A DNA stretch of 64,000 nucleotides. It comes from an uncultured Bacilli bacterium. Its GTDB lineage: Bacteria; Bacillota_I; Bacilli_A; RF39; UBA660. The notes under the pieces are model-generated. The model was not told the origin of the DNA and ran no database searches. It saw nothing but the letters and a program-made list of their open reading frames with translations. The stretch spans positions 41,293 through 105,292 of the forward strand of contig CAKOLB010000002.1 in NCBI GenBank assembly GCA_934096125.1, written 5' to 3'. Below are positions 1 through 64,000 of the stretch, piece by piece; within the stretch, counting starts at the first letter, position 1, and each line of letters starts with the position of its first letter. Made by a program: the position numbers and the translations under genes.

Positions 1-816
1 ACAATTAACAGGCATAGAAACTGTAACTTTTAAGGCATATAAATCATTTATATCATGAAGTTCGTAACCTTTTTTCATCTTTCTATAGATACTAGCTGGA
101 CTTTTAACCCTTGTATTTACCTCAGCAGTCATTTTATTTTGCTCTAAACTAAACTCTACTCTTTCTTTCAAAATAGAAAGCTCTCTACTTGCTTTTAAAC
201 TAGCATTTTCCCTTTCCCAAAGAAGTTCTTTATACTCATCTGGTTCTAAGTACATAAAGGATAGTAATTCAAGTTCAGTTTTTATTTTATGGTTTCCAAT
301 TATACCTGCTAAAGGAGCATAGAAGTTTTTGGTTTCAAGAGCTTTTTCCTGCTGTTTAGCTAAGCTTTTATATTCTAAGGTACGCATATTGTGAAGACGG
401 TCGGCCAGTTTAATAAGCACTACCCTTGGATCTTTGACAAGACCTGTTAAAAGTTTACGAAAATTAGCATACACTGCTTCTTTTGGAGTATTAAAATTTA
501 GTTTTGATAAGTTAGTTACTCCATCAACCAAGCTGGCTATATCAGGTCCAAAATCTTTAATCATCTCATCTTTAGTATAAGGCGTATCTTCGAGCGTATC
601 ATGTAAAAGTGCTGCACACAAAGAATTTTTATCAGCATGCATTTGTGCCAGAATATAACTAACTGCGATAGGATGGGAAATATATGCTTCTCCACTATTA
701 CGAAACTGACCCTTATGAAGTGTTTTAGCAACTTTTAAAGCTTTCTTCACATGTTCTAGTTCTTCTTTATTATACTTTGCAATTTCATCAAATAGCATTT
801 CTTCTGTTATAATCAT
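1..816 (-). CDS. relA: RelA/SpoT-family (p)ppGpp synthetase/hydrolase, N-terminal HD-domain part (partial; continues beyond window start)
   Basis: Minus-strand translation from ATG at 816 reads MIITEEMLFDEIAKYNKEELEHVKKALKVAKTLHKGQFRNSGEAYISHPIAV...LLHDTLEDT...RLHNMRTLE. The HD motif and RelA/SpoT N-terminal architecture are clear. It is absent from the ORF track because it runs off the window edge. Confidence 0.8.
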   Translation of the reverse strand, partial: MIITEEMLFDEIAKYNKEELEHVKKALKVAKTLHKGQFRNSGEAYISHPIAVSYILAQMHADKNSLCAALLHDTLEDTPYTKDEMIKDFGPDIASLVDGVTNLSKLNFNTPKEAVYANFRKLLTGLVKDPRVVLIKLADRLHNMRTLEYKSLAKQQEKALETKNFYAPLAGIIGNHKIKTELELLSFMYLEPDEYKELLWERENASLKASRELSILKERVEFSLEQNKMTAEVNTRVKSPASIYRKMKKGYELHDINDLYALKVTVSMPVNC

Positions 817-903
817 AGGCCCACATCTTTCTTTTTCTATTAAAATACAAATTTAATAAGGGTTTGTCAAGAAAAAAGCAAAAAAAAGATAGGTTTTTTT
901 CAC

Positions 904-1965
904 CTAACTATTTTCCAGCTCAAGTGAGCAAATATTTTCATCAATATTAAACTTCTTATTAGCAATTATTTTCTTGTTATTTGCACAACTTACCAAAGTA
1001 TATTTATCAAATTCATACTTTCGCATAATAACTTTTTCATTTTCATCTTTATATTCACTGAGATTGCCATCCTTTATTAAATCATCCCATTTAATCTTGC
1101 TATCGGATAAAAGGTAGCTAAGTTCATAAATATTATCGACATTATATAAAACATTAAGACTAGTTATTCCATAATAATAGTAATTATTTTCTTTATCTAA
1201 ATCGGTTAAACTTTCTACATCATTTGTAACTACTTCAAAAGTATAATCATCATAAATACTACTTGGAATTATTTTGGTATCTGTTAAAGTAATTATCGTT
1301 TGTCCAGCGACTTCATCAATTTGTTCAACTCGCCCAATAACAGTTATTTCATCATAAACTCGGAAGCTACTTAAGTCAGTTGTGCTCACCACTTTAAGGC
1401 TGTAATTGGTATTAAAGTTGACGTAGCCGTTTAAACTATTTTCACTATTTGTAAATAAGGAAAGCTCAATACTTTCATTGCCAGTTATTTTGGACACTTT
1501 ACCAGCAACTTTCACAAATTTATTATCGTATTTTTGATAAGATGCATGCGGGTCATGCAAAAGCGTGTTAACATTTATCACATCTAAATCTTTATTACTA
1601 CAAGCATAACTTTTTTTATACCCATAATCAAGAACTAAACTTCCATCACAGTTATATATACGGTAGAAAAAACTATTATAAGTTTTCATCTTTGCACTAC
1701 TTTTTTCACCATAAACAAAAATTGGAACGTGCATAAATTTGTTTAGAAGAAAAGTATCGACCCCATAAGCTAAAATTATAAGTATAAGAGGTAACAGAAG
1801 AGTTAAGATGATATTATGTCTTTCCATTAAGTTAATGCTGATGACAATAATTGTGATACCTATGGCAAGCGATATAAGCCGAAAAATACTATAAATATTT
1901 ATTAGAAATGGCACTATAAAAAATGTTATTCCTATTCCTAGTAAAACTGCTATCTTCTTTTTCAT
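904..1965 (-). CDS. hypothetical membrane-anchored protein (N-terminal TM helices, Asn/Tyr-rich extracytoplasmic region)
   Basis: 353-aa ORF with hydrophobic N-terminus; no recognisable motif. Confidence 0.5.
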   Translation of the reverse strand: MKKKIAVLLGIGITFFIVPFLINIYSIFRLISLAIGITIIVISINLMERHNIILTLLLPLILIILAYGVDTFLLNKFMHVPIFVYGEKSSAKMKTYNSFFYRIYNCDGSLVLDYGYKKSYACSNKDLDVINVNTLLHDPHASYQKYDNKFVKVAGKVSKITGNESIELSLFTNSENSLNGYVNFNTNYSLKVVSTTDLSSFRVYDEITVIGRVEQIDEVAGQTIITLTDTKIIPSSIYDDYTFEVVTNDVESLTDLDKENNYYYYGITSLNVLYNVDNIYELSYLLSDSKIKWDDLIKDGNLSEYKDENEKVIMRKYEFDKYTLVSCANNKKIIANKKFNIDENICSLELENS

Positions 1966-2012
1966 GTTATACCTCTTTTCTGTCTTTATTTATATTATAC
2001 CCTACTATGCCA

Positions 2013-2040
2013 AGAAAAAAAAGTTGATTGACACCAACTT
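2013..2040 (-). terminator. rho-independent terminator downstream of hup
   Basis: Hairpin AAGTTG-ATTGACAC-CAACTT (2021-2040), followed on the minus strand by a run of U (plus-strand A-run 2014-2022). Confidence 0.55.
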
Positions 2041-2053
2041 TTCATTTTTTTGA

Positions 2054-2326
2054 CTAATTTAAAGCTTCTTTTAATTTGCTTCCAGCTTTGAATGAAGCAA
2101 CAGTCTTTTCAGGAATTTTGATTGGTTCTTTAGTTAAAGGGTTAATTCCATCTCTAGCTTCTCTTTTTTTAGCAGTAAATGTTCCAAAACCAACTAAAGC
2201 AACCTTTCCGTCTTTTTTAAGACCTGTAGTAATTCCTGTAATTGTAGCATCTAGTGCACGTGCAGCATCAGCTTTTGAAAGCCCAGCTTCTTTTGCAATA
2301 ATTTCTACTAATTCTGTTTTAGACAT
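2054..2326 (-). CDS. hup: HU-family DNA-binding protein
   Basis: 90 aa, MSKTELVEIIAKEAGLSKADAARALDA...GFGTFTAKKREARDGINP. Typical HU/IHF fold signature. Confidence 0.9.
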   Translation of the reverse strand: MSKTELVEIIAKEAGLSKADAARALDATITGITTGLKKDGKVALVGFGTFTAKKREARDGINPLTKEPIKIPEKTVASFKAGSKLKEALN

Positions 2327-2497
2327 AATCTTTACCTCCCATTATCTAAAATTCATTACCGTAAGACACTAGCCTTACATATTAAGGTTATCAAAAAATC
2401 CTTTTAAAATCAATAAAAAAAATGCGTTTATTGCAATTTTTACTATTTTTTGTCCTAACTAAGCCCATTTGGGGCAAAAACAAGGTACTTTCTTAAA

Positions 2498-2845
2498 TTA
2501 AATAGCTAGTCTATATGGGTCACTAAAGGTTCCGGAGCCACTTTTGTATAAGGCACTACTTTTTAGGTAAAACACTGGCTTTACTTGATAATCAGTATCA
2601 CTTGCCCTGGGATTGCGAGCTGTTATGTATCCTAACAAGTCTATTATATATATAGCACCAGATATAGCACCAGAATTTGTGTTTAGCGGCCAAAAATATC
2701 CGGCACTTCCCGTGATATTTCCTTTGCCACTTACAAATGATGTTTGCACACACAAGCTACTATTTGTATAAGCTCCACCTTGCGCGATAAAATAAACATA
2801 TGTTGCCCCAGTTACAAGCACTGAAACTGTCATAATCGCTACCAC
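2498..2845 (-). CDS. short (115 aa) member of the TasA/camelysin-like secreted family with SipW-cognate-type signal peptide
   Basis: N-terminus VLVTGATYVYFIAQGGAYTNSS matches the GGTFAYFSD-type SipW-cognate signal motif. The C-terminus (VKPVFYLKSS..SGSGTFSDPYRLAI) matches the C-terminal motif of the 508/515-aa paralogs (VVRPSFNL...SG.G...DPIRI). Confidence 0.6.
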   Translation of the reverse strand: MVAIMTVSVLVTGATYVYFIAQGGAYTNSSLCVQTSFVSGKGNITGSAGYFWPLNTNSGAISGAIYIIDLLGYITARNPRASDTDYQVKPVFYLKSSALYKSGSGTFSDPYRLAI

Positions 2846-2982
2846 TAGTAATATTTTTGCTTTACTAAACTTTTTTTTATAAATAATTAATACCTCACTA
2901 TTTACTACATATCTATTGTAATTAAATTACACAACAAATGTGTTCACTAGTCAATAGTTATCTATTTTCAAGTGGTATAAAG

Positions 2983-3117
2983 ATGTTGGTGAATAAAATG
3001 TATTACACGCAAAGATTAAAATGGGTGCGCGATTACAAAAATGTTACACAAAAAGAAATTGCTGATTACCTTTTAGGCTTGACGGATGTTATGAACCCTT
3101 GCCCTAAAGAAAAATAA
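2983..3117 (+). CDS. short XRE-family HTH ORF (44 aa; probably a truncated regulator), divergent from the TasA-like gene
   Basis: Translation MLVNKMYYTQRLKWVRDYKNVTQKEIADYLLGLTDVMNPCPKEK contains helix-1/2 of a Cro/C1-type HTH (..TQKEIA..L) and then stops. Not in the ORF track. Confidence 0.3.
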   Translation: MLVNKMYYTQRLKWVRDYKNVTQKEIADYLLGLTDVMNPCPKEK

Positions 3118-3119
3118 GA

Positions 3120-4280
3120 CTATAAAGAGTTTTTGATTTCTCTTTTAGTCTTATTTATTTTATTTTCAATATTAACCCTTTCAACGATACAAATCATAAA
3201 TATGGCATTAACAGTAAATGAACCTCCGTAACTTAAAAAGGGAAGTGGTACGCCGGTTAGGGGGATTAAAGCTAATACTCCTAAGAGATTGACAAGAATA
3301 TGAAGAGCAAAATACCAAAACGTTCCATAAGCTAAAATTGAGCAGCGTAAATTTTCCGAAGATTTAGCTATTTTTAAAATTCTAATTAGCATATAAGCAT
3401 AACCAAGGACGATAAAGACGCCAGTTACGAGGCCAAGTTCTTCCACGATGATGGGAAAGATAAAGTCGGTATGGGATTCTGGCAAGTATAAATACTTTTG
3501 AGTTGAATTGCCAAGGCCTACTCCGAAAAGTCCACCATTGTTCATGGCAATAAATCCATTACAAACTTGATAACCAGTTTCTTCAGTGTACCTTGAGCAT
3601 GGATTACGAAAGTTAAGTCTTCCCTTTTGCACACTACTTAAAATATCATTTCCAGAATACAAGGCTGCAACAGCTAAAACAGTGATAATAACGGCGATAA
3701 TTTTAAAAAATTTTAAGAAATTATTTTTGATGGCTGGAATACTTATAAAGGTTAGAAAAGTTATGCCAGCGATAATAGCTGCACTTCCCATGTCAGGTTG
3801 CATAAAGACAAGACCTACAACAATTCCTACTAAAACTAAAGGAATAAAATAAATATAAATATTTTTAGTTTTTTTATAATGAAGTTTATTGTAATATATA
3901 GCCATAAATATAATAATGATAGATTTGGCAAACTCACTAGGCTGGACTTTGAAATATTTCAAATCATACCAACTGACTGCTCCACCAGCAACTTTCCCAT
4001 GCACAAACAAGAAAGCAAGGGAGGCGATAAGAGCAAACATTAAAGGCCAAGAAAAAGCTGCGTAAGACCTAGTTGGAAGTCTTAAGATGATACCGAGGCC
4101 AAAAATAAGAGCCACTACTACAAATATTGCTTGTCTAATGAAAAAGAAGTATGGCTCATAGCCGTATCTAACTACTGCAGTTATACTTGAGGCACTATAA
4201 ATCATCACAAGACCTAAGACAATGTAAATAATAGTCATAATAAAAAGGGGTATATCTATTTTTGAAAATAATTTACGCAT
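3120..4280 (-). CDS. SEDS-family peptidoglycan glycosyltransferase (FtsW/RodA/SpoVE)
   Basis: 386 aa, 10 TM pattern, conserved C-terminal region GVGLGNSTQKYLYLPESHTDFIFPIIVEELG typical of FtsW/RodA. Confidence 0.85.
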   Translation of the reverse strand: MRKLFSKIDIPLFIMTIIYIVLGLVMIYSASSITAVVRYGYEPYFFFIRQAIFVVVALIFGLGIILRLPTRSYAAFSWPLMFALIASLAFLFVHGKVAGGAVSWYDLKYFKVQPSEFAKSIIIIFMAIYYNKLHYKKTKNIYIYFIPLVLVGIVVGLVFMQPDMGSAAIIAGITFLTFISIPAIKNNFLKFFKIIAVIITVLAVAALYSGNDILSSVQKGRLNFRNPCSRYTEETGYQVCNGFIAMNNGGLFGVGLGNSTQKYLYLPESHTDFIFPIIVEELGLVTGVFIVLGYAYMLIRILKIAKSSENLRCSILAYGTFWYFALHILVNLLGVLALIPLTGVPLPFLSYGGSFTVNAIFMICIVERVNIENKINKTKREIKNSL

Positions 4281-4413
4281 AACTCTACTCCTAAAAATTA
4301 TTTTATCATAAAACTCTTTTAAAAAGGTCTTTTTTTCGAAAGTTGGGTTATTTTAATGTCAAAAAATCGTCATTTATAATAAAGTATAGTAGATACGTAA
4401 AGGAGGTAAAAGT

Positions 4414-4596
4414 ATGTATTACTACGGAAATACTGGCTACTACGGTGGTGGCTATGCAGGTCAAAGTGGATGTGCCCCTACTTATGCTGGTTATACTAGT
4501 GGTTATGGTATTGGTGCTGCTATATGGATTGTCTTGTTTATTCTTTTGGTAATAATATTAGGTGCTGGCTGGAGCTGGAATAACAACAATAATTAG
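4414..4596 (+). CDS. YjcZ-like tiny Gly/Tyr-rich membrane (sporulation) protein
   Basis: 60 aa; GYYGGGYAG... followed by GIGAAIWIVLFILLVIILGAGWSW, the tiny-TM YjcZ family signature; strong RBS AAGGAGGTAAAAGT upstream. Confidence 0.55.
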   Translation: MYYYGNTGYYGGGYAGQSGCAPTYAGYTSGYGIGAAIWIVLFILLVIILGAGWSWNNNNN

Positions 4597-4607
4597 TTAT
4601 ATAAATG

Positions 4608-4630
4608 GAAGCCTTGAGGCTTCTTTTTTG
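4608..4630 (+). terminator. rho-independent terminator
   Basis: GAAGCCTTGAGGCTTC hairpin followed by TTTTTTG. Confidence 0.6.
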
Positions 4631-4675
4631 CATTTTAAGGGCTTTTTTGGTAAAATACAAAACAGGTGAGGGAAA

Positions 4676-5230
4676 ATGAAGTTACCAAATATAAAAATAT
4701 TAGATGAAAAACATAAGATACTACATCAAAAAAGTAAAGATGTAAGTTTTCCGGTTAGTGAAGAATATCGAAAACTTGCCTATGATACTTTGACTTATTT
4801 AAAGATGAGCCAAGATGAGGTTATCGCTGATAAATATGATTTGCGGGCTGGTATGGGTATGGCTTTTGTGCAAATGGGCGTGCCAATTAGAATGTTTGTG
4901 ATTGCAAATGAAAAGGATGAGAAAAATACTTTTGATGAGTATATAATAATAAATCCGAAGATTATTAGTCAAAGTGAAGAGATGGTTTATATTGGTGAGG
5001 GAGAAGGATGCTTAAGCGTGAACCGCGAGGTTGAGGGAATTGTTCCAAGGCATGCTCGAATTACCTTAGAATATTATGACTTTGAGGGAAATAAAAAAAA
5101 GATGCGAACTAGAGAAGATTTGGCAGTTGCTTTCCAACATGAAATAGACCACCTCGATGGAATACTATTTGTTGATAAAATAGATAAGAAAAATCCTTAT
5201 AAAGACCAAGATAAAATGCGGGAAATTTAA
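4676..5230 (+). CDS. def: peptide deformylase
   Basis: 184 aa with GEGEGCLSV and QHEIDHLDG motifs. Confidence 0.9.
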   Translation: MKLPNIKILDEKHKILHQKSKDVSFPVSEEYRKLAYDTLTYLKMSQDEVIADKYDLRAGMGMAFVQMGVPIRMFVIANEKDEKNTFDEYIIINPKIISQSEEMVYIGEGEGCLSVNREVEGIVPRHARITLEYYDFEGNKKKMRTREDLAVAFQHEIDHLDGILFVDKIDKKNPYKDQDKMREI

Positions 5231-5266
5231 TTGACAAAGTAGATAATGATAAGATATAATACTTGT
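5231..5266 (+). promoter_or_regulatory. sigma-A-type promoter (TTGACA-18-TATAAT) ahead of a ~150-nt leader preceding rpsD
   Basis: ttgacaaagtagataatgataagatataat seen directly; the long leader is consistent with S4 autoregulation known in Bacillus. Confidence 0.45.
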
Positions 5267-5422
5267 GCAAGTTATTTAGGCAGTGTTTTTGTTTTGAGAT
5301 AATGTGTTTAAACCAAAGTTTGGAATAAAGTACTTAGGACTGCCCTAGGAAAATTAATTTAAACTCCCTATTTTAAAATGAAGACAGATAAATATTTTGC
5401 AAATAAAATGAAAGGAGATTTT

Positions 5423-6022
5423 ATGGCAAGATATACGGGACCAGCTAATAAGAAATCTAGAAGACTTGGTTTTTCAACACTTGAAAATGGAACTGATTTA
5501 AAAAGACCATATGCACCTGGACAACATGGACAATCACGTCGTCGTAAACTTAGTGAATATGGTATTCAGTTACAAGAAAAACAAAAGGTAAGAATTCTTT
5601 ATGGATTAAACGAAAAACAATTCAGAAAAGTATTTGATAAAGCTTCTAAGATGCATGGTATTGCTGGGGAAAATTTACTTATCCTTCTTGAATCTAGACT
5701 TGATAACCTAGTTTATCGTTTAGGAATGGCAAGAACTAGAAGAAGTGCAAGACAAATTGTTAATCACGGGCATATCTTAGTTAATGGTAAAAAGGTTAAT
5801 ATTCCTTCATATACTGTTAAAGTTGGAGATGTAATTTCTGTTAAAGAAAATTCACTTAACCATCCAGCTATTAAGGATGCTTTAGAACAAAAAAAGGTTG
5901 TACCTGCTTATCTAGAAATGGATGTTAAAAGTTTATCTGGTAAGTATGTAAGATTCCCTGAAAGAAGTGAACTTAATTCAGAGATTAATGAACAACTTAT
6001 TGTTGAATTTTACAACAGATAA
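5423..6022 (+). CDS. rpsD: 30S ribosomal protein S4
   Basis: [18 protein letters not shown]... RBS AAAGGAGA 5 nt upstream. The ORF-track start at 5378 is an upstream in-frame extension. Confidence 0.9.
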
Positions 6023-6026
6023 TATT

Positions 6027-6057
6027 AAAACCAAGGTGTTTAGTCTTGGTTTTTTTG
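6027..6057. terminator. bidirectional rho-independent terminator between rpsD and the convergent M16 peptidase gene
   Basis: AAAACCAAGG-tgtttagt-CTTGGTTTTTTT. Confidence 0.6.
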
Positions 6058-7323
6058 TGGTTTGAAAATAGTTATATTCTTATTATCTAAATCAATTAAA
6101 TCAATAATGCTTTCTAAATCGCTTAAAGTAATACTTTCTATTCTATCTTTCATGTCGGTTATTATTTTACCTTCATTTATTAAGTTATCTTGCAGGGAGG
6201 TATTAACTGTTTCAATATTTTCAAATTGCAATATCAAACTGGCAATACCAGCATTTCTTTTCCGAAGATAATCTTCCTTTGTTACCTTTAGATTATGAAA
6301 TGTCTTATCTATTTGCCCTACTACCTCATCAATATAGTCAGTTGAGGCTGTAACACTTAGAACTAAAAAGTCATCGTATATATCTGTGCTAGCATACATT
6401 GATGTGATTAAGTTCTTTTGCATTAAATTATCTCTTAATGTGCTTGTTCCCCCAAAATTAATGTTCATGATTAAGTTTGATAATAACTTTATTTCATAAT
6501 AAGAAATATTTGAAAATTTATTTAAGTCTAGCTTTACTTGATATTTTATCCGAGGATAGCTAATATTTAAAAACTCTTCTTCATATTCTTTGGCAACCTT
6601 TTGGGGTTCATGTTCCTTGATAATAATAGGATTTTCATATTCATTAAATGTTTTTTCCGATAATGTTTCTTCGGCTACTTTTGCCATTTCATAGGGATTA
6701 AAGTTACCAGTGATTATTAAAAACATATTTTCGGGATGATAAAATGTATCATAGACTAAATTTAAATCAGCTACAGTTATCTTTTCAATTTCTTCTTTAG
6801 TTCCAGTGATATAATCTTTATATTTCAGCTTAGAAAATATATTTGAAAGGGATTTGAAAAAGCAAATTGTATAAGGGTCATCTTGCCCCATAGCTGCTTC
6901 CTCGATTATAATTCCCCGCTCTTTATTAACAAGTTTTTTCGTAAAAAAAGGATTATAAACAAAGTCTAATAAAAGACGTAAATTTTCACATTTGTTTTCG
7001 GTTGCAAAAACAATGTATGATGTATACTTGAATGTTGTAAAAGCATTGGCATCTCCTCCTAGTTTTAGAAATTCATCATGGGCGGTGGTATTTTCATCAA
7101 TGTTAAATTTAACGTGTTCTAGATAGTGAGCTGTTCCATCTGGGACAGTAAAAGATTTCTTGCCCTTTTTAAAACTGGTATGAACTGAGCCATAACGAAC
7201 AGATAAGCTGGCATGCATACTTTTAATTTTTTCATTTATCCACATATAAACTGGCAATCCAGTCTTAGTTTTATAGTAGTATATTTTTTCATTTAAACCT
7301 ACTAAATTCAATTCTTCAAGCAT
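6040..7323 (-). CDS. M16-family zinc peptidase (catalytic subunit; HxxEH present)
   Basis: 427 aa; GTAHYLEHVKF contains the inverted zincin motif HxxEH of pitrilysin/M16. Confidence 0.75.
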   Translation of the reverse strand: MLEELNLVGLNEKIYYYKTKTGLPVYMWINEKIKSMHASLSVRYGSVHTSFKKGKKSFTVPDGTAHYLEHVKFNIDENTTAHDEFLKLGGDANAFTTFKYTSYIVFATENKCENLRLLLDFVYNPFFTKKLVNKERGIIIEEAAMGQDDPYTICFFKSLSNIFSKLKYKDYITGTKEEIEKITVADLNLVYDTFYHPENMFLIITGNFNPYEMAKVAEETLSEKTFNEYENPIIIKEHEPQKVAKEYEEEFLNISYPRIKYQVKLDLNKFSNISYYEIKLLSNLIMNINFGGTSTLRDNLMQKNLITSMYASTDIYDDFLVLSVTASTDYIDEVVGQIDKTFHNLKVTKEDYLRKRNAGIASLILQFENIETVNTSLQDNLINEGKIITDMKDRIESITLSDLESIIDLIDLDNKNITIFKPQKNQD

Positions 7324-8585
7324 TAGTTTTCCCTCCCTTCTAATACTAATATGGTGTTAAGTTTTATTTTCTTACTTATATTAACAACGTTTTCTAAAGT
7401 TACTTCTCCAAATAGTTCTTGTCTTTTTTCAACTAGCGGAAGACCGGCGTAAACATTAAAAATATAGTTATCAAGAAGGGATATTTGATTATCACAGACA
7501 AAGTCGAGAGCTATTTGCATATTCTTTTTAGCTTCTTCTAAAGCATCCTCGGTAAACTCTCCCCTTTGCATTTCTTTTAAAGACTTTTTAACTAAGCTTA
7601 TCGCTTTTTCAACATTCTTACTCTCAAGAGATACTTGAATTAAAAGAAGTTTATCATATTTTAAATACATACTACTTACGGCATAGCACATGCTATTTTT
7701 CTCCCGCAGGTTTTGATATAAAACAGAGTTTAATCCCCCACTTCCAAAGAGGTAGTTGAATACATTCATGTAAATATCACGGTCTAAGTTTTCCGTATTA
7801 TCAACATTATAAAGCATGACCAGGCTAGCTTGGACATTATCACTTTTTTCAGTATACACCTTCTCTTTTTTTACCGGCTCGTTATTAACAAGTAAATCTA
7901 GTTTTGTTTCATTAATAACGCGGAGAGAAAAGTTTTCCTTAAATAATGATACTAAATGGTCCATGTCAAAGTCCCCGATTATGAAAACGTCACAGGTAAA
8001 GTCTTTAAATAAACTTTGATATGCTTTATAAAGAGTACTAGGAGTTACTTTATCAATATCTTCATGCGAACCTAAAAGTGTATAAGAACTTGCACTTTCT
8101 CCAAGGTAACTTAAAGCCTTTCTAATACTCCACTTAGCAGGATTTTCCTTTAAACTGTCTATTTCCCTGTGAAGTTTATCTTTGATAAAGTTATATGTTT
8201 TTAAATCAAATTCTTCATTAGTAACATTTGGATTATGGATAACTTCCATTAATAATTTAATGATATTTTCTAAATAATTATCATCTTTTATATAGCTTGG
8301 ATTAATAAAATCTAGTATAAAAGAAAAATTTAAACATGTACCTGTTCTAGAAGTTTGGGCATTGATGCTTGCTAAATAAAGTTTTTCAAACTCCACCACT
8401 AAATCTTTTTTGCTTGGATATTTTTTAGTACTTTCACTTAACATATCAGCTAAAAAGGTATAAAGAGGAAGGCTTTCTCGAGTAGCCTTTTTTCGAAATA
8501 TCACTTCCATGTGAGCAGTTTTAAATTTATCAGTTTTAATCGTGTACACTTTATAGCATCCTGCTGCATAAGTTTTCTTAATCAT
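7323..8585 (-). CDS. M16-family peptidase-like protein (probable non-catalytic partner, no HxxEH)
   Basis: 420 aa, overlaps the next gene by 1 nt; M16B-like fold inferred from size and pairing (AlbE/AlbF- or YmfF/YmfH-like pair). Confidence 0.6.
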   Translation of the reverse strand: MIKKTYAAGCYKVYTIKTDKFKTAHMEVIFRKKATRESLPLYTFLADMLSESTKKYPSKKDLVVEFEKLYLASINAQTSRTGTCLNFSFILDFINPSYIKDDNYLENIIKLLMEVIHNPNVTNEEFDLKTYNFIKDKLHREIDSLKENPAKWSIRKALSYLGESASSYTLLGSHEDIDKVTPSTLYKAYQSLFKDFTCDVFIIGDFDMDHLVSLFKENFSLRVINETKLDLLVNNEPVKKEKVYTEKSDNVQASLVMLYNVDNTENLDRDIYMNVFNYLFGSGGLNSVLYQNLREKNSMCYAVSSMYLKYDKLLLIQVSLESKNVEKAISLVKKSLKEMQRGEFTEDALEEAKKNMQIALDFVCDNQISLLDNYIFNVYAGLPLVEKRQELFGEVTLENVVNISKKIKLNTILVLEGREN

Positions 8586-9685
8586 TTTTCCACCTCACCT
8601 TTAGTATGGCTTTTATTTATAATTTTATTATATTCTTTTAAGGCATAATCATCCGTCATTCCAGCGATATAATCTAGTACTATTCTTTCAGGAGTATTTT
8701 CTTTTTGGTACTTTTTAGACATATTATTTAAGTAAGAGCTTATAATTGTACTGTTTTGATTATTATTTTTAACATCTTCAAGGCAGCGATTAAATAAGTC
8801 ATTAAATAGCTTTTTTATATTTTCTTTTTCTTTTTTTGTATAAGCTTTATAATAAATATTTTCATAGTTAAAAGCTTTAAGTGTTTCAACGGCATCATAA
8901 ACATCAGAGCTTAAAGAGATATAATTTTTGCCTAGACTATTTTTTATGCAGTCATCCATGATTGTTTTGACAATTTCTTCATTACTTGTTCCTAATACTT
9001 TTTTAACAATATCTGGTATGTCATCAAAGGTAACTAAATTCATTCGCATAGCATCTTCAATATCTCGTCCTAAATAAGATATTAAATCACTAATTCGAAC
9101 TACACATCCCTCTAAAGTCATAGGGACAAGTGATTTATTTACACTTTCATCTTGATAAGATGCTAGATATTCTTCTTTAAATTTCTCTTTAGTTTTACTT
9201 TTATAGGTATACTTTTCTTTAGCTATCTCGCCATTATGGCACATAATTGCATCTAAACACTGCAGGGTAATATTTTTACCTTTGCCGTGATCTTCAAGCG
9301 TCGTTAAAATTCTAACACTTTGAATATTATGATTAAAATACCCTTCTTTATTTTTTAAAGATATTTCATTTAAAATAGTTTCTCCTACGTGACCAAAAGG
9401 AGTATGGCCAAGGTCGTGTCCTAAAGCTGCAGCTTCAATTAAATCCTCATTAAGTCCAAGACTGCGCCCGATAGTTCTAGCAATTTTACTCACATATAAA
9501 ACATGAGTCATTCTTTTCGTTAAATGGTCATTATCTTTGAAACTAAAAACTTGAGTTTTATCTAAATATCTTAGAAAAGCTAAGCTATAAAGTATTTCGT
9601 CAGTATCTTCGAAAAAGGGATTAGGGCTTAATTTTACCTTTTTAAAATATAAAGCATCTTTGTTCTTGCAAGTATATTTATTCAT
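8582..9685 (-). CDS. HD-domain dNTP triphosphohydrolase-like protein (dGTPase family)
   Basis: 367 aa; GHDLGHTPFGH HD motif and overall dgt-like organisation. Confidence 0.7.
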   Translation of the reverse strand: MNKYTCKNKDALYFKKVKLSPNPFFEDTDEILYSLAFLRYLDKTQVFSFKDNDHLTKRMTHVLYVSKIARTIGRSLGLNEDLIEAAALGHDLGHTPFGHVGETILNEISLKNKEGYFNHNIQSVRILTTLEDHGKGKNITLQCLDAIMCHNGEIAKEKYTYKSKTKEKFKEEYLASYQDESVNKSLVPMTLEGCVVRISDLISYLGRDIEDAMRMNLVTFDDIPDIVKKVLGTSNEEIVKTIMDDCIKNSLGKNYISLSSDVYDAVETLKAFNYENIYYKAYTKKEKENIKKLFNDLFNRCLEDVKNNNQNSTIISSYLNNMSKKYQKENTPERIVLDYIAGMTDDYALKEYNKIINKSHTKGEVEK

Positions 9686-9688
9686 AGA

Positions 9689-10465
9689 TTATTTACCTAC
9701 CATGTATCCACAATGAATACATAGATTTTCCTTTCTTTTTTTATTTTTAAAGCCTTCTTGCATATTCTTAGCCCTCGGACTTTCTAAAACTTTATTTAAA
9801 TCATCTTCATAAATATTTCCAAGAGTTATATCTCCTTTACTATCTAGGCAGCATGGGACGATACTTCCATCGACCAAAATAGCTATGTGGTCTTTTAAAG
9901 CATAACATGCGCCACTTTCATTATGTAAATTGTTGTTTAAATCAGGCCAAATGAAGTTTTTGTCCATGTCCCAAAATACATTATCTGAAAGCTTATGTGA
10001 TCCAGTAATTTGCCAATGATATTTTTCTTCTAAAGCTTTAATAACTACTGGACTTTTAGTAGTCCATAACCGGTAGTTGATAAAGGTGTGCTTTTTAAGT
10101 TTATCGGTAGCTGCAAATATTTCTCCTAGCTTAAGGCGTGCTTTTTCATCATCATAACTATGAAGAGAGATATTTATTTGTCTTATGTTTTTATTATTTC
10201 TAATCAAAGAAAGAAAATAGCCATTGGTTGTAACATTTACATAAAAGTCTTGGCTGGCATAATCAATAAACTTATTTATCTCTGGGTGCATAAGAGGCTC
10301 GCCTAAAACATGAAGATAAATGTATTTAGTGTGGCCTTTTATTTTTTTTAGTATCTTTTGAAAATTATCAAAAGTCATGTTTTGGGATTTCCTTGAGTTC
10401 TTAATGCAAAAGTGGCAATTAAAATTACAATTATTAGTTATTTCAATATATATTTTTTTTAGCAT
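9689..10465 (-). CDS. radical SAM protein with C-terminal twitch/SPASM-like Cys cluster
   Basis: CNFNCHFC (Cx3Cx2C) at residues 13-20; C-terminal C-x12-G-x4-C...CxxC (CYALKDHIAILVDGSIVPCC...CIHCGY). Confidence 0.7.
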   Translation of the reverse strand: MLKKIYIEITNNCNFNCHFCIKNSRKSQNMTFDNFQKILKKIKGHTKYIYLHVLGEPLMHPEINKFIDYASQDFYVNVTTNGYFLSLIRNNKNIRQINISLHSYDDEKARLKLGEIFAATDKLKKHTFINYRLWTTKSPVVIKALEEKYHWQITGSHKLSDNVFWDMDKNFIWPDLNNNLHNESGACYALKDHIAILVDGSIVPCCLDSKGDITLGNIYEDDLNKVLESPRAKNMQEGFKNKKRKENLCIHCGYMVGK

Positions 10466-10686
10466 TAAAATATCAATATATCAATTTTAGTCATCAAGTC
10501 CACTTTAATGCCCCAAAGTTTTAAAATTCTAATGATACTTCCCACGATTAAATAAATACTAAAAAGGCAGATAAAAAGACCAAAAGCCCCATCGATACGC
10601 ATGATAAAACATTCAAAGAACAAAAGAACTATTGCACAAAACAATAATAAAATATAACTTTTTATATTTGCTTTTATATTAATCAC
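10465..10686 (-). CDS. small hydrophobic protein (73 aa, GTG start); status uncertain
   Basis: Start codon overlaps the rSAM start; two predicted TM helices; weak RBS. Confidence 0.3.
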   Translation of the reverse strand: MINIKANIKSYILLLFCAIVLLFFECFIMRIDGAFGLFICLFSIYLIVGSIIRILKLWGIKVDLMTKIDILIF

Positions 10687-10941
10687 CCACTTTTCTTCAT
10701 TTTAGCACCCTTTAGCTTTTTTGTAAAACTAAATTTTAATAGCAAAGATAGAGATAAATATCATGGTTTTAAGATATTTATATTACGACTTAGAAATATA
10801 ATATTAAAAATTAAAAGTATGATAAAATTATATTAATTATTAACAGATTGGGCAGATGCATCTGACTAACTACGAAAGGAGAAATTATGTTAGAAAATAA
10901 AATATTTTGATAAAAAAAGTAATACCCTAGTCTTTAGAGTA

Positions 10942-11691
10942 TTACTTATTAATTTTGTATGTTTCTCCCGTGAAGTTGCTAAAATCTATCGCCTGTGTAT
11001 CCTCTTTTTTTGGCTTTGTTTCTTCATTTAACTGAGGTAAATCTAGAACTTCCTCTTCATCATCTAGAATAGTAAATAAGCTAGATTGATTGTTTTCTTT
11101 AGCTTTGTTATCAGCTTCACTGTTTACGTAAACTGAGCTGAAAACTGAACTTGGTTTATAAGTTGGCTTATCCTCTTTTACTTCATCTTTAATATCAGGT
11201 ATATCAATTGAATTAAATTCTTTTTTTATGTTGTCAAGCTCGCTTAAGTCAGTGATTAAAGTGCTATCATCTTCATCATCAAGCATTGGCATTTTATTAA
11301 ATTCTTCAAAGTTAATCGGCTTATTGTCTTCTTCTGTTAAATGAGGTTTAACTGGTTCTTCTGCAGGGGCTTCATTTTGCATAGCCATATTTACTTCCGT
11401 GCTTAAGTTTGGCATAAACTCCGTAATATTAACATTTTCATCTGCTTTAGTCTCGGGAACTTTTACTTCATCCCTCGCTTGTTCTTTTACTTCAATTTTA
11501 GCAGGCGAAGTATCTTCTTCTTTAAAAGCTTCAACCTCTAACTTTTGAAGTCTTTTCGTCTCTTCTAACTTTTGGTCTTTTTTACCGAAAAGAAGAACAA
11601 CAACAAATAAGATAATAAGAATTACCAAAGCTATGGTTAAATAGATAGTAAAGTTATCATTTTTATATAAATCATATAGAAAATCAATCAT
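10942..11691 (-). CDS. hypothetical membrane-anchored acidic protein
   Basis: 249 aa; single N-terminal TM helix then highly acidic low-complexity tail. Confidence 0.5.
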   Translation of the reverse strand: MIDFLYDLYKNDNFTIYLTIALVILIILFVVVLLFGKKDQKLEETKRLQKLEVEAFKEEDTSPAKIEVKEQARDEVKVPETKADENVNITEFMPNLSTEVNMAMQNEAPAEEPVKPHLTEEDNKPINFEEFNKMPMLDDEDDSTLITDLSELDNIKKEFNSIDIPDIKDEVKEDKPTYKPSSVFSSVYVNSEADNKAKENNQSSLFTILDDEEEVLDLPQLNEETKPKKEDTQAIDFSNFTGETYKINK

Positions 11692-11791
11692 GTAGACACC
11701 TCTTTTATTCTATATGTCAATTTTAACAAAATATGAAATAAAAGTAAATAGCATTTGACATTTATTTACAAGCATGAAAAAAATAGACTAT

Positions 11792-12010
11792 TTATTTAAA
11801 TCTATTCATTTGTTGCATTACTTGTTTTATTTGTTTTTGACTTGGCTTTCTGCCCATTTGAGACATCATCACTTCAATCATCTTTTCATTAATTGGGGGA
11901 TTTTCGTTTAACATTTTTTTCATGAAAAATCTGGCTAAAAGAAAACCGATGACAAGGCCAATGATAATGCCAATAATTAGGTATAGTATTAGTTTACCCA
12001 TATTTATCAC
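11792..12010 (-). CDS. yneF: UPF0154 family small membrane protein YneF
   Basis: 72 aa; LARFFMKKMLNENPPINEKMIEVMMSQMGRKPSQKQI matches the YneF/UPF0154 consensus. Confidence 0.8.
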   Translation of the reverse strand: MINMGKLILYLIIGIIIGLVIGFLLARFFMKKMLNENPPINEKMIEVMMSQMGRKPSQKQIKQVMQQMNRFK

Positions 12011-12027
12011 TCCCTAAGTTAATTTTA

Positions 12028-12456
12028 CTATAAACAAGCTAACTTCTCAAGCCAAAAGTAGTCTTTTGCTTCAAAATCACAAGCAAAAAGATTTTCATCG
12101 CACAAGAATTTACAAATATTTTTGGTTAAAACGTTAGTCTTCAAAAGAATGTGAGAGTTTTTTACTGTAATGACTGTATTTTCTTCCCGATACTTATTGA
12201 TTATCTTATGAATGTCCCCACTTTTAATGTAAAAATCGTTATTTTTATTCTTTTCATAAATTAGTTTATTGTATTTTAGTTTATCTATTGGCACAATGAT
12301 TTGGTCAAGTAAATCTTTGCCAAGATTAATATTTGCTTTATCAAGATAATAAATATCTTCCAAAGACTTAAATAAATTGTGTGGACTTTCCTTTAAAAGG
12401 ATTGCCATTTCCTTGCTAATTTTAAATATATAAAATGTTCTCATTTCTTCACCCAA
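12028..12456 (-). CDS. sirA: SirA-like sporulation inhibitor of replication (YneE family)
   Basis: 142 aa. Position between yneF and tkt as in B. subtilis. N-terminal RTFYIFKISKEMA and C-terminal LFACDFEAKDYFWLEKL resemble SirA (R.YYTYLIKEEFA ... FLAMDFNSKRYGWL). Confidence 0.5.
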   Translation of the reverse strand: MGEEMRTFYIFKISKEMAILLKESPHNLFKSLEDIYYLDKANINLGKDLLDQIIVPIDKLKYNKLIYEKNKNNDFYIKSGDIHKIINKYREENTVITVKNSHILLKTNVLTKNICKFLCDENLFACDFEAKDYFWLEKLACL

Positions 12457-12489
12457 GTATATGATACCAAGGAGAAAACGAGAACATTG

Positions 12490-14493
12490 TTAGATTGTGT
12501 CGATTAACTCTTCATTACTTAAAAATTTAGAAATTTTGGTTAAAATACTATTCTTATCCATTTTCATGTACTTAATTACTTCTTCAGGTTTACCACTCAT
12601 ACCAAATTTATTAACACCGAAAATGTATTCTGGCTTGCTGGCAAATCTATTCCATATAAGAGAGCTTCCGGCTTCGATAACAAAGGTTGGAACTTCTTTG
12701 GGAAGAAGTTGTTTTTCATAGTTAGGATTTTGCTTTAAGAAAAGTTCCATACTTGGCATTGAAACAACTCTGGTATCTATTCCTAAAGTAAATAGTTCTT
12801 TTGATATTTCCATTGCTACTTCTAGTTCACTACCAGTTGCAATGATTATACCATCTAAATGATACTTTTCTTTGCGAACCATGTATGCTCCATATTTAAC
12901 AAATTTGGCATTAGTATTCTTTTGACGATTTCTAACTTCTTTGCTAATAACTAAGCTAGTAGCACAGTTATTTTTTAAAATATATTCCCAAGAGCCCATG
13001 ATTTCATTGATATCAGCGGGACGAAATGTTAAAAGATTAGGAATAGTTCTTAAAGCACTAAGCTGCTCTACCGGCTCATGAGTAGGTCCATCTTGGCCAA
13101 CATATATTGAGTCATGGGTAAATATGTAGGTAACTGGTAAGTTCATTAGTGCGGATAATCTAATAGCTGGTTTTAAATAATCACTAAAGGATAAAAAGGT
13201 TGAACCAAAGACTTTTAGATTGGATAAAGCCATACCATTTAATATTGCTCCCATGGCATGCTCCCGAACACCAAAATAAATATTTTTACCAAGCGGATTT
13301 TTACTGCTTTGAATGGTAGATTTATCTAAAGCAGTTTTACAAGAGCTGGAAAGGTCGGCAGAACCACCAAGGAAGAAAGGACTTTTGGGAGATATTAAGT
13401 TCATGACTTTATGATTGCTATCACGAAGAGCTTCTTTGTAGTCATCACTAATTTTAAATTTACTATCATCAAAGTCAATTACAAAAGCATTTCTTTCAAG
13501 AAGATTAAGTAAATGAACAAGGCCTGTTAACTCCTCTTCTTTAACAGTCGTATACTCTTCTTTCCAAGCTGCATACTTTTTATTTACCCTTAGATTAATA
13601 CTGTCTTGTAAATATTTTAAAATAGTACTAGGAATGCTGAATGCTGGTTCGGTAATTTTATATTCTTTTTTAATACTGGCAAGGTCACTTTTGGTTAGAG
13701 GTGCACCATGCACTTTGTTAGTTCCCTCTAGTTTAGAGTCTTCACCGATTATAGTGTTACAAATAATAATTGATGGTCTTTTACTCTTTTTAGCTTTTTT
13801 GATAGCACTACTTATCTCTTTATAATCACTACCATCTTTAACATCTATAATATTAAAATCTAAGGCTTCAAAACGAGTGTAAATATTTTCCGTAAAAGTA
13901 ATATCGGTACTACTATCAAGACTTACTTCATTATGGTCATATAAAAGTATTAACTTGTTTAAATTTTGGGTGCTAGCAAAAGATAACGCTTCATAACTAA
14001 CCCCTTCCATTAAATCACCATCACCACAAAGACAGTAAGTATAATAGTCTAAAAGTTTAGTATCATTTTTTTCTTTTTTAGCAATTGCATCTAAATATCT
14101 TTGCGCTAGAGCCATTCCAACAGCCATCCCTACGCCTTCTCCTAAAGGACCAGTGGTAACATCAACACCTGGAGTTACTTTATATTCTGGATGACCGGGA
14201 GTTAAGGAATTTAAGTCCCGAAAATGTTTTAATTCTTCCATTTCAATATCAAAACCCATGTGATAAAGACAAGAATACAGTAAAGCCGAACCATGACCTG
14301 CTGATAAAACAAATCTATCTCGCCCGACCCAAGTACTATTTCCAGGAACTACATTTAGATGGTCTTTGTAAAGTGCATAAATTATTGATGCTGCTCCTAA
14401 AACTATTCCTGGATGGCCACTTTTAGCTTTATCTATCATGTCTAGAGCTAAGACTTTAATACTATTTATTGCCATGTTATCCATTTTACTCAT
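12490..14493 (-). CDS. tkt: transketolase
   Basis: 667 aa with thiamine-PP motif SGHPGIVLGAAS and transketolase length/organisation. Confidence 0.9.
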   Translation of the reverse strand: MSKMDNMAINSIKVLALDMIDKAKSGHPGIVLGAASIIYALYKDHLNVVPGNSTWVGRDRFVLSAGHGSALLYSCLYHMGFDIEMEELKHFRDLNSLTPGHPEYKVTPGVDVTTGPLGEGVGMAVGMALAQRYLDAIAKKEKNDTKLLDYYTYCLCGDGDLMEGVSYEALSFASTQNLNKLILLYDHNEVSLDSSTDITFTENIYTRFEALDFNIIDVKDGSDYKEISSAIKKAKKSKRPSIIICNTIIGEDSKLEGTNKVHGAPLTKSDLASIKKEYKITEPAFSIPSTILKYLQDSINLRVNKKYAAWKEEYTTVKEEELTGLVHLLNLLERNAFVIDFDDSKFKISDDYKEALRDSNHKVMNLISPKSPFFLGGSADLSSSCKTALDKSTIQSSKNPLGKNIYFGVREHAMGAILNGMALSNLKVFGSTFLSFSDYLKPAIRLSALMNLPVTYIFTHDSIYVGQDGPTHEPVEQLSALRTIPNLLTFRPADINEIMGSWEYILKNNCATSLVISKEVRNRQKNTNAKFVKYGAYMVRKEKYHLDGIIIATGSELEVAMEISKELFTLGIDTRVVSMPSMELFLKQNPNYEKQLLPKEVPTFVIEAGSSLIWNRFASKPEYIFGVNKFGMSGKPEEVIKYMKMDKNSILTKISKFLSNEELIDTI

Positions 14494-14562
14494 AATTAAA
14501 TCACTCCTATGCTATAAATAATAATATCATACTCTTAAAAAAATGAAAAGCGAAACAAATAA

Positions 14563-15024
14563 TTGACTACATGTAAAGTAAGTGTTATGTTTGATTTGGT
14601 GATAATTATGTTTAGGGAACTACTAGATTTACAAGGGAGGTATCCGCTTGCAGTTTTTTCACATCTTTCAGCCCTTTATATTTTGGGACTTGAAGAAGAA
14701 AAAGAGATTATGATAACAACAGTTTATGGCTATCATAATCCAAAATTAAACTTGTATAAAGTGTTTTATGTAAAAAAAGAAGTTCTAAATTTAGGGCTGG
14801 TTAAAATAAACTTATTTGGAGGAGTTCTTAAATGCTATGATTTAGAAAGAACGGTATGTGATTTAATTCGGGGAAAGAAAATTATTAATCTTAAAAAAAA
14901 GCAGTATTTACTTAAGAAATACTTGCGAAAATGTAATAAGGAAAAATTACTTGGATATGCCAAAGTTTTAGATATGGAAAAAATTGTTGTTTGTTATCTT
15001 AAATACCTATATGATTTTGATTAA
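14563..15024 (+). CDS. hypothetical protein
   Basis: 153-aa ORF, Lys-rich C-terminus; no confident motif. Confidence 0.35.
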   Translation: MTTCKVSVMFDLVIIMFRELLDLQGRYPLAVFSHLSALYILGLEEEKEIMITTVYGYHNPKLNLYKVFYVKKEVLNLGLVKINLFGGVLKCYDLERTVCDLIRGKKIINLKKKQYLLKKYLRKCNKEKLLGYAKVLDMEKIVVCYLKYLYDFD

Positions 15025-15026
15025 GG

Positions 15027-15983
15027 CTAGCTATAGATAAGATAAGTGTAATAAATAATTAGAAGAGCTAAGAATATACAGCCATGGACTTTGGTTATTT
15101 TTTTCTTTTTTAGAGCAAAAAAACATAATAAAGTAGCACTTAATAGCATTAAAAGAATATCTACTCCACTTATGTTTATATTGGTTACTTCTTTAATGAA
15201 GGTTATGGGAAAACCAAGGACTACGCCGATATTAAAGATATTTGAACCGATGACATTACCAATAGCTATATCAAACTCACCCTTTTTGGTTGCTGTTAAA
15301 GATGTAATAAGCTCAGGAAGACTTGTTCCAAAGGCGACAATTGTAAGACCGATAACTTTTTCGTTAATACCGATTTTTCCAGCTAGATAGATACTGGCAT
15401 CGACAACGAAATTGCTACCAATTATGACGGCGACAAGACCAAACAAGGCATAAAGTATTGATTTCAAAAGGGGCAAGCATTCCTCTTCATCTAAAGCATT
15501 ATTATCTTTTTCTTTGGAAAGATTAATTAAATACCATATAAATATGCCAAAGAAAGCGAGAATGATGAAGCCATCAAGGCGAGTTAAATCATTAACTACT
15601 GCTCCTTTTATAAGTTTATCAGACATTAAAATAACAAAAAGAAAAGTAATGCCAAGTAAAATGGGCAGTTCTTTTTGAACTGTTGTTTTTTTTACCACTA
15701 AAGGATGAATTAAAGAACAGGCCCCAATAATTAAAAAGATATTTAAGATATTTGAGCCAATGACATTACCTAAAGCAATATCGTTACTACCGGCAAGTAA
15801 AGCCTTGATGCTAACTGCCATCTCGGGAGCACTGGTTCCAAAAGCAACAACTGTAAGACCAATTAAAAGTTTTGAGACATTAAAGTTTCTAGCAATATTA
15901 GCTGAGCCATCAACAAAGACATCTGCCCCCTTAATTAAGAGTACAAACCCTAATAATAAAATTCCAAAATATATAAGTAACAT
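15027..15983 (-). CDS. CaCA-family cation/Ca2+ antiporter (YrbG-like)
   Basis: 318 aa; two alpha-repeats GTSAPEMAVS and GTSLPELITS, GNVIGSNIFN. Confidence 0.8.
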   Translation of the reverse strand: MLLIYFGILLLGFVLLIKGADVFVDGSANIARNFNVSKLLIGLTVVAFGTSAPEMAVSIKALLAGSNDIALGNVIGSNILNIFLIIGACSLIHPLVVKKTTVQKELPILLGITFLFVILMSDKLIKGAVVNDLTRLDGFIILAFFGIFIWYLINLSKEKDNNALDEEECLPLLKSILYALFGLVAVIIGSNFVVDASIYLAGKIGINEKVIGLTIVAFGTSLPELITSLTATKKGEFDIAIGNVIGSNIFNIGVVLGFPITFIKEVTNINISGVDILLMLLSATLLCFFALKKKKITKVHGCIFLALLIIYYTYLIYS

Positions 15984-16094
15984 AAAAAAACCACAACCTC
16001 TAATATGAGCATATCATAGATAATTACAAAGATAAACATGTTTTGGATGAAAAAAAATAATTATACATTAAGTATAACTATTAGCTAATATATT

Positions 16095-16171
16095 TGGCGT
16101 CCTCGAGAAGAGTCGAACTTCCGACCTATTGCTTAGGAGGCAACCGCTCTATCCTACTGAGCTACGAGGAC
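16095..16171 (-). tRNA. tRNA-Arg (anticodon CCT)
   Basis: Reverse complement GTCCTCGTAGCTCAGTAGGATAGAGCGGTTGCCTCCTAAGCAATAGGTCGGAAGTTCGACTCTTCTCGAGGACGCCA folds as a cloverleaf with anticodon loop CTCCTAA and 3' CCA. Confidence 0.85.
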
Positions 16172-16227
16172 AAGAAATACAAGTTAATTATAGCATATTT
16201 TTTTTAAAGTGCCTAGGCTTTTTTCAA

Positions 16228-16239
16228 AACATTTGTTTG
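16228..16239. promoter_or_regulatory. candidate LexA (Cheo-type AAC-N4-GTT) operator upstream of lexA
   Basis: aAACatttGTTt lies within a 17-nt near-palindrome tcaaaacatttgtttga ~45 nt upstream of the lexA start. Confidence 0.3.
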
Positions 16240-16291
16240 ACTTTTGGTAAATACTAGTTTAAAATAAGGGTAATTAAGAAGGATGGTATTT

Positions 16292-16921
16292 ATGGAGATG
16301 GAGAAAAAGCAATTAACGAAAAGACAAAGTGAAATATTAACTTTTATTAAAAAATATATTGCAAGGCATGGTTATCCTCCGGCAATTAGGGAAATTTGCT
16401 CAGGAGTTGGGTTAAGTAGTCCTGCTACAGTCTTTGTTCATGTTAAAAATTTAGAGAATTTAGGTTATATTAAATCAACAAATAATAAATTTAGAACACT
16501 AGAACTTTTGGTTGATAATGAATATGCCGAAAAGAATGAAGAGATTGTTAAAGTTCCTTTGCTAGGAAAAATTACAGCAGGCTGTCCTATTACAGCGATT
16601 GAAAACCCTGGAGAATATTTTGATGTTCCCTCTTATATGGTTCCTAAAAATTCCGAAGTGTTTACCTTACACGTTAGTGGTGAGTCAATGATTAACAAGG
16701 GGATTTATGATGATGATTATGTAATTGTGAAAAGAACTCATAATGCTAAAAATGGTGATATAGTTGTTGCCATGACTGATGAAAATGAAGTTACTCTGAA
16801 AACATTTTACAAAGAAAGCAATCATATTAGATTACAACCTGAAAATGATACGATGGCTCCTTTAATCTTTGATAATATAACTATTTTGGGAACCGCTGTT
16901 GGCCTTTACCGAAAATTTTAA
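16292..16921 (+). CDS. lexA: LexA repressor (S24 peptidase)
   Basis: wHTH N-terminus plus GESM (Ser nucleophile) and ..KRT.. Lys region; RBS GAAGGA 8 nt before the ATG at 16292 (ORF track starts at 16283). Confidence 0.85.
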   Translation: MEMEKKQLTKRQSEILTFIKKYIARHGYPPAIREICSGVGLSSPATVFVHVKNLENLGYIKSTNNKFRTLELLVDNEYAEKNEEIVKVPLLGKITAGCPITAIENPGEYFDVPSYMVPKNSEVFTLHVSGESMINKGIYDDDYVIVKRTHNAKNGDIVVAMTDENEVTLKTFYKESNHIRLQPENDTMAPLIFDNITILGTAVGLYRKF

Positions 16922-16924
16922 AAA

Positions 16925-16968
16925 GATATTAAGATTTTTTTCAAGTTCTTAACATCTTTTTTTATATG
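16925..16968 (+). terminator. rho-independent terminator after lexA
   Basis: GATATTAAGA...TCTTAACATC hairpin followed by TTTTTTT. Confidence 0.5.
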
Positions 16969-17279
16969 TAATTTTCTCAATATATTCTCTGATTTTTAGG
17001 GTTTTTCACAAAATTCCAGCAATTTTGAACATTATTACATATTTTCCCCATTTAAGAATTTATAGATGACTACTTTTGCAATAAAAACTTCAATTTTTGA
17101 TTTTTATTTTATTTTTTTGCGTTTTTTTGGGTAATTTAAGCAAATAAAAAGCATATTTTTTATTAATTATGTTTGTTTCGCATCCCCAAAACTAACTCTT
17201 GATAAAAGCACAATTTTTATCAAAAATTCTCAATTAAGTGAACAACCATATAAAAACTAGATAAATTTATTTACCTAGT

Positions 17280-18440
17280 CTACTTAACAAAAAATACAAC
17301 GTAACTTAAGAAAAGCAAGTAAAGAGCCATAACAATGCAACCATTAATCATATCTCTTTTAGCACTTTTTCCCTCAATACCAACAGCCATAGAGGCTAAA
17401 TATCCTCCTATTAAACCGCCAACATGAGCAGCATTATCAATTCCACTGACGGAAAAGCCGATAAGTAAGTTTAAAAGAATAATAGGAATGATTTGGTTTT
17501 TAATAGCACCACTTAAATATAAACGATAGTGATAACCAAAATATAGTAAAGCACCCATAAGTCCAAATAAAGCTCCACTCGCTCCAACTGAAACAATATT
17601 ACTACTTGCAAATACTAAAGATAATAAACTACCACTTATTGCACTAATAATGTAAATAAAGGTAAACTTCCACCGGCCAATATAAGTTTCCACTTGAGAA
17701 CCAATAATAATTAAAGAATACATATTAACAAGCAAATGAAGTAGTCCGGCATGAAGAAAAGCACATGTTAGAAGTCGCCATATCTCTCCATTTTGAACAA
17801 GCATTAAGTTATTTGCTCCTAAAGATGCTAAACTAGATGCATCAAATGCAAAGATATTACCACTTTTGATACAAGAAATAAAATACATTATAAGACAAAT
17901 AGCAATAATTATTTTAGTAAAAATTATCTTTTTGGGAGAAAAAACCTTAGCAAACAATTTATTATTATTTTCAGTCTTCTTATTTATATCATTTGTGACA
18001 TTAATAATAAGTTCTAATCCATCATCGGATTCAATAAGTTCATTTTTAATGTCGGGAAAAACTTCCACGATACTTGGACACTTCTTTATCTCTTTAAAAC
18101 TATCAGCTTTAATCGTTTGAATATATTTATCACTTGGAGTATCCACCCTATTACTCATATCTAAGCATATATTTAAAGCATTAACTTTGAGAGATAAAGT
18201 TTTTTTCTTAATCTGTTTCATTATCTGTCTCATCTTAAATAAATCAAATTTGCACTGTTCTTCATTAATAATAGAGTTATTACTAATACGAATGATTTTA
18301 TATGGGCCTTCCAAATTTTCTAGCCATATTTCATCTTTTATCCCTTGAACATGCACGGGAGCATAGTTTTTTTTTGTCACAAAATAATGTACTAGACTCA
18401 TCATTATTTGGTCATTTTTTCTTATCATTACTGATGCCAT
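17280..18440 (-). CDS. rhomboid-family intramembrane serine protease with N-terminal cytoplasmic domain (GluP-like)
   Basis: GASGALFGLMGALL (GxSG) and HVGGLIGGYLA catalytic His in the C-terminal 6-TM core. Confidence 0.8.
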   Translation of the reverse strand: MASVMIRKNDQIMMSLVHYFVTKKNYAPVHVQGIKDEIWLENLEGPYKIIRISNNSIINEEQCKFDLFKMRQIMKQIKKKTLSLKVNALNICLDMSNRVDTPSDKYIQTIKADSFKEIKKCPSIVEVFPDIKNELIESDDGLELIINVTNDINKKTENNNKLFAKVFSPKKIIFTKIIIAICLIMYFISCIKSGNIFAFDASSLASLGANNLMLVQNGEIWRLLTCAFLHAGLLHLLVNMYSLIIIGSQVETYIGRWKFTFIYIISAISGSLLSLVFASSNIVSVGASGALFGLMGALLYFGYHYRLYLSGAIKNQIIPIILLNLLIGFSVSGIDNAAHVGGLIGGYLASMAVGIEGKSAKRDMINGCIVMALYLLFLSYVVFFVK

Positions 18441-18505
18441 TTATCTCTCTCCTTGTTCTATTATTTTACACTAAAACATATCTTTAGTAAAGAGGTGACG
18501 AAATC

Positions 18506-18820
18506 TTGCTTACATACTTATTTTATATTTTGTCTTTGTCTTTAATTGTCATTATCCTTTTGAAAATTAACAGTTTTCATCTTTTTGATATGCCTTTAGT
18601 TTTTTCAGTCGCAACTAACTACTTACTTAACTTCTCAACTTCTCTTTTTGCCTTTTATTTTCATAACTACTTATTTGCTTTTGTCAGCAGCATTATGCTT
18701 CTAGGCTTTACAATTTTACTCATATATGATTTTAAAAGAATACTTGGTTATATTCCTGTTTTAGCTTTGCCTTACTTACTTTTTAATATTTATACGTTAA
18801 TTAATCTACTTTTCATCTAA
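18506..18820 (+). CDS. hypothetical small membrane protein (TTG start)
   Basis: RBS AAAGAGGTGA 7 nt upstream of TTG; 104 aa, 3 TM helices. Confidence 0.35.
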   Translation: MLTYLFYILSLSLIVIILLKINSFHLFDMPLVFSVATNYLLNFSTSLFAFYFHNYLFAFVSSIMLLGFTILLIYDFKRILGYIPVLALPYLLFNIYTLINLLFI

Positions 18821-19690
18821 CTCATCTAATGTTTTTTGAAACTCACTTGGAACATTTCTTTGAAAATCAAGGACTTTATTTGTGATGGGATGAACAAAGT
18901 GGATGTGATAAGAATGAAGATACTGGCCAAAGCTAGTGGCATTTTTATTTCCATATACTGGGTCATTATGGACAGGATAACCAGTGTAAGCAAGATGAAC
19001 TCTAATTTGATGAGTACGCCCTGTTTCTAAAGATAACTTTACAAGCGTATTTTCTTTATATTTTTTTATTACTTCAACATGAGTGATAGCTTTTTTGCCA
19101 CCTGCTATTATATCCATTTTATCAAATCTTGATTTACTACGGCCAATTGGCGCATCAATCACAGCTTTCTCTTGTGGAAATACTCCATCTAACAAAGCAA
19201 TATATTCTCTTTTTACTTCCTTATTTTTAAACATTTCGGTTAAAGCTTCATGACACTTATCATCTTTAGATACTACCATAAGGCCACTTGTATCTTTATC
19301 AAGGCGGTGGACAATCCCAGGCCGAAAACTTACCTTACCTCCTAAACTTTGAGTGTAGTTTAAAAGGCCATTAACTAAAGTATTAGTGTAGTTGCCGGCG
19401 CCAGGATGAACAACAAGACCACTTGGCTTATTAATAATCATAAGATACTCATCTTCATAAACGATATCTAAATCCATGGGAGTAGCTTCTAAAGTACACT
19501 CTTTAATGAAGCCATCTTTAATAGATATTTCATCACCTAGTTTTACTTTATAACTTGGTTTTACTTTCTTTTCATTTAAAGTTATAAAACCTTCTTCAAT
19601 CATCTTGGTAATATTTTCCCGGCTTATATCTGTTTTATTACTTAAATACTTATCAATTCGGATATTTTCCGCATTACTTACTATGTTCAT
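18806..19690 (-). CDS. rluD: RluA-family 23S rRNA pseudouridine synthase (RluD-like)
   Basis: S4 domain N-terminus and HRLDKDTSGLMVV catalytic motif. Confidence 0.85.
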   Translation of the reverse strand: MNIVSNAENIRIDKYLSNKTDISRENITKMIEEGFITLNEKKVKPSYKVKLGDEISIKDGFIKECTLEATPMDLDIVYEDEYLMIINKPSGLVVHPGAGNYTNTLVNGLLNYTQSLGGKVSFRPGIVHRLDKDTSGLMVVSKDDKCHEALTEMFKNKEVKREYIALLDGVFPQEKAVIDAPIGRSKSRFDKMDIIAGGKKAITHVEVIKKYKENTLVKLSLETGRTHQIRVHLAYTGYPVHNDPVYGNKNATSFGQYLHSYHIHFVHPITNKVLDFQRNVPSEFQKTLDELDEK

Positions 19691-20135
19691 GATGCTCCTT
19701 TCTTAGATACACTATAATAATTAAAATAACTCCAAGCACTAAAGAGATATCAGCAATGTTAAAGATGGGAAACTCATATGAACCAATATTTACTTTGAAA
19801 TAATCAATAACATAGCCAAATCTTATTCTATCGAGTAAATTACCAAATAAGCCTCCATAAATAAGGCCGAAAGCATATGGTGATATTTTATCAGAAAATT
19901 CTTTTTGGTAAAACAATAAAATAAGAAAGGCAATTAAAGAGATAACTATTAAAATAAAGGTGTGATTACTAAGGATGCTCCAAGCTGCTCCAGTGTTATA
20001 TACTTTATTTAAATAAAATACTTTAGGAATAATTTTCTTTAAAGCATTATATGCCATAGTCTTATCTATTATTTGTTTTACGACAAAATCGAGTAAAAAA
20101 ATGCTTAAAGCTATAAATATACTTTTTCTTTTCAT
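19674..20135 (-). CDS. lspA: lipoprotein signal peptidase II
   Basis: 153 aa, 4 TM; FNIADISLVLG motif. Confidence 0.85.
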   Translation of the reverse strand: MKRKSIFIALSIFLLDFVVKQIIDKTMAYNALKKIIPKVFYLNKVYNTGAAWSILSNHTFILIVISLIAFLILLFYQKEFSDKISPYAFGLIYGGLFGNLLDRIRFGYVIDYFKVNIGSYEFPIFNIADISLVLGVILIIIVYLRKEHHEHSK

Positions 20136-20156
20136 GTATTTATATTACCATAACTT

Positions 20157-20378
20157 TTATTTATTTACCAGTATACAGTCAGTGCCAATCTTTGTTATAT
20201 CACTGTAGGCAAAAGTAATTTCGCTGCTACTAAGCATTTTACGAAATATTTTTTTATTCTCGGCGATAAATTTAACTACTTTTCCATCATGACTTACCTC
20301 TACATCAACAATTTTACCAAGATTTTGCCCAGTTGTTACACTTATTATATCTTTTGTTTGCATTTCGCTTAAATACAT
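20157..20378 (-). CDS. ylmC: YlmC/YmxH-family PRC-barrel sporulation protein
   Basis: 73 aa; MYLSEMQTKDIISVTTGQNLGKIVDVEV...ITKIGTDCILV resembles YlmC/YmxH. Confidence 0.65.
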   Translation of the reverse strand: MYLSEMQTKDIISVTTGQNLGKIVDVEVSHDGKVVKFIAENKKIFRKMLSSSEITFAYSDITKIGTDCILVNK

Positions 20379-20486
20379 GTTATCACCATTAAATTATATG
20401 ATTAGTCATCTTACTTTACTTATACAGAAAAATTTTAAGCAAGAAATAAGTAAGATTTAAGCAAGATAATTTTTTAGTTATCTTGC

Positions 20487-21089
20487 TTATTGTTGAAATT
20501 TTTCGATTGTATCTAGGATTTTGTATATACTGGTATGGGGATTAAAGCTTAATAAATCTTCTTTATCTTTAATAATTCTTTCTTCAAGAGCTTTAGCTAT
20601 ATCTCTGGCACTATCTACATGACAACTAATTATTTTATACATGTCCATACCCTCAGTATACACACCATTTAAATTTTGTAATTCTCTTTTTACGTCTTTG
20701 CTCGATTGAAACTTTAATTTATTGCTACGATAATGCATTATATACCATATTTCAAAAGTTGGTGCAGAAGTAATTATTTCTATACTATTATCAATACACT
20801 TTTGTTTTATCTCTCTTATTTCTCTTATTCGTTTTTCATCTAAATCCGTATCTATTACAAGAAATATTTGGCATGTATCTTCTGATTTTATATCCTCATT
20901 ATCGATATATTTTAGTAAATCATTTAACATGCCTTTAGGGTCAGTGCTATTGCCTGTTGAAAATTGTATTCTAAGACTCCGACTACTATAATTACGAAAA
21001 TAGTAATATTCTGAAGATTTTTTTCCACCTTCCGAACAAATTACAATTAATGGTTTCTTCGCACTTTTCCTTAAGCTTCTTCTAGCCAT
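20487..21089 (-). CDS. RloB-like (Toprim/OLD-like) protein, AbiLii-like partner of the upstream ATPase
   Basis: LIVICSEGGKKSSEYYYF (cf. CEGEKTE-YF), FLVIDTDLD (DxD), APTFEIWYIMHY (cf. SNPCFE.WLLLHF). Confidence 0.7.
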   Translation of the reverse strand: MARRSLRKSAKKPLIVICSEGGKKSSEYYYFRNYSSRSLRIQFSTGNSTDPKGMLNDLLKYIDNEDIKSEDTCQIFLVIDTDLDEKRIREIREIKQKCIDNSIEIITSAPTFEIWYIMHYRSNKLKFQSSKDVKRELQNLNGVYTEGMDMYKIISCHVDSARDIAKALEERIIKDKEDLLSFNPHTSIYKILDTIEKFQQ

Positions 21090-22336
21090 AAATCAGTATC
21101 TTTGATAAATGGAATAGCTCCATAGCGACCATTTATATAACCTTTTTGAATATTTTCATCTTTTCGAACAGAAAACGAATCTAAGGGATATAAGTCTGAA
21201 ACTCCTGTAGATGGATTTTTCTCCGTGAACCATATTTGGTCTCTTCTTAATAGTTCCAAATTGAGTAAATTAGTGGCATGGGTTGTAAATATAAGCTGAC
21301 TGCTTGCTTTATTTATATCTTTGTTATTAAATAATTTAACTATAAATTCTACTAAGGCTGGATGCATACTTTTTTCAAGCTCATCTACTACAATTACTTT
21401 TGTAGTTTCAAATGCTCTTTTTAAAAAGGGAGCAAAAGCAAATAGTACTTTGGTGCCAGATGATTCATCGCTAAGATTAAGTTTATATGTTTGCTTGCTA
21501 TTGTTATCAATTATAACTTCATGTTCTAGCTCTATATTAATATTTTTAACTTTATATGTTCCCCGAGGATTTATAAGTGGAGATGCTAGCATATTAGCTA
21601 CAGTACTATCCATTTCTTTTTCTTCATAATCCACAGTTATATCTTTAATAAGAATATCCGCTTCTTTTAATAGTTTTAACGCAAATTTTTTTAAGTCCTC
21701 ATCGCTACCATATGCTCTTAAATCACTACTAGCAATACTTTCAAATGAATTATAAGTATCTATACTGTTTGCAAACCATAAATAAACATCTTTTGTTTTG
21801 TCGTAGTTCCAAGTAGTTGCAGTTGATAAAAATAGCTTATTTTCCGTATTTTTGATAGCTATTGGTTCTAATTTATTTTTATCACTATTAAATTCATAAT
21901 TATTAGTATTAGTTCTTCTAAAGATATTAGTAGGTTTTTGTGAATAATAAGCGTCAAGGACTTCATCATAAACTTTCTTTGTATCCGCATTAAAGAAATA
22001 ACGATATTTAACTCCATTTATAAGAAATATAAATTCAAATTCACTTGGTTCATTCTTGCTGTTATCATCCAGTAAGAAAGGCTTTACTAAATCAATTTTT
22101 TCTCCAAAAGATATAATATTAGAATTTCTAACCATTAATATGGCGCATGTAAGAGCTTTTAACAAGTTTGATTTACCTGATGCATTTGCTCCATATATTG
22201 CCGCATTTTTAAGTAGTTCAAGATTATTAGTAAACACTATGTTTTCAAGATTTTCATCTCCAAGACCTTTTTCCATGGAAAGTGTTACTTTATTTTTAAA
22301 AGATAAAAAATTTTTAACACTAAATTCTATAAGCAT
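21071..22336 (-). CDS. AAA_15/AAA_21-type ATPase, AbiLi-like (anti-phage/abortive infection ATPase)
   Basis: MLIEFSVKNFLSFKNKVTL... N-terminus, Walker A GANASGKSNLLKAL, C-terminal Walker B region ..VIVVDELEKSMHP..; overlaps the RloB gene by 19 nt. Confidence 0.7.
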   Translation of the reverse strand: MLIEFSVKNFLSFKNKVTLSMEKGLGDENLENIVFTNNLELLKNAAIYGANASGKSNLLKALTCAILMVRNSNIISFGEKIDLVKPFLLDDNSKNEPSEFEFIFLINGVKYRYFFNADTKKVYDEVLDAYYSQKPTNIFRRTNTNNYEFNSDKNKLEPIAIKNTENKLFLSTATTWNYDKTKDVYLWFANSIDTYNSFESIASSDLRAYGSDEDLKKFALKLLKEADILIKDITVDYEEKEMDSTVANMLASPLINPRGTYKVKNINIELEHEVIIDNNSKQTYKLNLSDESSGTKVLFAFAPFLKRAFETTKVIVVDELEKSMHPALVEFIVKLFNNKDINKASSQLIFTTHATNLLNLELLRRDQIWFTEKNPSTGVSDLYPLDSFSVRKDENIQKGYINGRYGAIPFIKDTDLWLEEA

Positions 22337-22453
22337 CTTTATCCCCTCCGGTAATTATTATACACTAAATTAGATAAAAATGTTATTATTTTTTTAATTT
22401 TTGCGTTTTTTTTGCAATTTTCACTAAAATAATTATATTTTTTTAAATTATTT

Positions 22454-23230
22454 TTATTTTATTAATTTTCTTACATTTTCTATAGCATTTTTTTCAATCC
22501 GTGATACTTGGGCTTGGCTTATACATAACTCACTTGCCAGTTCCATTTGGGTTTTCCCAATAATAAATCTTGATACCAAAATATTTCTTTCTCTTTCTTT
22601 AATGTGAAGTAAAGCCTTTCGAAGTGATATAATTGTATCTTTGTCTAAATCTTTATCCTTTTTATCAGCGATTTGGTCAAAAAGATATATGGTATCTCCC
22701 CCATCGTTATAAATTGGTTCAAAGATACTGGCTGGATCTTTTAAAGCATCCAAAGCATAACTAATTGTATATTCATCAATATTTAAACTTTTAGCAATTA
22801 AAGAAGATGTTGGTTCTTTTCCATATTTAGCGGTATATTCATCTTTAAATTTAATTATTGCATAAGCCATTTCCTTAATGCTTCGGCTTACTCTTAAGGC
22901 CATATTATCCCTAATATATCTTTTAACTTCACCAGATATTAAAGGGACTGCATAAGTAGATAGTTTCAAGCCATAAGATAAATCAAAGTTATCAATTGCT
23001 TTAATCAGGCCTATTACACCTACTTGGAATAAATCATCCATGTTTAAACCTTTATGATTAAACTTTCGTAAAACACTTAAAACAAGTTTTAAATTACCAC
23101 TAATAAGTCTTTCTTTCGCATCAATAGAACCATTATGATATTCAACAAATAATTTCTCCATCTCTTTTTGACTTAAAACTTCTATCTCACTTGTATTAAT
23201 ACCTGTTATTTCTACTTTATACTTTGCCAT
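22454..23230 (-). CDS. sigG: sporulation sigma factor of the SigF/SigG family (SigG-like by position upstream of ylmC)
   Basis: 258 aa; DDLFQVGVIGLIKAIDNFDLSYGLKLSTYAVPLISGEVKRYIRDN closely matches the SigF/SigG region 2; HTH at C-terminus. Confidence 0.65.
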   Translation of the reverse strand: MAKYKVEITGINTSEIEVLSQKEMEKLFVEYHNGSIDAKERLISGNLKLVLSVLRKFNHKGLNMDDLFQVGVIGLIKAIDNFDLSYGLKLSTYAVPLISGEVKRYIRDNMALRVSRSIKEMAYAIIKFKDEYTAKYGKEPTSSLIAKSLNIDEYTISYALDALKDPASIFEPIYNDGGDTIYLFDQIADKKDKDLDKDTIISLRKALLHIKERERNILVSRFIIGKTQMELASELCISQAQVSRIEKNAIENVRKLIK

Positions 23231-23602
23231 AAATAAATTCCTTTCTTATTATTTATGGTTTCTTTTCTAGTTATTTATACAAAGAAAGGGCCTTAGTAGA
23301 AATGAATAGTTTCTATTAAGCCGCTTTAAATTTTTGTCGAATTTATATAGAGAATAATTTTTTTAAAATAACGCCATACTTATAGCAATTTCCTTTATAA
23401 AAAATGACTCAGGGCTTCTAAAGTTTCCTGAGTACCACTCGATATAAACTATATCATCATTATTTATAGCTGTCAATATTATCTTGATGATTTATTAAAC
23501 CTCTTTTATAGAATAATATTCAACAAATGATTTCTAAATTTTTTTTACTTAAGATTTTCATCTCACTTGCTTAATACTGGTTATTAATACAAAAAAAGAG
23601 CT

Positions 23603-24163
23603 TTACGCTCTTCCAGAATATTTACCATCTTTAGTAGAGATAATTATTTTTTCTCCCTCATTTATAAATAATGGTACCTTTACTATATAACCTGTTTCAA
23701 TCTTAGCATCTTTACTAGCATTTGTTGCAGTATTACCTTTAACCGCAGGTTCAGTTTCCACTACTTCATATTCTATTTTTTCAGGTAGTGTTATACCTAT
23801 AATTTCTCCCTCATAATAATCAATATCTATTTCTAGACCTTCTTTAATAAAGTTTACATTATTTCCAAGGATAGATGATGGTATTTCCATTTGTTCATAA
23901 GTTTCTCCATTCATAAATACATAATCATCACCCATGCTGTATAGATATGAAGCTTTAACTTTTTCAATACGAGCTTTAGTAATCTTAATATTAGTATTGA
24001 ATGTATCTTCAGTTACAGAACCTGTACGAAGATTTTTTCTTTTTATACGGACAAAAGCAGGACCTTTACCAGGCTTAACGTGTTGAAATTCTACTATAGT
24101 ATATAAATTTCCATCCATGATAATAGTCATACCATTTTTGATATCATTAATGTTAATATCCAT
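23603..24163 (-). CDS. efp: elongation factor P
   Basis: 186 aa; VKPGKGPAFVRIKRKNLRTG... (KPGKG loop). Confidence 0.9.
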   Translation of the reverse strand: MDININDIKNGMTIIMDGNLYTIVEFQHVKPGKGPAFVRIKRKNLRTGSVTEDTFNTNIKITKARIEKVKASYLYSMGDDYVFMNGETYEQMEIPSSILGNNVNFIKEGLEIDIDYYEGEIIGITLPEKIEYEVVETEPAVKGNTATNASKDAKIETGYIVKVPLFINEGEKIIISTKDGKYSGRA

Positions 24164-24181
24164 AACTTTCCCTCTTTTCTA

Positions 24182-24346
24182 TTATTTCTTTTCTTTAAAA
24201 GGTTGTGTCTTTCCACATTTTTTGCAGTATCTATTTATTTCAAGACGTTCAGTAGTATTTTTCTTATTTTTACTAACGGGACGAGCTTCAAAACCACAAG
24301 CAGTACATCTCATAGTAACTTCACTACGATTTTCTTTTTTAGCCAT
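24182..24346 (-). CDS. rpmG: 50S ribosomal protein L33
   Basis: Not in ORF track (54 aa). Minus-strand translation [54 protein letters not shown] with CxxC...CxxC zinc ribbon; RBS GAGGAGG 8 nt upstream. Confidence 0.8.
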
Positions 24347-24639
24347 AAATATTCCTCCTCACTTAATTCATCTTAATTTATTATACCAAAATTATTTTAC
24401 ATTTCAACTTTTTTACCTTCATTTTATGGCAATCTCATAAAAAAACAATTAATTTTGTGATAAAAGCATAAGTTAATAAATATTTTAATTATGAGCATTT
24501 ATAGAATTTTATGTGGGTATACATATTCTGAAGATATGGCGTATTTCTTAGAAGTTCAGGAAAACCATTTCACACAATCACTTGATTTAAAAATTGGTAC
24601 TCCATATCATGACACTTTCTCTAGATCTTATTTCTTTTT

Positions 24640-24850
24640 TTAAGGAATATTATATTTTCAATTAGACAAGTTAAAGTTGATGATAAATCAAAGGAAATAA
24701 CTACTATTTATAAATTACAAGTATTACTAGATATACATGGAAAAATTGTAACAATTGATCAATTTGGTGCTATGATGTTATATTAGGTGAAGATCTTTTA
24801 AGAAAGCGTGCTGAAAATTCCATAGATAATTTATCTTTAATTAGAAAATA
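24640..24850 (+). mobile_element. degenerate IS transposase fragment (ISAs1/IS4-superfamily middle region), interrupted by stops
   Basis: Plus-frame translation ...SKEITTIYKLQVLLDIHGKIVTIDQFGAMMLY* resembles the conserved E-I-ta-IP-LL-LD-kGaiVTIDAMGcQ block of ISAs1-type transposases; in-frame stops follow. Confidence 0.4.
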
Positions 24851-25422
24851 GTTCTTAATCTAACAAAGTAGATAACTCTATGGAAGCTAATTTAACATTA
24901 AAGAAAAAAAATGACTAGATATATAAGTAATTTCAAAAATATTGAAAATCTTATAGTTCAAGTCATTCCATCATTAAACTAACTTTGCATCAATTTTTAT
25001 GTAATTGCCATCTCTTCATTTACCTTAAGTTATCCCAAAATACTTATTATATTTAGCTTGAAGTATATTTGTATGAAGGAGGAAAACAGCTAGTGTTATA
25101 TTGCATTCATTTTGATATTATTTATCATACAAATGCTATCAATTATGTTATTTATGCTGTCACTTCTTACACTTGCTAGTCGTTTGTTGTTATTTTTTAT
25201 TACTTTTGCTAGTATTTCGCTATCTTTTGTATTACTTATGACAGTAGTTTGCTACTATTTTGATAGCGTTTTACATGCACTTCGGTAACTTTTTGACAGT
25301 ATTTTGCATGCTGTTCAAAGCACCTTGTAAGCAAGTACTTTATTAAGTTTAAGTATTTATCAATTGAATGTATTTGTATTTTTTTACTATCATAACGCTA
25401 TCATATTACTGACATTTGTATG

Positions 25423-26949
25423 CTACACGGCAATCCTAATTGGATTTACTTTAGTTCCTGTGCCGGATGCATAAGTTGTGGAATCCACGAGATTGAAGGA
25501 CGGCCGGACCACATACGCCTTAGACGCACGGTTGCTGTCCACATACCCAGACGCATACACAACGAACACAGGAAACGCATAGTCCGAATACCGGGAAATA
25601 GTCCATTCATAACTACCGCCATTATATAGCCAGTTTTCTTTAATTCCTTTTCGGATGTCTTCTCCATTATACTTCCAACCAGGCAATGACCAATATTTTG
25701 GACTTGCTGCAAAACCATAGTCACTTGCATACATGAGTCCTATTTTTGCACTATAAGTAGTACTAGCATTCGTCGTCATTTCTTTTGAGTACATGTTCTT
25801 TATTCCTGCAGTCGAAGCCATTGACCTATCAGCTCCTCCGACTTGCCATGTTGTTGTGGCAATTTTACCAGCCCAAGTTGTTCCTATTTTATTTATGAAA
25901 TTTTTATTTAAGTTAGTTTTATTAAGTAAACTTGTACTCCAGTCATTTGAACCATCTCCTTGATTTATTGTTGTGTTTGCTTTGTAATTCCAGCTATATT
26001 CCGTACTTGAACTATAATCTCCATCAGCGCCAAGTAAAGTACTGCTTGCAACTGTGGCTTTAATAAGTTTCACTTGTCCACTTTTTACATAGATTATTCG
26101 GTATAGATTATCTGCTGGACATGGACTTGCAGTTGAACCAAAGCATACATAATTGTCGGGATTTGCTCCTGAATATCTGTAAGAGTCATCTTCTGCTCCT
26201 AGTATAAGTGATGCATCATGGTGATAAATACTTGCTGCTTGACCATATTTTGTACTTAGCGTTGTAAGACATGTTGCAAGGTTACTTCCATTTGTGCATC
26301 CGCTTGTTGCTAACGTATATTGTGAATTTTTGCTTATTTGGAGTACACCAGTAAAGCTCTTACCAGCATTACTGGTTTGGTCTCTATCTAAGTTAACTAA
26401 AGTAACTTGCACTTTCCAATTATCTGTTTTATTTGGAGATGCTGATATTTCATAATAATCAGCTATTTTTATTGGGCCAGTATAAGTTGTGATATCAAAG
26501 CCACTTACTCCACCAGAAGTTACATAATTCATCCCATCAAGCTCTGTTACTACTTTATTATTGGGATCAGTAATTGTAAGAAGCAATTCTGCAGAATTGC
26601 TACTAGTTGTGTATATGAAGGGATTGTTAGTAATATTAAAGTAAAGATAATAATGTTCTGTTGCTTCATTTGTAGCATCGTTGGCTGTTAGCAAAGCTGT
26701 TGCTGTAGTACTACCTGTCACATTACCTTTCCCACTTGCAAATGATGTTTGGTCGGCTGTTAGGTTAACCGATGAACCCACACTAAAAGATAAGTTATCC
26801 GTAGACGACGTTTGTACTCTAACGCTACTATTTGACGTAGCACCACCTTGTGCAACAAAATATGCATACGTTGCTCCTCCTACTACAACAAAAAAGCCAA
26901 ATAACGTTATTAACATTAAAATTTTTTCTTTTCTATTGCTTCTTTTCAT
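25423..26949 (-). CDS. TasA/camelysin-like secreted protein with SipW-cognate-type signal peptide (paralog A, 508 aa)
   Basis: N-terminus ...FFVVVGGATYAYFVAQGGATSNSSV matches the SipW-cognate motif (GGTFAYFSD...). ~95% nt identity to 28520-30058 over the 5' ~1 kb. RBS AAAGGAGTG. Confidence 0.65.
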   Translation of the reverse strand: MKRSNRKEKILMLITLFGFFVVVGGATYAYFVAQGGATSNSSVRVQTSSTDNLSFSVGSSVNLTADQTSFASGKGNVTGSTTATALLTANDATNEATEHYYLYFNITNNPFIYTTSSNSAELLLTITDPNNKVVTELDGMNYVTSGGVSGFDITTYTGPIKIADYYEISASPNKTDNWKVQVTLVNLDRDQTSNAGKSFTGVLQISKNSQYTLATSGCTNGSNLATCLTTLSTKYGQAASIYHHDASLILGAEDDSYRYSGANPDNYVCFGSTASPCPADNLYRIIYVKSGQVKLIKATVASSTLLGADGDYSSSTEYSWNYKANTTINQGDGSNDWSTSLLNKTNLNKNFINKIGTTWAGKIATTTWQVGGADRSMASTAGIKNMYSKEMTTNASTTYSAKIGLMYASDYGFAASPKYWSLPGWKYNGEDIRKGIKENWLYNGGSYEWTISRYSDYAFPVFVVYASGYVDSNRASKAYVVRPSFNLVDSTTYASGTGTKVNPIRIAV

Positions 26950-27239
26950 AAATCTACACTCCTTTTAATATTACCAACTTATCTTACTTTTCATTATACC
27001 AGAATTAGAAATAGCTAGTCAATCGTATAAAACTGTGTTAGTTTAAATTTGAAGTGCAACACTTCACCAATTGAAAAAGACACATGAATAACCTATAATA
27101 TCTGACAATTAAACAAGAAAGGAAAAATTATTTATTAGAACAGGTAAAACTAAAACAATGCCGTACACCGCAGAATACGCTCAGAATAACGCTGATTTTA
27201 AAAGAGGTTTATCTAAAGGTGAATACAAACTAAGGGGAA

Positions 27240-27947
27240 ATGAAAAAATGGCTAAGTTCATTGAAAAGAGATAAATGGGCACAAGATGCAATTGTGGGTT
27301 GTATGAAAAATCACGATTATTTTAACCGAGATGGCTTTGAGCCTATCACTACTCCCACAGTTTACCATGCCATAAGATATCACATCATCAATGTAAGACT
27401 AGAAGATACCAGAAGAATGAAATATAAAACAGAATATAAATACCATAAAAATGATCTTCCATCTCATAAACATCATGCTATCGTTCATAAAGACATTGAA
27501 CTATATGATTCAAAATATAAAGCAAATATTGTTATTAGTAAATACTTAAATACTAAGGATCCTTGGATTATTGTTACAAATAAAGATGTTAAGCATGCTA
27601 TTCAAAATTATTCTCATCGTTTTGGCTCTATTGAATGTGTTTTTAAAAATCAAAAAAGCAATGGATTATTTCTAGAAGCAATTAACAACGCAAGTGAGAA
27701 AGCATATAACACAATGTATACCATGGCCTGTACTGTTGCTTTATTTCTAACTATCATTGGTGCTGATTACTCTAAAAATATCAAATGTTATAAAACTGAA
27801 AAGATTGTTACTCATAAAGTGTATAAAAATAAAGGGAAAGTACGGGTTATGTCCTTATTTAGGATTGGTTTAACTTTGTTTCATCGAGCCGTAAATTCAC
27901 TAAAGTATATTCGATTGCCAATAAGATTTATTCTCTATGATATTTAA
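27240..27947 (+). mobile_element. truncated DDE transposase (C-terminal fragment with Y-x2-R-x4-E-x6-K signature), IS remnant
   Basis: ...KDPWIIVTNKDVKHAIQNYSHRFGSIECVFKNQKSNGLFLE... carries the IS4-superfamily C-terminal E/K block. The N-terminal DDE residues are absent, so it is non-functional. Confidence 0.5.
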
Positions 27948-28124
27948 CACTTTTATGACATTTCATATTAACATTTTCAGCAAAATCTTTTTCGCGTGCA
28001 ATAAATTTAGAAATTGCATATTCACAAGTGTAAATATGTGGTTTTTCACCATCTTAAGCATCTAATTAGCAACATAGTGTATCAAAAAAGAGGCAAATCG
28101 TCGAGCACTGGTCGAACTTTTTGC

Positions 28125-28176
28125 CTCTTTTTGGCTCGGTTTCACCGTTGTTTTTTTAAAACTGTCCGTCAATCAG
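28125..28176. repeat. direct repeat copy 1 (~50 bp; copy 2 at 28474-28523)
   Basis: ctttttggctcggtttcaccgttgtttttttaaaactgtccgtcaatcag vs cttttggttagttttcaccgttgtttttttaaaattgtccgttaatcag. Confidence 0.7.
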
Positions 28177-28212
28177 CTAGTTGCCTTATTCCTCTTTTGT
28201 TTATTCCTATAA

Positions 28213-28305
28213 ATGTATATATATCTATATTTTCAATTATATCGTATATATATCTATATTTTCAATTATATCGTATATATATCTATATTTTCAATTATAT
28301 CGCCT
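28213..28305. repeat. tandem repeat, ~3 x 29 bp (gtatatatatctatattttcaattatatc)
   Basis: Three consecutive near-identical units read directly. Confidence 0.75.
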
Positions 28306-28473
28306 TTCTTTATATTTATATCATTTTTAATAGCATATACTACTAAGTACATGTCATCTAGTCTTTTTTTAGTATAATCTACTACTTTTAAACTTTGCAT
28401 TATGTATTATCCTCCTTCTACCAAAAAAAATATGGAATGTAAATTTATAATTTACACACCATATTATACAACG

Positions 28474-28523
28474 TCTTTTGGTTAGTTTTCACCGTTGTTT
28501 TTTTAAAATTGTCCGTTAATCAG
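28474..28523. repeat. direct repeat copy 2, overlapping the 3' end/stop of TasA-like paralog B
   Basis: See 28125-28176. Confidence 0.7.
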
Positions 28524-30058
28524 TCTATTCTAATCGGGTCGTCGGCGCTACCACTCCCCGATACATAGGTTACAAAAGACTCAAGATTGAAGGACGGCCG
28601 AACCACATGCGTAAACGACGCATCGCTGCAGCCCACATACCCAAATTGATACACAATGAACACACGATTCGCATAGTTCGAATCCCGGGAAATAGTCCAT
28701 TCATTACTGCCACCATTATATAGCCAGTTTTCTTTAATTCCTTTTCGGATGTCTTCTCCATCACCTTTATAACCAGGCAATGACCAATATTTTGGACTAG
28801 CTGCAAATCCATAATCTGATGCATACATTAACCCTATTTTTGCTGGGTATTCTGTGGCATTATCAGTTGTATTTGTTGTTACCGGATTTACGATTTCATT
28901 TTGATATGTTGTTGCTGGTACTACGTCACGTATATTTGCGGATGTATTTCCCCCAACTTTCCATGTTGTAGTTGCTATCTTATTTGCCCATTCTGTTCCT
29001 ATATTTGTTATGAAATTTGTATTTAAATTTGTTTTATTTAACAAACTTGTACTCCATGTATTTGAACCACTTCTTGAATTTATTGTTGTGTCTGCTTTGT
29101 AGTTCCAGTAATAACCCCTAGATCCATAATCTCCATCCATTCCAAGTAAAGTATCGCTGGCAACTGTGGCTTTAATAAGTTTCACTTGACCTTCCTTAAC
29201 ATAAATTATACGGTATAAATTATCTTCTGGACATGGACTTGCAGTTGAACCAAAGCATACATAATTGTCGGGATTTGCTCCTGAATATCTGTAAGAGTCA
29301 TCTTCTGCTCCTAACGTTAAATTACTATCATGATGGTATAAACTTGCTGCTTGACCATACTCCGCATTTAAGTCAGTTAAACATGTTGCTAAATTACTAC
29401 CACTAGTGCATCCGCTTGTTGCTAGCGTATATTGTGAATTTTTGCTTATTTGGAGTACTCCACTAAAGCTCTTACCAGCATTACTGGTTTGATCGCTATT
29501 AAGATTAACTAGTGTTACTCCTACTTTCCAGTTATCTGTTTTATTTGGAGATGCTGATATTTCATAATAATCAGCTAGTTTTATTGGGCCAGTATAAGTT
29601 GTGATATCAAAGCCACTTACTCCTCCAGAAGTTACATAATTCATCCCATCAAGCTCTGTTACAACCGTCCCTGTTGGGTCTGTGATGGTTAGAAGTAACT
29701 CTGCAGAATTATCAGATGTTGTGTATATGAAAGGATTATTTGTAATATTAAAATAAAGATAATAATGCTCTGTTGCTTCATTTGTAGCATCGTTGGCTGT
29801 AAGCAAGGCTGTTGCTGTAGTACTACCTGTCACATTACCTTTCCCACTTGCAAATGATGTTTGATCGGCTGTTAGAGCAATAGATTTACCCACACTAAAA
29901 GAGAGATTATCAGTTGTTGATGTTTGTATTCTTACGCTACTATTTGACGTAGCACCACCTTGTGCAACAAAGTATGCATATGTTGCTCCCACAACTAACA
30001 CAAACAAAAACATTAAAGCCAAGATATACTTAACTTGTTTACTTTTTAATCTATCCAT
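28520..30058 (-). CDS. TasA/camelysin-like secreted protein with SipW-cognate-type signal peptide (paralog B, ~512 aa)
   Basis: Start ATG at 30058 (MDRLKSK..) preceded by AAGGTGGA; the ORF-track start 30067 is a GTG inside the RBS. N-terminal 300 aa are nearly identical to paralog A, with variable patches in the C-terminal half. Confidence 0.65.
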   Translation of the reverse strand: MDRLKSKQVKYILALMFLFVLVVGATYAYFVAQGGATSNSSVRIQTSTTDNLSFSVGKSIALTADQTSFASGKGNVTGSTTATALLTANDATNEATEHYYLYFNITNNPFIYTTSDNSAELLLTITDPTGTVVTELDGMNYVTSGGVSGFDITTYTGPIKLADYYEISASPNKTDNWKVGVTLVNLNSDQTSNAGKSFSGVLQISKNSQYTLATSGCTSGSNLATCLTDLNAEYGQAASLYHHDSNLTLGAEDDSYRYSGANPDNYVCFGSTASPCPEDNLYRIIYVKEGQVKLIKATVASDTLLGMDGDYGSRGYYWNYKADTTINSRSGSNTWSTSLLNKTNLNTNFITNIGTEWANKIATTTWKVGGNTSANIRDVVPATTYQNEIVNPVTTNTTDNATEYPAKIGLMYASDYGFAASPKYWSLPGYKGDGEDIRKGIKENWLYNGGSNEWTISRDSNYANRVFIVYQFGYVGCSDASFTHVVRPSFNLESFVTYVSGSGSADDPIRID

Positions 30059-30129
30059 AACGTCCACCTTACATTTATTATAGTACTTAGCATTTCCAAT
30101 TTATACTTTCATATGTATTCATTTTGCAA

Positions 30130-32073
30130 TCAATTTGCATTTTCTTTTTCTAATAAAACATTAATTATATCTTTAGTTATCTTACTGGCACCATAGTAAA
30201 AGCCATCAGTTCTCCCCTTTTTATGGGAAATATTTGGGGTCATAACAATTAAACTGTATCTTGGGTTTGTGGAAGGATAAAAACCTATAAAACTAGAAGA
30301 AATTGTTGCAACATCAACTTTTTTGTCATTATTTATGTCAAGAAATGATTCGCTAGTTCCAGTTTTGCCAGCGAAATCAAGCCCTTTTGGAACATAAATT
30401 TTTCCTGTTCCCTCTTTTAAAACTAGTCTTAACCCCTCTTTTATTCTTTCTTGATAAACTTCATCTACAGAAACACTGTTTAATACTTCGGGTTTATTTT
30501 CATAAATAAGCGAACTATCATGCCTTATTTCTTTCATTAAACTAAGTTTAGTTCGCTTTCCTGTTGCAAGAGATGAGGTATACTGAAGCATTTGCACTGG
30601 AGTATATGCATCATACTGACCGATTGATAAGTTGAGCAAAAGGTCATCAGCGATTTTTTCACCCTTTAATCCTTCACTTTCAAGAGGAAGGTCAATACCA
30701 GTTTTTGTGCCAAGGCCAAAACTTGCGAGCATTGAGCGATAGATATCAAAATGTTTTTGGCTAGCATTTAACTTCATATTGGGAGTATAAGTATTACCTG
30801 TTAGTTTGATAGCAATTAAATACTGGTAGTAGTTTGAAGAATTAGCCAAAGCTGTTAAATCATTAATTTTACCTAAGTTTTTAAAACTACATTTTTTAGG
30901 AATGTAATATAGTTTAACACAAGCATCATTAACATACTCTCCAGGGGTTATTAAGCCATTTTGATAACCAACGGCAATAGTTGCTCCTTTTACACTACTG
31001 CCAACGGTAAAAGAAGTATTAATGGTATTTAAACTAATGTCACTAAAAGTGTTATCATCATTTAATCTTTGGCCAGCAATAGCTAAAACTTCTCCCGTAC
31101 TTGGGTCACTTAAAAGAGCATAACTATCTTTGTAGTACTCGGTATTGGGATAAGTCTTTCCGAGTGTAATTTTATCTTTTAATATTTCTTCTATTTTTTC
31201 TTGAAGTTCTATATCTATTGATAAAACTAAATCATTTCCCTTTTCTTCTTCTTTTACTAAATATAAACTTTTATCTTTATTTACTTTGTAAATAGCTTTT
31301 TTACCTTGCAAATAGTTATCATAAACTTTTTCTAAGTAACTAATTCCTACGGTATCTGATATGCTGTAGCCACTTTTTAAATAGTTAGTAATATTATCTT
31401 CGGGGATTTTGCCAATAGAGCCAAAAATATTTTTTAATGTATCATTATATAAGTATTTACGCTTCCAAGACATACCACCGATGATGCCAGGAAGATTTTT
31501 TTCAATAACTTTGGCATATTCACTATCACTAACACCACTAAATATTAGCTTTTTACTGTAAAGGTAACCAGTATTCATAACACTATAAATATAAGCTGCT
31601 TTTTTATTTTCTTCATCATAGTTTATCATTTCATCAGTTATTCTCTCAATTTTTCTTTTCTCTAGCTCTTTTTTAGTTATTTTTCTTTTTTCTAAATCAG
31701 CATATTCTTTACTGGTTATTAAATTTTTTCCATTATTATTAGTAGCTAAATAATATGTTTTTAAGGCGCTAATACTTCCCCTTGGCACACTTAAAATACT
31801 AGCAAGTTTTTTAGATATTTCTAGTTCTTTTTCAGTCGTTATTCCTTTTAACTTTTCATAATATATAGCTTTAGTTCCCTCATTATCAACGAGTACTTTG
31901 CCATTTCGGTCAAGTATTCTTCCCCTTGGGCTACTTGGACCATAAACAACAATATCAGTCTTTGCAGATAACTTTTTATCATAATACTCTTTATCTTTAG
32001 ATATATATATTAATTTAAAAAAGAGAATACTAAACATAGTAAGTAAAAATATATATAATGTAAATTTTTTCAT
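30130..32073 (-). CDS. class B penicillin-binding protein (PBP2/SpoVD-like transpeptidase)
   Basis: 647 aa; N-terminal TM; transpeptidase motifs SSVK (SxxK), SxN, AGKTGTSE (KTG). Confidence 0.8.
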   Translation of the reverse strand: MKKFTLYIFLLTMFSILFFKLIYISKDKEYYDKKLSAKTDIVVYGPSSPRGRILDRNGKVLVDNEGTKAIYYEKLKGITTEKELEISKKLASILSVPRGSISALKTYYLATNNNGKNLITSKEYADLEKRKITKKELEKRKIERITDEMINYDEENKKAAYIYSVMNTGYLYSKKLIFSGVSDSEYAKVIEKNLPGIIGGMSWKRKYLYNDTLKNIFGSIGKIPEDNITNYLKSGYSISDTVGISYLEKVYDNYLQGKKAIYKVNKDKSLYLVKEEEKGNDLVLSIDIELQEKIEEILKDKITLGKTYPNTEYYKDSYALLSDPSTGEVLAIAGQRLNDDNTFSDISLNTINTSFTVGSSVKGATIAVGYQNGLITPGEYVNDACVKLYYIPKKCSFKNLGKINDLTALANSSNYYQYLIAIKLTGNTYTPNMKLNASQKHFDIYRSMLASFGLGTKTGIDLPLESEGLKGEKIADDLLLNLSIGQYDAYTPVQMLQYTSSLATGKRTKLSLMKEIRHDSSLIYENKPEVLNSVSVDEVYQERIKEGLRLVLKEGTGKIYVPKGLDFAGKTGTSESFLDINNDKKVDVATISSSFIGFYPSTNPRYSLIVMTPNISHKKGRTDGFYYGASKITKDIINVLLEKENAN

Positions 32074-32126
32074 AATATTAGTATTATCTTTTTTTTACTT
32101 TACATACTATGTATTAGGGGGTTTAT

Positions 32127-32378
32127 GTGTTTAGTATTATAAATAGTTATATAGGTAAATTAAAAAAGGAAGATGTGAAAAATTTTGCTTTAAAAAAGGG
32201 AGCAAATTTAAGTGATGAAGAAGTTTCATTTACCTATGAGTTTATTAAAAGAGAGGGAATGGAAGCTTTGAAAAATCCAAGTACTTTTAATATTGATAGG
32301 TATAAAAGATATTATAGTGAAGAAAATTTTCGAAAAATAAAACAAGTATTTAATGAGTATTATCAGAAGTTTTTCTAA
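32127..32378 (+). CDS. hypothetical small protein
   Basis: 83-aa ORF, ends 4 nt inside nfo stop on opposite strand. Confidence 0.35.
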   Translation: MFSIINSYIGKLKKEDVKNFALKKGANLSDEEVSFTYEFIKREGMEALKNPSTFNIDRYKRYYSEENFRKIKQVFNEYYQKFF

Positions 32379-33244
32379 TAAAGCTCATTAAATACTTTTT
32401 CTTTTAAGTTCTTTATTTCTTCTTTGTATAATGGTTTATCATTTACCCATGGTGTTTCCAATATTTTGGGAACATTTTTTAGTCTTTCATTATAACAAAC
32501 ATCAAGCAGGGCATTAAAGCCTATTTGACCATAGCCAATATTTTCATGCCGGTCTTTATGAGATCCTCTTTCGTTTTTGCTGTCATTTAAATGAATACAC
32601 TTTATTTTATCAAGACTTAAATGTAAAGCAAACTCATCAAGGTAAGCTTCAAAAGCGGTAATATCAATGCCTGAGTCATGAAGATGGCAAGTATCAAGGC
32701 ATACCCCAATATTGTCTTGTTTTTCTACCCTATCAATTATGTATTTTAATTCTTCAACAGTTTTGCCACACTCTGTTCCCTTGCCAGCCATTGTCTCTAG
32801 TAAAATTACTTCATCAGTTACATCTTCAAGGATAATATTTAAGGCATCAGCAATATTTTTTAAGGCTTTGCTTCTCTCTTGTTTTAAGCTATTTCCTGGG
32901 TGAAGTACCATATACTTGACATTCATCTTTCTAATTCTTGCTAGTTCATTTTTTAAAAAGGAAATTGAAAAATTCCATTTTTCTGGTGCTTCTTTATTTG
33001 CTAAGTTGATGATATATGGAGCATGGCAAATGACATTATCTAGAGAAATATTATGGGCATTTAAATACTCTAGGGCTTTGTTGGTATAGGTTTCATCAAT
33101 GCTTTTGCGAACAGTATTTTGGGGTGCTCCAGTATAAAACATAAAGGCATTTGCCCCATAACTTACTGCTTGCTCTGCTGCACCTAAAAGCTGATTTTCC
33201 TTAAAGTTTACGTGTGAGCCAATTATAATGCTACTATTATTCAT
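32375..33244 (-). CDS. nfo: endonuclease IV (AP endonuclease family 2)
   Basis: 289 aa TIM-barrel; IGSHVNF..., HAPYIINLA, LHPGN, CLDTCH, metal-binding His/Asp/Glu pattern of Nfo. Confidence 0.85.
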   Translation of the reverse strand: MNNSSIIIGSHVNFKENQLLGAAEQAVSYGANAFMFYTGAPQNTVRKSIDETYTNKALEYLNAHNISLDNVICHAPYIINLANKEAPEKWNFSISFLKNELARIRKMNVKYMVLHPGNSLKQERSKALKNIADALNIILEDVTDEVILLETMAGKGTECGKTVEELKYIIDRVEKQDNIGVCLDTCHLHDSGIDITAFEAYLDEFALHLSLDKIKCIHLNDSKNERGSHKDRHENIGYGQIGFNALLDVCYNERLKNVPKILETPWVNDKPLYKEEIKNLKEKVFNELY

Positions 33245-33800
33245 ATAGTCCTCCTTTTAACTACGAAAATCTATTCCATCAATACAATTTTCATATATCC
33301 ATTTTTTTTAATTCTCAAAATCATTTGTTTCGTAAAATTTGATTAGTTTTTCAAAAAATACTGGTTGTCTTCATTAGCAATTTCAGTCTTACTTTTTCTT
33401 TATTATTTAATATTGTATTTAACTCATCATTAATATTACTTTCTGCATCATGCCTATTTTTACTTTATGCTTTTCCTAAAACTTCTTCAGCTACTAGTTT
33501 ATCACAAACTAATTTATGTAAGTGACACAATAGTTTGAAATCATAATCTATATCCTTATTTTCCAAAATAAATTGCCATACATATTTCAAGTTATTAATG
33601 GCAATAACACTATCTACAGTTAATCCGTTTATTATTCCCCCATCGTATAACACGCAAGTTACTGGATAAGTTATGGCAATTTTCTCAAGATTGGCACTCT
33701 TTCAAATGTAATCAACAATATTTTTTTTGAAACAAATACATTTTCTTCTCTGGTTAACTCAAATTTATTTTCCATTGATAAACCAACCTTTCAATAACTA
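33245..33800 (-). pseudogene. degraded gene remnant (frameshifts/stops)
   Basis: Minus strand gives MENKFELTREENVFVSKKILLITFERVPILRKLP*, then in another frame MLYDGGIINGLTVDSVIAINNLKYVWQFILENKDIDYDFKLLCHLHKLVCDKLVAEEVLGKA*. No continuous ORF. Confidence 0.35.
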
Positions 33801-33842
33801 AATTATAGCATAAATTGGAATTTTATAAACATAAACTTTATT

Positions 33843-34220
33843 ATGGATGATGTAATAAAAAAATTAAAAAGATTAGATAGAGAAGATTTAATTTGGATTA
33901 TATATTTTTTTATTGCAACATTTGCTCTACTTTCCAATAAACTAGATAGAGACTTTTTACTAACTAAAGATTATAATGCTTACAAAAAAGAAAAAAAAAT
34001 TAATATTTCTATATTTTTTGTAGCTTTTTTTATATATCTTTACTTTGTTATGATTCTTAATAGTGACCTAAATAATATGGAAAAAAATTTTAGTAATAAA
34101 AAATATAGAAGCACTTACATTCAACTGATTGCAGCACTTCTATTTTTAGTGGGTGGTTTTATATATCTTTTTAATGAATTATTTTTAAATGATGAATTAG
34201 ATGTAGGAATTATCTCCTAA
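33843..34220 (+). CDS. hypothetical membrane protein
   Basis: 125 aa, 3 TM helices. Confidence 0.4.
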   Translation: MDDVIKKLKRLDREDLIWIIYFFIATFALLSNKLDRDFLLTKDYNAYKKEKKINISIFFVAFFIYLYFVMILNSDLNNMEKNFSNKKYRSTYIQLIAALLFLVGGFIYLFNELFLNDELDVGIIS

Positions 34221-35421
34221 AGCCTTGGTAAGCCGTATGGGCTTCGAGAGTAGTATTTGTAGCTTTAGCTAGGTCGCTTACTGTTACAACTTGATAGCCT
34301 CGAACATAAAGAATTGGTAAAAGCTTACTTATTGCTTCCACACTAGTTTTATGAATATCATGAAATAAAATAATATTACCATCGTTTAAATGCTCTAAAG
34401 TATAATTTACAAGATAATCACTATCCCGGTGGCGCCAGTCTTCTGTGTCAATATTCCAAAGGATAAAAGGAGCATCTAAAGCATTTTTGATATCACTATT
34501 GATTGCACCATATGGAGGCCTTACAAGATGAAAGGTATCTCCGGTGATATTTTTAAGTGTTTCATTACTTAAGTTAAATTCTTCTTGCACTGTTGCTAGC
34601 TCTTGCCTTTTGAAACTAGTATGGGCATAGGAATGATAACCAATTTCCATTTTCAATTTAGCTGCTCTTTTGACAACATCCGCATAATAAGATATGTTTT
34701 TGCCAAGCATAAAGAAAGTAGATCTGGCTTTATTATCCTCTAGTATATCAAGTAGTTCATTTGTGTAACTGCCTGGGCCATCATCAAAGGTAATTGCCAC
34801 AAGCTTTTTATTTAAATCGATAGTAGTGCCATCTTCTGGGGCATAAGTGCTATCATAACTTACTGGAATATCTAGCATATCTTTTACATCATTATAATTA
34901 ACTTTGATAAATAAATTTTCCTCTGGCGCTGGGTTTATAGCATAGTCATAAAAGTAAATCACAAGCTCATTTTTCCTTACAACATAAACATTGTTATGGT
35001 CATGTTTTTCTAATACACTTGAGATAAATTTAGGGTATTTAAGAGAAATAAGCTCTGTCACCTTTTGCCAAAATTTATCTTTATATTCACTTTTAATAAG
35101 ACTTTCAAAACTTAATGTTTCACCAGTTTTAGAAGAGAAAATTAAAGATACATATCTTCCATCTTTTTGACTTACGATATTTATAAACTTTTTGCCTAAA
35201 TCATTTTCTTCAACCAGCGTTTCTAAACTCTCTTTGTATTCCTTTATCTTAGGACTATCTTCCCCATTTGTAAATTTATCAACACTACTAACGCTATAAA
35301 TAACATTACCAGAGAGTCTCTTTAAATCTAGAGATGAAGAGATGCTAAAAATGCAAACCATAATTAGAGCAAGTAATAATATAATATTTTCTTTAAGTGT
35401 TTTTTTTCTTTTAAACTTCAT
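34210..35421 (-). CDS. polysaccharide deacetylase family protein (NodB homology), membrane-anchored
   Basis: ITFDDGPGSYTNELLDIL, HSYAHTSF His motif. Confidence 0.8.
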   Translation of the reverse strand: MKFKRKKTLKENIILLLALIMVCIFSISSSLDLKRLSGNVIYSVSSVDKFTNGEDSPKIKEYKESLETLVEENDLGKKFINIVSQKDGRYVSLIFSSKTGETLSFESLIKSEYKDKFWQKVTELISLKYPKFISSVLEKHDHNNVYVVRKNELVIYFYDYAINPAPEENLFIKVNYNDVKDMLDIPVSYDSTYAPEDGTTIDLNKKLVAITFDDGPGSYTNELLDILEDNKARSTFFMLGKNISYYADVVKRAAKLKMEIGYHSYAHTSFKRQELATVQEEFNLSNETLKNITGDTFHLVRPPYGAINSDIKNALDAPFILWNIDTEDWRHRDSDYLVNYTLEHLNDGNIILFHDIHKTSVEAISKLLPILYVRGYQVVTVSDLAKATNTTLEAHTAYQGFRR

Positions 35422-35432
35422 TTTTATCTTCC

Positions 35433-36848
35433 TTAAATGTTTTTAATATTTTTTCTTGTAAATATATATAATGATATAATAATCATAATAAGAGCGTAGA
35501 TTAAACAGGTTATTATACTTTGGAAAAGACTTATATTATAAGGGGACGTGCCACCGAATAAAAAGTAAGATAGATTCCAGTTTGTGGTAATAAAATAATT
35601 TAAAAACTTTATTTTATAATCTAAAGCTAAAGCATTGATGATACTTTCAGTGATTAGGCCAAAGAATGTAATAGCTATGGAAAAGGCTGTATTACATAAA
35701 ATGGTTGAAAGGCTAAATGCTAAAAGGGAACTTAAGAATATGTATGGTACTTTACAAATGGTTATAAGAAGAAAATAAGGAAAAATATTTAAAACGCTTA
35801 AAGAGTTCTTATTTAAATCGTAATTTACCACAGGGACGCTAAGAGAGTCAAAGCCAAAGAATATACCTCCAATTATTAGCTCAAAAACAAATGTTATAAG
35901 AATACCAAAGATAATCATAAGCATGATAGTTATGAGCTTTGATAAAAGAATACTTTTTCTTGTATGAGGAGTAATTAGTAAAGACTTAACTGTTCCTTTG
36001 TTAAATTCTTCACTCATTATAGAGCCACTAATCATTATTACAAAAACAAGTATTAAAAAGATATAATCATTATAAAAATTAATTATTCCATAGCGAAGTG
36101 TATCGCTTTTATTAGTATCAACTTTATTTTTTAGAATATACTCATTTTCATAGTAGGCCTTTAGGCCATTATCTACGGCTTCTTTTTCACTTTCATCGAA
36201 GCTTTTGTATTTGGACCGCGCTAAAAATGTTAAGTTACTAATTACAGCATCATAAGCTTCATTTAAATAGTCATATTTATAAGCGATATTATTATCTATT
36301 CGAAAGCTAAGCCACTTGATGCTTTCTTTTGATATAAAAAGTGCTTCTTCTAGGCTATTTTTCTCTCTTTGACTTATAGTTTTATCTAGTAGCATAGCTT
36401 CTATATTTTGGGTATTTTCTTTTTCTTCTGTTAGCTTTTCTTCGGCAAAATATTTCCAGTTATTATTATCTAGAGCTTGCATTGCACTTTCATAAGCTTT
36501 TTTAGCTGATTTTAAATTATCTTTGTTTATGTAATAAGCATCATAGTAATTATAAACATAGTCATAAAGCATGTTTGCAGCTAGGTAGTACTGAACCGAT
36601 TTTTCATCATACTTATTTAATAACTCATTAATTTTTTTATCAGTTTTAACATAGACTTTATCGGCATCTTCCAAATTATCGATGCTACTATATACTTCTT
36701 GCACGCCCGCAGCATTATCATATCCGGCATCACTACTATAGATATAGTTTATAAGAATCATAAAAAGAAAAATGATACCAAGGACGATATAAGTACTTTT
36801 TTTATGGAAAATTTTAAATAATTCATTTTTGACTAGATTAATCATGGT
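35433..36848 (-). CDS. ABC-2 type transporter permease with large N-terminal extracytoplasmic domain
   Basis: Likely start MINLVKNELFKI (M24 of track ORF); 6 TM in the C-terminal half. Confidence 0.65.
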   Translation of the reverse strand, partial: TMINLVKNELFKIFHKKSTYIVLGIIFLFMILINYIYSSDAGYDNAAGVQEVYSSIDNLEDADKVYVKTDKKINELLNKYDEKSVQYYLAANMLYDYVYNYYDAYYINKDNLKSAKKAYESAMQALDNNNWKYFAEEKLTEEKENTQNIEAMLLDKTISQREKNSLEEALFISKESIKWLSFRIDNNIAYKYDYLNEAYDAVISNLTFLARSKYKSFDESEKEAVDNGLKAYYENEYILKNKVDTNKSDTLRYGIINFYNDYIFLILVFVIMISGSIMSEEFNKGTVKSLLITPHTRKSILLSKLITIMLMIIFGILITFVFELIIGGIFFGFDSLSVPVVNYDLNKNSLSVLNIFPYFLLITICKVPYIFLSSLLAFSLSTILCNTAFSIAITFFGLITESIINALALDYKIKFLNYFITTNWNLSYFLFGGTSPYNISLFQSIITCLIYALIMIIISLYIFTRKNIKNI

Positions 36849-37725
36849 TACCTCCTGCAGCTTGGAAGAATGCTTCTTCAAGGGTTGTTTTTTCTGCATA
36901 TACTTCGTAAATATCAATATTTTCTTTACTTAGTTTTTTAATAGTTTTGGCAATATTTTCTTTACTACCAGAGATTTTAAAGCTATCACTTGTTATATCG
37001 AAAGCATCATCAAGTTTTAAATCTTTAGTACTGTTTACTTTAAAGATATATTTATTTTCTTTAAGTTTCAAGGATGATAAGTCTTTTTCTTCTAAAACTT
37101 TGCCACTTTTGATGATTAAAACTTTGTTGCAAAAGCTTTCTAGCTCGGATAAATTATGACTAGAGATGAGTATACCTACGTTTTTTTTAGCTAAGTTTTT
37201 CAAAATTTCTCGTAAATCTTTGATACCCTCAGGGTCTAGTCCATTAGTTGGCTCATCTAAAATTAAAACCCTAGGGTTATTGATAAGACTTCGGGCAATT
37301 CCCAGTCTTTGACGCATTCCTAAAGAATATTTGCTAACCTTTTCATGAATGTTATTTTCAAGTTTTACGAGCCTAACTATCTCCATTATTTTTTTATCAC
37401 TAATATTTTTATAAAGACGGGCAAAAAGTTTTAGGTTTTGATATCCCGTTAGATACATGTACATATCAGGACTTTCTACGATAGCTCCGACTTTTTCCAT
37501 AGCTTTGACAAAATCTTTTTGCATATCTAAGCCACATAAAATAACTTTACCTTTATCTATTTTTTGCATTCCTAAAATAAGCTTGATGGTTGTTGTTTTT
37601 CCAGAGCCATTTGGGCCGATAAATGCTAGGATATCACCTTCATATAAACTAAATGATACATCTTGTAATATTTCTTTCTTGCCAAATTTTTTTGATAAAT
37701 GTTGACATTCTAATAATTTTTTCAT
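36838..37725 (-). CDS. ABC transporter ATP-binding protein
   Basis: Walker A GPNGSGKTT, signature LSLGMRQR, Walker B ILILDEPTNGLD. Confidence 0.85.
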   Translation of the reverse strand: MKKLLECQHLSKKFGKKEILQDVSFSLYEGDILAFIGPNGSGKTTTIKLILGMQKIDKGKVILCGLDMQKDFVKAMEKVGAIVESPDMYMYLTGYQNLKLFARLYKNISDKKIMEIVRLVKLENNIHEKVSKYSLGMRQRLGIARSLINNPRVLILDEPTNGLDPEGIKDLREILKNLAKKNVGILISSHNLSELESFCNKVLIIKSGKVLEEKDLSSLKLKENKYIFKVNSTKDLKLDDAFDITSDSFKISGSKENIAKTIKKLSKENIDIYEVYAEKTTLEEAFFQAAGGNHD

Positions 37726-37757
37726 ATTTCTCCTTTTTTTCCTATTATAGCATGACT

Positions 37758-38627
37758 TTATTTTCTATTAAAGGTTTTAAAATAGATATCTTTTAAGTGG
37801 TCGGTTGAAACATGAGTATAGATACCTGTAGTACTTAAGCTAGAGTGGCCAAGCAAGGTTTGTACAGTTTTAATATCAGCGCCATTATTTAGAAGGTGAG
37901 TAGCAAAAGTATGCCTGATTGTATGCGGGGTTACATGAGTTTTTAGAGAAATGTTTCTCATAATTTTTTTAAATATTTCTTCAACTTCAACAACGCTTAA
38001 TTTTTCCTTATTACTTTTGGCAAATAAATAATTACTATTATAATTTAAATTTGCTTTTAAATACTCTTTTAAATACTTATCAGCATACTCTCCATAGTAA
38101 ACAATTCGTTCTTTACTTCCCTTGCCCATTACTTTAATTTGCCGGGTGGAAGTATTGATATCTGCTAGTTTGATATTGATTATTTCACTAACTCGGCAGC
38201 CTGTTGCATAAAGCATTTCTAAAAGAAGACGAAACTTTAGCCCATCTTCTCCCATGCTACTTGCATGTTTAAGTAAATCTTCCATCTCTGTGTAGCTTAA
38301 ATAGTTTGGAAGTTTACGGGCTATCTTGGGGTTTTTGATACTTAAGAAAATGTTATGGGTTACTTTTTTTTCACTTAACAAAAAGTTGTAAAAGGACCGC
38401 AATGCACTAATACGTCTTGAGATAGTGCTGTTTTGCAAATCTAAAGTATCTAAATACTTAAGGTAAGAGCGAACGGTACTTGCATCAATTTGTAAATAAT
38501 CTATTTTATTTTTTTCTAAATATGAAAAGAAATCAGTTATGTCAAGCTGATATCCTTTAATTGTATTTTCTGAAAAATTTAAGTTCTTTTTTAGATATTC
38601 AAGAAAGTTTACGATTTCTTTTGGCAT
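37758..38627 (-). CDS. tyrosine recombinase (XerC/XerD-like)
   Basis: 289 aa; R...HTIRHTFATHLLNNGADIKTVQTLLGHSSLSTTGIYTHV (RHRH..Y catalytic set). Confidence 0.8.
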   Translation of the reverse strand: MPKEIVNFLEYLKKNLNFSENTIKGYQLDITDFFSYLEKNKIDYLQIDASTVRSYLKYLDTLDLQNSTISRRISALRSFYNFLLSEKKVTHNIFLSIKNPKIARKLPNYLSYTEMEDLLKHASSMGEDGLKFRLLLEMLYATGCRVSEIINIKLADINTSTRQIKVMGKGSKERIVYYGEYADKYLKEYLKANLNYNSNYLFAKSNKEKLSVVEVEEIFKKIMRNISLKTHVTPHTIRHTFATHLLNNGADIKTVQTLLGHSSLSTTGIYTHVSTDHLKDIYFKTFNRK

Positions 38628-38988
38628 GACGCTCTTTCCCTTCTAACTTAGATAGCTCTTTTTTCACTTCATCTATTTCATTTTCAAGTTTTCTAATTTT
38701 GCGAGAACACATAGTTATATCATGCCGACACTCAGTTTTAACTTCATAAAAAGCTTTTGGATCATCAATGCGATTTTCACAGTCTTTAATGTCGGCATTT
38801 AAAAGGATTATTTCTTTTTCTATAGAAGAAATATACATATGCACAATAAAAACTTTTTCTTCCTTTGTTAAAGGAAACATCATCTCTAGTTCTTCAGCAC
38901 TATACATACTCAAACTAGGATTTAATTTTATCATTTCTTTTAATTGTTCATTTCGATAATCAGTTATTATGTCCTCAACTCTTGTCAT
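38599..38988 (-). CDS. hypothetical coiled-coil protein
   Basis: 129 aa; overlaps the recombinase gene by 29 nt; Lys/Glu heptad-like C-terminus. Confidence 0.4.
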   Translation of the reverse strand: MTRVEDIITDYRNEQLKEMIKLNPSLSMYSAEELEMMFPLTKEEKVFIVHMYISSIEKEIILLNADIKDCENRIDDPKAFYEVKTECRHDITMCSRKIRKLENEIDEVKKELSKLEGKERHAKRNRKLS

Positions 38989-38989
38989 T

Positions 38990-39610
38990 TTACTCCGCCT
39001 TTTCTATACGTATATACCCTTTTAATTCTTTTTCAAAGTTACCATTTTGGGAAGCATCTAAATTAACATAAGTAACTTTAGCTACCCATTTTTGAAACGC
39101 TTTGGTACTTGATTTTATTACATAATCTTTAGCTATATAGTATCTACCGGTTTTGGTTGTAATATCGAAACCTTCGACATCTTTACTTTTAGTAAATTCA
39201 AGATTTTCAACATTGGTTACCATATTACCATCGGGGTCGGTGATAGTAAGTAAAAGTTCTGGAGATTTAGCTACAGTAGAATAAGTAAGAGTGTTTTTCT
39301 CTAGCTCTAAATATAGATTATATTTATAAGCAATTTCTTGGTCACCATCTACTTGCAGATAAGCGCTCGCAAAAGTTTCACCCGATAAGTTTCCCATACC
39401 TTCCCCAAAATTTTCAATCGTTGGTGCAATGTTAATTGGAAAGCCAGAATCAAATAATAATGAGTCTGTAACTGCCGTTGTAACATTTACTTTTGATGAA
39501 ACTTTAGATACTTGTAAAGCAGTAAAGTATGCAAAGCTAGCACCGATTACTAGTGATGTAAAAGCTGCTAAATAAATAAGCAATAATAAATTTTTAAATT
39601 TTTTACTCAT
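38990..39610 (-). CDS. short TasA-like secreted protein with SipW-cognate-type signal peptide (206 aa, divergent)
   Basis: N-terminus ...SLVIGASFAYFTALQVSKVSSKVNVTTA matches the SipW-cognate motif; the stretch SPELLLTITDPDGNMVT..FDITTKTG resembles the 508/515-aa paralogs' AELLLTITDP...FDITTYTG. Confidence 0.55.
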   Translation of the reverse strand: MSKKFKNLLLLIYLAAFTSLVIGASFAYFTALQVSKVSSKVNVTTAVTDSLLFDSGFPINIAPTIENFGEGMGNLSGETFASAYLQVDGDQEIAYKYNLYLELEKNTLTYSTVAKSPELLLTITDPDGNMVTNVENLEFTKSKDVEGFDITTKTGRYYIAKDYVIKSSTKAFQKWVAKVTYVNLDASQNGNFEKELKGYIRIEKAE

Positions 39611-39677
39611 GGTGCCTCCCCACTACATTACTCTTCTTCTTTAGAATAGCATTTTTCGTTTTAAAAATCAATTGGTT

Positions 39678-40475
39678 TTACACATTTATAATTCCTAGGT
39701 CAACCAACATAACAGTTATTAGTGACAATGCTTTATAGTAGCCATCCGTTTTTAAAAAACTTTCTTCCATCTCAAATACTTTTTTATTAACTTTATAAAA
39801 ATCAGATGGTTCATAACTATAAATTTTCATATTTTCAAAAGATTTATGCATATTTTGAGCAGCCACTAAAAGAGATTTTTCTGTTATATTTGCTAAACTA
39901 TACTTACGAGCGTTTGCTCTAACTTCTTTTTTTACCTCTAAACTACTTCTAAATTTCATTAAATACGCTTGTTTGTTAAAATGAGATAACTCGTAGCTTT
40001 CAACACATGGATAACTTAGCAATAATAAACCATTCATATTATAGTTATTATCCTGCGAATTTCGATACACATCTAAACATTTAAGAACAGTCTTCTTAGT
40101 ATTACTTTTATGGTCTCTGTCCCAAAGGATATATATTGGAACATTTTTTAAGCTACGTTGATAATCTTTCATAATTAGATTATATAGGTTATCCTTAAAG
40201 TCTTCTGGTTCCAAAAGAGATTTCATGCTAGAACTATTTGTATTAACTACAAATACAGTGGAATTTTTATTTGTTTTACTTTGCATAATATCGGTTATAC
40301 CACGAGACTTTTTATAAGGAATATAATTATAATCAAATAAATCTACAAATATATGTTTTAATAGTTTAAATTCTTCTGATTCACCTTCTACTACAACAAC
40401 AATTTCCCCAATACTTTTATTTTTATTAACTTTTAAGTTCTTTATTGTATTTTGGCATTCCATCAAAAACTCCAT
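39678..40475 (-). CDS. RloB-like (Toprim/OLD-like) protein, AbiLii-like
   Basis: IVVVVEGESEEFKLL, IYILWDRDHK (DxD), LLLLSYPCVESYELSHF. Confidence 0.65.
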   Translation of the reverse strand: MEFLMECQNTIKNLKVNKNKSIGEIVVVVEGESEEFKLLKHIFVDLFDYNYIPYKKSRGITDIMQSKTNKNSTVFVVNTNSSSMKSLLEPEDFKDNLYNLIMKDYQRSLKNVPIYILWDRDHKSNTKKTVLKCLDVYRNSQDNNYNMNGLLLLSYPCVESYELSHFNKQAYLMKFRSSLEVKKEVRANARKYSLANITEKSLLVAAQNMHKSFENMKIYSYEPSDFYKVNKKVFEMEESFLKTDGYYKALSLITVMLVDLGIINV

Positions 40476-41589
40476 TTAAATACATTTTTTCAATATTTTG
40501 AGATTCACGGGGATTTTCATCAGAAAAACGTTTAACTACTGTTCCTCTAGCAGCATCAAATTTAAAAGAATAAATTTGGTCTGGCCTTAAAATAGATGTA
40601 TCTAATAAATTGGTTGAATGAGAAGTGAAAAATATTTGTGAATTACCACTATTATTAAAGAAATATTTTATAAGAGCTTCCTCTAATTCATTATGAAGCC
40701 CACTACTAAATTCATCTATTATTAACATACAATTATTTTTAGTAGCATAATAAATTGGTAATATAATACTAAGAAAAGCTTTATTGCCTGTTGACTCCAA
40801 GTTTAAGGGCATAACTACATTTGTCCCATTTTTTTTAAGACCTATCTTGTTATTTTTTGAACCTATTAAAATTGTTTTGCTTGCTTTACTATTTTCCTTT
40901 GTAAATACTATTTCACTCTTATAGCCAAGTTTTTTTAAAAAATTATTTAAAGACTTCTCTTTATTTTTCTCAGCATATTTGTCTAAAAATTGCTCAGAAA
41001 TTCTCGCAGGATTATATGATTTTATAATGCCATCTTGAAATAAACAATTGATATATATTGAATTTTTAAGAAAATCAAACCATTTATTTAACACTACATC
41101 ATTATTAAATCTTGTATTATAGTACTCAAGTTTTAAAAGTGACAAACTAGGACTAATGTTTTTATTATCTTTCTCCATACCAAAATAGGTTTTACCACTA
41201 GTATTTAATCTTTCTAATCTTAATTCACTATTTAAATATAACTTCTCAGAATTTATATAGTTTTTTTCAAAAGTAACACAATATTCTAACTCATTATTAT
41301 CAATATCAAATTTATAGCTTAATGAAAATTTATCATCTTTTGTATATAATGATTTTTTTTGGATATAGTCTTGTTCAGAATTTTCTAAAAGTAAGTCAAG
41401 CAAAAACTTAATAGCTTTTAAAACTTGGGTCTTACCTGAGGCATTTTCTCCTACGAATAAAGCACCTTTTAAAACCCTATTATCTCCAACGTTTGTTTCT
41501 TCTAATATTTTGTAATTGGTTGCCTTAAAATCAAATTTTGTTTTTTTAATAAACGTTGTATAGTTGTTTAAAGTAATTTCAGTTAACAT
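40426..41589 (-). CDS. AAA_15/AAA_21-type ATPase, AbiLi-like
   Basis: MLTEITLNNYTTFIKKTKFDF.. , Walker A GENASGKTQVLKAI, Walker B MLIIDEFSSGLH; overlaps the RloB gene by 50 nt. Confidence 0.65.
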   Translation of the reverse strand: MLTEITLNNYTTFIKKTKFDFKATNYKILEETNVGDNRVLKGALFVGENASGKTQVLKAIKFLLDLLLENSEQDYIQKKSLYTKDDKFSLSYKFDIDNNELEYCVTFEKNYINSEKLYLNSELRLERLNTSGKTYFGMEKDNKNISPSLSLLKLEYYNTRFNNDVVLNKWFDFLKNSIYINCLFQDGIIKSYNPARISEQFLDKYAEKNKEKSLNNFLKKLGYKSEIVFTKENSKASKTILIGSKNNKIGLKKNGTNVVMPLNLESTGNKAFLSIILPIYYATKNNCMLIIDEFSSGLHNELEEALIKYFFNNSGNSQIFFTSHSTNLLDTSILRPDQIYSFKFDAARGTVVKRFSDENPRESQNIEKMYLNGVFDGMPKYNKELKS

Positions 41590-41709
41590 TTAATCACTCT
41601 CCTATCTTAAGTATAGCACAATAACAAAAAAATTACTTTTAAAAAAAATATAAAAGTAATTTTTTTACACTATTATATAAAATAATGGCTGAATGTCAAT
41701 ATTTCTTTA

Positions 41710-42099
41710 TTATGACTTTATTTTATTTGGTAATTCTATATTTATAAATATACTGGTAAATAAAGCATAGAGATCAAAACTAGTAGTGTTTCTAGTTAGA
41801 AGAAAATAAATAGTACCGAGGATGATGATTACAAGAGAAAAGATATGGGTTTTAGAAAGACTGGGCTTTACAAAGGTATTATTTTCTATATAATCAAAGC
41901 CTGTATAAATAATATTAAATATCATTAAGGTAATATATATAACTGGTACTATTTCAGTTCTTGATACAAAACTTAAAGCAATATAGATTAAGAAAAATAC
42001 TATATCTCTCAGATTTATTTTCTTCTTTTTACTACAACATTTAAGAAGAACATATATTATCCAAAGTCCAAGACTTCCAATCATTATTAGTTTATTCAT
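41710..42099 (-). CDS. hypothetical membrane protein
   Basis: 129 aa, 4 TM helices. Confidence 0.4.
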   Translation of the reverse strand: MNKLIMIGSLGLWIIYVLLKCCSKKKKINLRDIVFFLIYIALSFVSRTEIVPVIYITLMIFNIIYTGFDYIENNTFVKPSLSKTHIFSLVIIILGTIYFLLTRNTTSFDLYALFTSIFINIELPNKIKS

Positions 42100-42104
42100 T
42101 TTTA

Positions 42105-42707
42105 CTACTCTCCTTTATTTTGAGAATATTTACATCCACAGAATTTTTGCCGATATAAATTATACTCATTGCTTAACTTAATACTTTTTTTATAGCCATC
42201 ATTTTTTTTAAAATCACTATATAAATATTTTACATTATATTTCTTTTCAAGTAAACTTCCTAAAATATTTATCTGCTGACTATTTTTATAGGGACTAACA
42301 GTTAGAGTTGTTGCAAAATAATCAAAGTTATATTTTTTTGCTAGCGATGCTGTTTTTTCCAGTCTTATCATAAAGCAGGTTGGACATCTTGCTCCCCTTT
42401 CTGGCTCATTTATTAAATTTTTAGTGCGGGCATGAAAATAATCGTTATCATAATCACAGTCAAGAAAGGAAATTCCAGCATTAAGATCTTTAATTAACTT
42501 TTTCTGCTCAGCTTTTCTCTTTTCATATTCCTCTCTTGGCTCAATATTTGGGTTATAATACAAGACAGTTATATCGAAATAATCTTTTAAAAAGAGAAGG
42601 ACATAACTTGAACATGGAGCACAGCAACTGTGAAGAAGAAGTTTACCTTTACCATCTAAATTATTTATAACTTCTAAAAGTTTAGCTTGATAATTTGTTT
42701 TCATCAT
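42105..42707 (-). CDS. queH: epoxyqueuosine reductase QueH (DUF208)
   Basis: LLLHSCCAPCSSYV and C-terminal FCGCKYS cysteine motifs. Confidence 0.8.
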   Translation of the reverse strand: MMKTNYQAKLLEVINNLDGKGKLLLHSCCAPCSSYVLLFLKDYFDITVLYYNPNIEPREEYEKRKAEQKKLIKDLNAGISFLDCDYDNDYFHARTKNLINEPERGARCPTCFMIRLEKTASLAKKYNFDYFATTLTVSPYKNSQQINILGSLLEKKYNVKYLYSDFKKNDGYKKSIKLSNEYNLYRQKFCGCKYSQNKGE

Positions 42708-43450
42708 TTACCACTTTCCTCCGTTTCTTCCGGTTTTAAAGACTCAAATGTTTGAAAAAGCACTTGATTACTACTACTATCTAAGTTAAGGACACCTTTT
42801 TTGGTATCATCTAAAGTAGCATATATTTCTTCATATTTATTTAAATTATTAAAGTTAGCTAGATTTATATAGACATAGTTGCCATCATTCATGCGCAGAA
42901 GAAATCTATTTTCATCAATAACAACATCGCCTTTAGTATCAGGGCTATACTCTATTTCACTTATAAGCTCCATAATCTCCGGGTTTATATTACTAATTTT
43001 CTTTTTTAAAGATTTGTATGTATCACTTGGTACATAGTTGATAAGAGTAGGAATGCCAAGAGCGGAAGAAACATCTTTAACATTACTGCCATTTTTTAAA
43101 ACATAACAATCATTATAACTGTCATAAAACATAACACTTTGCTCTTTTACTATTATTACTAAGCTACCATTTAACTTCTTTTGGATATCGACATCTTTAA
43201 CAATTCCTAAAGATTTTATATTTTTTTCCACTTTACTGGTATTTAACCTGATTATATTATCTTTATTTGTTATTTTAGATGCCGAAATAATTTCTTCATC
43301 ACTTATCATATTATTACCTTTAATTAAAATGGTACTTATGGGACGGGAAAGACAATAATAAAAAGCCATTATAATTAGATATAATGTTAAAATAGCTACT
43401 AAAAAGGCTTTTTTATTTAGTTTTTTCTTTCCACGTTTCTTCTTTGTCAT
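42704..43450 (-). CDS. divIB: cell division protein DivIB/FtsQ (POTRA)
   Basis: N-terminal TM, POTRA-like region; position directly downstream of murG-murB. Confidence 0.65.
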   Translation of the reverse strand: MTKKKRGKKKLNKKAFLVAILTLYLIIMAFYYCLSRPISTILIKGNNMISDEEIISASKITNKDNIIRLNTSKVEKNIKSLGIVKDVDIQKKLNGSLVIIVKEQSVMFYDSYNDCYVLKNGSNVKDVSSALGIPTLINYVPSDTYKSLKKKISNINPEIMELISEIEYSPDTKGDVVIDENRFLLRMNDGNYVYINLANFNNLNKYEEIYATLDDTKKGVLNLDSSSNQVLFQTFESLKPEETEESGK

Positions 43451-43454
43451 ATCT

Positions 43455-44321
43455 TCACCATTTTACTATTATTTGTTCTAAGTTTAAATCAATATTTTTT
43501 TGTTTCTTAACTTCCTTTTTTATTTTTTCCACTAAGTTTATTATATCACTACTTTGGGCATCTTTCCAATTCACAATGAAATTAGCATGCTTTAGGCTTA
43601 TCATAGCCCCATTTTCTTTAAGGCCTTTAAGGCCACACTCATCAATTAGTTTTCCAGCGGATGTTCCTTCTGGGTTTTGAAAAACACTACCAGCATTTGG
43701 AAAATTTAGGGGTTGCTTTTCACTCCGCACTTTTAAACTTTCTTTTATTTTATCCCACAGCCCATCAACATTTCCTTTTTCCATTTGAAATATTGCACCG
43801 ATGATTATTTTATTACTTTCTTTAAATTCTGTATGCCGGTAGGAATAATTAATATTTTCTTTTGAAATAGTTTTGATAATGCCATCTTCTAAAATGATAA
43901 CGGCCTTTAAATATTTGTAAATGTCTGTATTTCCAGCGCCGGCGTTACAAACTACCGCTCCTCCTAAAGACCCGGGAATGCCATAAAGTTCATAATAGGA
44001 TGGGAAGCTTTTGTCAATTAGAGATGTGATAAACTCATTTAAGCTTAGGCCACTTTCGGCATAAATTAAATTATCAGTTACTTCAAAAGTTTTAAGTAAA
44101 GATAAATTTATAATAACACCTTGGTAGTCTTCATCCGGCAAAATAACATTTGAGCCTTTACCCAAAATATAATAAGGTATATTTTTCTTTTTTAAGTCAT
44201 CAATTAATTTGATTAAGGCATTAATACTTTTAGGTTTAACGAAGTAAGATGCTTTCCCACCAATTTTATAAGTATTTAAGTCCTTTAAAGATACATCTTC
44301 TTTAACTACATAATCATTCAT
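43455..44321 (-). CDS. murB: UDP-N-acetylenolpyruvoylglucosamine reductase
   Basis: 288 aa; FAD-binding N-terminus TYKIGGKASYF, C-terminal MurB domain. Confidence 0.85.
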   Translation of the reverse strand: MNDYVVKEDVSLKDLNTYKIGGKASYFVKPKSINALIKLIDDLKKKNIPYYILGKGSNVILPDEDYQGVIINLSLLKTFEVTDNLIYAESGLSLNEFITSLIDKSFPSYYELYGIPGSLGGAVVCNAGAGNTDIYKYLKAVIILEDGIIKTISKENINYSYRHTEFKESNKIIIGAIFQMEKGNVDGLWDKIKESLKVRSEKQPLNFPNAGSVFQNPEGTSAGKLIDECGLKGLKENGAMISLKHANFIVNWKDAQSSDIINLVEKIKKEVKKQKNIDLNLEQIIVKW

Positions 44322-45399
44322 CTATTAACTCCTTAATTTTATTATATATAATTGTATCAGCAGGTACTTCATTTACTTTTTCTAACGCTTCTTTCATACT
44401 TTTATATTTTTTCTCATCATAGAAAAGTTCGTTGATGGCAATTTGAATTGTACTTAAATTTAAATTTTTTTCTTCGATAAGCATTGATACATGCATACTT
44501 TCTAAATCTAAAGCATTGTAATATTGATGGTTATTTGCAACATATGGACTTGGCACTAGGATGCTGGGGATTTTTAGAGCAAGTAGTTCACTAATTGTGC
44601 TGGCTCCGGCGCGAGATATAACAAAATAAGCTTCCTTCATCACACTTGATAAGTTCTCAACATAGGGAACAACTTTAACATTTTGGGGAAATGTTGCATC
44701 CTTAATAAAATCATCATAATACTTTTCTCCCGTTACATATAGCACTTTATATTTTTCTTTTTCAACAGTACTTAAAAAAGCTTTGAACTTTTCATTAAAA
44801 GCTGAAGAGCCAAGAGAACCTGCGACTATGATAATTAATTTATCGGAGCTTTTAAAACCAAAAGTTGTTTTGGAAATGCTAGGCGCACTTAAAGCTTTAG
44901 CACCACATGGATTTCCTGTATAGATGACTTTTTTAGCTGCCGGAAAAAACTTCTCACTATTTTTAAATGATACACCAACAAGGGAAGCATACTTAGATAA
45001 AGCAATATTAGATTTTCCCGGAATACTGTTTTGCTCGTGAATAAAAGTTTTAATCGATAGTTTATGAGCCGATTTAATAACGGGATATGTGACATAACCA
45101 CCGGCGCCAATAACAATGTCTGGTTTAAACTCTTTCATAATTTTTTGACACTTTTTAGTAGCTTTTTGAATTAAATAAATATTTTTAATATCTCTAAAAA
45201 TATGAGTTTTACTAAAGCCATATATCTCTAAGCCAACATATTTAATATTCATAGATGGAACAATTTTACTTTCCATCCGGTTATGAGTACCAATATATAA
45301 AACTTCACAGTCCTTTTCCTTTTCCTTTATTTTTTTAATGATAGCTAAAGCTGGATAAATATGTCCCCCAGTGCCACCAGCAGATACAATAACTTTCAT
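44314..45399 (-). CDS. murG: undecaprenyl-PP-MurNAc-pentapeptide GlcNAc transferase
   Basis: MKVIVSAGGTGGHIYPALAI... GT28 motifs. Confidence 0.85.
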   Translation of the reverse strand: MKVIVSAGGTGGHIYPALAIIKKIKEKEKDCEVLYIGTHNRMESKIVPSMNIKYVGLEIYGFSKTHIFRDIKNIYLIQKATKKCQKIMKEFKPDIVIGAGGYVTYPVIKSAHKLSIKTFIHEQNSIPGKSNIALSKYASLVGVSFKNSEKFFPAAKKVIYTGNPCGAKALSAPSISKTTFGFKSSDKLIIIVAGSLGSSAFNEKFKAFLSTVEKEKYKVLYVTGEKYYDDFIKDATFPQNVKVVPYVENLSSVMKEAYFVISRAGASTISELLALKIPSILVPSPYVANNHQYYNALDLESMHVSMLIEEKNLNLSTIQIAINELFYDEKKYKSMKEALEKVNEVPADTIIYNKIKELIDE

Positions 45400-45447
45400 T
45401 TTGTCTCACCTTTCCTAATTATACACTACTTTTTTAGTCTTTATAAC

Positions 45448-46053
45448 TTATTTCATTAACTTTTCCTTTTTATAGTCATCTACTATACACATTACGTTAT
45501 TTCTAATTTTCCTTGTTGCATATATTATAACATCAATATTTCTTTTCTGAAAACTATCTATTACACTTCTTTTCGCAATACTATCAATTAAACAAATAAA
45601 ATCATAGTTATAATTATTATCACTATTTAAAATATAATTTAGAACACCATATTTATATTCTTTGTTTATACTTCTTAACTCTCTAATTATTCTTTCGTTA
45701 AAAGACATGATATAAATATTACGTTTATATTTTTTTAATAGTTTAAAAAATTTTTGTTTATCTATATTTTGACTTTTTATTTCTAAAAGATATATCTTAT
45801 CACTTTTTATCTTTAGTACGTCTTCTAAAAGAGGGATATTTTTATTTTTTTGAAACTCTTTATAGAGACAAGAACCAACAAGTTTTGTTTGATAAATCGG
45901 GTCATGGTAGATGATAAACTTACCATCTTTAGTTTCTCGAACATCACACTCTACTCCAATATAATGCGGACTTTCTAAAGCTTTTTGTAAAGCTTCTTTA
46001 GAATTTGCGTTCCTTTTTTCCTGCCATATTCCACGGTGGGCAATTAATTTCAT
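45448..46053 (-). CDS. glycerophosphodiester phosphodiesterase-family protein
   Basis: IAHRG....ECDVRETKDGKFIIYHD GDPD signature. Confidence 0.65.
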   Translation of the reverse strand: MKLIAHRGIWQEKRNANSKEALQKALESPHYIGVECDVRETKDGKFIIYHDPIYQTKLVGSCLYKEFQKNKNIPLLEDVLKIKSDKIYLLEIKSQNIDKQKFFKLLKKYKRNIYIMSFNERIIRELRSINKEYKYGVLNYILNSDNNYNYDFICLIDSIAKRSVIDSFQKRNIDVIIYATRKIRNNVMCIVDDYKKEKLMK

Positions 46054-46103
46054 AAAAAAACACCTAATAAAGTATATTTAAGTGTTTATATTTATATTAT
46101 TCT

Positions 46104-46394
46104 TTAGTTTTCCTTTTCCCATTTAGCTGTTAGAGTTATATCTTTTTTAACTGGAGTGCTAAAGTCATACACTTTATCATCTTGGTACCAGCCAATAAAT
46201 TTATAACCTGGATAGCTTGGAGTTTCTGGCTCTTTAGCAACATCTCCTACTTTAACCGTTTGAGCAGGCACGCCTGGGCCAAGTTGCAATGCATAAGTTA
46301 CAGTAAATGTACGCCAAAATGAAAAGTAACAAACTACTAATATAACAAGCGCCACTACTGGAATTATTCCTAGTATCTTTTTTCTTTTTTCCAT
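46104..46394 (-). CDS. small membrane-anchored protein with a single Listeria-Bacteroides (Flg_new/InlB B-type) repeat
   Basis: 96 aa; TM then ..YKFIGWYQDDKVYDFSTPVKKDITLTAKWEK. Confidence 0.5.
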   Translation of the reverse strand: MEKRKKILGIIPVVALVILVVCYFSFWRTFTVTYALQLGPGVPAQTVKVGDVAKEPETPSYPGYKFIGWYQDDKVYDFSTPVKKDITLTAKWEKEN

Positions 46395-46395
46395 C

Positions 46396-46797
46396 TTATC
46401 TTCCCTTTCCTTTACTTACGTTTTTATTTATCGATATTTTCTTTAGCTCTGCTTCGAGCAAATATAACTTTTTAGAATACTTATTAACAAACTCTTCACT
46501 CAGACCTTTTAGTTTCAAGCTAAATAAATACTCTTTAATTCTTTTCTCTTCGGTAAAAGCTGCTAAAACTGCTCCTTCATCGGTTTCATCACTTGAGAGC
46601 AAAAAGTATAACTTTTTCATAAAAGCATTATATTCTTTAGCAAACTTTTTCTCCCACATACTAGATACCATTTCTTTATCTAATATGGTTATCTTTTTTA
46701 TATAGTTTTCTTTTTTAGGGGTAAATGAGTAACTTACCTTTTCTTGATATAACAATACCTCTTTATCATCACTATCTTTTTTTAAAATATAACTATT
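46396..46797 (-). CDS. hypothetical protein
   Basis: ORF just upstream of (3' of) trmD; start uncertain. Confidence 0.35.
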   Translation of the reverse strand, partial: NSYILKKDSDDKEVLLYQEKVSYSFTPKKENYIKKITILDKEMVSSMWEKKFAKEYNAFMKKLYFLLSSDETDEGAVLAAFTEEKRIKEYLFSLKLKGLSEEFVNKYSKKLYLLEAELKKISINKNVSKGKGR

Positions 46798-47479
46798 CAT
46801 CTTCGTCCTCCAAAAGGTCAGGTCGGTAGTTTTTGGTAACTTCAAGTTTCATAGTTTTCCGGTACTCATCTATCATAGCATGGTTACCACTTAAAAGAAT
46901 TTCAGGAACATTTAGACCGCGGTAACTAGCTGGTTTGGTATAAACAGGATAATCAAGTAAGTTATGATTAAATGACTCACTTTCTAAAGATGCGCCATTA
47001 ATTACTCCAGGGATAAGACGAGTTATGGAGTCGGCAATTGCCATCGCGGGGATTTCACCACCGGTTAGAATATAATCACCAATACTAATTATTTCATCAG
47101 CTAAAGTTTTTATTCGCTCATCAAAGCCCTCATAGTGGCCACAAATAATGATTAAGTGTTTAACTTCTTTGGAAAGTCTTTTGGCGCACTTTTGGCTATA
47201 TTTCTTTCCTTCCGGGCTTAAAATTAAGACATAACTATCAGCACTTCTGATAGCATCAAGGCAGTTAAAAATTGGCTCCGGCCTTAGCACCATTCCTGCT
47301 CCACCTCCATAGGGAGTATCATCAACTTGTCCATTATTTAAAGGACTATATTGGCGAAAGTCCACTACATTAATGGTAACTAAATTATTTTTAATTGCTC
47401 TTTTAATAATTGAACTATTTAAAAAGCCCATAAACATCTCAGGGAATAAAGATAATATATCAATCTTCATTAAAACCAC
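46793..47479 (-). CDS. trmD: tRNA (guanine37-N1)-methyltransferase
   Basis: 228 aa SPOUT fold; ..YGGGAGMVL..., GHYEGFDERI. Confidence 0.9.
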   Translation of the reverse strand: MVLMKIDILSLFPEMFMGFLNSSIIKRAIKNNLVTINVVDFRQYSPLNNGQVDDTPYGGGAGMVLRPEPIFNCLDAIRSADSYVLILSPEGKKYSQKCAKRLSKEVKHLIIICGHYEGFDERIKTLADEIISIGDYILTGGEIPAMAIADSITRLIPGVINGASLESESFNHNLLDYPVYTKPASYRGLNVPEILLSGNHAMIDEYRKTMKLEVTKNYRPDLLEDEDE

Positions 47480-47480
47480 C

Positions 47481-47969
47481 TCACAACATTAAATCTTTAG
47501 CATTTTGCGTATATAGAGTTTTATCTTCTAGGGAAAACTTTTTAACATAGGCAGGAACTAAAGGAATTAAAAATTCTTTTTCACCACTTACCTTAACGAT
47601 ATTACTAGCAGCCCCTTGCAAGACTTCCTTGATAACTCCTATATTTTTTTGATTATCTACCACTTTAGCCCCAGGTAAATCACTAAGCAAATACTCATCA
47701 CTTTTTAAGTTTAAATCTGAGCGAGCAATATAGATATTATAGCCAACATACTCTAACACATCATTAATATTATCTTTATTATCAATCTTAAGAAGAATAT
47801 TATTTTTGTGATAACGAACAGCACTTACCTCGTGCAAAATATTATTAATAAGCACTTTATTTTTAGGTCTATATGCTTTATCACATTTATCAAAGTTACT
47901 TACAACTTTTAACTCTCCTTTAATTCCAAAAGTGGTTACTATTTTGCCAATACATATCATCTCATTCAT
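47481..47969 (-). CDS. rimM: 16S rRNA processing protein RimM
   Basis: 162 aa; IGKIVTTFGIKGELKV N-terminus and PRC barrel. Confidence 0.85.
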   Translation of the reverse strand: MNEMICIGKIVTTFGIKGELKVVSNFDKCDKAYRPKNKVLINNILHEVSAVRYHKNNILLKIDNKDNINDVLEYVGYNIYIARSDLNLKSDEYLLSDLPGAKVVDNQKNIGVIKEVLQGAASNIVKVSGEKEFLIPLVPAYVKKFSLEDKTLYTQNAKDLML

Positions 47970-48670
47970 TTATTTACCTCATACATTAAAATGCTCGCTG
48001 CAACTCCAGCATTTAAACTTTCACAATTTTCATTTATTTTAATATTTACAAACTCATCACATAAACTCTTTGTGCTTTCTTTAAGCCCTTTTCCTTCATT
48101 ACCAATTACTAAAGCTATTTTTTCTTTTTTATATTTTTGAATGTTTTCCCCACTATCCACATTAGTGCCAATGATTTTATATCCATCATCTTTTAACTTG
48201 GGCAAAACATCTTGTAAATTTTGCCGTTTTACATTTACTTTAAAAATCATACCTTCTGTACTTCTTATAACTTTGGGGTTATATAAATCAGCAGAGTCAT
48301 CACTTAAAATAATATTTGGCATGTTAAAGGCAACAGCACTTCGAATAATTGTTCCAAGATTACCTGGGTCCTGAATGTTATCAAGGACTAAGATATTGCC
48401 AGTTAAAGTCTTCTCTGGCAAAAATGAAACAACTGCAGCTTTATTACAACCAGATTTTTGAGTACTAATTTTTTTCAAGATTTCTTTGGTAACAATAAAG
48501 TCATCACTCGCATCAAGCCCAATTGTTTGAAGCTTTAACCCTGCATTTCTTGCCTCGGTGATTAAATGGTCTCCTTCGATTAAAAAGACTTTTTCCTCAT
48601 CCCGAAACTTTTTGTCCTGTAAATGTACCCAATATTTGACATGTTCATTTTGTAAACTTGTTATATTCAT
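47966..48670 (-). CDS. TrmH/SpoU-family RNA 2'-O-methyltransferase
   Basis: SPOUT motifs ..VLDNIQDPGNLGTIIRSA.., LVIGNEG. Confidence 0.75.
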   Translation of the reverse strand: MNITSLQNEHVKYWVHLQDKKFRDEEKVFLIEGDHLITEARNAGLKLQTIGLDASDDFIVTKEILKKISTQKSGCNKAAVVSFLPEKTLTGNILVLDNIQDPGNLGTIIRSAVAFNMPNIILSDDSADLYNPKVIRSTEGMIFKVNVKRQNLQDVLPKLKDDGYKIIGTNVDSGENIQKYKKEKIALVIGNEGKGLKESTKSLCDEFVNIKINENCESLNAGVAASILMYEVNK

Positions 48671-49302
48671 TCTTTCAACGCCTTTCGTGCTTCTTTATAG
48701 TTTGGATATGCTAGAGAAACTAAATGCCAAAATCTCTTACTGTGGTTACCTTCAAAAAAGTGACACAATTCATGAATAATAACGTAATCTAATAGGCTTA
48801 CATCTTTTTTTAAAAGCTCCGTATTTAACTTTATCCATTTTTTACTAGGACTACACACGCCCCATCTCGTGGACATTTTTTGATATTTAACTGTAAACTC
48901 TGGTAAATTTTGAAAACATTTCTTAGCAATGGCTACTTCTGCTTCAAAAATCCGGCGCACTTCACTTTGATAAAACTCATCTAAAAGTTTCAAGCTTGGA
49001 GTTATAACAATATTATCCGTAAACTCAATACTTTCCTTATCTTTATCTATCTTAATATAATATTTTTTACCCAAGTATAAAAAAAACTCACTATTTTTAT
49101 TTTTCAAACAAACTTTATCATACATCTTTATAATGGATGCTTCATTTTCTTCTATAAGCTTTAAAATATTTTTACTACTTATATAAATTGGACAAGTTAC
49201 ATAAAGTTTTAAATCTTCTTTAACTCGAAAATAGATATTTTTATTATTCTTTCTTTTAACTATAACTTCAATTTCCAAACCATTACTTGTTTTGTACGTC
49301 AT
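48667..49302 (-). CDS. YgjP/SprT-like metal-dependent hydrolase (DUF45, HExxH)
   Basis: IIHELCHFFEGNHSKRFW. Confidence 0.65.
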   Translation of the reverse strand: MTYKTSNGLEIEVIVKRKNNKNIYFRVKEDLKLYVTCPIYISSKNILKLIEENEASIIKMYDKVCLKNKNSEFFLYLGKKYYIKIDKDKESIEFTDNIVITPSLKLLDEFYQSEVRRIFEAEVAIAKKCFQNLPEFTVKYQKMSTRWGVCSPSKKWIKLNTELLKKDVSLLDYVIIHELCHFFEGNHSKRFWHLVSLAYPNYKEARKALKE

Positions 49303-49669
49303 TTTTAAGTATATTCCTTATCTCTTCTAGCACTTTAAGTTCATCTTTTTCTTCTTTAGTTTTCTCTTCCTTTTTAGGCATTATTTTATTTAAAGTTTTA
49401 ACTATTAAAAATAAACAAAAAGCTACGATTAAAAAGTCAATAACACTTTGAATGAAAGCTCCATACATTATTTTAGTTTCTTTAAATGTAATGGAAAGAT
49501 TAGAAAAGTTTACTCCCCCCATAATAAGGCCTAAAATTGGGGTAAAAATGTTATTTACAAGACTAGTTACAATAGATGAAAAAGCTCCTCCGACGATTAC
49601 TCCGACTGCTAAATCAAGGACATTACCCCGAGCAATAAATTTTTTAAATTCTTTAAGCATATCAATCAC
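49283..49669 (-). CDS. mscL: large-conductance mechanosensitive channel
   Basis: MLKEFKKFIARGNVLDLAVGVIVGGAFSSIV... Confidence 0.85.
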   Translation of the reverse strand: MIDMLKEFKKFIARGNVLDLAVGVIVGGAFSSIVTSLVNNIFTPILGLIMGGVNFSNLSITFKETKIMYGAFIQSVIDFLIVAFCLFLIVKTLNKIMPKKEEKTKEEKDELKVLEEIRNILKNDVQNK

Positions 49670-49736
49670 TTCCGTATTTATTTTATCATTTATTATAGGA
49701 AAAAACTAGTAATTTTGGTTATAAAAAAAGAGCTTT

Positions 49737-50225
49737 CTATCTTTGAATAAGAAGAAAGTTTAGGAAGAATAGATAAGCAGAACCAACCGTGAGAGGGATT
49801 TTATATTTAGTACACTCTTTAATAGCTATAGTTTTATCAGCCCATGATACAAGCCATGACTCTTTATATTTGGGAAGAATATTTCCCGCTGGGAACATAT
49901 GAGAGTTAATGATATTTTCTTGTTTTTTGGTAAGTTTAAAATGTTTCCGAGCATTTTCCAAAGATTTCTTCGGATGATTTACAAAGCTATTGTGGGGAAC
50001 TTCAGAATTTTTAAAAAAATCATGTAAAAGTGCTGCTCTTGTTGTTTCAGCACATGACTTAATCCCTAGTTTTTGACAAGTTGCAAAGGTCAGTTTGGCA
50101 ACACTTAAGCTATGGTCAAGTCTTGATATACCATGATGCATTTCATATTTCAAAGAAATAAATTCTTCATTTTTTAATATATCACTAATTATTTTATTAA
50201 ATTCCATTTCATTATTAATTGTCAT
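49737..50225 (-). CDS. HD-domain phosphohydrolase
   Basis: H..D metal-binding pattern (HHGISRLDHSLSVA, LLHDFFK). Confidence 0.6.
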   Translation of the reverse strand: MTINNEMEFNKIISDILKNEEFISLKYEMHHGISRLDHSLSVAKLTFATCQKLGIKSCAETTRAALLHDFFKNSEVPHNSFVNHPKKSLENARKHFKLTKKQENIINSHMFPAGNILPKYKESWLVSWADKTIAIKECTKYKIPLTVGSAYLFFLNFLLIQR

Positions 50226-50290
50226 TTTTCATCACCACTACATTATATCATAACTTTTAAAAATGGTTTCATTATTCTTAAATATTTTAC

Positions 50291-50809
50291 TTAAAATTTA
50301 CTTTTATCATCTAAAATTTTTAATATTTTTTTCTGATTACTGTTTATCTCTTTCATCTGTTCATGTAAGACTTCCAAAATTAACTCACTTTTTAAATCGG
50401 TTTTGTAATCATTTAAACTTCGCATGGAGTCTTTTTTAGCTGCTCTATTTTGACTCATCATAATGATTGGAGCTTGAAGAGCGGCAATACATGATAAAAT
50501 TAGGTTAAGTAAAATAAAAGGATATGGGTCAACTTTTAAAATCAAAAGGTAATTAACAACCATCCAAAATATTAAAAAAAGGCAAAAAACCATGATAAAA
50601 CCCCAAGAACCGGCAAGTTCAGTGACTTTATCAGCCATTTTATCACCAAATGTTCTCTTCTCATCTTCTTGTTTATCAGAGTCTATAGCGATGGGACTAT
50701 CGATAAGCATCTCCATAAGCTCACTTTCATCTGTTATATTTAACTCTTGATTTAAAAGTTTACGAACTATCTCTTTTTTTATCTCATTTTTCATTTGTTT
50801 AACCTCCAT
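50291..50809 (-). CDS. DUF1003-like membrane protein
   Basis: Central 2-TM hairpin and C-terminal coiled coil; family call is from memory only. Confidence 0.4.
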   Translation of the reverse strand: MEVKQMKNEIKKEIVRKLLNQELNITDESELMEMLIDSPIAIDSDKQEDEKRTFGDKMADKVTELAGSWGFIMVFCLFLIFWMVVNYLLILKVDPYPFILLNLILSCIAALQAPIIMMSQNRAAKKDSMRSLNDYKTDLKSELILEVLHEQMKEINSNQKKILKILDDKSKF

Positions 50810-51432
50810 CTGTAATGGCCCTCTATTTTCTCACGAAATAGACCATCATCTTCATAATTATTTTTCCCATCGTGATGCAATATATAGTAAATACCATCTT
50901 TATTTTTCTTAGTACTTATAATTGCTATATCATTTTTATATACAATTATATCCCCTGGATAAAAATCTTTATCTTTACTTAAGCTTTCTACATTTCTTTT
51001 TAAGTAAGTATCAATTAAATATATTTTTCGAAAACTGCTATCATTTACTTTAACGTTACCGTACTTATCAGGACTTGTTTTTATATCTTCCTCAAGCAGT
51101 TTCTTAAAGTCATACCCAGCATTTTGCAAAGAATACCACAAGATATCACTAGAAACATAATATGGACCAGATGGATATCCTCCGTCATAATATTCATCTT
51201 TATATTTAGGCATAAGAGAAATAAACTTTATAGCTCCATCAAGGATATCTTGATAATCAGTTATACCATCTTTGTCGTAGTCTACTTTATCTATAACACT
51301 ATCAGTACTCGTATCTTTGGAAAATAACCGCTCAAACTTACCATTATGATGTAATGAGATAACTGCCAGTAATATAATAAGAAACAACACAATTAAATGA
51401 CCAAACTGCAAAAACAACTTCATTTTAATCAC
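50791..51432 (-). CDS. hypothetical membrane-anchored protein
   Basis: 213 aa, N-terminal TM. Confidence 0.4.
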   Translation of the reverse strand: MIKMKLFLQFGHLIVLFLIILLAVISLHHNGKFERLFSKDTSTDSVIDKVDYDKDGITDYQDILDGAIKFISLMPKYKDEYYDGGYPSGPYYVSSDILWYSLQNAGYDFKKLLEEDIKTSPDKYGNVKVNDSSFRKIYLIDTYLKRNVESLSKDKDFYPGDIIVYKNDIAIISTKKNKDGIYYILHHDGKNNYEDDGLFREKIEGHYRWRLNK

Positions 51433-51507
51433 TACTCCATATTCTCAATTGTATCATATATCTAAATATTTGGACATAAAAAAATTCTCGAAAGAGAATT
51501 TTAAGGA

Positions 51508-52020
51508 TTAAGAGGCTGCAGGTGCTGCACAACTGTCTGTTATATTATTCGAACCATCAGTTACATCATCAGTTGCTACATCTTTTCCATTACCAGCATT
51601 TTTAACATTTAATTTACCATTAGTCATGCTAATTTTATATGTATAAATATTACCAGATTTTGTAACAGTTACACATCCTACATAATCAGTTTTGGCTTTA
51701 AAGAAACCACCAGTAATTAAATCACCAATTTTAACATTTGTTGTTCCACCGTTATCAACTGGCAAAGTTTTAGCATCAGAATCACCGCTCAATGAATTAT
51801 TAGTAAAATATGTTTGAGCAGCTTCAATTGCAGAGTTAGCTTCTAGAGCAAATACTTGTTTACGAGCTTCTGCCATTCTTGGAAGAACTGCTGTTGCAGC
51901 GATTAACATAACGATTGATAAAACTACGATAACTGCTAAGAGTTCAATTAATGTAAACCCATTCTTTCTTAATGCTTTTTTATTATTATCTTTTTTTTCT
52001 ATATCTTTATTCATTTTCAT
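51508..52020 (-). CDS. type IV pilin / pseudopilin-like protein (prepilin N-terminal cleavage-methylation motif)
   Basis: KNGFTLIELLAVIVVLSIVMLIAATAV: class III signal peptide G/FTLIE motif. Confidence 0.75.
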   Translation of the reverse strand: MKMNKDIEKKDNNKKALRKNGFTLIELLAVIVVLSIVMLIAATAVLPRMAEARKQVFALEANSAIEAAQTYFTNNSLSGDSDAKTLPVDNGGTTNVKIGDLITGGFFKAKTDYVGCVTVTKSGNIYTYKISMTNGKLNVKNAGNGKDVATDDVTDGSNNITDSCAAPAAS

Positions 52021-52095
52021 AACACCCTTTCCTATGCTTCAATAATACTATAATTGCGAGCATTAGTCAATGACTTTATTTGCCGGTTGTTGCTT

Positions 52096-52957
52096 CTAAC
52101 TTATCCTAATAGGGTCATCTTTTTGCCCCGTACCTGATGAATATATTGTTGATGCAAAACATACATAATTATCGGGGGTTGGTCCAGAATACCTATATGA
52201 GTCATCGCCTGCTTTTAAGGTAAGTGATGCATCATGATGATATAAACTTACTGCCTGACCGTACTTATTACTTAAAGTTGTAAAGCATGTTGCAAGGTTA
52301 CTCCCGCTTGTGCATCCACTTGTTGCTATTGTATATTGTGAGTCTTTGCCTATTTGCAAAATACCACTGAAACTTTTACCGGCATTACTTATTTAATCAC
52401 TATCTAAATTAACAAGTGTTACTTGCACCTTCCATGTATCTGTTTTACTTGGAGAAGCTGAGATTTCATAGCTTGATTGTGCCTGTATAAGTTGTTATAT
52501 CAAAGCCACTTACTCCACCAGACGTGACATAATTCATGCCATCTAGTTCTGTTACTATCGTCCCATTTGGGTCTGTTAAAGTAAGTAGGATTTCAGCAGA
52601 ATTGCTACTTGTTGAGTATATGAATGGGTTATTTGTAATATTGAAATATACATAGTAATGCTCGGTTGCTTTGTTGGTGGCATTATTAGCTGTAAGCATG
52701 GCTGTTGCTGTTGTACTTTCCGAAACATTTCCTTTCCCACTTGCAAATGATGTTTGGTCTTCTGTTAGGGCGATAGATGAACCCATACTAAAAGATAAGT
52801 TATCAGTTGGGGATGTTTGCACCCGTACAGAGCTATTTGACGTAGCACTACCTTGCGCTACAAAGTAAGCATATGTTGCCACAATAAATAAAGTAAGTAT
52901 TAGAACTATTGTTATAGGTAGTATAACTTTTTTTGATTTCGTAAGTAATTTTCCCAT
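52096..52957 (-). pseudogene. frameshifted TasA-like family member (N-terminal 163-aa and C-terminal 87-aa ORFs in different frames)
   Basis: 52466-52957 encodes ...ATYAYFVAQGSATSNSSVRVQTS...FDITTYTG. 52096-52359 encodes ...TSGCTSGSNLATC...DDSYRYSG..DNYVCF..DPIRIS. The 52360-52465 segment is out of frame. Confidence 0.65.
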
Positions 52958-53043
52958 TCTTTTTCATTATAAACAATATAAAAAAGAATTTATGTTAGCT
53001 ATATACTCACATAATTATTGATAGCAAAATATTACAATTATTA

Positions 53044-53301
53044 TGGTGAAAGAGATGATGCAGATAGAATATGATAACGATATTTATAATACTATTCGAA
53101 AAAATATCGCATAATAAGAAATATCACATCTGCAGAGCTGGCAGAAATGGTTGATTTATCCCATGATTTTATCAGGCAAATTCAAAGTGATAAAATAGCT
53201 AGCAATTTCTCAGTTGAAACTTTTTATAGAATAGCTAAAGCTTTAGATGTTTCACTAGATGATTTAATTCAAAAAAATATTTGGCTACTTAAAGATATCT
53301 A
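53044..53301 (+). pseudogene. XRE-family HTH regulator gene with an apparent +1/-1 frameshift near the 5' end
   Basis: Frame 1 MVKEMMQIEYDNDIYNTIRKNIA*; shifted frame ..IIRNITSAELAEMVDLSHDFIRQIQSDKIASNFSVETFYRIAKALDVSLDDLIQKNIWLLKDI* (complete Cro/C1 HTH). Confidence 0.45.
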
Positions 53302-53506
53302 AAATGTTACTAACAAGGTCAATGTTATCGATAACCTTCTCTATTTTGTCACTAGTCCTTTCTTTATATTTACTTTTCATTTCTTTAACAAACATTTCAT
53401 AATTCATCTCTCCTCGGTTTAAATATTTTATATACTGGGAGTTTTCCTTTAGAAGTTCGTAGCTTTTAGGGTCGTTTTTAAATGCTATGATATCTTTAGT
53501 AGTCAT
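53285..53506 (-). CDS. hypothetical small protein (paralogous to the next ORF)
   Basis: NRGEMNYEMFVKEMKSKY vs upstream KSGEMSWQKFYEIYDLY. Confidence 0.4.
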   Translation of the reverse strand: MTTKDIIAFKNDPKSYELLKENSQYIKYLNRGEMNYEMFVKEMKSKYKERTSDKIEKVIDNIDLVSNILDIFK

Positions 53507-53880
53507 TAGTCTTCAAAAAATTTATTTAAAGGTCTTGGACTTACTGGACCTTTATTTAGAGAGTTTATCGCATTTATTGGACTTTCTTTTTTGGTTAAAT
53601 CTTGCATAAAGTCAATAGCTTTTTGGGCTGTATTAACGTGATTTTTAATCGAGTTAACATCCACATTTTTAACCATATTAGTTATTTTATTAATGCTGTC
53701 AAAAGCACTTTCTCTATTTCCTAAAACGTATTTATTCCAAACATCACTATTTTCTCCATATAAATCATATATTTCATAAAATTTTTGCCAAGACATCTCG
53801 CCACTTTTCACATAAGAGATAAGTTCAGGTTTTGTTTTAATAAATTTTTTAAATTCTTCATGTTTCATGTTTATCACCAC
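53506..53880 (-). CDS. hypothetical small protein
   Basis: 124 aa; shared motif with 53285-53506. Confidence 0.4.
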   Translation of the reverse strand: MVINMKHEEFKKFIKTKPELISYVKSGEMSWQKFYEIYDLYGENSDVWNKYVLGNRESAFDSINKITNMVKNVDVNSIKNHVNTAQKAIDFMQDLTKKESPINAINSLNKGPVSPRPLNKFFED

Positions 53881-53921
53881 TAAAATATTATGTTAGAAAT
53901 GAAAAAAAGTGCATAATTGCA

Positions 53922-56414
53922 CTAAATTTTAAAATCATCAATGAAACTTGCAAAAGATAATTGTTCTTCCCCTTTTTTCTCTTTTCTTTCATCAAGCTTT
54001 ATTTCTTTTATTTCCTTTTCATCTTTTTTAGAGAAACTTTGGCCATCTGCATATTTACTAAAGAAATCATATGAGAATTTAACACTACTACCAGTGCTTG
54101 ATAAATCCATGATAGGAATATCAGCGTTTTTAAGTTCTTTAGTCTCTTGACCATCTAAATAGATGTTTGTATCTTTAGCATTTGTTAGATAAGCTATAGC
54201 AATTTTATAATCTTTAGTTTTCATTTTCTTATAAAGCATGCTGCCCTTTTTAGCGCGAGAAGATAAACTTAAATCACTTACTTTAACTCTTTTAACAGTT
54301 TGATAATTTGTAAAGATGTTTAAATATTCTTCATCATATAAACTACTTGCATAAATACATTCATCATCTTTTAAATTAATTCCTTTTACGCCACTTGCCT
54401 TTGTTCCTACCACCGGAATTTCACTAGCATCAAATAATAGATAGAAACCATTTTTAGTGACAATAAGCTCTTTATCATTAGAAAGACTGGCACTAATTAA
54501 CTCATCATTTTCTTTTAGTTTAATCGCTGTTAAGGCTTTAGAGTATCTAGTAACTATAAAGTCTTTTAACATAACTTGTTTAACTAAGCCATTTTTAGTA
54601 CATAAAGTAAGTTTTTGATTTTCGTTATTTAATATAATACTGCTAACTATTTTTTCATTTTCTTTCATAGTAATAGTATTACTAATGTGTTTACCTAGCT
54701 CTTTCCATTTCGTTTCGGGAATTTTGTAAATTGGAACATATAAGTAGTTGCCAAGATTTGTGAAAAGAAGCAGAATATCTTTAGTTGTTGTAAAGTATCT
54801 ACCTGTTACAAAATCACTAGGTTTAAGAGTTGTTTCTTCATCTTTTTTATAACTTTTTAAATTAACTCTTTTAACATAACCATCACTTGTTACTACTACT
54901 ACAACATTTTCTTCAGGGATCATTTCTTTTGCATCAACTTTAATATCGATAATTTCATCTCTAATTTCAGTTTTTCTTGGAGTAGCATAATTTTTCTTAA
55001 TTTCTCTAAGTTCGGCTTTCATAACACTTTTTAATTTATTTTCATCATGCAAAATACTTTCACACTCGGCGATAAGTTCTTTTAGCTTTTCGCATTCTTC
55101 TTGAAGGGCTAAAATATCGGTATTAGTTAAGCGATATAGTTGCAAAGTAACAATTGCTTCTGCTTGTTCTTCAGTAAAGCCAAAAGTTTTAACTAAATTT
55201 TCTTTAGCGTTTGCTTTATTTTTACTTTCTCTTATGACTTTTAATACTTCATCTAAAATGGATATTGCTTTAATTAAACCAAGAGAAATATTATAGTTTT
55301 TCGTATAATAAGCAAGGTCAAATTCAGCCTTTTTAGTTATAACACTTTTTTGATGAGCAATATAAGCATCTAAAATTTCCAAAATGCCTAAAGTTTTAGG
55401 AGTTCTATTAACAATTGCTACCATGTTATAGTTGTAAGATATTTGCATATCGGTATTTTTAAGAAGATATTTTAAAATTAAGTCTTTGTTGGCCCCATTT
55501 TTTAAATCAATGGCAACCCGTATTCCCGTCCTATCAGTTTCATCACGAACTTCAGCGATACCTTCAATTTTCTTTTCAATTCGAATATTTTCAATCTTAG
55601 ATACCATACTAGCTTTATTTACTTCAAAAGGAATTTCCGTAATTATTATTTGATCTTTTCCCTTTTCCCGATTAAATTCATACTTTGCTTGAACAATGAC
55701 TTTACCACGGCCTTTTGTAAAGGCATCAATTATCCCATTTTTACCAAAAGTAGTGCCACCAGTTGGAAAATCTGGTCCTTTAACGATTTCTAAAATAGTA
55801 TCTAAATAACAATTAGGTGAGTCAATTCTTTTGATGGTAGCATCAATTATTTCTCCAAGATTGTGAGGAGGAATATTGGTTGCATACCCTGCAGATATAC
55901 CACTACTACCATTAACTAAGAGATTAGGAAACTTAGCTGGCAAGACCGTTGGCTCTAAAAAGCGGTCATCGAAGTTTGGAGCCCAAGAAATAGTATTTTT
56001 ATCAATATCTTTTAAAAGTTCTCCACTAATTTTGGATAATCTACTCTCAGTATAACGATAGGCAGCAGCACTATCTCCATCCATTGAACCGTTATTACCA
56101 TGGATATCGATTAAAATATTATTTTGTTTCCACCACTGACTCATCCGCACCATAGCATCATAAACAGAAGTATCACCATGAGGGTGGTATTTACCTAAAA
56201 CATCTCCAACTGTTGCGGCACATTTAACATATGGTTTATCAGCGGTATTACCAGTTTTATACATTGCATAAAGAATTCTTCTTTGCACAGGTTTTAAGCC
56301 ATCGCGAACATCGGGGATAGCTCTATCTTGAATTATCTCTTTAGCATAAGCTGCAAACCGAAGCGACATTATCTCTTCTAAAGAATAGTCTTCAATTTTC
56401 TTTATTATATCCAT
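53922..56414 (-). CDS. parC: DNA topoisomerase IV subunit A (type IIA topoisomerase A subunit)
   Basis: RDGLKPVQRRILYAM, active-site region, ..VRMSQWWK.. resembles ParC rather than GyrA; no QRRGGKG GyrA-box seen in the C-terminal domain. Confidence 0.65.
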   Translation of the reverse strand: MDIIKKIEDYSLEEIMSLRFAAYAKEIIQDRAIPDVRDGLKPVQRRILYAMYKTGNTADKPYVKCAATVGDVLGKYHPHGDTSVYDAMVRMSQWWKQNNILIDIHGNNGSMDGDSAAAYRYTESRLSKISGELLKDIDKNTISWAPNFDDRFLEPTVLPAKFPNLLVNGSSGISAGYATNIPPHNLGEIIDATIKRIDSPNCYLDTILEIVKGPDFPTGGTTFGKNGIIDAFTKGRGKVIVQAKYEFNREKGKDQIIITEIPFEVNKASMVSKIENIRIEKKIEGIAEVRDETDRTGIRVAIDLKNGANKDLILKYLLKNTDMQISYNYNMVAIVNRTPKTLGILEILDAYIAHQKSVITKKAEFDLAYYTKNYNISLGLIKAISILDEVLKVIRESKNKANAKENLVKTFGFTEEQAEAIVTLQLYRLTNTDILALQEECEKLKELIAECESILHDENKLKSVMKAELREIKKNYATPRKTEIRDEIIDIKVDAKEMIPEENVVVVVTSDGYVKRVNLKSYKKDEETTLKPSDFVTGRYFTTTKDILLLFTNLGNYLYVPIYKIPETKWKELGKHISNTITMKENEKIVSSIILNNENQKLTLCTKNGLVKQVMLKDFIVTRYSKALTAIKLKENDELISASLSNDKELIVTKNGFYLLFDASEIPVVGTKASGVKGINLKDDECIYASSLYDEEYLNIFTNYQTVKRVKVSDLSLSSRAKKGSMLYKKMKTKDYKIAIAYLTNAKDTNIYLDGQETKELKNADIPIMDLSSTGSSVKFSYDFFSKYADGQSFSKKDEKEIKEIKLDERKEKKGEEQLSFASFIDDFKI

Positions 56415-56425
56415 TATGTACCTCC

Positions 56426-58333
56426 TTATTTAGCCCGGTAGTTATCTTCAAGGGTAAACTCAACATTTTCATTTATCCACTCTTTCCGTGGCTCAACTTT
56501 ATCCCCCATTAGAACTTGAACTCTTTTTTCCGCTAAAGCAGCATCTAAAATGCGGACGCGTATTAAACTTCTCGTTTCAGGGTCCATTGTAGTTTCCCAA
56601 AGCTGGTCTGCATTCATTTCCCCAAGCCCTTTATATCTTTGAATAGTATATTTACCAGTGTTTTCTTCTTTTATCTTCTCAAGCTCTTCATCAGTATAAG
56701 CATAATAAGTTTTTTTACCATAGTCTAGTTTATATAGTGGAGGCATAGCAATAAATAACTTGCCTTTTTCAATTAAGCCTCGCATGTAACGGTAGAAAAA
56801 TGTTAAAAGAAGAATTTGAATGTGAGCTCCATCGACATCGGCATCGGTCATGATTATAACCTTGTCATAATTAGAGTCTTCAGCGTCAAAGTCAGCACCA
56901 ACACCTGCCCCAATAGTGTGAATTAAGGTATTTATTTCTTCATTTTTTAAAAGTTCTTCCAAACTTGATTTTTCACTATTAATAACTTTTCCTCGCAACG
57001 GCAAAATAGCTTGGAACTTCCGGTCTCTTCCCCCTTTAGCAGAACCACCAGCACTGTCCCCTTCGACTAGAAATAACTCATTTAAACGAGGATTTTTACT
57101 TTGAGCTGGAGCAAGTTTCATCGATAAATTCTTTTCAATTTTGTTTTTATTTTTACCATTTCGAGCTTCTTCCCGTGCTTTTCTGGCTGCTTCTCTTGCT
57201 ACTTTACTTTTCATCGCTTTATCTAAAATATTAGATGCGACTTCTTTATTTTCTTCTAGGAAAAACCTTAAAGCTTCATAAGTTATACTTTCGGTAGTGC
57301 TACGAGCCTCAGGTGTTCCCAGTTTACCTTTGGTTTGACCTTCAAATTGTAAAAGTTCTTCGGGAATTTTTAAACTAATAACAGCAGTTAAACCTTCCCG
57401 GCAATCACTTCCATCTAAAGAGTTGTTTTTCCCTTTAAAGACATTATTATTTTTGGCATACTCATTAAAAGCTTTGGTAATGCCAGTTTTAAACCCAACT
57501 TCGTGAGTTCCCCCATCGACAGTTTTAACATTATTTACAAACGATAAGATATTTTCATTATAGGTATCAGTGTATTGCATGGCAATATCTACTTCAATTC
57601 CATTTTTACTATTACTAAAATTAATAACTTTATTTAAGGTTTTCTTACCCTCATTCATGTAATCAATAAAGCTTGTTAAACCATTTTCATAATGATACTT
57701 GGCACTAAAGTTGTCTTCTTCATCAATTACTTCAATAGTAAGGCCACTTAGTAAAAAGGCACTTTCTTGCATTCTTTCGGCAATAGTTGTGTAAGAGAAG
57801 TTACAGTTTTTAAAGATTTCCTGGTCTGGCAAAAATTTAACGATTGTTCCAGTTTTATTAGTTTTTCCCACTGTATGAAGTGGAGTTTTAACATGACCAC
57901 CATTTTCAAATTCAATCATCGATATTACGCCATCACGATAAATGACAACTTGCATTTCTTTAGATAAGGCATTAACGACACTAGCACCTACCCCATGAAG
58001 TCCCCCAGAAACTTTATAGCCAGCTTCCGAAAACTTACCACCAGCATGCAAAATTGTATATATAACCTCAGGAGTTGATTTTCCAGATTCATGCATCCCA
58101 ATCGGAACACCACGGCCATTATCGGCAACGGTAATACTTTTATCTTTATTAATTATTACTTTAATATGATTACCATATCCATTTATTACTTCATCGATAG
58201 CATTATCCACAATTTCCCAGACTAAGTGATGCATCCCTCTTTTATCTGTTGAACCAATGTACATCCCCGGTCTTTTCCGAACTGCCTCTAACCCTTCTAA
58301 AATCTTAATCGATGTTTCGTCATATTTTGCCAT
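56426..58333 (-). CDS. parE: DNA topoisomerase IV subunit B (type IIA topoisomerase B subunit)
   Basis: Start at MAKYDETSIKILEGLEAVRKRPGMYIGS (RBS AAGGTGA); the ORF-track N-terminal extension lacks an RBS. GHKL ATPase and Toprim motifs (EGDSAGG). Confidence 0.65.
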   Translation of the reverse strand: MAKYDETSIKILEGLEAVRKRPGMYIGSTDKRGMHHLVWEIVDNAIDEVINGYGNHIKVIINKDKSITVADNGRGVPIGMHESGKSTPEVIYTILHAGGKFSEAGYKVSGGLHGVGASVVNALSKEMQVVIYRDGVISMIEFENGGHVKTPLHTVGKTNKTGTIVKFLPDQEIFKNCNFSYTTIAERMQESAFLLSGLTIEVIDEEDNFSAKYHYENGLTSFIDYMNEGKKTLNKVINFSNSKNGIEVDIAMQYTDTYNENILSFVNNVKTVDGGTHEVGFKTGITKAFNEYAKNNNVFKGKNNSLDGSDCREGLTAVISLKIPEELLQFEGQTKGKLGTPEARSTTESITYEALRFFLEENKEVASNILDKAMKSKVAREAARKAREEARNGKNKNKIEKNLSMKLAPAQSKNPRLNELFLVEGDSAGGSAKGGRDRKFQAILPLRGKVINSEKSSLEELLKNEEINTLIHTIGAGVGADFDAEDSNYDKVIIMTDADVDGAHIQILLLTFFYRYMRGLIEKGKLFIAMPPLYKLDYGKKTYYAYTDEELEKIKEENTGKYTIQRYKGLGEMNADQLWETTMDPETRSLIRVRILDAALAEKRVQVLMGDKVEPRKEWINENVEFTLEDNYRAK

Positions 58334-58442
58334 ACTTTCATCACCTTTCTCATTATAACAACACTTTCTCCGTAAAATCAAGAAAAAGGCCCGATAAGTC
58401 AAGAAAAAAATAAAAAGGAAATGCCGGGTATATCGCCGGTGG

Positions 58443-58736
58443 ATGCTTAAAAATGATGTAGATTATAAAGTAACTTTGAAAGCAATTAACAGAAGATTTA
58501 ATAGAAAGTTTTATGGAAATGATAATACTGATCTCTCATGGAAATATTGGCTTTTTCCGGTGATAAATACCGATAAAGGTTTAAAGATAATTGATAGATA
58601 CTTTCAAGAAACCCTTAGATATTTAGTTACAGGTAAATACAGTAAGAAAAACTATAAAACTCTGCCTTATGAAGTGCTTAAGAAGTGTAATTATAAACCA
58701 GTTGTAAATGAATATTATAAAGCAAAAAAGATTTAG
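58443..58736 (+). CDS. hypothetical basic protein
   Basis: 97 aa, Lys/Tyr-rich. Confidence 0.35.
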   Translation: MLKNDVDYKVTLKAINRRFNRKFYGNDNTDLSWKYWLFPVINTDKGLKIIDRYFQETLRYLVTGKYSKKNYKTLPYEVLKKCNYKPVVNEYYKAKKI

Positions 58737-58760
58737 CTTGTCAAAAAGACTAAATCTTTT

Positions 58761-60029
58761 TTAGGAATTTTTAATAGTTTTGCGAACCCTACTCCATACC
58801 TTATCATTTGAATAGTTTAAGATACCATTTTTATAGATTTTCATGCCTTTTTTTAATAGAATGTAGATAAATAAAATCATGATGACTATTGATAATAGCA
58901 TTTCTGGGAGAGTTATTTCTCCAATTATATATAAAGTAGGACTTAGAAATGATGATAAAAATGGGATATAGGAAGCGATATGGATAAATGTTGAGCCGTT
59001 AAACATCGAAGCTGTGATGGCAAGGTAATATCCTGCTACACTAATTAGCATAATTGGGGTTTGAAGCTGATTAAAGTCTTCAATGTTGACTGTCATGGAT
59101 GCAAGGATGCCAGAAAGTGTTGCATAAGCAATAAATGATAACACCATTAAGATAAATGTAAGAGGAATAACAATGTATAACTTATCAAGTAAAAATTCTA
59201 AGTTTAAAGAGCTAAATATACTCGTTATGTCACTAATAAGTGAAGTGCCATTTAAAAACTTATGAAGAAGTAAACCAAGAGATGCATAAATTAGTAGTAA
59301 AAGGCCTTCAAAGATAACGAAAATATTACTTGCTAAAACCTTGGATGCTAGATGAAGCTTAGGACTGATATTTGAGATAATTATCTCCATACTTCTGGTG
59401 GTTTTTTCCTCACAAATTTCACCACCAACCATTTGCACAAGAAAGATAACTAACATGAAAAATGGCAAGATAAGTGTTGGAAAAACACTATTCATGACAA
59501 GCTCCATATTCTCATCGACATTTTTACTATCACTTAAAATATCTCTATCTATCTTAGTTTCTTTAGTTATTTCTGTTAAAAGAGTTGGGTCAATATTTGA
59601 CTTGATAAGGCCAAGAGTTGATTTGGTGCTATTTAAAGATGTGATAATTTTTTGATAGATGGTATTATCTATTTTTTCATAACTAGTTATTTTTGCTTCC
59701 AAAAAGCCATTTTCATCAGCATCAAGACTTATTAGCACCTTTCCTTTATCTAGCTTTTCTGCATCAACATCTTTTTTATATACTTTAATATTTTCATCTT
59801 CATCTAAAGCATTTAAGCTACTTTGAAAAAGCTCATAACCCCCGATATTATCGACAACATAAATTTGGATTTCATCAGAAAAATCACCGCCAAAAAACTT
59901 AATTATACTATTTATATTAATAAGACACATGATAACAAGAGCTAGAATAATATTAGTAATTAAAAACCATTTTGTTTTAATCTTTTTTTCTAAACTTACC
60001 TTCGTTAAATACCAAAATTTCTTTTTCAT
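58761..60029 (-). CDS. ABC-2 type transporter permease
   Basis: 422 aa, N-terminal TM + extracytoplasmic domain + 5 C-terminal TM. Confidence 0.7.
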   Translation of the reverse strand: MKKKFWYLTKVSLEKKIKTKWFLITNIILALVIMCLININSIIKFFGGDFSDEIQIYVVDNIGGYELFQSSLNALDEDENIKVYKKDVDAEKLDKGKVLISLDADENGFLEAKITSYEKIDNTIYQKIITSLNSTKSTLGLIKSNIDPTLLTEITKETKIDRDILSDSKNVDENMELVMNSVFPTLILPFFMLVIFLVQMVGGEICEEKTTRSMEIIISNISPKLHLASKVLASNIFVIFEGLLLLIYASLGLLLHKFLNGTSLISDITSIFSSLNLEFLLDKLYIVIPLTFILMVLSFIAYATLSGILASMTVNIEDFNQLQTPIMLISVAGYYLAITASMFNGSTFIHIASYIPFLSSFLSPTLYIIGEITLPEMLLSIVIMILFIYILLKKGMKIYKNGILNYSNDKVWSRVRKTIKNS

Positions 60030-60919
60030 TTTGCCCCTCCAACATAATGGATAAATATATCATTTAAACTAGCATCATCCACAGTAAACTTATGAACCTT
60101 ATACTTTTTGACTGCATTAAAGACTTCATCTGCTACCTCATCTTTGGCTACTTGCAAAGTAATTTCTCCATTTTTCTCTTCGCAGCTTAATACACCATCA
60201 ATTTTGGTAAGAACCCGAGCTTTTAAGTTGTCTGCTTTAACAACAATAGTTTTTTTCGCATAATCTTTTTTGATATCACTTATTTTGCCACTTACTATAG
60301 CTTTTCCTTTAACTAAAATAAGCATCTTTTCACAAAAATCTTCAATATACTGCATCTGATGAGAGGAAAAGATAATCGTGCATCCCTCTTTTTGCATCTT
60401 TTTAATAGCCTTTTTAATTAACTTTACATTGATTGGGTCAAGACCACTAAAGGGCTCATCAAGTATCAAAAGCTTGGGATTATTAATTAGTGCGGATATC
60501 ACCTGAATTTTTTGCTGATTTCCTTTAGATAACTCTTTAATAAGTTTATATTTATAGTCCTTTATGTTAAATTCTTCTAACCAGTAGTCAATTTGTTTAT
60601 CGATTGTTTTTTCATCCATAGATTTTAAAACGCCATAAAACTTTAACATCTTTTCAACCGTTAGTTTCGTTAAAAGACTTCTTTCTTCTGTGACAAAACT
60701 TATTTTATCGCAAGTTCTATAATCTATTTTTTCTTCATTAAAAGTTATTTCCCCCTCGCTTGCTTCTAAAAGGCCAACAATCATTCTAAAGGTTGTGGTT
60801 TTACCTGCCCCATTTTCCCCGAGAAGGCCAAATATTTCTCCTGGCTTAACAGTAAAAGATAAATTATCAACAGCTTTAAATTTACCATAGTACTTAGTTA
60901 CATTTTTTACCCTTAACAT
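60026..60919 (-). CDS. ABC transporter ATP-binding protein
   Basis: GENGAGKTT, LSKGNQQKIQ, LILDEPFSGLD. Confidence 0.85.
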   Translation of the reverse strand: MLRVKNVTKYYGKFKAVDNLSFTVKPGEIFGLLGENGAGKTTTFRMIVGLLEASEGEITFNEEKIDYRTCDKISFVTEERSLLTKLTVEKMLKFYGVLKSMDEKTIDKQIDYWLEEFNIKDYKYKLIKELSKGNQQKIQVISALINNPKLLILDEPFSGLDPINVKLIKKAIKKMQKEGCTIIFSSHQMQYIEDFCEKMLILVKGKAIVSGKISDIKKDYAKKTIVVKADNLKARVLTKIDGVLSCEEKNGEITLQVAKDEVADEVFNAVKKYKVHKFTVDDASLNDIFIHYVGGAK

Positions 60920-60976
60920 ATATACCTCTTTTCCTTAATACAAGTATATCTTAAAACGCAAAAAAAAGAAACATCC

Positions 60977-61105
60977 TTAGTAGAATGCTCCTCCCCAAAT
61001 GATTGCGAGTAAAATGAATAATATTAAAACTATAAATGCATAGCTGGCTGTAAAACCATTACCATTATTACTCATTTCATCTCCATGCTTTTTACAACAA
61101 CTCAT
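60977..61105 (-). CDS. YjcZ-like tiny membrane protein (42 aa), not in ORF track
   Basis: MSCCKKHGDEMSNNGNGFTASYAFIVLILFILLAIIWGGAFY; RBS AAGGAGGTA 6 nt upstream. Confidence 0.55.
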   Translation of the reverse strand: MSCCKKHGDEMSNNGNGFTASYAFIVLILFILLAIIWGGAFY

Positions 61106-61132
61106 ATATATACCTCCTTAAAATTTATATGA

Positions 61133-61219
61133 TTAGATAAAAGCCCCGACAATGATTATTAGAAGAATAAATAGTACCAAAATAATTGCAGCGCCTAGGC
61201 CATTTCCACATTGATTCAT
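61133..61219 (-). CDS. YjcZ-like tiny membrane protein (28 aa), not in ORF track
   Basis: MNQCGNGLGAAIILVLFILLIIIVGAFI; RBS AGGAGGAAAG upstream. Confidence 0.5.
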   Translation of the reverse strand: MNQCGNGLGAAIILVLFILLIIIVGAFI

Positions 61220-61352
61220 AAACTTTCCTCCTTTATAAGTCTTTTCAATATTATTGTATGGCTCTAAAAAATAATTGTGAGGGCATTAAATCTAGAAATT
61301 TTCTTGTACTTAAAGAAAATAATTGTTATAATACTTGCGAGGAGAAATGAAA

Positions 61353-62405
61353 ATGAAGAAAAAAATAATTGGTTTATGTGTTATTATGCTTCTAGCTGGA
61401 GGTTGTGGAAAAGTTCCTAAACTGGAAAATGGTCAAGAAGCTGTGGTAAGTTTTGAAAATGGGGATAAGATAAGTGTTGATGACTTTTATAATAAGATAA
61501 AAGATGATTTTGGACTTGATACTTTAGTAACAATGGTAGATACTTATATTTGTGAAAAAGAATTTAAAGATTACAAAGATACGGCGAAGAAGAATGCTCA
61601 AGCTTATATTGATGCCTTTATTGAACAATATGGTAGTAAAGAAAAGTTTTTAGAAGCTTTACAAAGTCAAACAAGTTATCAAACAATTGAAGCCTATCAA
61701 GATTATATGTATCTTGCAAACTTACAAAGTCATGCAATTGATGAATATTCAAAAGAACAAATAACAGATGAAGAAATAGAAAAGTATTATAATGAAGAAG
61801 CAATTGGAGATATGGAAATTAGTCATATTCTTATTACATCTGATGTAAAAAAAGATGCTAGTGATGATGATAAGAAAAAGGCTGAAGAAACTGCGAAAAA
61901 GAAAGCTGAAGAAGTAATTGAAAAGTTAAATACTGCGAAGAAAAATGGGGAAAATATTACTAAAACATTTACTAGTTTAGCTAAAGAGTACTCAAAAGAT
62001 GATGATACTAAGAATAAAGGTGGTGCACTTGGCAAAATTAATTATGGAGACTTAGACAGTAACTATGATGAATTAATTGATGCTGCAAAGAATTTAAAAG
62101 ATGGTGAATACTCTACAAGTGTTATTACAACTGAGTTAGGTTATCATGTTATCTTAAAGACAAAAAGTTATGAAAAAGAGAAACTTGAAAATATAAAAGA
62201 AGAAATTAGAGAAACACTTGGAAAGAGATATGCTGAAAATAATAAGAATAGTTTAGGACTTACAGCTTTACAACACTATAGAAAAAAATATGGTATGGAA
62301 ATTCAAGATAAAGAAATGAAGAAACAATATTCAAATTATATTCAAAATGCTCTTGCAAGTGTCAATAGCAGTAGTACTTCATCTAGTGATAGTTCAAGCA
62401 ATTAA
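61353..62405 (+). CDS. prsA: foldase lipoprotein PrsA (parvulin-type PPIase)
   Basis: Lipobox LLAGGCG; parvulin domain EISHILIT...GGALGKI..GYHVI. Confidence 0.8.
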   Translation: MKKKIIGLCVIMLLAGGCGKVPKLENGQEAVVSFENGDKISVDDFYNKIKDDFGLDTLVTMVDTYICEKEFKDYKDTAKKNAQAYIDAFIEQYGSKEKFLEALQSQTSYQTIEAYQDYMYLANLQSHAIDEYSKEQITDEEIEKYYNEEAIGDMEISHILITSDVKKDASDDDKKKAEETAKKKAEEVIEKLNTAKKNGENITKTFTSLAKEYSKDDDTKNKGGALGKINYGDLDSNYDELIDAAKNLKDGEYSTSVITTELGYHVILKTKSYEKEKLENIKEEIRETLGKRYAENNKNSLGLTALQHYRKKYGMEIQDKEMKKQYSNYIQNALASVNSSSTSSSDSSSN

Positions 62406-62409
62406 AAAA

Positions 62410-62440
62410 ATTGAGTTGTTACGCTCAATTTTTTTGTTTT
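62410..62440. terminator. bidirectional rho-independent terminator between prsA and the cotZ-like gene
   Basis: ATTGAG-ttgttacg-CTCAAT flanked by A-run and T-run. Confidence 0.6.
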
Positions 62441-62885
62441 AGCATAAACAGTCTACATATGTATCTGATAAGCATCGAATGCAACATAGGCAACTGCAGT
62501 CCATTGTGAAGAATACGTTAGTTGCTGCATAAGGATATATGCTAGCTTCATCAGTATTATCTGCTAAAACTCTAAAGGTACAACAATTTCCTTCAATCTT
62601 CTCTACTCTAAATACATTAGAACATGTTGATGTTACGCTCTGACCTTCACAACCGATGGTTGAATCTTTAGTTATTGGCATGCTAAATGGTACTCCATTT
62701 CCTGCACAAGTATATAACATAACTGGTCTAGTATTACATATTAAACAATTTGTTCCCCCACCAAGCACTGGTCTATCGCAAGTTTGTAAGCAATTGTCTG
62801 GACAAGCATTTTCTTGAAGTACTAAAATTACACAAAGAATTTCATTGATGCAGTTGCCAGTTTTATTATTACTTTGATTATTCAT
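62439..62885 (-). CDS. cysteine-rich CotZ/CotY-like spore coat/exosporium protein
   Basis: 148 aa with 20+ Cys; FRVEKIEGNCCTFRVL resembles CotY/CotZ FFRVEKL..CCATL; C-terminal CSCLCCIRCLS. Confidence 0.55.
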   Translation of the reverse strand: MNNQSNNKTGNCINEILCVILVLQENACPDNCLQTCDRPVLGGGTNCLICNTRPVMLYTCAGNGVPFSMPITKDSTIGCEGQSVTSTCSNVFRVEKIEGNCCTFRVLADNTDEASIYPYAATNVFFTMDCSCLCCIRCLSDTYVDCLC

Positions 62886-63064
62886 AAACTTTCACCCTTT
62901 CATGTACTTTCATTATTAATTTATGAAAAAGAGAAAAAAGAGTGTATGCTAACAGGTCAAAGACTATGAATTTATTTTTTCATGTCCTTGACCTGGTCAA
63001 TTTGTTAAATTTCCACTGGATTGTCATTCGCACCAATCATAAGCGTAAACATTTACTAAATCAC

Positions 63065-63610
63065 CTAAATATCAACATCAATATCCTCTTCATTGCTTCC
63101 AAAAATGTTATTTTGATTTTCTATATAATCTTTGCACTTGTTTTCTAGCAATTTAAAATCACAACATCTTTCTTTAACTTTTTCAGGTAAGTATCCTTTA
63201 TTATATTGTAATGTAAAATGTCTAATTTTTGCAAATAAATCCTTCTTATGATTATTAATAAATGTAGTCTGGTCTTCAACTAATGTTTTATATTTTTCAT
63301 CGGTAATCGTCGGCAAGACTTCGGTAATACACTCAATTGGGGTCGGTATCATGTTATTAATATTTATAATTCCTAACTCACCATTTTTAATTTTGAATAT
63401 ATCAACTGCCTTACTACTCATTTTTAAATGCTTCAGTTTTGGACTAGATAATGGTGCAAAATAATTTAATTCATTAAATGTATAAACTACACCTATATAT
63501 GGTCGTGTCATTTTTTTATTATATGCCACTTTAGAATCATATTTTCGTAAATAATTGATATAGTTCTCATCTAAATAATATATTTTTAAACTTTTTGTCA
63601 TAATCATCAA
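63065..63610 (-). CDS. toxN: ToxN/AbiQ-family type III toxin (endoribonuclease)
   Basis: KIYYLDENYINYLRKYDSKV...RPYIGVV...NYFAPLSSPK...FKLLENKCKDY matches AbiQ/ToxN conserved blocks. Likely start is the third ATG (63601, MTKSL) 10 nt after AGGAG. Confidence 0.75.
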   Translation of the reverse strand: MMIMTKSLKIYYLDENYINYLRKYDSKVAYNKKMTRPYIGVVYTFNELNYFAPLSSPKLKHLKMSSKAVDIFKIKNGELGIININNMIPTPIECITEVLPTITDEKYKTLVEDQTTFINNHKKDLFAKIRHFTLQYNKGYLPEKVKERCCDFKLLENKCKDYIENQNNIFGSNEEDIDVDI

Positions 63611-63613
63611 ACT

Positions 63614-63646
63614 CCTAAAACAAAAGCTAGGAAGTTACCCTAGCTT
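63614..63646 (-). terminator. intrinsic terminator between antitoxin repeats and toxN (read-through control point)
   Basis: Minus-strand AAGCTAGGG-taacttc-CCTAGCTT followed by TTGTTTT. Confidence 0.6.
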
Positions 63647-63655
63647 ACTTTTTTT

Positions 63656-63756
63656 ACTCCCTACTATGGCAAGGGTATTCCAACTTTTTTTACTCCCTAC
63701 TACGGCAAGGGTATTCCAACTTTTTTTACTCCCTACTATGGCAAGGGTATTCCAAC
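63656..63756 (-). ncRNA. toxI: ToxI/AntiQ-like antitoxin RNA: 3 tandem 36-nt repeats
   Basis: Three copies of actccctacta(t/c)ggcaagggtattccaac, each followed by a 7-nt T-run (period exactly 36). Same strand and immediately upstream of toxN. Confidence 0.75.
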
Positions 63757-63819
63757 TTTTTATGAAACATTGCTGTTTCTTTGTTATTATATGAAGTTTC
63801 CCTCATTTAATACATATAT

Positions 63820-63848
63820 AATGTACCACATTTCTCAGCATTTGTAAA
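63820..63848 (-). promoter_or_regulatory. candidate promoter for the toxI-toxN transcript
   Basis: Minus strand TTTACA-17 nt-TACATT (TG at -15/-14) ~55 nt upstream of the first repeat; an alternative perfect TATAAT sits at 63786-63791. Confidence 0.3.
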
Positions 63849-63929
63849 TATCTTACAATTTTATTTAGTGTGCTAAAAGTTAGTGATTTACTTTTTTGAG
63901 ATATTTGTTATAATTAGATTGGTGATAGA

Positions 63930-64000
63930 ATGCAAACATGGTTACAATATTTGATAATTGCAGCTTTTTTAATAATTATTTCTCTAGTGATTGTTAAGCT
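63930..64000 (+). CDS. 5' end of a membrane protein gene (partial)
   Basis: ATG at 63930: MQTWLQYLIIAAFLIIISLVIVK.., runs off the window. Confidence 0.3.
   Translation, partial: MQTWLQYLIIAAFLIIISLVIVK

Follow-up and report, generated by a model that had tools for sequence, protein, structure and literature searches.

In a 64,000-nt stretch of DNA from an uncultured Bacilli bacterium (hereafter the window), we identified a two-gene module of the AbiL type, consisting of an ABC ATPase and a putative RloB/Toprim-like nuclease, between a sigG-type sigma factor gene and ylmC. We consider it very probable that an autonomous 2-kb AbiL-type anti-phage module entered a tight sigG-ylmC junction in one sublineage of this low-GC, human-gut spore-former. 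The features of the region, in the direction of transcription, are as follows.

23288..23579, minus strand: 292-bp segment between efp and sigG, specific to occupied loci (blastn against empty loci)
22454..23230, minus strand: sigG-type sigma factor gene, flank upstream of the cassette (SigG as best NCBIfam match, 5e-101, below the equivalog cutoff)
20444..22444, minus strand: whole occupied-specific cassette of 2,001 bp, i.e. promoter region, two genes and terminator (blastn against empty-site loci L016-L023, junction sequences)
22337..22444, minus strand: 5' region of the cassette (promoter scan and sequence)
22417..22401, minus strand: palindrome TTGCAAAAAAAACGCAA upstream of the cassette promoter, with a putative function (sequence)
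22386..22357, minus strand: predicted sigma-70-like promoter, ATAACA-18-TATAAT (promoter scan)
22349..22343, minus strand: ribosome-binding site GGAGGGG before the ATPase start (sequence)
22336..21071, minus strand: AbiLi-type ABC/AAA_21 ATPase, 421 aa, ATG start, putative sensor and keeper of the nuclease
21089..20487, minus strand: AbiLii/RloB protein, 200 aa, ATG start, putative Toprim-like nuclease effector
20489..20458, minus strand: intrinsic-terminator-like hairpin with a 12-bp stem, beginning at the RloB stop codon (terminator scan)
20157..20378, minus strand: ylmC/ymxH, flank downstream of the cassette (TIGR02888, 5.7e-15, above cutoff)

A preliminary description, made from the letters of the window, had claimed a 421-aa ATPase with a GANASGKS motif and an overlapping 200-aa RloB protein, and both reading frames and motifs were recovered as claimed, with the RloB gene starting 19 nt before the end of the ATPase gene on the same strand (open reading frame list). 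In the ATPase, Walker A (GANASGKS, residues 49-56), Walker B (VIVVDE, 314-319) and the H-loop (TTH, 351-353) are all intact, and the 200-aa protein carries CSEGG (18-22), DTD (80-82) and FEIW (112-115, within FEIWYIMHY). The AbiLi/AbiLii-like identity that had been proposed, together with Pfam and PADLOC searches as a means of checking it, held up in these searches. Against Pfam, the ATPase matched AAA_21 (1.3e-36, residues 45-359) and its partner matched RloB (PF13707, 3.5e-22, 80 bits with a cutoff of 31.5) over the full length of the model, both above the gathering scores. Against PADLOC, AbiLi (PDLC02335, 2.7e-94, 313.9 bits) ranked at the top of 49 ATPase families, with AriA second best (1.6e-37), and the 200-aa protein matched AbiLii (7.5e-14). 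The locus combines what PADLOC expects of AbiL (an AbiLi match, an AbiLii/RloB match, and adjacent co-oriented genes in one operon) with the hallmarks of an OLD-like ABC ATPase and Toprim couple, namely Walker A/B and H-loop in the ATPase, and Glu and DxD acidic residues in RloB. Judged by profiles and motifs, its assignment as an AbiL-type two-gene module (ABC ATPase plus RloB protein, a putative Toprim-like nuclease) is unambiguous, and phage resistance by abortive infection is the activity that analogy would predict.

The predicted role of the small protein as a Toprim nuclease is consistent with its conservation. Among 99 RloB relatives (23-60% identity), G21, E27, D80, D82, E113, W115 and Y144 are invariant and E20 is conserved in at least 90%, and in alignment A3 all five acidic residues (E20, E27, D80, D82, E113) are invariant. 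This acidic pattern is that expected of a Toprim domain, with the placement of the active site being a prediction from sequence. RloB has previously been related to OLD_TOPRIM by HHpred (PMC10440598), and AbiLii has been modelled as an OLD-like Toprim (PMC13064643). Our structure model of RloB, built from a deep alignment, reached a pLDDT of 90.9 and a pTM of 0.87; it superseded an initial model whose alignment was shallow (column identity of 94%), with a pLDDT of 64.6 and meaningless Foldseek matches. A Foldseek search with the deep-alignment model was negative, phmmer and profile searches of PDB sequences matched no solved Toprim, an hhalign comparison of RloB with P2 Old was negative, and a Pfam scan of the 99 relatives returned only weak secondary matches, to DUF4276 and DUF3854.

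By comparing occupied and empty haplotypes, the cassette could be delimited to the nucleotide or nearly so. Homology between the haplotypes stops 5-6 nt past the sigG stop codon and restarts 65 nt before the ylmC start, the 65-nt region upstream of ylmC being kept intact at the right junction, and the cassette stands in for 228 unrelated bp of the empty allele (L016 5708-5935). The 2-kb unit appears self-contained, with a promoter and a terminator of its own, both being predicted expression signals. The promoter scan found no TG for an extended -10 at the cassette promoter, and no good ribosome-binding site was found before the RloB start within the overlap, so that translation of RloB is likely coupled to that of the ATPase. 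The terminator-like hairpin is particular to the window copy, the 3' flanks of its relatives being different, and an Rfam search of positions 19500-25500 gave no match. The palindrome, which may be an operator for autoregulation, is conserved at equivalent positions in other copies (L026, L032, L036) with compensatory changes, its arms reading TTGCaaaaaaaacGCAA in the window and TTGTG...TACAA or TTGTA...CACAA elsewhere.

Within the species, the cassette is variably present. Exact-sequence look-ups placed the window in human-gut metagenomes from the Hadza and other cohorts, and among 24 contigs that were read and encode an identical YlmC, eight carry the pair, and in the other 16 a gap of 302 bp separates sigG from ylmC. 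Since contigs with the same YlmC either carry or lack it, the pair is accessory cargo, found in about a third of the species' strains. The cassette is 99.9-100% identical across all 17 occupied loci. Every contig listed with the exact sigG allele of the window has the pair, and this allele is 97.7% identical to that of the empty haplotype. Divergence between the haplotypes amounts to 2-3.5% in sigG and ylmC-lspA beside the cassette vs 0-1% in the wider flanks, a pattern that fits the exchange of a few-kb tract by homologous recombination. In one locus (L011), what looked like a 117-bp deletion through the ATPase gene proved to be a 10-N scaffold gap and not gene decay.

Linkage between the cassette and the 292-bp efp-sigG segment is complete (100% of the 17 occupied loci), and the empty loci lack the segment. 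Within it lie a small T-run hairpin, a degenerate 68-nt copy (~79%) of the sigG sequence around codons ~8-31 and, at 23476..23448, a strong promoter of the sigma-70-like type (TTGACA-17-TATAGT); we found no open reading frame, Rfam match or repeat copy elsewhere for it, and its folding is unremarkable (z-score -1.07). It is probably the rearrangement scar of a partial sigG duplication. Since the terminator scan detected no terminator-like site in the 117 nt that lead from the sigG stop codon to the cassette, and a strong one after RloB, the module may also be read through from the forespore-specific sigG promoter, which would provide the developing spore with stage-specific immunity against entrapped phage genomes. 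We regard such read-through as highly unlikely; were it true, the linked sigG allele and the sigG-derived scar would be traces of selection on the coupling.

The direction of the event was addressed through a SigG search of metagenomes, which yielded 80 related loci with 56-98% identity. In 37 of these, ylmC lies at most 100 bp from sigG, and an AbiLi or RloB relative was found in none of the 80; as far as such sequence comparison goes, sigG and ylmC were therefore ancestrally close together, and the AbiL pair was inserted between them. An insertion at this interval had been proposed beforehand, with a comparison of related genomes as the check, and it is borne out both by conspecific contigs that lack the pair and by related lineages in which the junction is tight and free of AbiL relatives, rather than the pair occupying this site in all related genomes. 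The same junction has taken other cargo in other lineages, i.e. an APH-family kinase (phosphotransferase) gene in 22 of the 80 loci, all of one lineage and with a gap of 1,239 bp (e.g. L104 5820-6962), and a 160-aa protein with a hydrophobic C-terminus in one locus (L072 4984-5466). We also considered that the pair might be ancestral at the site, the empty allele having arisen by deletion, and would then represent decaying resident DNA and not incoming cargo. Neither allele is simply derived from the other, as the empty one has 228 bp that are missing from the occupied one, and the direction is not readable from two alleles alone. This alternative is nevertheless extremely unlikely when set against the 37 tight related loci and the lack of any AbiLi/RloB relative among the 80, a cassette 5' end that coincides with a homology boundary shared with copies in unrelated contexts, the raised divergence of the flanks, as expected of an imported tract, and the near invariance of the cassette among its carriers.

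Relatives of the ATPase are abundant (> 7,900 at E < 1e-10). The nearest ones outside the species are 422 aa long, share 76-81% protein identity and occur in many gut metagenomes (e.g. from 'Candidatus Pelethosoma merdigallinarum', 'Clostridium sp. CAG:594' and 'Bacilli bacterium'), and their RloB partners form an even tighter cluster of 203 aa. This cassette family has 77-79% DNA identity to the window copy and has the 19-nt overlap, the promoter region and the 5' boundary in common with it, and differs in insertion sites and 3' terminators, the window copy being a divergent outlier to a very tight and widespread cluster. In one context, the relative adjoins a transposase fragment along with genes for a tyrosine integrase and a Mob_Pre relaxase; in another, it is flanked by rpsB-tsf and polA and has AbiEii as a neighbor; in a third, it is part of an island that also comprises an AEP-helicase, ToxN and transposases. 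The overlap is kept in relatives from all three of these contexts, and conservation of the 5' region amounts to 77-79% among relatives that come from four unrelated contexts. In every context, DNA homology to the window (77-79%) begins ~118-120 nt upstream of the ATPase ATG, which is the left junction in the window, and it stops at the RloB stop codon, each copy having its own terminator. The cassette is thus mobile across genomic contexts as a unit. Neither a recombinase nor terminal repeats nor a target duplication could be found for it, and direct or inverted repeats flanking it were limited to chance-level A/T-rich matches. More distant relatives (at most 38% identity) reside on 187 plasmids and in several phages, among them a pair from a Lactococcus prophage that carries an abortive-infection annotation and also matches AbiLi/AbiLii. 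Among viral contigs, relatives reached only 29-39% identity, with no evidence of phage delivery of the window copy. In one relative (L034 2763-4712), the AbiL-type pair is directly followed by a 649-aa AAA_21 protein, an arrangement that suggests stacked ATPase-based defence genes.

The neighbors of the pair, assigned with Pfam and NCBIfam, are efp, the SigF/SigG-family sigma gene, ylmC/ymxH, lspA (by Peptidase_A8), rluD (by PseudoU_synth_2 and S4), a rhomboid protease gene and lexA. Of two claims of the preliminary description regarding this location, one held and one stood in part. The likeness to the gene order of B. subtilis was confirmed for sigma-ylmC-lspA-rluD, with the correction to the wider context that sigG is preceded by efp and not by spoIIGA-sigE. 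The location was called unusual, which agrees with the tightness of the sigG-ylmC junction in relatives, but sister cassettes also lie between housekeeping genes, and the window itself harbors a second AbiL-type pair. The latter (39678-41589, minus strand) encodes a 387-aa ATPase (PADLOC AbiLi, 1.6e-50) with a 50-nt overlap to a 265-aa partner, which matches AbiLii at 5.6e-07, has no Pfam RloB match and reached 58.7% probability with the RloB profile by hhalign. It is placed between murG-murB-ftsQ-queH and a Xer-type recombinase gene, and the ATPases of the two pairs share 32% identity over 127 aa only. As it was found in all 24 contigs read, including those empty at sigG-ylmC, this second pair appears to be fixed in the species. 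Elsewhere in the window, two paralogous genes for products of ~510 aa (25423-26949 and 28520-30067, both on the minus strand) encode an N-terminal hydrophobic segment and have no Pfam match; they are ~85% identical in DNA (blastn self-match of the conspecific contig L001). The 25423-26949 gene is the most divergent between haplotypes (8-18% per 200 bp vs ~1% in neighbors), other contigs carry different genes beside it, and its product is probably a fast-evolving surface protein.

[quoted passage not shown] Whether AbiL acts like PARIS has been described as still to be determined and in need of further work, in a paper that also cites the lactococcal studies of phage resistance by AbiL (PMC13064643). 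The best-supported model for the window pair rests on analogy with PARIS (AriA/AriB) and with ATPase-neutralized Toprim toxins. Following its entry, the cassette would have spread, or would be kept in place, by homologous recombination via the core genes on either side. Both proteins would be made from one transcript, with translation coupled via the 19-nt overlap, and the ABC-type ATPase would oligomerize and keep the RloB/Toprim-like nuclease inactive. On sensing a cue from the phage, the ATPase might then release or activate the nuclease in an ATP-dependent manner, and the nuclease would cleave an essential nucleic acid (tRNA in PARIS), which would stop the production of phage and sacrifice the infected cell. 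The complex itself, its trigger, the target of the nuclease and the abortive outcome are all extrapolated from these analogous systems.

The same gene content could be read as mainly a selfish toxin-antitoxin or addiction module, with RloB as the toxin and the ATPase as its neutralizer, such that loss is lethal and the anti-phage role is small or nil. NetFlax placed AAA ATPase and RloB/Toprim pairs within the type II toxin-antitoxin network, with the ATPase as antitoxin (PMC10440598), the overlapping bicistronic layout resembles that of toxin-antitoxin loci, and the cassette moves as a unit between contexts. We nonetheless consider this unlikely, as toxin-antitoxin and defence functions are compatible, PARIS being both (PMC13064643), relatives of the pair cluster with AbiEii and ToxN defence genes, and two thirds of the conspecific contigs are without the cassette, so that addiction does not prevent its absence. 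Another reading would attach the pair to a type I restriction-modification locus, as an accessory of the RloA/RloB type, or else give it a RecF/SMC-like housekeeping role in repair or sporulation. The RloB name stems from restriction-linked open reading frames of Campylobacter hsd loci (PMC10440598, PMC13064643), the ATPase has a weak RecF match covering the P-loop only, and the pair sits amid sporulation and housekeeping genes. However, no hsd genes occur within ~10 kb on either side, where the neighbors are all housekeeping genes, the RecF match scores 15 bits with a cutoff of 172, and variable presence within the species along with the mobile-element contexts of relatives speaks against a core function, leaving this reading with next to no probability.

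As an incoming AbiL-type module, the locus provides a well-delimited natural example from an uncultured human-gut Firmicute, with exact boundaries, an empty-site counterpart within the species and sister copies in other genomic contexts. It illustrates how a defence cassette of very small size can settle between core genes in tight linkage with no visible mobility gene, and the 2.0-kb cassette, with its own promoter and terminator, would be a convenient minimal construct for work on the mechanism of AbiL. The case is clear but ordinary, as the defence system is a known one that is present as variable cargo, and it leaves the knowledge of the family unchanged.

Among known systems, PARIS, which belongs to class 4 of the OLD-like systems, resembles the window pair in having an ABC ATPase split from a separate Toprim-type nuclease, and the ATPase matches AriA; an ATPase that holds the nuclease is the working analogy taken from it (PMC11464382). 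The window effector is, however, RloB (PF13707) and not DUF4435/AriB, and the ATPase scores far higher as AbiLi. Since neither Pfam nor PADLOC gave an AriB/DUF4435 match for the 200-aa protein, the pair is, by these profiles, not PARIS. P2 Old and Gabija GajA (OLD nucleases of classes 1 and 2) carry ATPase and Toprim on a single chain, whereas the window pair has two open reading frames and is for this reason not a class 1/2 OLD nuclease; P2 Old showed no significant sequence or profile similarity, and the window pair is without a GajB-like helicase partner. Campylobacter RloA/RloB likewise comprises a small protein of the same Pfam family and an ATPase partner, but the window pair lies outside any type I restriction-modification locus, no such genes being present among the open reading frames scanned around it, and it is therefore not a restriction-linked RloAB. 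The closest counterpart is AbiL (AbiLi/AbiLii), which was reportedly described from the lactococcal plasmid pND861 by Deng et al. in 1999. As in the window, AbiL-type pairs (e.g. ORF55/56 of the Lactococcus prophage proPhi7) have the gene of an AAA_21 ABC-type ATPase in front of one for an RloB protein of ~200 aa, the two genes overlapping or lying side by side. Identity between the window and Lactococcus prophage pairs is 28% for the ATPase and 23% over 120 aa for RloB, so that target and trigger may differ, and lactococcal AbiL is found on a plasmid or prophage, whereas the window pair is chromosomal and resides in a gut spore-former. Both pairs nevertheless match the AbiLi and AbiLii models of PADLOC and have the E...DxD...E(V/I)W motifs in common.

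Follow-up and report, generated by a model that had tools for sequence, protein, structure and literature searches.

Genes A and B, two tandem genes in the 64-kb stretch of DNA analysed here (hereafter the window), are in our reading members of a large cell-surface multigene family of uncultured, low-GC Bacilli from the human gut, carrying a variable region (VR) that was written by a diversity-generating retroelement (DGR) and now being varied by recombination; we put the probability of this reading at roughly three in four. According to the proposed explanation, the N-terminal helix would hold each protein in the membrane or pass it through, the beta-sandwich would serve as a stalk, and a double-size C-type-lectin-like (DUF6273-type) domain would form the displayed head, with a DGR-type VR of ~100 nt encoding its putative ligand-binding face. 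In the DGR step, a template repeat is copied into cDNA, with adenines substituted at random, and this cDNA replaces the VR; the VRs of A and B have picked up a few non-adenine changes. The family proteins are predicted to lie exposed at the cell surface and to bind glycan or protein ligands, and A and B may represent binding specificities "archived" in a variable repertoire of adhesins or receptors, not currently targeted by a DGR. The features concerned are collected in Table 1.

Table 1. Coordinates of the features discussed, in positions of the window.
Feature	Position	Strand	Details
Gene A	25423..26949	minus	508 aa; anchor helix, beta-sandwich and C-type-lectin-like/DUF6273-type domain
C-type-lectin-like/DUF6273-type domain of A	25426..26277	minus	about residues 225-508
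VR_A, DGR-type variable region	25500..25599	minus	residues 451-483, ISR...VVRP; mismatches against the L091 template repeat
Recombination/conversion tract 1, gene A	25993..26028	minus	3 substitutions against L086
Recombination/conversion tract 2, gene A	26302..26383	minus	10 substitutions against L086
Beta-sandwich domain of A	26320..26802	minus	about residues 50-210; strands 52-206 in the structure model
N-terminal basic stretch and hydrophobic helix of A	26848..26934	minus	residues 6-34; helix 6-34 in the structure model
Conserved 5' leader, promoter-like region of gene A	26950..27033	minus	95% shared with the DGR-linked paralog (blastn, L091 6916-7000)
Truncated IS (DDE, IS4-like) transposase ORF	27240..27947	plus	transposase-derived part is 27450-27947 only
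48-nt repeat, copy 2	28129..28176	minus	90% identical to copy 1
3 x 29-bp tandem repeat	28215..28315		within the 300-nt insert separating the 48-nt copies
48-nt repeat, copy 1	28476..28523	minus	starts at the gene B stop codon
Gene B	28520..30058	minus	512 aa from ATG; tandem paralog of A
VR_B, DGR-type variable region	28594..28693	minus	mismatches against the L091 template repeat
Decayed third paralog	52096..52957	minus	family sequence in two ORFs (163 aa and 87 aa)

Domain architecture and the wider family

A sequence-only reading of this DNA had described A and B as tandem paralogs sharing a C-terminal VVRPSFNL...SG.G... motif, and both observations hold, with the genes on the same strand and (N/D)PIRI as the last residues. 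An alternative GTG start of gene B at 30067 gives a product of 515 aa. In both proteins the hydrophobic N-terminal helix closes with ...G(G/V)ATYAYFVAQGG; in A it ends in the invariant T-Y-A-Y-F motif, with little or no variation at T27, Y30 and F31 in the family alignment, and the helix would serve either as a signal-anchor or as a cleavable signal. The structure model of the family protein is confident. Fold searches with the beta-sandwich of A returned weak matches to generic beta-sandwiches alone (Bd1399, CUB, GOLD). The head of A and B has the fold of the solved DUF6273 domain, and the VR sits at the C-terminus of this C-type-lectin/FGE-like fold.

DUF6273 has been described as a C-lectin-like domain that is targeted by DGRs in phages. 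Its Pfam model (PF19789) gave 13.1 bits for A and 13.6 bits for B, both below the cut-off of 23.5, and matched 13/30 family members at E<=0.1 (best 1.3e-4); a PDB sequence search with the family profile returned zero matches. Known DUF6273 proteins (the N-terminal domain of the Thomasclavelia ramosa IgA protease, PDB 9QA6; phage tentaclins; Faecalibacterium prophage DGR targets) are alike in being C-lectin-like and, in phages, DGR targets, but A and B differ in their sub-threshold scores and in having the domain at the C-terminus of a cellular membrane-anchored protein rather than in a peptidase or in a protein of phage tails.

The same early reading took A and B for TasA/camelysin-like biofilm fibre subunits, exported by a SipW-type signal and using gene conversion for phase or antigenic variation. 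The N-terminal G-A-T-Y-A-Y-F resembles the G-G-T-x-A-Y-F core of SipW-dependent signals (TasA, camelysin), an all-beta domain follows the signal, Peptidase_M73 (PF12389) matched 1/30 family members (E=0.02), TIGR04088 faintly matched B, and the recombination tracts described below are real. However, TIGR04088 scored B at 8.2 bits (E=2.9), where the cut-off is 19, and gave nothing for A; Peptidase_M73 matched neither A nor B at E<=1; and the anticipated TasA-like jellyroll did not emerge from structure prediction and fold search, TasA and camelysin being absent from the fold-search lists. In addition, the lectin-like domain, which makes up more than half of the protein and sets the overall architecture apart, is without counterpart in TasA, and no S26-type peptidase was found among the called genes within 10 kb, where only Peptidase_A8 was listed. 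A TasA-type fibre is therefore a very improbable identity for A and B. As a general description, the variable surface-protein family of that reading is fair.

More than 7,900 homologs, all unnamed, come from gut metagenomes, and 580 family loci, many per genome, lie in reference genomes that bear the labels uncultured Bacilli/Tenericutes, CAG:460 and CAG:609. Relatives in genome contigs were found by an alignment-based scan, and none with protein A alone as query; a genome carries several to ten or more family copies. Uncultured Bacilli of the human gut, among them those of the Hadza and other non-industrial cohorts, carry the family in abundance, and thousands of unnamed proteins could in this way gain a structural and mechanistic annotation as membrane-anchored, lectin-like, DGR-type variable binders. 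Prophage origin of the locus was ruled out by its housekeeping neighbours (PBP2, endonuclease IV, EF-P, L33, a sigma factor), and the variable-region scaffold pattern was unmatched in viral contigs. An association with prepilins was also considered and dropped, as a prepilin-like motif occurred in 8/94 sources (7 loci and the window; one doubtful match), not clearly above chance.

Variable regions and DGR cassettes

The last ~100 nt of the lectin-like domain of A and B constitute a DGR-type VR, derived from a template like that of L091, a related gut contig outside the window whose template repeat was used for the comparison. VR_A mismatches this repeat at 16/28 adenines and at 3/72 other positions (p=1.4e-8), and VR_B at 15/28 and 6/72, respectively (p=3.1e-6), so that mismatches lie, with minor exceptions, essentially at template adenines; those of the same-lineage paralogs L002, L094 and L085 behave in the same way. 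The GC content of VR_A (0.51) and VR_B (0.53) compares with about 0.30 for the genome, and at residues 453-477, inside the VR, A and B show 12 amino-acid differences, with 1/13 synonymous codons changed. With a DGR variable region as the C-terminal hypervariable stretch, the discrete variable patches noticed earlier have two different origins, the DGR-type VR and recombination.

Related contigs hold DGR cassettes beside other family members. In L091-L093 an intact cassette (target, template repeat, MutS-like gene, avd, reverse transcriptase; MutS_I, bAvd and RVT_1 in L091) lies next to another paralog, and in the family member adjoining the L091 cassette mismatches occupy 16/28 adenines and 0/72 other positions. 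Likewise, core mismatches of the family member adjoining the L017 DGR are all at template adenines (17/31 vs 0/69). The link between the window and L091 rests on template scaffold similarity, on the leader shared at 95% identity and on their being found together in the same studies. Within the 64 kb of the window, no template repeat was detected, blastn of both C-terminal regions returning A and B alone, and neither avd nor a reverse transcriptase was found, a Y-x-D-D scan and tblastn with the L017 reverse transcriptase, avd and accessory proteins both being negative.

Alternatively, A and B could be active remote (trans) targets of a DGR elsewhere in the genome, occasionally rewritten like the seven non-adjacent DGR targets of Treponema denticola. 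Non-phage DGRs with remote targets have been documented (PMC5758913), the adenine bias of the mismatches would fit such a role, and the GC-rich 3' boundary GTGGT(C/T)CGGCCGT (13 nt), a candidate IMH-like element, is kept in A and B as it is in the template and the active target. Over the 21 nt downstream of it, A differs from the active target at 6 positions and B at 2; with this near-perfect boundary region, element and flank together, B could be a competent remote target. On the other hand, A and B carry 3 and 6 non-adenine mismatches, respectively, against 0 in the adjacent target. Moreover, members of the DGR-linked paralog cluster (n=25) vary almost exclusively within residues 454-479, always at codons with an adenine in the template, whereas no variation restricted to the VR was seen in the A cluster (19 distinct members) or the B cluster (7), and 12 contigs from several gut metagenomes encode one identical B protein. 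Active remote rewriting of A and B thus appears unlikely. Returning to the DGR-written but now recombining pair, the VRs of A and B appear static across samples (19 and 7 distinct cluster members), and only the DGR-adjacent paralog is being rewritten in natural populations. Sites once written by a DGR can stay as fixed "fossil" VRs in many paralogs, with only one copy actively rewritten.

Among known DGR systems, the C-type-lectin variable proteins (Treponema denticola TvpA, PDB 2Y3C; Bordetella phage Mtd; Legionella LdtA) likewise show AAY-rich template codons, as found here, and adenine-specific mismatches, and the Treponema DGR also shares the chromosomal non-phage setting with several dispersed paralogs. 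They differ from A and B in that the lectin-like domain here is of the enlarged DUF6273 type, preceded by an N-terminal anchor and a beta-sandwich, in a far larger family, and in that A and B are static, carry non-adenine changes and have no cassette within 64 kb.

Recombination and population variation

The proposal that recent recombination or gene conversion produced mosaic alleles was borne out, although its numerical basis needs correction. The first 1 kb is not ~95% identical in nucleotides: A and B share 83.6% over the first 333 codons, with 95-100% in short stretches only, and 79.6% over the whole gene (77-79% at protein level); the alignment register given earlier (26041-26200 vs 29161-29320) is 8 nt off, the true offset being 3112. 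After alignment, the mosaic is evident. The longest identical run is 87 nt, while 2000 permutations gave a mean of 28.5 and a maximum of 72, none of them being as long; the run without synonymous changes has P=0.0125, and 25-codon windows with 0/24-0/25 synonymous differences adjoin windows with 11/24.

Comparison with the Hadza gut contig L086 gave the same picture at strain level, as the window differs from it by 13 substitutions in 21,539 bp, and 13/13 are inside gene A, in the two tracts of Table 1. No donor of these tracts was found in the window, gene B and the pseudogene matching neither allele exactly. In the clusters of A and B formed at 90% identity, the differences are discrete blocks that occur in varying combinations, and one VR is shared by backbones that are only 79% identical. 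A and B therefore diversify by short recombination or gene-conversion tracts and by exchange of whole modules, including those that carry the VR, and strain differences at this locus currently come from recombination, not from the retroelement. Two other 21.5-kb stretches of the same 165-kb Hadza contig contained neither a template repeat nor a reverse transcriptase; one of them has one or more additional paralogs (P0026) and possibly also another in an unannotated gene of 498 aa.

Patchy divergence could also be generated by uneven constraint alone, with A and B being ordinary tandem duplicates under uneven constraint and positive selection, without retroelement or recombination. Such an origin is contradicted by the adenine-specific bias seen when the template used is an independent one (p from about 1e-6 to 1e-8), by blocks with zero synonymous divergence and by the clustering of 13/13 strain differences within 118 bp of 21.5 kb, and we consider it scarcely tenable.

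Surface multigene families varied by segmental gene conversion include Treponema pallidum tprK, Mycoplasma genitalium mgpB/MgPar and Neisseria pilE/pilS. The family of A and B is similar to them in having tandem and dispersed paralogs and a pseudogene copy, in the short conversion tracts that separate otherwise identical strains, and in module shuffling. It differs in that no sign was seen of silent cassettes feeding one expression site, in that the paralogs are full-length with promoter-like leaders of their own, and in that tract donors were not found in the window. One could tentatively imagine a two-tier system, which we hold to be possible without favouring it, where a DGR-served "master" paralog continually invents lectin-site sequences, and inter-paralog gene conversion and module exchange copy VRs and blocks into at least 10 full-length paralogs. 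If true, small-genome gut Bacilli would possess a heritable combinatorial archive of binding specificities, with A and B as two entries. The locus offers a concrete system for how hypermutation and gene conversion jointly build adhesin/receptor repertoires in host-associated bacteria.

Flanking elements

The leader of gene A contains TTGACT-18-TATAAT at 27022-26993, which is a consensus match only; a terminator and promoter scan was overall not above chance, and Rfam gave nothing at E<=1 on 24100-30300. Between the two genes, the suspected truncated transposase was confirmed by alignment to a DDE transposase of 396 aa in L030, with 87% identity between residues 71-235 of the ORF and residues 232-396 of that protein. 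Its first 231 residues are missing from the window and the last 165 of 396 remain, leaving the ORF without a complete DDE catalytic domain; the full-length relative itself has a weak DDE_Tnp_1 match (19.1 bits, cut-off 23). The decayed third paralog, suspected as a pseudogene from the outset, carries a frameshift and an internal deletion, with most of the lectin-like domain and the VR lost.

Both repeats reported earlier are present. The 3 x 29-bp tandem repeat runs into a 44-aa ORF (28266-28400, minus strand) at the 3' end of the latter, and the direct repeat of ~50 bp proved to be 48 nt long, its copy 1 overlapping the stop codon of gene B. Copy 2, together with a hairpin and a T-run (to about 28075), is a conserved 3' end element of family genes, found directly after their stop codons in L007, L014, L023, L040 and L043.

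Variable regions and template repeats

The tandem paralogs A and B belong to a cellular family that is new and very large, and whose proteins combine variable regions of the diversity-generating retroelement (DGR) type with a DUF6273-like head. In the family alignment, the approximately 33 residues preceding VRPSFNL form a constant scaffold (ISR..x.A..VF.V...G.V....A....VRP), between whose residues lie hypervariable positions rich in N, S, Y, D, H, C, T, G and F. The GC content of this stretch in A and B is 0.51-0.53 vs 0.30 for the genome (about 30% in the window), and the two genes differ there by 12 amino-acid changes, with synonymous changes at 1/13, the differences being nearly confined to codon positions 1 and 2.

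A reverse transcriptase (RT) is located immediately downstream of a family member in two reference loci. In L017, the target gene is followed by a 100-nt repeat, two small ORFs and the RT; the C-terminal stretch of the gene has 17 mismatches to the repeat, whose translation begins ISRNADNAYNAFNVNNTGNVNNNNANN, all at repeat adenines (17/31 vs 0/69), and this locus is a textbook DGR. The metagenome contig L084, found by the A/B scaffold pattern, carries a close family member as well as a template repeat and a cassette that has decayed. An intact cassette, consisting of a template repeat, a MutS_I-like gene, bAvd and RVT_1, adjoins the paralog P0141 in L091-L093; the representative of its cluster, P0004, is 85% identical to A, and the MutS_I-like gene is of the type that Wu et al. 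(PMC5758913) class as the accessory 'MSL'. Against the L091 template, the adjacent variable region showed mismatches at 16/28 adenines and 0/72 other positions (p 2.3e-11), while the variable regions of A and B showed 16/28 and 3/72 (p 1.4e-8), and 15/28 and 6/72 (p 3.1e-6), respectively. Same-lineage paralogs (L002/L003, L085, L094) resemble A and B in this comparison, and L094 shares the 165-kb Hadza contig with the counterpart of the window's region. Judged from these alignments, the variable stretch of both genes is of DGR origin. Within the 64-kb window itself, the stretch occurs only in A and B, Y-x-D-D ORFs are absent, and remnants of avd or RT were not found.

Directly 3′ of the template repeat, a segment of about 70 nt is near-identical in three DGR cassettes of different genomes, and it probably represents a structured spacer of the DGR RNA. 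Some cassettes are decayed: in L084 (whole contig) the avd-like ORF is broken and the RT reduced to C-terminal fragments, and in L057 the RT is intact and the template repeat is reduced to about 40 nt. Cassette loss is therefore recurrent in the group.

Coordinates of the features discussed (positions in the window unless another locus or residues are named)
Feature	Position	Strand	Remarks
Gene A	25423-26949	minus	ORF, 508 aa
Gene B	28520-30058/30067	minus	ORF, 512/515 aa
Third family copy	52096-52957		decayed
Variable region of A	25500-25599		
Variable region of B	28594-28693		
Gene A tract	25993-26028		3 substitutions vs L086
Gene A tract	26302-26383		10 substitutions vs L086
A/B allele blocks	residues 2-23, 189-208, 308-332, 367-401, 423-428, 469-507		last is C-terminal module
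N-terminal helix	residues 6-34		AlphaFold model
Disordered linker	after N-terminal helix		AlphaFold model
Beta-sandwich	residues ~50-210		AlphaFold model
Large alpha/beta domain	reaches C-terminus		AlphaFold model
Y-H-H-D ... C-P motif	~26116-26226		gene A residues 242-278
Segment 3′ of template repeat	L017 1818-1890		
Segment 3′ of template repeat	L084 ~1700-1780	minus	
Segment 3′ of template repeat	L091 8860-8935		
Reduced template repeat	L057 1596-1635		
Truncated transposase	ORF 27240-27947		residues 71-235 derived
Transposase remnant	27450-27947		
DDE transposase	L030 11780-12970	minus	
DDE transposase	L043 10913-12103	minus	
3 x 29-bp tandem repeat	28215-28315		
48-nt direct repeat	28129-28176 / 28476-28523		90%
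~70-nt 3′ end element	28075-28176		
300-nt insert	28177-28475	minus	between element copies; kept in L086-L090
44-aa ORF in insert	28266-28400		strong ribosome-binding site; extends into 3 x 29-bp repeat
Prepilin-type gene	51508-52020	minus	
AAA_21 ATPase and RloB-like protein	20487-22336	minus	421 and 200 aa
Segment, L33 gene to gene A stop	24441-25422		~1 kb
L33-proximal part	~24171-24409		~240 nt

Rewritten and static copies

Activity was judged by comparing 90%-identity protein clusters. In the cluster of the DGR-adjacent paralog (P0004/P0141, 25 members), 11-17 residues differ, nearly all of them at residues 454-479 and exclusively in codons with a template adenine. This paralog is undergoing rewriting in natural populations, and an active cassette stands beside a paralog in related contigs. 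A restriction of variation to the variable region was not seen in the clusters of gene A (19 members) and gene B (7 members), and the exact gene B protein is present on 12 contigs from several samples. Going by these cluster patterns and the 3-6 non-adenine mismatches, the variable regions of A and B are DGR-derived but at present static, and the two genes would represent archived specificities, not live targets.

What distinguishes the alleles of A and B is a set of discrete blocks in differing combinations, and in the B allele P0122 the entire C-terminal third, including the variable region, is swapped. One identical variable region occurs in 15 proteins whose upstream parts are down to 79% identical, and variable-region modules therefore move by recombination. 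The Hadza contig L086 (165,621 bp) matches the window in its arrangement (B, 44-aa ORF, truncated IS, A) and over 21,539 bp differs from it by 13 substitutions, being otherwise identical; all 13 lie within two tracts of gene A. These recombination tracts are direct evidence of recent conversion, and the mosaic origin by gene conversion proposed by the sequence-only reading stands. Their exact donor was found in neither gene B nor the pseudogene, and must therefore be located elsewhere or in another strain.

The same reading had given the nucleotide identity of A and B as approximately 95% over roughly the first 1 kb, which holds for short stretches only: it is 83.6% over the first 333 codons and 79.6% over all 505 aligned codons, with a protein identity of 77%. 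The divergence is mosaic, as had been proposed, since the longest identical run (87 nt) exceeds the maximum of 2000 permutations (72; mean 28.5), and 25-codon windows with 0/24-0/25 synonymous differences adjoin windows with 11/24. The 85 nt upstream of the A start include a good sigma-70-like match and share 95% identity with the leader of the DGR-linked paralog.

The principles involved are all known, namely DGR mutagenesis, targets that are remote or multiple, cassettes of the MSL type and gene conversion within surface-protein families. The combination found here, in which a single copy is active, many paralogs are static and recombination is the present driver, merits recording, although it is not categorically new.

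Protein family, fold and signal

Homologs of A and B gave more than 7,900 matches in the protein collection, nearly all from gut metagenome assemblies, and the family is unnamed. Species-representative genomes hold 580 family loci, multiple per genome, under the labels uncultured Bacilli/Tenericutes, Firmicutes bacterium CAG:460, Clostridium sp. CAG:609 and Candidatus Onthocola. The only family-model match for A and B (Pfam and NCBIfam) was DUF6273 below threshold, at residues ~326-487; its model PF19789 is matched by 13/30 aligned family members. For the AlphaFold model, built from a 30-sequence alignment (mean pLDDT 81.7), fold-search matches include FGE-like proteins (PvdO, SUMF2, EgtB/OvoA) and one C-type lectin. 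Foldseek concurred with that search on 9qa6, the Thomasclavelia ramosa IgA protease, whose N-terminal domain (residues 31-322) carries the annotation DUF6273 and has been described as an enlarged C-type-lectin-like domain (PMC12402451; PMC12237041). We count the fold class of A and B as established. DUF6273 domains of phages have been reported as DGR targets (PMC10743442). From the basic N-terminus and hydrophobic helix, the proteins are predicted to be either anchored in the membrane in N-in orientation or exported, with the head outside the cell; the variable face of the head is a candidate ligand-binding surface by analogy with Mtd, TvpA and the DUF6273 phage proteins.

A and B had previously been taken for TasA/camelysin-like proteins with a SipW-type signal. 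This label should be dropped, since neither Pfam nor NCBIfam assigned them to Peptidase_M73 (TasA/camelysin), the SipW-type signal model TIGR04088 gave 8.2 bits for B (cut-off 19) and no match for A, and TasA and camelysin are absent from both fold-search lists.

The motif Y-H-H-D ... V-C-F-G-S ... C-P, invariant in alignment A1, marks the start of the lectin-like domain. It could be a metal site, because the homologous IgA-protease domain holds a structural zinc via Asp/His/Cys.

Intergenic segment and neighbouring genes

The tandem repeat, direct repeat and truncated transposase between A and B are present as earlier described. A 396-aa DDE transposase is intact in L030 and L043; residues 71-235 of the window's transposase ORF match its residues 232-396 at 87% identity, and its first 231 residues are without a counterpart in the window. 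In several genomes this transposase is found in convergent orientation 0.2-0.25 kb 3′ of family genes. Also in several genomes, the family genes end 3′ in a conserved element of approximately 70 nt (stop codon, 48 nt, hairpin with a T-run), after which the convergent IS transposase comes next in L030 and L043; in the window the element is duplicated and flanks the 300-nt insert. The gene-IS junction in L030 and L043 is the same as that of the truncated window copy, a pattern that suggests one of two things, a preferred site of insertion or joint transfer of the IS and the 3′ end of the gene.

The segment from the L33 gene to the gene A stop lacks called genes and gave no match to Rfam. With the near-identical contigs L001 and L086 set aside, the L33-proximal part is the only one kept in other genomes (L028, L043).

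Immediately downstream of the decayed family copy lies a prepilin-type gene (GFTLIELL; TIGR02532, E=4e-8). Prepilin-like ORFs were also found on the same strand 1-3 kb downstream of family genes in L048, L061, L073 and L077, at about 1 kb in the last three. The association is not clearly above chance, the motif being present in 8/94 sources (7 fetched loci and the window), with one match doubtful. Elsewhere in the window, an AAA_21 ATPase and a RloB-like protein are encoded side by side, as is typical of OLD/Abi-like defence modules.

Follow-up and report, generated by a model that had tools for sequence, protein, structure and literature searches.

Known systems with which the locus described here can be compared include the silent-cassette systems pilE/pilS of Neisseria, vlsE/vls of Borrelia and MgPar of Mycoplasma genitalium. 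They consist of arrays of promoterless, 5'-truncated cassettes; the variable segments of these cassettes stay open, and they recur in the variants found at the expression site. A second point of reference is the ordinary bacterial pseudogene in a birth-and-death family of surface proteins. The broken gene copy analyzed here, copy C, was initially annotated as a possible silent cassette; it is located in a stretch of 64,000 nucleotides, referred to in its entirety as the window. Copy C is very probably a fixed, non-functional pseudogene, and represents the remains of a lineage-specific module of regulator and surface protein that lies next to an independent pilin gene.

Anatomy of copy C

The two open reading frames of copy C were confirmed as collinear with, and homologous to, intact paralogs, copies A and B, both of them within the window. 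A third intact paralog, P7 (protein P0007, locus L008), is probably derived from the same species as the window, since the same P7 gene occurs in L008 and in locus L009, and the latter shares its sample with a contig of a 99.7%-identical strain. The lesions of copy C were defined against copy A, by a three-way DNA alignment and a gap-tolerant pairwise alignment:

52096-52957, minus strand: copy C, broken family copy, two ORFs of 163 aa and 87 aa
52466-52957, minus strand: copy C fragment 1 (ORF1), signal-peptide region and most of the N-terminal beta-sandwich
52928-52934, minus strand: A7 homopolymer just after the copy C start codon; A6 in four of the seven other strains
52473/52472, minus strand: junction of a frameshifting 11-nt deletion (ADYY codons, nt 483-493 of copy A)
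52360-52465, minus strand: so-called linker between the ORFs, ~106 nt, collinear with paralog codons ~164-203
52395-52393, minus strand: TAA nonsense codon; CAA (Gln) in copies A, B and P7
52096-52359, minus strand: copy C fragment 2 (ORF2), 87 aa
52150/52149, minus strand: junction of an in-frame 654-nt deletion inside ORF2 (copy A nt 817-1470, 218 codons)
25423-26949, minus strand: copy A, intact paralog and lesion reference, 508 aa
28520-30067, minus strand: copy B, intact paralog, 515 aa

ORF1 corresponds to copy A residues 1-162 and is terminated by a stop that the frameshift creates, at the cost of the last three strands of the beta-sandwich (copy A residues 158-206 in the structural model). 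The linker had been taken for some 100 nt replacing ~250 codons; its collinearity with the paralogs shows that this was wrong, and in the frame of ORF2 it reads YEISASPSKTDTWKVQVTLVNLDSD*ISNAGKSFSGI. The central deletion and the frameshift proposed in the initial annotation both exist, with the correction that the large deletion sits inside ORF2 and not between the ORFs. ORF2 itself, previously regarded as the C-terminal part of the protein, deserves this description for its last 18 codons, which match the paralog C-terminus (..SGTG..DPIRIS), and not for its first 69 codons, which correspond to copy A residues ~204-272. The 654-nt deletion has taken out nearly the whole C-type-lectin-like domain, of which the last 18 residues remain.

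Copy C is 76-80% identical to copies A and B at the nucleotide level over collinear blocks (79.0% to copy A and 78.2% to copy B over 744 shared columns), and 75-77% at the protein level; the 85-90% estimated earlier was too high. No intact protein more than 84% identical to copy C was found. Copy C keeps its own ATG, its 5' flank and the signal-peptide region; unlike copies A and B, ORF1 is not preceded by a visible Shine-Dalgarno sequence. An Rfam scan and a tandem-repeat scan returned nothing in the copy C region. Two proteins, P0125 and P0127, were considered as divergent orthologues of copy C and rejected: they, and L100 (6001-6692), are copy B-like and copy A-like 5' fragments ending in '..GFDITT'. 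A shared 14-mer, GATATCACAACTTA, is the point at which these fragments are fused to another paralog's promoter and start (MAKMEKERN..).

The parent family, its regulators and a second relic

Copy A has more than 7,900 homologues, which form an unnamed family; a second homology search missed copy A-like proteins that the first had found, so that absence from its list is not evidence. The Pfam domain DUF6273 (PF19789) scores below threshold in copies A and B (13.1 and 13.6 bits vs. a cut-off of 23.5), and some homologues of the family carry PF19789 in precomputed annotation. An AlphaFold model of copy A, built with 58 homologues (mean pLDDT 82), is made up of an N-terminal helix, either signal peptide or membrane anchor, followed by a beta-sandwich (residues ~50-206) and an alpha/beta domain (~210-508). 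The family layout is a hydrophobic N-terminal segment (signal or anchor) that bears the conserved motif TYAYF, a beta-sandwich of ~160 residues, and a C-type-lectin-like domain of ~300 residues. [quoted passage not shown] In contrast to the IgA peptidase, the parent family lacks a metallopeptidase domain; in copy C, the counterpart of the peptidase N-terminal domain is deleted save for its last 18 residues.

The label "TasA-like" of the initial annotation finds no support in these comparisons. At the family N-terminus, a hydrophobic stretch is followed by a G-x-T-Y-A-Y-F motif and a ..SFASG.. stretch, which we take to resemble the leaders of TasA and CalY; beyond this faint resemblance in the signal-peptide motif, Peptidase_M73 (PF12389) gave no match at E<=10, and the model for SipW-dependent signal peptides (TIGR04088) found no match in copies A and C and was scored by paralog E alone, with 10 bits vs. 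a cut-off of 19. TasA is absent from the structural matches, the family profile has no match among PDB sequences, and no gene for a cognate SipW signal peptidase was seen among the annotated genes of the window.

The initial annotation had counted copy C as the third family copy; the window holds more, a relic (copy D) and an intact member (copy E), and the two relics are both accompanied by regulator remnants:

53043-53302, plus strand: remnant of an XRE/HTH_3-type regulator, divergent, upstream of copy C; frameshifted in 8/8 strains
2498-2845: copy D, second family relic, a 115-aa ORF with the signal region and the last ~60 residues only
2938-3117: truncated divergent HTH/XRE fragment beside copy D
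38990-39610: copy E, intact N-terminal-domain-only member, 206 aa, 39% identical to copy A residues 4-207

The regulator remnant upstream of copy C is split, with residues 1-22 in one frame and residues 20-86 in another, and at the equivalent position, paralogs that are intact at other loci (L008, L091) are accompanied by a divergent HTH gene that is itself intact. Positions 2498-3117 form a second pair of XRE remnant and family remnant, with the same pattern of decay as at copy C; C and D are the only two relics in the 64-kb window, each with its own decayed regulator.

Several other features of these loci were recorded. Copy E is flanked by a XerC/D-like recombinase (37758-38627) and an AAA_21/AbiEii-like ATPase (40426-41589), and locus L042 contains three N-terminal-domain-only genes of ~200 aa in tandem. 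In one strain (L091, 1-7260, compared to window positions 26906-27240), copy A has a different first ~210 nt, and what lies upstream is dnaK-dnaJ with an intact HTH gene, in place of a 235-aa ORF and copy B; either a rearrangement via paralog recombination or an assembly join would account for this arrangement. No family match was obtained for the 235-aa ORF (27240-27947). The interval between copies A and B also holds a perfect 29-nt tandem repeat in three copies (28215-28302) and, at 28129-28176, a 48-nt duplicate (90% identical) of the 3' end of copy B with its terminator region, which may be what is left of a further lost copy. A 36-nt tandem repeat (ACTTTTTTTACTCCCTACTATGGCAAGGGTATTCCA; 3.2 copies, 97% identity) is located at 63647-63761.

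The adjacent pilin gene and the insertion site

The prepilin-type gene immediately downstream of copy C was recovered as initially annotated, with matches to Pfam N_methyl (PF07963, E=8e-8) and TIGR02532 (E=4e-8):

51508-52020, minus strand: prepilin-type gene, 170 aa, with a leader ending in G, then FTLIELLAVIVV
52042-52070, minus strand: predicted promoter of the pilin gene itself, TTGACT-17-TATTAT; right-hand limit of the insertion

The gene product has the prepilin cleavage/methylation motif (G/FTLIELLAVIVV, with Glu at +5). The upstream region, window positions 52042-52072, consists of ATTGACTA, a spacer and TATAGTATTAT, followed by the ribosome-binding site AGAGAGGTG; 18 related genomes were inspected (loci L010-L047), and the 16 nearest retain both promoter and ribosome-binding site. 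This conservation is unusually strong for intergenic DNA.

Synteny was examined in 80 loci from uncultured gut Bacilli, obtained by a ParC scan with one genome per species (best ParC identity 77%) and labeled as "uncultured Bacilli", "Mycoplasma sp. CAG:472/776", Candidatus Onthocola, or "Coprobacillus sp. CAG:605". The gene order parC-ylbD-ylbE-pilin-DUF1287 is found in most of these related species-level genomes; in the nearest relatives, ylbE is directly followed by the pilin gene, with a gap of about 60-120 nt. The interval between parC and the pilin gene is somewhat variable, and contains unrelated family genes or other genes in L014, L041, L047 and others. Since the pilin gene follows ylbE in the relatives and its promoter is conserved, copy C and the XRE remnant together constitute a lineage-specific insertion of ~1.2 kb. 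By the same synteny and the conserved promoter, the idea that the pilin gene works together with copy C was rejected; the pilin gene is a syntenic core gene of the clade and apparently an independent transcription unit outside the relic, its adjacency to copy C is a positional coincidence, and the two should not be linked functionally. No pilus-assembly genes (ATPase, platform protein, prepilin peptidase) occur among the called genes nearby, in the window or in the related loci; the pilin gene is an "orphan" in this local sense only.

Strain comparison, selection and the donor question

Contigs of the same species were retrieved by look-ups with the exact pilin and ylbE proteins, which yielded 24 contigs each, largely overlapping, from several ENA samples and with two styles of contig naming. 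The same split-ORF gene calls were read in 24/24 contigs in each of the two look-ups: a 51-aa XRE fragment, a 163- or 166-aa ORF, an 87-aa ORF, and then the pilin gene. In all seven contigs that were aligned base by base (99.5-100% identical to the window over 12.5 kb), the three lesions of copy C are unchanged. The earlier view of copy C as an inactivated copy is thus borne out. The comparison with other strains also bears on the possibility that copy C is an intact gene disfigured by assembly error or homopolymer miscalling. The one strain-variable indel within copy C does fall within a homopolymer, the A7 run, where the A6 allele shifts the 5' end to an upstream ATG (the 166-aa call); the disabling lesions, however, comprise two deletions (11 nt and 654 nt) and a base substitution, none of them of the homopolymer type, and their recurrence in seven independently assembled contigs, together with the gene calls common to all 24, leaves an artefact with practically no probability and led to its rejection.

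That ORF1 (163 or 166 aa) persists as a functional short secreted protein is a conceivable but highly improbable reading. N-terminal-domain-only members of the family do exist, as copy E and the three genes of L042 demonstrate, and both alleles of the A run leave an ORF with a hydrophobic, signal-peptide-like N-terminus. Against this, ORF1 ends where copy A has residue 162 and therefore lacks the final strands of the modeled beta-sandwich, it has no visible Shine-Dalgarno sequence of the kind seen in copies A and B, and its SNPs are predominantly nonsynonymous (seven vs. two synonymous).

The polymorphism of copy C as a whole follows the same pattern. Among eight strains, the copy C ORFs contain 20 SNPs in 756 nt (2.6%), compared to 0-1.4% in 16 flanking genes, a density approximately 3.5 times that of the flanking genes. 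Five of these SNPs are synonymous and 15 nonsynonymous, vs. 57 synonymous and 22 nonsynonymous SNPs in the 16 flanking genes (Fisher p=1.8e-4), and their distribution over codon positions (6/9/5) is free of third-position bias. Import from copies A, B and P7 was considered as the source of these SNPs and rejected; the variant bases do not track the paralogs, and the excess is therefore not imported paralog sequence. SNPs that are dense and mostly nonsynonymous indicate neutral decay: copy C is under relaxed selection and drifts neutrally. The older substitutions record a different history. Of the 82 substitutions that are private to copy C, 21 hit the first, 13 the second and 48 the third codon position, suggesting that most of them arose under purifying selection; copy C would have been a working paralog that diverged as such and was inactivated comparatively late.

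These 82 private substitutions, vs. 22-28 for the intact copies, correspond to a branch three to four times longer, and imply that copy C has remained largely outside the conversion network that homogenizes A, B and P7. Among the intact paralogs, gene conversion is clearly active and strong; each pair of A, B and P7 shares long concordant runs of polymorphic sites (Sawyer-type permutation test, P<0.0005 for each pair). A comparison of the window with strain L090 revealed 13 differences over 20.5 kb, of which 11 are concentrated in one 82-nt patch of copy A (window ~26302-26383) that looks like a gene-conversion tract. The donor of this patch was not found among the sequences compared; copy C was examined and rejected, with four mismatches and no shared 24-mer.

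It is against this background of active conversion that the proposal of the initial annotation has to be weighed, namely that copy C, and perhaps relic D as well, is a silent donor cassette from which segments are gene-converted into the intact paralogs, varying the surface protein. The mosaic tracts of A, B and P7 and the patch in copy A provide a setting for such a role, and copy C and P7 have one significant tract in common (15 concordant polymorphic sites, about 40 nt exact, permutation P<0.0005), which implies that copy C took part in recombination at some time. This tract is broken by private changes of copy C, including the nonsense codon, and the exchange therefore most likely predates inactivation. 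The tract shared with copy A is marginal (8 sites, P=0.016, uncorrected), and the tract shared with copy B is not significant (P=0.32). The variable patches of the intact paralogs were also searched for derivation from copy C: a copy C-specific run was found in none of the 33 closest intact homologues and in none of the alleles that other strains have of copies A and B, and the 82-nt patch of copy A has a different origin. A search of JGI metagenomes for the copy C-specific deletion junction gave no matches and is uninformative.

The only hint of donor use comes from L101, a mosaic contig of 902 nt and 1.55x coverage, in which the 5' flank and start of copy A are followed by a stretch of unknown origin, by 252 nt identical to copy C, by 190 nt of P7, and by copy B-like sequence. 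The copy C stretch is exact, the 11-nt deletion included, and the junction from C to P7 falls exactly where these two paralogs are identical; homologous recombination and a chimeric assembly path at low coverage fit this structure equally well. If L101 were real, the copy C tract would inactivate copy A, not diversify it. With its own 5' end and start codon, its neutral SNP pattern, its long private branch, the decay of its regulator, and a single companion relic in 64 kb, copy C does not support the cassette proposal, which we consider improbable. The broader idea that the expressed paralogs still receive sequence from dead copies such as C and D through segmental gene conversion, with L101 as a real allele at the copy A locus, is likewise a long shot; if it were true, an uncultured gut lineage of Bacilli would vary or switch off a lectin-like surface protein via a pseudogene reservoir. 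Occasional passive participation of copy C in gene conversion may occur.

The reading of copy C as a pseudogene, which we prefer, suggests the following order of events. A two-gene module, comprising a divergent XRE-type regulator and a secreted two-domain surface protein, would have been inserted between ylbE and the pilin gene in this one lineage of uncultured gut Bacilli. Copy C probably diverged as a working paralog, and would later have been disabled by the 11-nt deletion, the nonsense codon and the 654-nt deletion that removed the lectin-like domain; the regulator would have been frameshifted as well, leaving copy C to its present neutral drift. Copy C presumably has no current function, unless in a non-coding or regulatory role, which it may have. 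As an ordinary relic, it is of little importance in itself, and both it and its regulator should be annotated as relics. The parent family is of greater interest, being very large, unnamed and lectin-like, with mosaic intact copies that gene conversion visibly reshuffles from strain to strain; it could represent a variable host- or glycan-binding surface system.

Compared to the silent-cassette systems, copy C is similar in being a non-expressible partial copy beside expressed paralogs, in a family with gene conversion. Unlike the cassettes of these systems, which are promoterless, 5'-truncated and arranged in arrays, copy C is single and has a full 5' end, with an ATG, a signal-peptide region and a flank that carries the regulator remnant; the 64-kb window contains relics C and D and no array. 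Copy C also differs in its frameshift, nonsense codon and domain loss, and in drifting neutrally; reproducible donor tracts were not found. The closest counterpart is the ordinary bacterial pseudogene in a birth-and-death surface family, which copy C resembles in its homology to paralogs, its fixed lesions, its relaxed selection and the mosaic structure of the intact paralogs; nothing essential sets the two apart, save that the parent family of copy C is itself uncharacterized.

Follow-up and report, generated by a model that had tools for sequence, protein, structure and literature searches.

Does the region at positions 63065-63848 of the window, as we call the whole 64,000-nucleotide stretch of DNA analyzed here, encode a toxin-antitoxin system of type III, and what might such a system do for its host, an uncultured gut Firmicute of low G+C content (~30%)? 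An earlier note on this DNA had claimed a toxIN/abiQ-antiQ architecture. Going by the criteria of Blower et al. 2012 for a toxIN-family locus (PMC3401426), among which a promoter is 'preferential', every element that can be checked in sequence is present: the toxin profile and fold, the repeat array, the terminator, the promoter, and ToxI-like units with covariation. They follow one another on the minus strand in the order sigma-70-type promoter, two-hairpin leader, 36-nt array, intrinsic terminator, ribosome-binding site (RBS) and toxN (Table 1). Judged by its sequence, the region is an ordinary, complete and intact ToxIN_Bt-like type III toxin-antitoxin cassette, a further example of a known module. 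Very probably it is a self-contained unit of ~0.8 kb that belongs to the toxIN family, is closest to Bacillus thuringiensis ToxIN, and works by the mechanism proposed below.

Table 1 Features of the toxIN cassette, with positions in the window.
Feature	Position	Strand	Evidence
-35 hexamer of the toxIN promoter, TTTACA	63843-63848	-	Consensus scan
-10 hexamer, TACATT, with TGG in front (extended -10)	63820-63825	-	Consensus scan
Leader hairpin 1, UAUUA-A-AUGAGG GAAA CUUCAU-A-UAAUA, extreme 5' end of inferred transcript	63785-63812	-	Folding, relatives
Leader hairpin 2, GAAACA GCAA UGUUUC, directly 5' of first repeat	63764-63779	-	Folding
toxI antitoxin array, 3.2 copies of 36 nt	63647-63761	-	Tandem Repeats Finder, pattern search, Rfam, clade model
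toxI unit 1	63761-63726	-	Array unit
toxI unit 2, A>G change at 63703	63725-63690	-	Array unit
toxI unit 3	63689-63654	-	Array unit
toxI partial fourth unit, 7 nt	63653-63647	-	Array unit
Intrinsic terminator/attenuator, 9-bp hairpin AAGCUAGGG-UAACU-UCCUAGCUU, then UUGUUUU	63617-63646	-	Terminator scan, fold
RBS, AGGAG, 10 nt upstream of ATG 63601	63612-63616	-	Direct reading of sequence
toxN, ToxN/AbiQ-family endoribonuclease toxin, 178 aa	63065-63601 (stop codon included)	-	Pfam, PADLOC, PDB, AlphaFold2

The toxin had been described as a 181-aa open reading frame (63065-63610) with the blocks PYIGVV, NYFAPLSSPK and LLENKC. This frame exists, and its start is revised: translation almost certainly begins at ATG 63601 (178 aa, MTKS...) rather than at TTG 63610, because relatives begin M[TAS]K[TS] there, public gene calls are 178 aa long, and the AGGAG lies at a 10-nt distance. 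The Pfam profile PF13958, which the earlier note had named as the family to search, matches the protein over its full length (E=1.9e-41, profile positions 1-159 of 159). The domain covers residues ~5-159, and the C-terminal tail (residues ~163-178; FGSNEEDIDVDI) is acidic and poorly modelled. The PADLOC AbiQ profile also matches (4.2e-38), while an NCBIfam search with the toxin gave no match. Among solved structures, sequence matches are 4ATO (4.9e-20), 2XD0 (7.4e-13), 7D8O (4.3e-12) and 4GLK (3.5e-11). These four, all the solved ToxN/AbiQ structures, are also the only significant PDB matches when the AlphaFold2 model (pLDDT 90.3) is searched with Foldseek, with TMq of 0.73-0.75 and TMt of 0.78-0.81, and MazF appears only as a weak tail match; ToxN toxins have a Kid/MazF-like core to which features of their own are added (PMC3401426). 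An identity as cptIN or tenpIN, the two remaining type III families, was rejected: the sole Pfam family match is ToxN_toxin, and the unit is 36 nt long. Repeats of the CptN and TenpN families are generally longer than ToxI repeats.

Catalytic and essential residues have been established in ToxN_Pa and ToxN_Ec (PMC5086642). Using the numbering Lys33, Thr52, Ser53 and Lys55, we found by alignment that the predicted active-site equivalents R33, S52, S53 and K55 are all present, and that G37, A49-P50-L51, Y104 and Q111 also align with essential or catalytic positions. Ser53 and Lys55 are identical to those of ToxN_Pa. The Lys33-to-Arg replacement is shared with ToxN_Bt and with E. coli clusters 4 and 5. 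Trp57 of ToxN_Pa is not conserved. The Ser at the Thr52 position is a conservative change, and several members of the clade have Ala there.

Tandem Repeats Finder reports a single array with a period of 36, 97% matches and a score of 223. It ends 46 nt upstream of ATG 63601 on the strand of toxN and runs from 63761 to 63647, replacing the span of 63656-63756 given before. The description of its contents as three perfect 36-nt repeats needs one amendment: three units are there, and unit 2 carries G for A at 63703. The 36-mer occurs three times with no more than one mismatch, against 0.00 expected (100 shuffles), and a clade-specific covariance model (R1) picks out these three units and no others in the 64 kb, at 57.1, 52.6 and 57.1 bits. 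Each unit also aligns end to end with Rfam ToxI (RF02519), the window unit AAGUUGGAAUACCCUUGCCGUAGUAGGGAGUAAA against the consensus AAAUUGGUGUAgCCUUACCGUAGUAGGcACuAAA, with scores of 29.2-32.1 bits (E 0.0016-0.0071). Conversely, when the clade model is run on ToxI units from a B. thuringiensis plasmid, they reach 27-28 bits. From these two comparisons, the homology of the window units to ToxI_Bt is evident. Since the gathering score of RF02519 is 50 bits, a search at gathering thresholds reports nothing at the locus, and standard pipelines therefore miss the RNA. The locus had been called unannotated, and this is accurate for the antitoxin; the toxin is named in public gene calls as 'type III toxin-antitoxin system ToxN/AbiQ family toxin'.

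We found 530 ToxN homologues at E<=1e-10 in gut metagenomes, and 75 of 90 related loci carry a tandem array upstream of toxN (34-38 nt, 2.1-4.4 copies). With the window added, 76 arrays from 91 upstream regions were scored: 64 of them have a period of 36, and 54 have 3.0-3.4 copies. Because 36 nt x ~3.2 recurs across related loci, the window is a typical form of its clade. Its repeat number and period had been read as lying between those of ToxI and AntiQ; they are instead the modal architecture of this clade, not an intermediate oddity.

The covariation among these relatives supports an H-type pseudoknot for the toxI unit, which would be laid out as GG / AAUA / CCCU / UG / CC / AUAGU / AGGG. 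Known H-type ToxI RNAs have interleaved stems of ~3-4 nt, loops of 3-4 nt (1a-2a) and 1-2 nt (2a-1b), and single-stranded tails, and in Group I the 1b-2b loop is <=7 nt (PMC3401426). The predicted loops of 4, 2 and 5 nt and the stem lengths fit this Group I pattern of Blower 2012. Stem 2 (CCCU/AGGG) is paired in 90.6% of cells and outscores all slid registers, and its double-change cells number 22 against 7.0 +/- 1.9 in shuffles (0/500). Stem 1 has just two supported pairs, one of them invariant. In an alignment model built without knowledge of this helix, G6-C19 is GC in 49 sequences, AU in 9, CG in 1, GU in 1 and other in 4, and G7-C18 is GC in 64/64. A third pair, U5-A20, was rejected because it is unpaired in 28/64 sequences. 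None of the three units in the window has lost a pseudoknot pair.

Folding a single unit to look for this pseudoknot, a check proposed along with the original claim, had a divided outcome: covariation backs the H-type structure, and thermodynamic folding of the 36-nt unit yields a different, nested hairpin that is non-significant (z = -1.55). This hairpin is shifted by +1 and incompatible with the pseudoknot, and covariation prefers the Rfam register (90.6% of cells paired versus 66.0%; covariation score 0.284 versus 0.125). When the entire precursor is folded, one repeat pairs with another, which was dismissed as an artefact of repetition. We also considered a loop-to-3'-tail helix (UAGU with ACUA) as the second pseudoknot stem. 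By eye, it is perfect in the Rfam/Bt consensus and has a G.G clash in the window, and it was dropped; the tail that it would pair varies freely among relatives (AGUA, AGUU, AGCG, AACG, ACUU).

The substitutions among relatives also bear on whether the repeats are an RNA antitoxin at all. An ATG-initiated plus-strand frame of 42 aa (63666-63794; MARVFQLFLLPT x3) spans the array, and 36 nt is divisible by 3, so that the repeats might be read as coding for a peptide; alternatively, they might act as DNA, in the manner of iterons, protein-binding sites or CRISPR-like repeats. The ATG of that frame (CAT in the unit), however, is replaced in relatives (CCAAAG, CCAGAG, CCACAG), and the 35-nt period of nine arrays would shift the frame at each unit. 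An array of the CRISPR type is contradicted by units that have no spacers between them. Substitutions on the toxN strand obey RNA pairing, including G-U wobbles and A-U/C-G swaps, and the unit has a homologue in ToxI_Bt, an RNA for which the structure of the complex with ToxN has been solved. Non-RNA readings are thus so improbable that we give them almost no credence, and we treat the array as toxI in what follows.

Upstream of the array, TTTACA and the TG-extended TACATT are separated by 17 nt, and transcription would start near 63813. TTTACA or TTGACA occurs at an equal distance in related cassettes with unrelated flanks; in relatives, the -10 position holds TATATT, TATAAT or TACACT. Leader hairpin 1 folds alone at -8.2 kcal/mol (z = -5.5; 0/200 shuffles equally stable) and is retained when the whole precursor is folded. 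Its consensus structure comprises 11 pairs, mostly invariant, across 10 related leaders, and a motif search found it in 22 related loci. Leader hairpin 2 is predicted at -5.6 kcal/mol (z = -7.75), and comparison by eye shows a hairpin of other sequence at its position in relatives. Downstream of the array, the stem-loop terminator that had been placed between repeats and RBS was confirmed in the sequence as a 9-bp hairpin (63646-63624) followed by TTGTTTT, ahead of AGGAG. This G+C-containing hairpin folds at -12 kcal/mol (z = -2.3). The terminator scan found 2 candidates against 0.3 expected, the second being the same palindrome on the opposite strand. In the related loci displayed, an equivalent hairpin stands between array and toxN, and promoter and terminator hold the same positions in relatives.

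The two-hairpin leader is the only element of the cassette that may be even mildly new. It combines a sequence-invariant hairpin of 11-12 bp at approximately the inferred start with a hairpin of variable sequence that would abut the first ToxN cleavage site. We suggest, with considerable doubt, that it acts as an undescribed functional module of ToxIN_Bt-like cassettes. As a 5'-end stabilizer or a processing/boundary element, it might set the half-life of ToxI and hence the threshold at which the toxin is triggered. This same threshold could also be adjusted by the acidic tail at the ToxN C terminus and by the number of repeats, which is 1, 2 or 3 depending on the strain.

How might the cassette work? 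Its anatomy is read directly from the DNA; homologues with proteins 31-39% identical supply the rest, namely transcription, processing of the RNA, toxicity, antitoxicity and the stoichiometry of the complex. From a single promoter (-35 at 63848, -10 at 63825), RNA polymerase would transcribe the two-hairpin leader and 3.2 ToxI units of 36 nt. The terminator (63646-63617) would stop most transcripts and let a minority reach toxN, so that antitoxin RNA would exceed toxin mRNA. ToxN, a predicted sequence-specific endoribonuclease (R33, S52, S53, K55), would cut the precursor within the A-run between units, an A7 run that suits the A/AAAA preference of ToxN_Bt. By the criteria for the toxIN family, single units released in this way end in 2',3'-cyclic phosphate (PMC3401426). 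Each freed 36-nt unit would fold into the H-type pseudoknot, with stem 1 (GG/CC), the loop AAUA, stem 2 (CCCU/AGGG), the loops UG and AUAGU, and A-rich single-stranded tails. These tails would fill the active sites of adjacent ToxN molecules and close an inactive RNA-protein ring, which is 3:3 in the solved homologues. If transcription of the cassette halted or its RNA were degraded, labile ToxI would be lost, and free ToxN would cut cellular and any phage RNA at A-rich sites, leading to cell arrest or death. Possible triggers are host shut-off induced by phage, loss of the locus, and a forespore that has not inherited it.

Three characterized systems can be set beside this cassette. ToxIN_Bt, from the B. 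thuringiensis plasmid pAW63 (4ATO; RF02519), is the best sequence match of solved structure (4.9e-20). It has the same order of promoter, ~3 tandem repeats, terminator and toxN, and the same GG/CC and 4-bp stems with an A-run joining the units, a run that is consistent with the A/AAAA cleavage of ToxN_Bt (PMC5086642). Both toxins have Arg at the Lys33 position. The two proteins are nevertheless only 32% identical. The window unit has 36 nt rather than 34, with the extra bases in the A-rich tail, in 3.2 rather than 2.9 copies, and the locus is chromosomal, whereas ToxIN_Bt lies on a conjugative plasmid. The two-hairpin leader and the acidic ToxN tail are not described for ToxIN_Bt in the portions of its literature that we consulted. 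ToxIN_Pa, from Pectobacterium atrosepticum pECA1039 (2XD0/2XDD), resembles the window in family, fold, locus logic and 36-nt period; its toxin is 31% identical and has Lys33 in place of Arg, and its 5.5 repeats are unrelated in sequence and are cleaved at AA/AU. It is plasmid-borne, with proven abortive infection. AbiQ/antiQ, from Lactococcus lactis pSRQ900 (4GLK), shares with the window the AbiQ profile, ~3 repeats of ~35 nt (35 nt x 2.8; PMC5086642), a Firmicute host and the fold (TM 0.73-0.78 to the window model). By sequence, AbiQ is further from the window toxin than ToxN_Bt is (3.5e-11 versus 4.9e-20). Unlike the window cassette, its system is carried on a plasmid and has proven Abi activity.

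Does the window hold a working cassette or a decaying relic, in which repeats and reading frame remain and function is gone? In favour of a relic, near-identical strains differ in unit number (1, 2 or 3), a related locus (L044) combines a toxN frameshift with a single unit, and another (L009) has a truncated toxN with a degenerate repeat. The window locus itself has an intact reading frame with every active-site equivalent, unbroken pseudoknot pairs in three of three units, and a promoter, leader, terminator and RBS that are intact and conserved. A protein identical to its ToxN is listed in 83 blocks of a public collection. Against several relatives, dN/dS is 0.07-0.09, and toxN is under purifying selection (dN/dS ~0.08). 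The values for L044 and L004 were discarded because a frameshift or indel upsets the ungapped comparison. A relic is very unlikely on this evidence, and an intact cassette remains our reading.

What this intact cassette does for its host is less certain. Abortive infection is firmly established for ToxIN_Pa and AbiQ (PMC3401426, PMC5086642), and a role in phage defence would be an extrapolation from these two. We found 0 exact matches to the repeat core in viral contigs that might represent phage-borne pseudo-ToxI decoys. Relatives of ToxN are encoded in only three phage records, none above 43% identity, and annotated phage and plasmid collections hold no record above 44% protein identity to the window ToxN. 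The same machine might instead be an addiction or stabilization module that persists selfishly in the chromosome or kills forespores and segregants that lose the locus. Its nearest characterized relative by both protein (4ATO) and RNA, ToxIN_Bt, is reported to show no evidence of phage protection and instead to serve plasmid retention during sporulation (PMC4615649). The host, too, is evidently a spore-former, because a CotZ-like gene lies directly downstream of the cassette and a YlbD coat-protein gene nearby.

The genomic setting bears on this addiction role as well. The cassette sits amid housekeeping genes (PTS EIIB, CotZ-like, PrsA, an ABC transporter, gyrB/gyrA-like), and we found no other defence or mobile-element genes in this neighbourhood, hence no defence island. 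Flanks are unrelated between genomes and homology ends at the cassette borders, as expected of a selfish module that moves horizontally. Among contigs carrying an identical CotZ-like neighbour, 24 of 24 examined for this species have the cassette beside the same neighbours, and none of these 24 shows an empty site in which PTS-EIIB adjoins the CotZ-like gene without toxIN. A single-copy chromosomal locus, on the other hand, hardly needs post-segregational killing, and the genuine Abi systems ToxIN_Pa and AbiQ belong to the same family. We regard an addiction role as quite possible without thinking it probable, and it does not exclude defence.

As a discovery, the cassette carries little weight. 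Its layout is textbook, and toxIN loci have been catalogued since 2012, including chromosomal ones of Erysipelotrichales, Lachnospiraceae and related groups (Blower et al., Table 1; PMC3401426); in data from the human microbiome, structured RNAs lying upstream of ToxN have also been proposed as ToxI (Fremin & Bhatt 2021; PMC8040213). What the analysis documents is a large, coherent gut-metagenome clade whose ToxI RNA falls below the Rfam threshold and is hence systematically missed, and its alignment and covariance model could seed an improved RNA family. For the ToxI pseudoknot, the clade is a source of clean natural covariation that extends to the two-bp stem 1, which thermodynamic folding does not recover. 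As for how type III systems set the ratio of antitoxin to toxin, a simple handle may lie in the conserved hairpins of the leader and in a repeat number that varies within one species.

The minus-strand ORF of the cassette encodes a ToxN, as an earlier note had proposed. It matches the Pfam ToxN_toxin profile PF13958 over its full length (E=1.9e-41, profile positions 1-159 of 159); the PADLOC AbiQ profile also matches (4.2e-38), and no NCBIfam profile does. Solved structures ranked by sequence place ToxN of B. thuringiensis first (4ATO, 4.9e-20), followed by ToxN_Pa (2XD0, 7.4e-13), E. coli ToxN (7D8O, 4.3e-12) and AbiQ (4GLK, 3.5e-11). The same four are the only significant PDB fold matches (TM 0.73-0.81) of an AlphaFold2 model built with 50 homologues (pLDDT 90.3, pTM 0.83), MazF appearing as an insignificant tail match only. 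The product had been taken as 181 aa, from the mechanical ORF (TTG 63610). We instead place the start at ATG 63601, giving 178 aa, because the corresponding codon is where relatives start (M-[TAS]-K-[TS]), the product in public gene calls has 178 aa, and AGGAG stands 10 nt upstream of that ATG.

R33, S52, S53 and K55 align with Lys33, Thr52, Ser53 and Lys55, the active site named for ToxN_Pa and ToxN_Ec, the E. coli protein (PMC5086642). Arg at position 33 is common to the window protein, ToxN_Bt and E. coli clusters 4 and 5, and G37, A49-P50-L51, Y104 and Q111 are also conserved. In the clade ToxN alignments (A1/A6), position 52 is Ser in the window and Ala in several members (APLASPK); the E. 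coli protein loses its toxicity when Thr52 is changed to Val. Either the alignment is one residue out of register here, or the clade uses Ser53 alone. Residues 163-178 (FGSNEEDIDVDI; 63065-63112, minus strand) form an acidic tail that lies outside the Pfam domain and is poorly modelled (pLDDT <50 for residues 172-178). Similar C-terminal tails occur in some clade members only (e.g. FEESKDDFDIDIIEE, NLDNDDIDLII), most having none.

Upstream of toxN, Tandem Repeats Finder (TRF) detects an array of period 36 and 3.2 copies (97% matches, score 223), and the 36-mer is seen three times at no more than one mismatch, versus 0.00 expected from 100 shuffles. The three 36-nt repeats described in the earlier note are thus present, but they are not all perfect, since unit 2 carries a substitution, and the array reaches beyond 63656-63756, its true extent being 63761-63647 with the partial fourth unit. 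The stem-loop terminator described between repeats and RBS is there.

Features of the toxIN cassette and its neighbourhood (window coordinates)
Feature	Position	Strand	Basis or remark
-35 TTTACA	63848-63843	minus	sequence; 17-nt spacer to -10
-10 TACATT, TG-extended	63825-63820	minus	sequence
Leader hairpin 1	63812-63785	minus	sequence, fold
Leader hairpin 2	63779-63764	minus	sequence, fold
ToxI unit 1, 36 nt	63761-63726	minus	repeat search
ToxI unit 2, 36 nt	63725-63690	minus	repeat search; G for A at 63703
ToxI unit 3, 36 nt	63689-63654	minus	repeat search
Partial fourth ToxI unit, 7 nt	63653-63647	minus	repeat search
Terminator, 9-bp hairpin then UUGUUUU	63646-63617	minus	sequence, fold
RBS AGGAG	63616-63612	minus	sequence
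toxN ORF	ATG 63601, stop at 63065	minus	178 aa
PTS-EIIB gene, divergent	start ~63937	plus	one flank of cassette
CotZ-like spore-coat gene, cysteine-rich product	62439-62885	minus	other flank of cassette
PrsA-like foldase lipoprotein	61335-62405	plus	beyond CotZ-like gene
YlbD-type coat protein	53506-53880	minus	window annotation

Rfam RF02519 (ToxI) matches each unit end to end at a permissive threshold (29.2-32.1 bits, E 0.0016-0.0071). These scores lie below the gathering score of 50 bits, so that a routine search of the window against Rfam misses ToxI and reports a tRNA alone. R1, a covariance model built from units of the window's clade, scores 27-28 bits on real ToxI units of a B. thuringiensis plasmid (L099: AAAUUGGUGUAGCCUUACCGUAGUAGGCAC...). 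Since R1 recognises these units and the RF02519 consensus corresponds to ToxI_Bt, the window unit is a homologue of ToxI_Bt, with 36 nt rather than 34 nt, the two extra bases lying in the A-rich tail. Searching the window with R1 revealed no units beyond the three.

The unit reads as a tail AAGUU, GG, AAUA, CCCU, UG, CC, AUAGU, AGGG and a tail AGUAAAAA, a layout that fits the Group I H-type pseudoknot pattern of the toxIN family. Among the aligned clade units (100, 64 distinct), 90.6% of cells in the 4-bp stem CCCU/AGGG are paired, and the stem shows 22 double-change cells versus 7.0 +/- 1.9 in shuffled alignments (0 of 500), beating all slid registers. A second, interleaved helix, of which the alignment model had no information, joins the GG ahead of the stem to the CC inside the stem's loop: G7-C18 is GC in 64/64 distinct units, and G6-C19 is GC in 49, AU in 9, CG in 1, GU in 1 and other in 4. 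A third candidate pair of this helix is unsupported in the aligned units. Covariation thus supports both helices of the anticipated pseudoknot, but MFE folding of a single unit does not recover it. A run of at least six A between units is conserved and fits the A/AAAA cleavage specificity reported for ToxN_Bt (PMC5086642), from which we infer the cleavage position. On the opposite strand, a 42-aa ATG ORF (63666-63794, plus strand) with MARVFQLFLLPT repeated runs through the array; its ATG and frame are not conserved in relatives, and it is a by-product of the 36-nt period.

We compared 90 related loci, 10 from species-representative genomes and 80 from metagenomes (ToxN 41-91% identity). In 75/90, TRF detects tandem repeats ahead of toxN; many of the others have one unit only or a contig that is cut off. 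With the window counted, 64/76 arrays have a period of 36 nt and 9/76 one of 35 nt, and copy number ranges over 2.1-4.4 (3.2 in 38/76, 3.0-3.4 in 54/76). The window array, which had been placed between classical ToxI and AntiQ in number and period, is therefore the modal form of its clade. Several related loci depart from this form. Directly downstream of toxN, L074 (1745-1852) and L070 (1741-1800) carry a further ToxI-like array under a promoter of its own, followed in L074 by a terminator and a gene starting like lactate dehydrogenase (MNNLKTVVIIGCGNVG...), with no second toxin; this is either a toxI-toxN-toxI arrangement or an orphan antitoxin array. L001, L020 and L021 have two copies of a different ~33-nt repeat (AAAGTGGTTCTCACATCCAGTTAAAAGTGAACAAT / AAAGCGGTTATCGTATCCAGTTAAAAACGT) between leader and ToxI units, about 75-140 nt upstream of the array, which may be left over from an antitoxin of another type. 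L044 (1201-1714; ToxN ~91% identical, frameshift near codon 55-60, single unit) and L009 (3001-3126; toxN truncated, repeat degenerate) could be decaying cassettes or assembly errors.

Hairpin 1 (GUAUUAAAUGAG-loop-CUCAUAUAAUA) opens the inferred transcript of the window cassette and of at least 22 related cassettes (leader loci: window 63764-63812, minus strand; L001-L004, L006, L009, L019-L022, L027-L029, L037-L042, L044, L052, L072, L077 and L081). It has 11 consensus pairs (z = -5.5) and a nearly invariant sequence. Because compensatory change is almost absent, a conserved DNA site is a possible reading; sense-strand G-U wobbles in several loci mildly favour RNA. Hairpin 2 varies in sequence by locus and keeps its position abutting the first repeat, and more distant clade members usually have at least one hairpin ahead of the first unit. 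No Rfam family matches the leader region, and the parts of the type III literature consulted make no mention of a two-hairpin leader. A reasonable guess is that the leader stabilises the 5' end or delimits the first processing site.

Window toxN shows dN/dS of 0.07-0.09 against four relatives. Between genomes, homology begins at ~63859, a short way before the -35, and ends near codon 163 of toxN; the flanks are unrelated, indicating that the ~0.8-kb cassette is mobile as a whole, a behaviour noted for type III loci in general. Outside this conserved region, downstream of the toxN stop, a long hairpin (62953-62995, minus strand; stem CAGGUCAAGGAC / GUCUUUGACCUG plus further pairs, 8-nt loop in the MFE fold, region z = -3.0) precedes a U-rich stretch by a few bases and may be the toxN terminator.

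In a public collection, 83 blocks list an identical ToxN, and toxN is present in 24/24 contigs examined with an identical CotZ-like neighbour. Near-identical strains of the species have three units (window, L015-L018, L102, L103, L106), two (L012, L104) or one (L011/L105). The shorter arrays come from contigs named in two styles ('k141_' and 'MERR22 ... scaffold'), a sign that more than one assembler may have been used; either true copy-number polymorphism or repeats collapsed by the assembler could account for the variation. Unit loop positions 22-23 also carry point variants: A/G at 63703 of the window, and in L018 a T>G change in unit 1. Past PrsA lie an ABC transporter and gyrB/gyrA-like genes, and no integrase, phage or other defence genes were found adjoining the cassette. 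The DNA evidently comes from a spore-forming Firmicute with ~30% G+C, and the closest MAGs carry the labels uncultured Firmicutes, Bacilli or Erysipelotrichaceae.

The anatomy of the cassette is exactly that of the type III toxIN paradigm, and the locus is very probably a ToxIN toxin-antitoxin system. A constitutive promoter would drive the repeat RNA, with read-through into toxN limited by the terminator; ToxN would cut the precursor into single units, each pseudoknot bridging two ToxN molecules in a closed complex and so blocking both active sites, and loss of the labile RNA would free the RNase. ToxIN_Pa and AbiQ are abortive-infection systems (PMC3401426, PMC5086642). The nearest characterised relative is ToxIN_Bt, for which PMC4615649 states that there is no evidence of phage protection and shows plasmid retention through sporulation. 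The window locus is chromosomal, in a spore-former, and in every contig examined for the species. Chromosomal toxIN loci of gut Firmicutes were catalogued in 2012 (PMC3401426), and a 2021 study of human-microbiome data noted ToxI-like motifs ahead of ToxN (PMC8040213). The toxin of this supposedly unannotated locus belongs to a clade whose members are already named ToxN/AbiQ-family toxins in public sources. The kind of system is therefore known, and only its RNA half is missed by routine annotation; what remains new is the leader hairpins, the acidic ToxN tail and the possible copy-number polymorphism.
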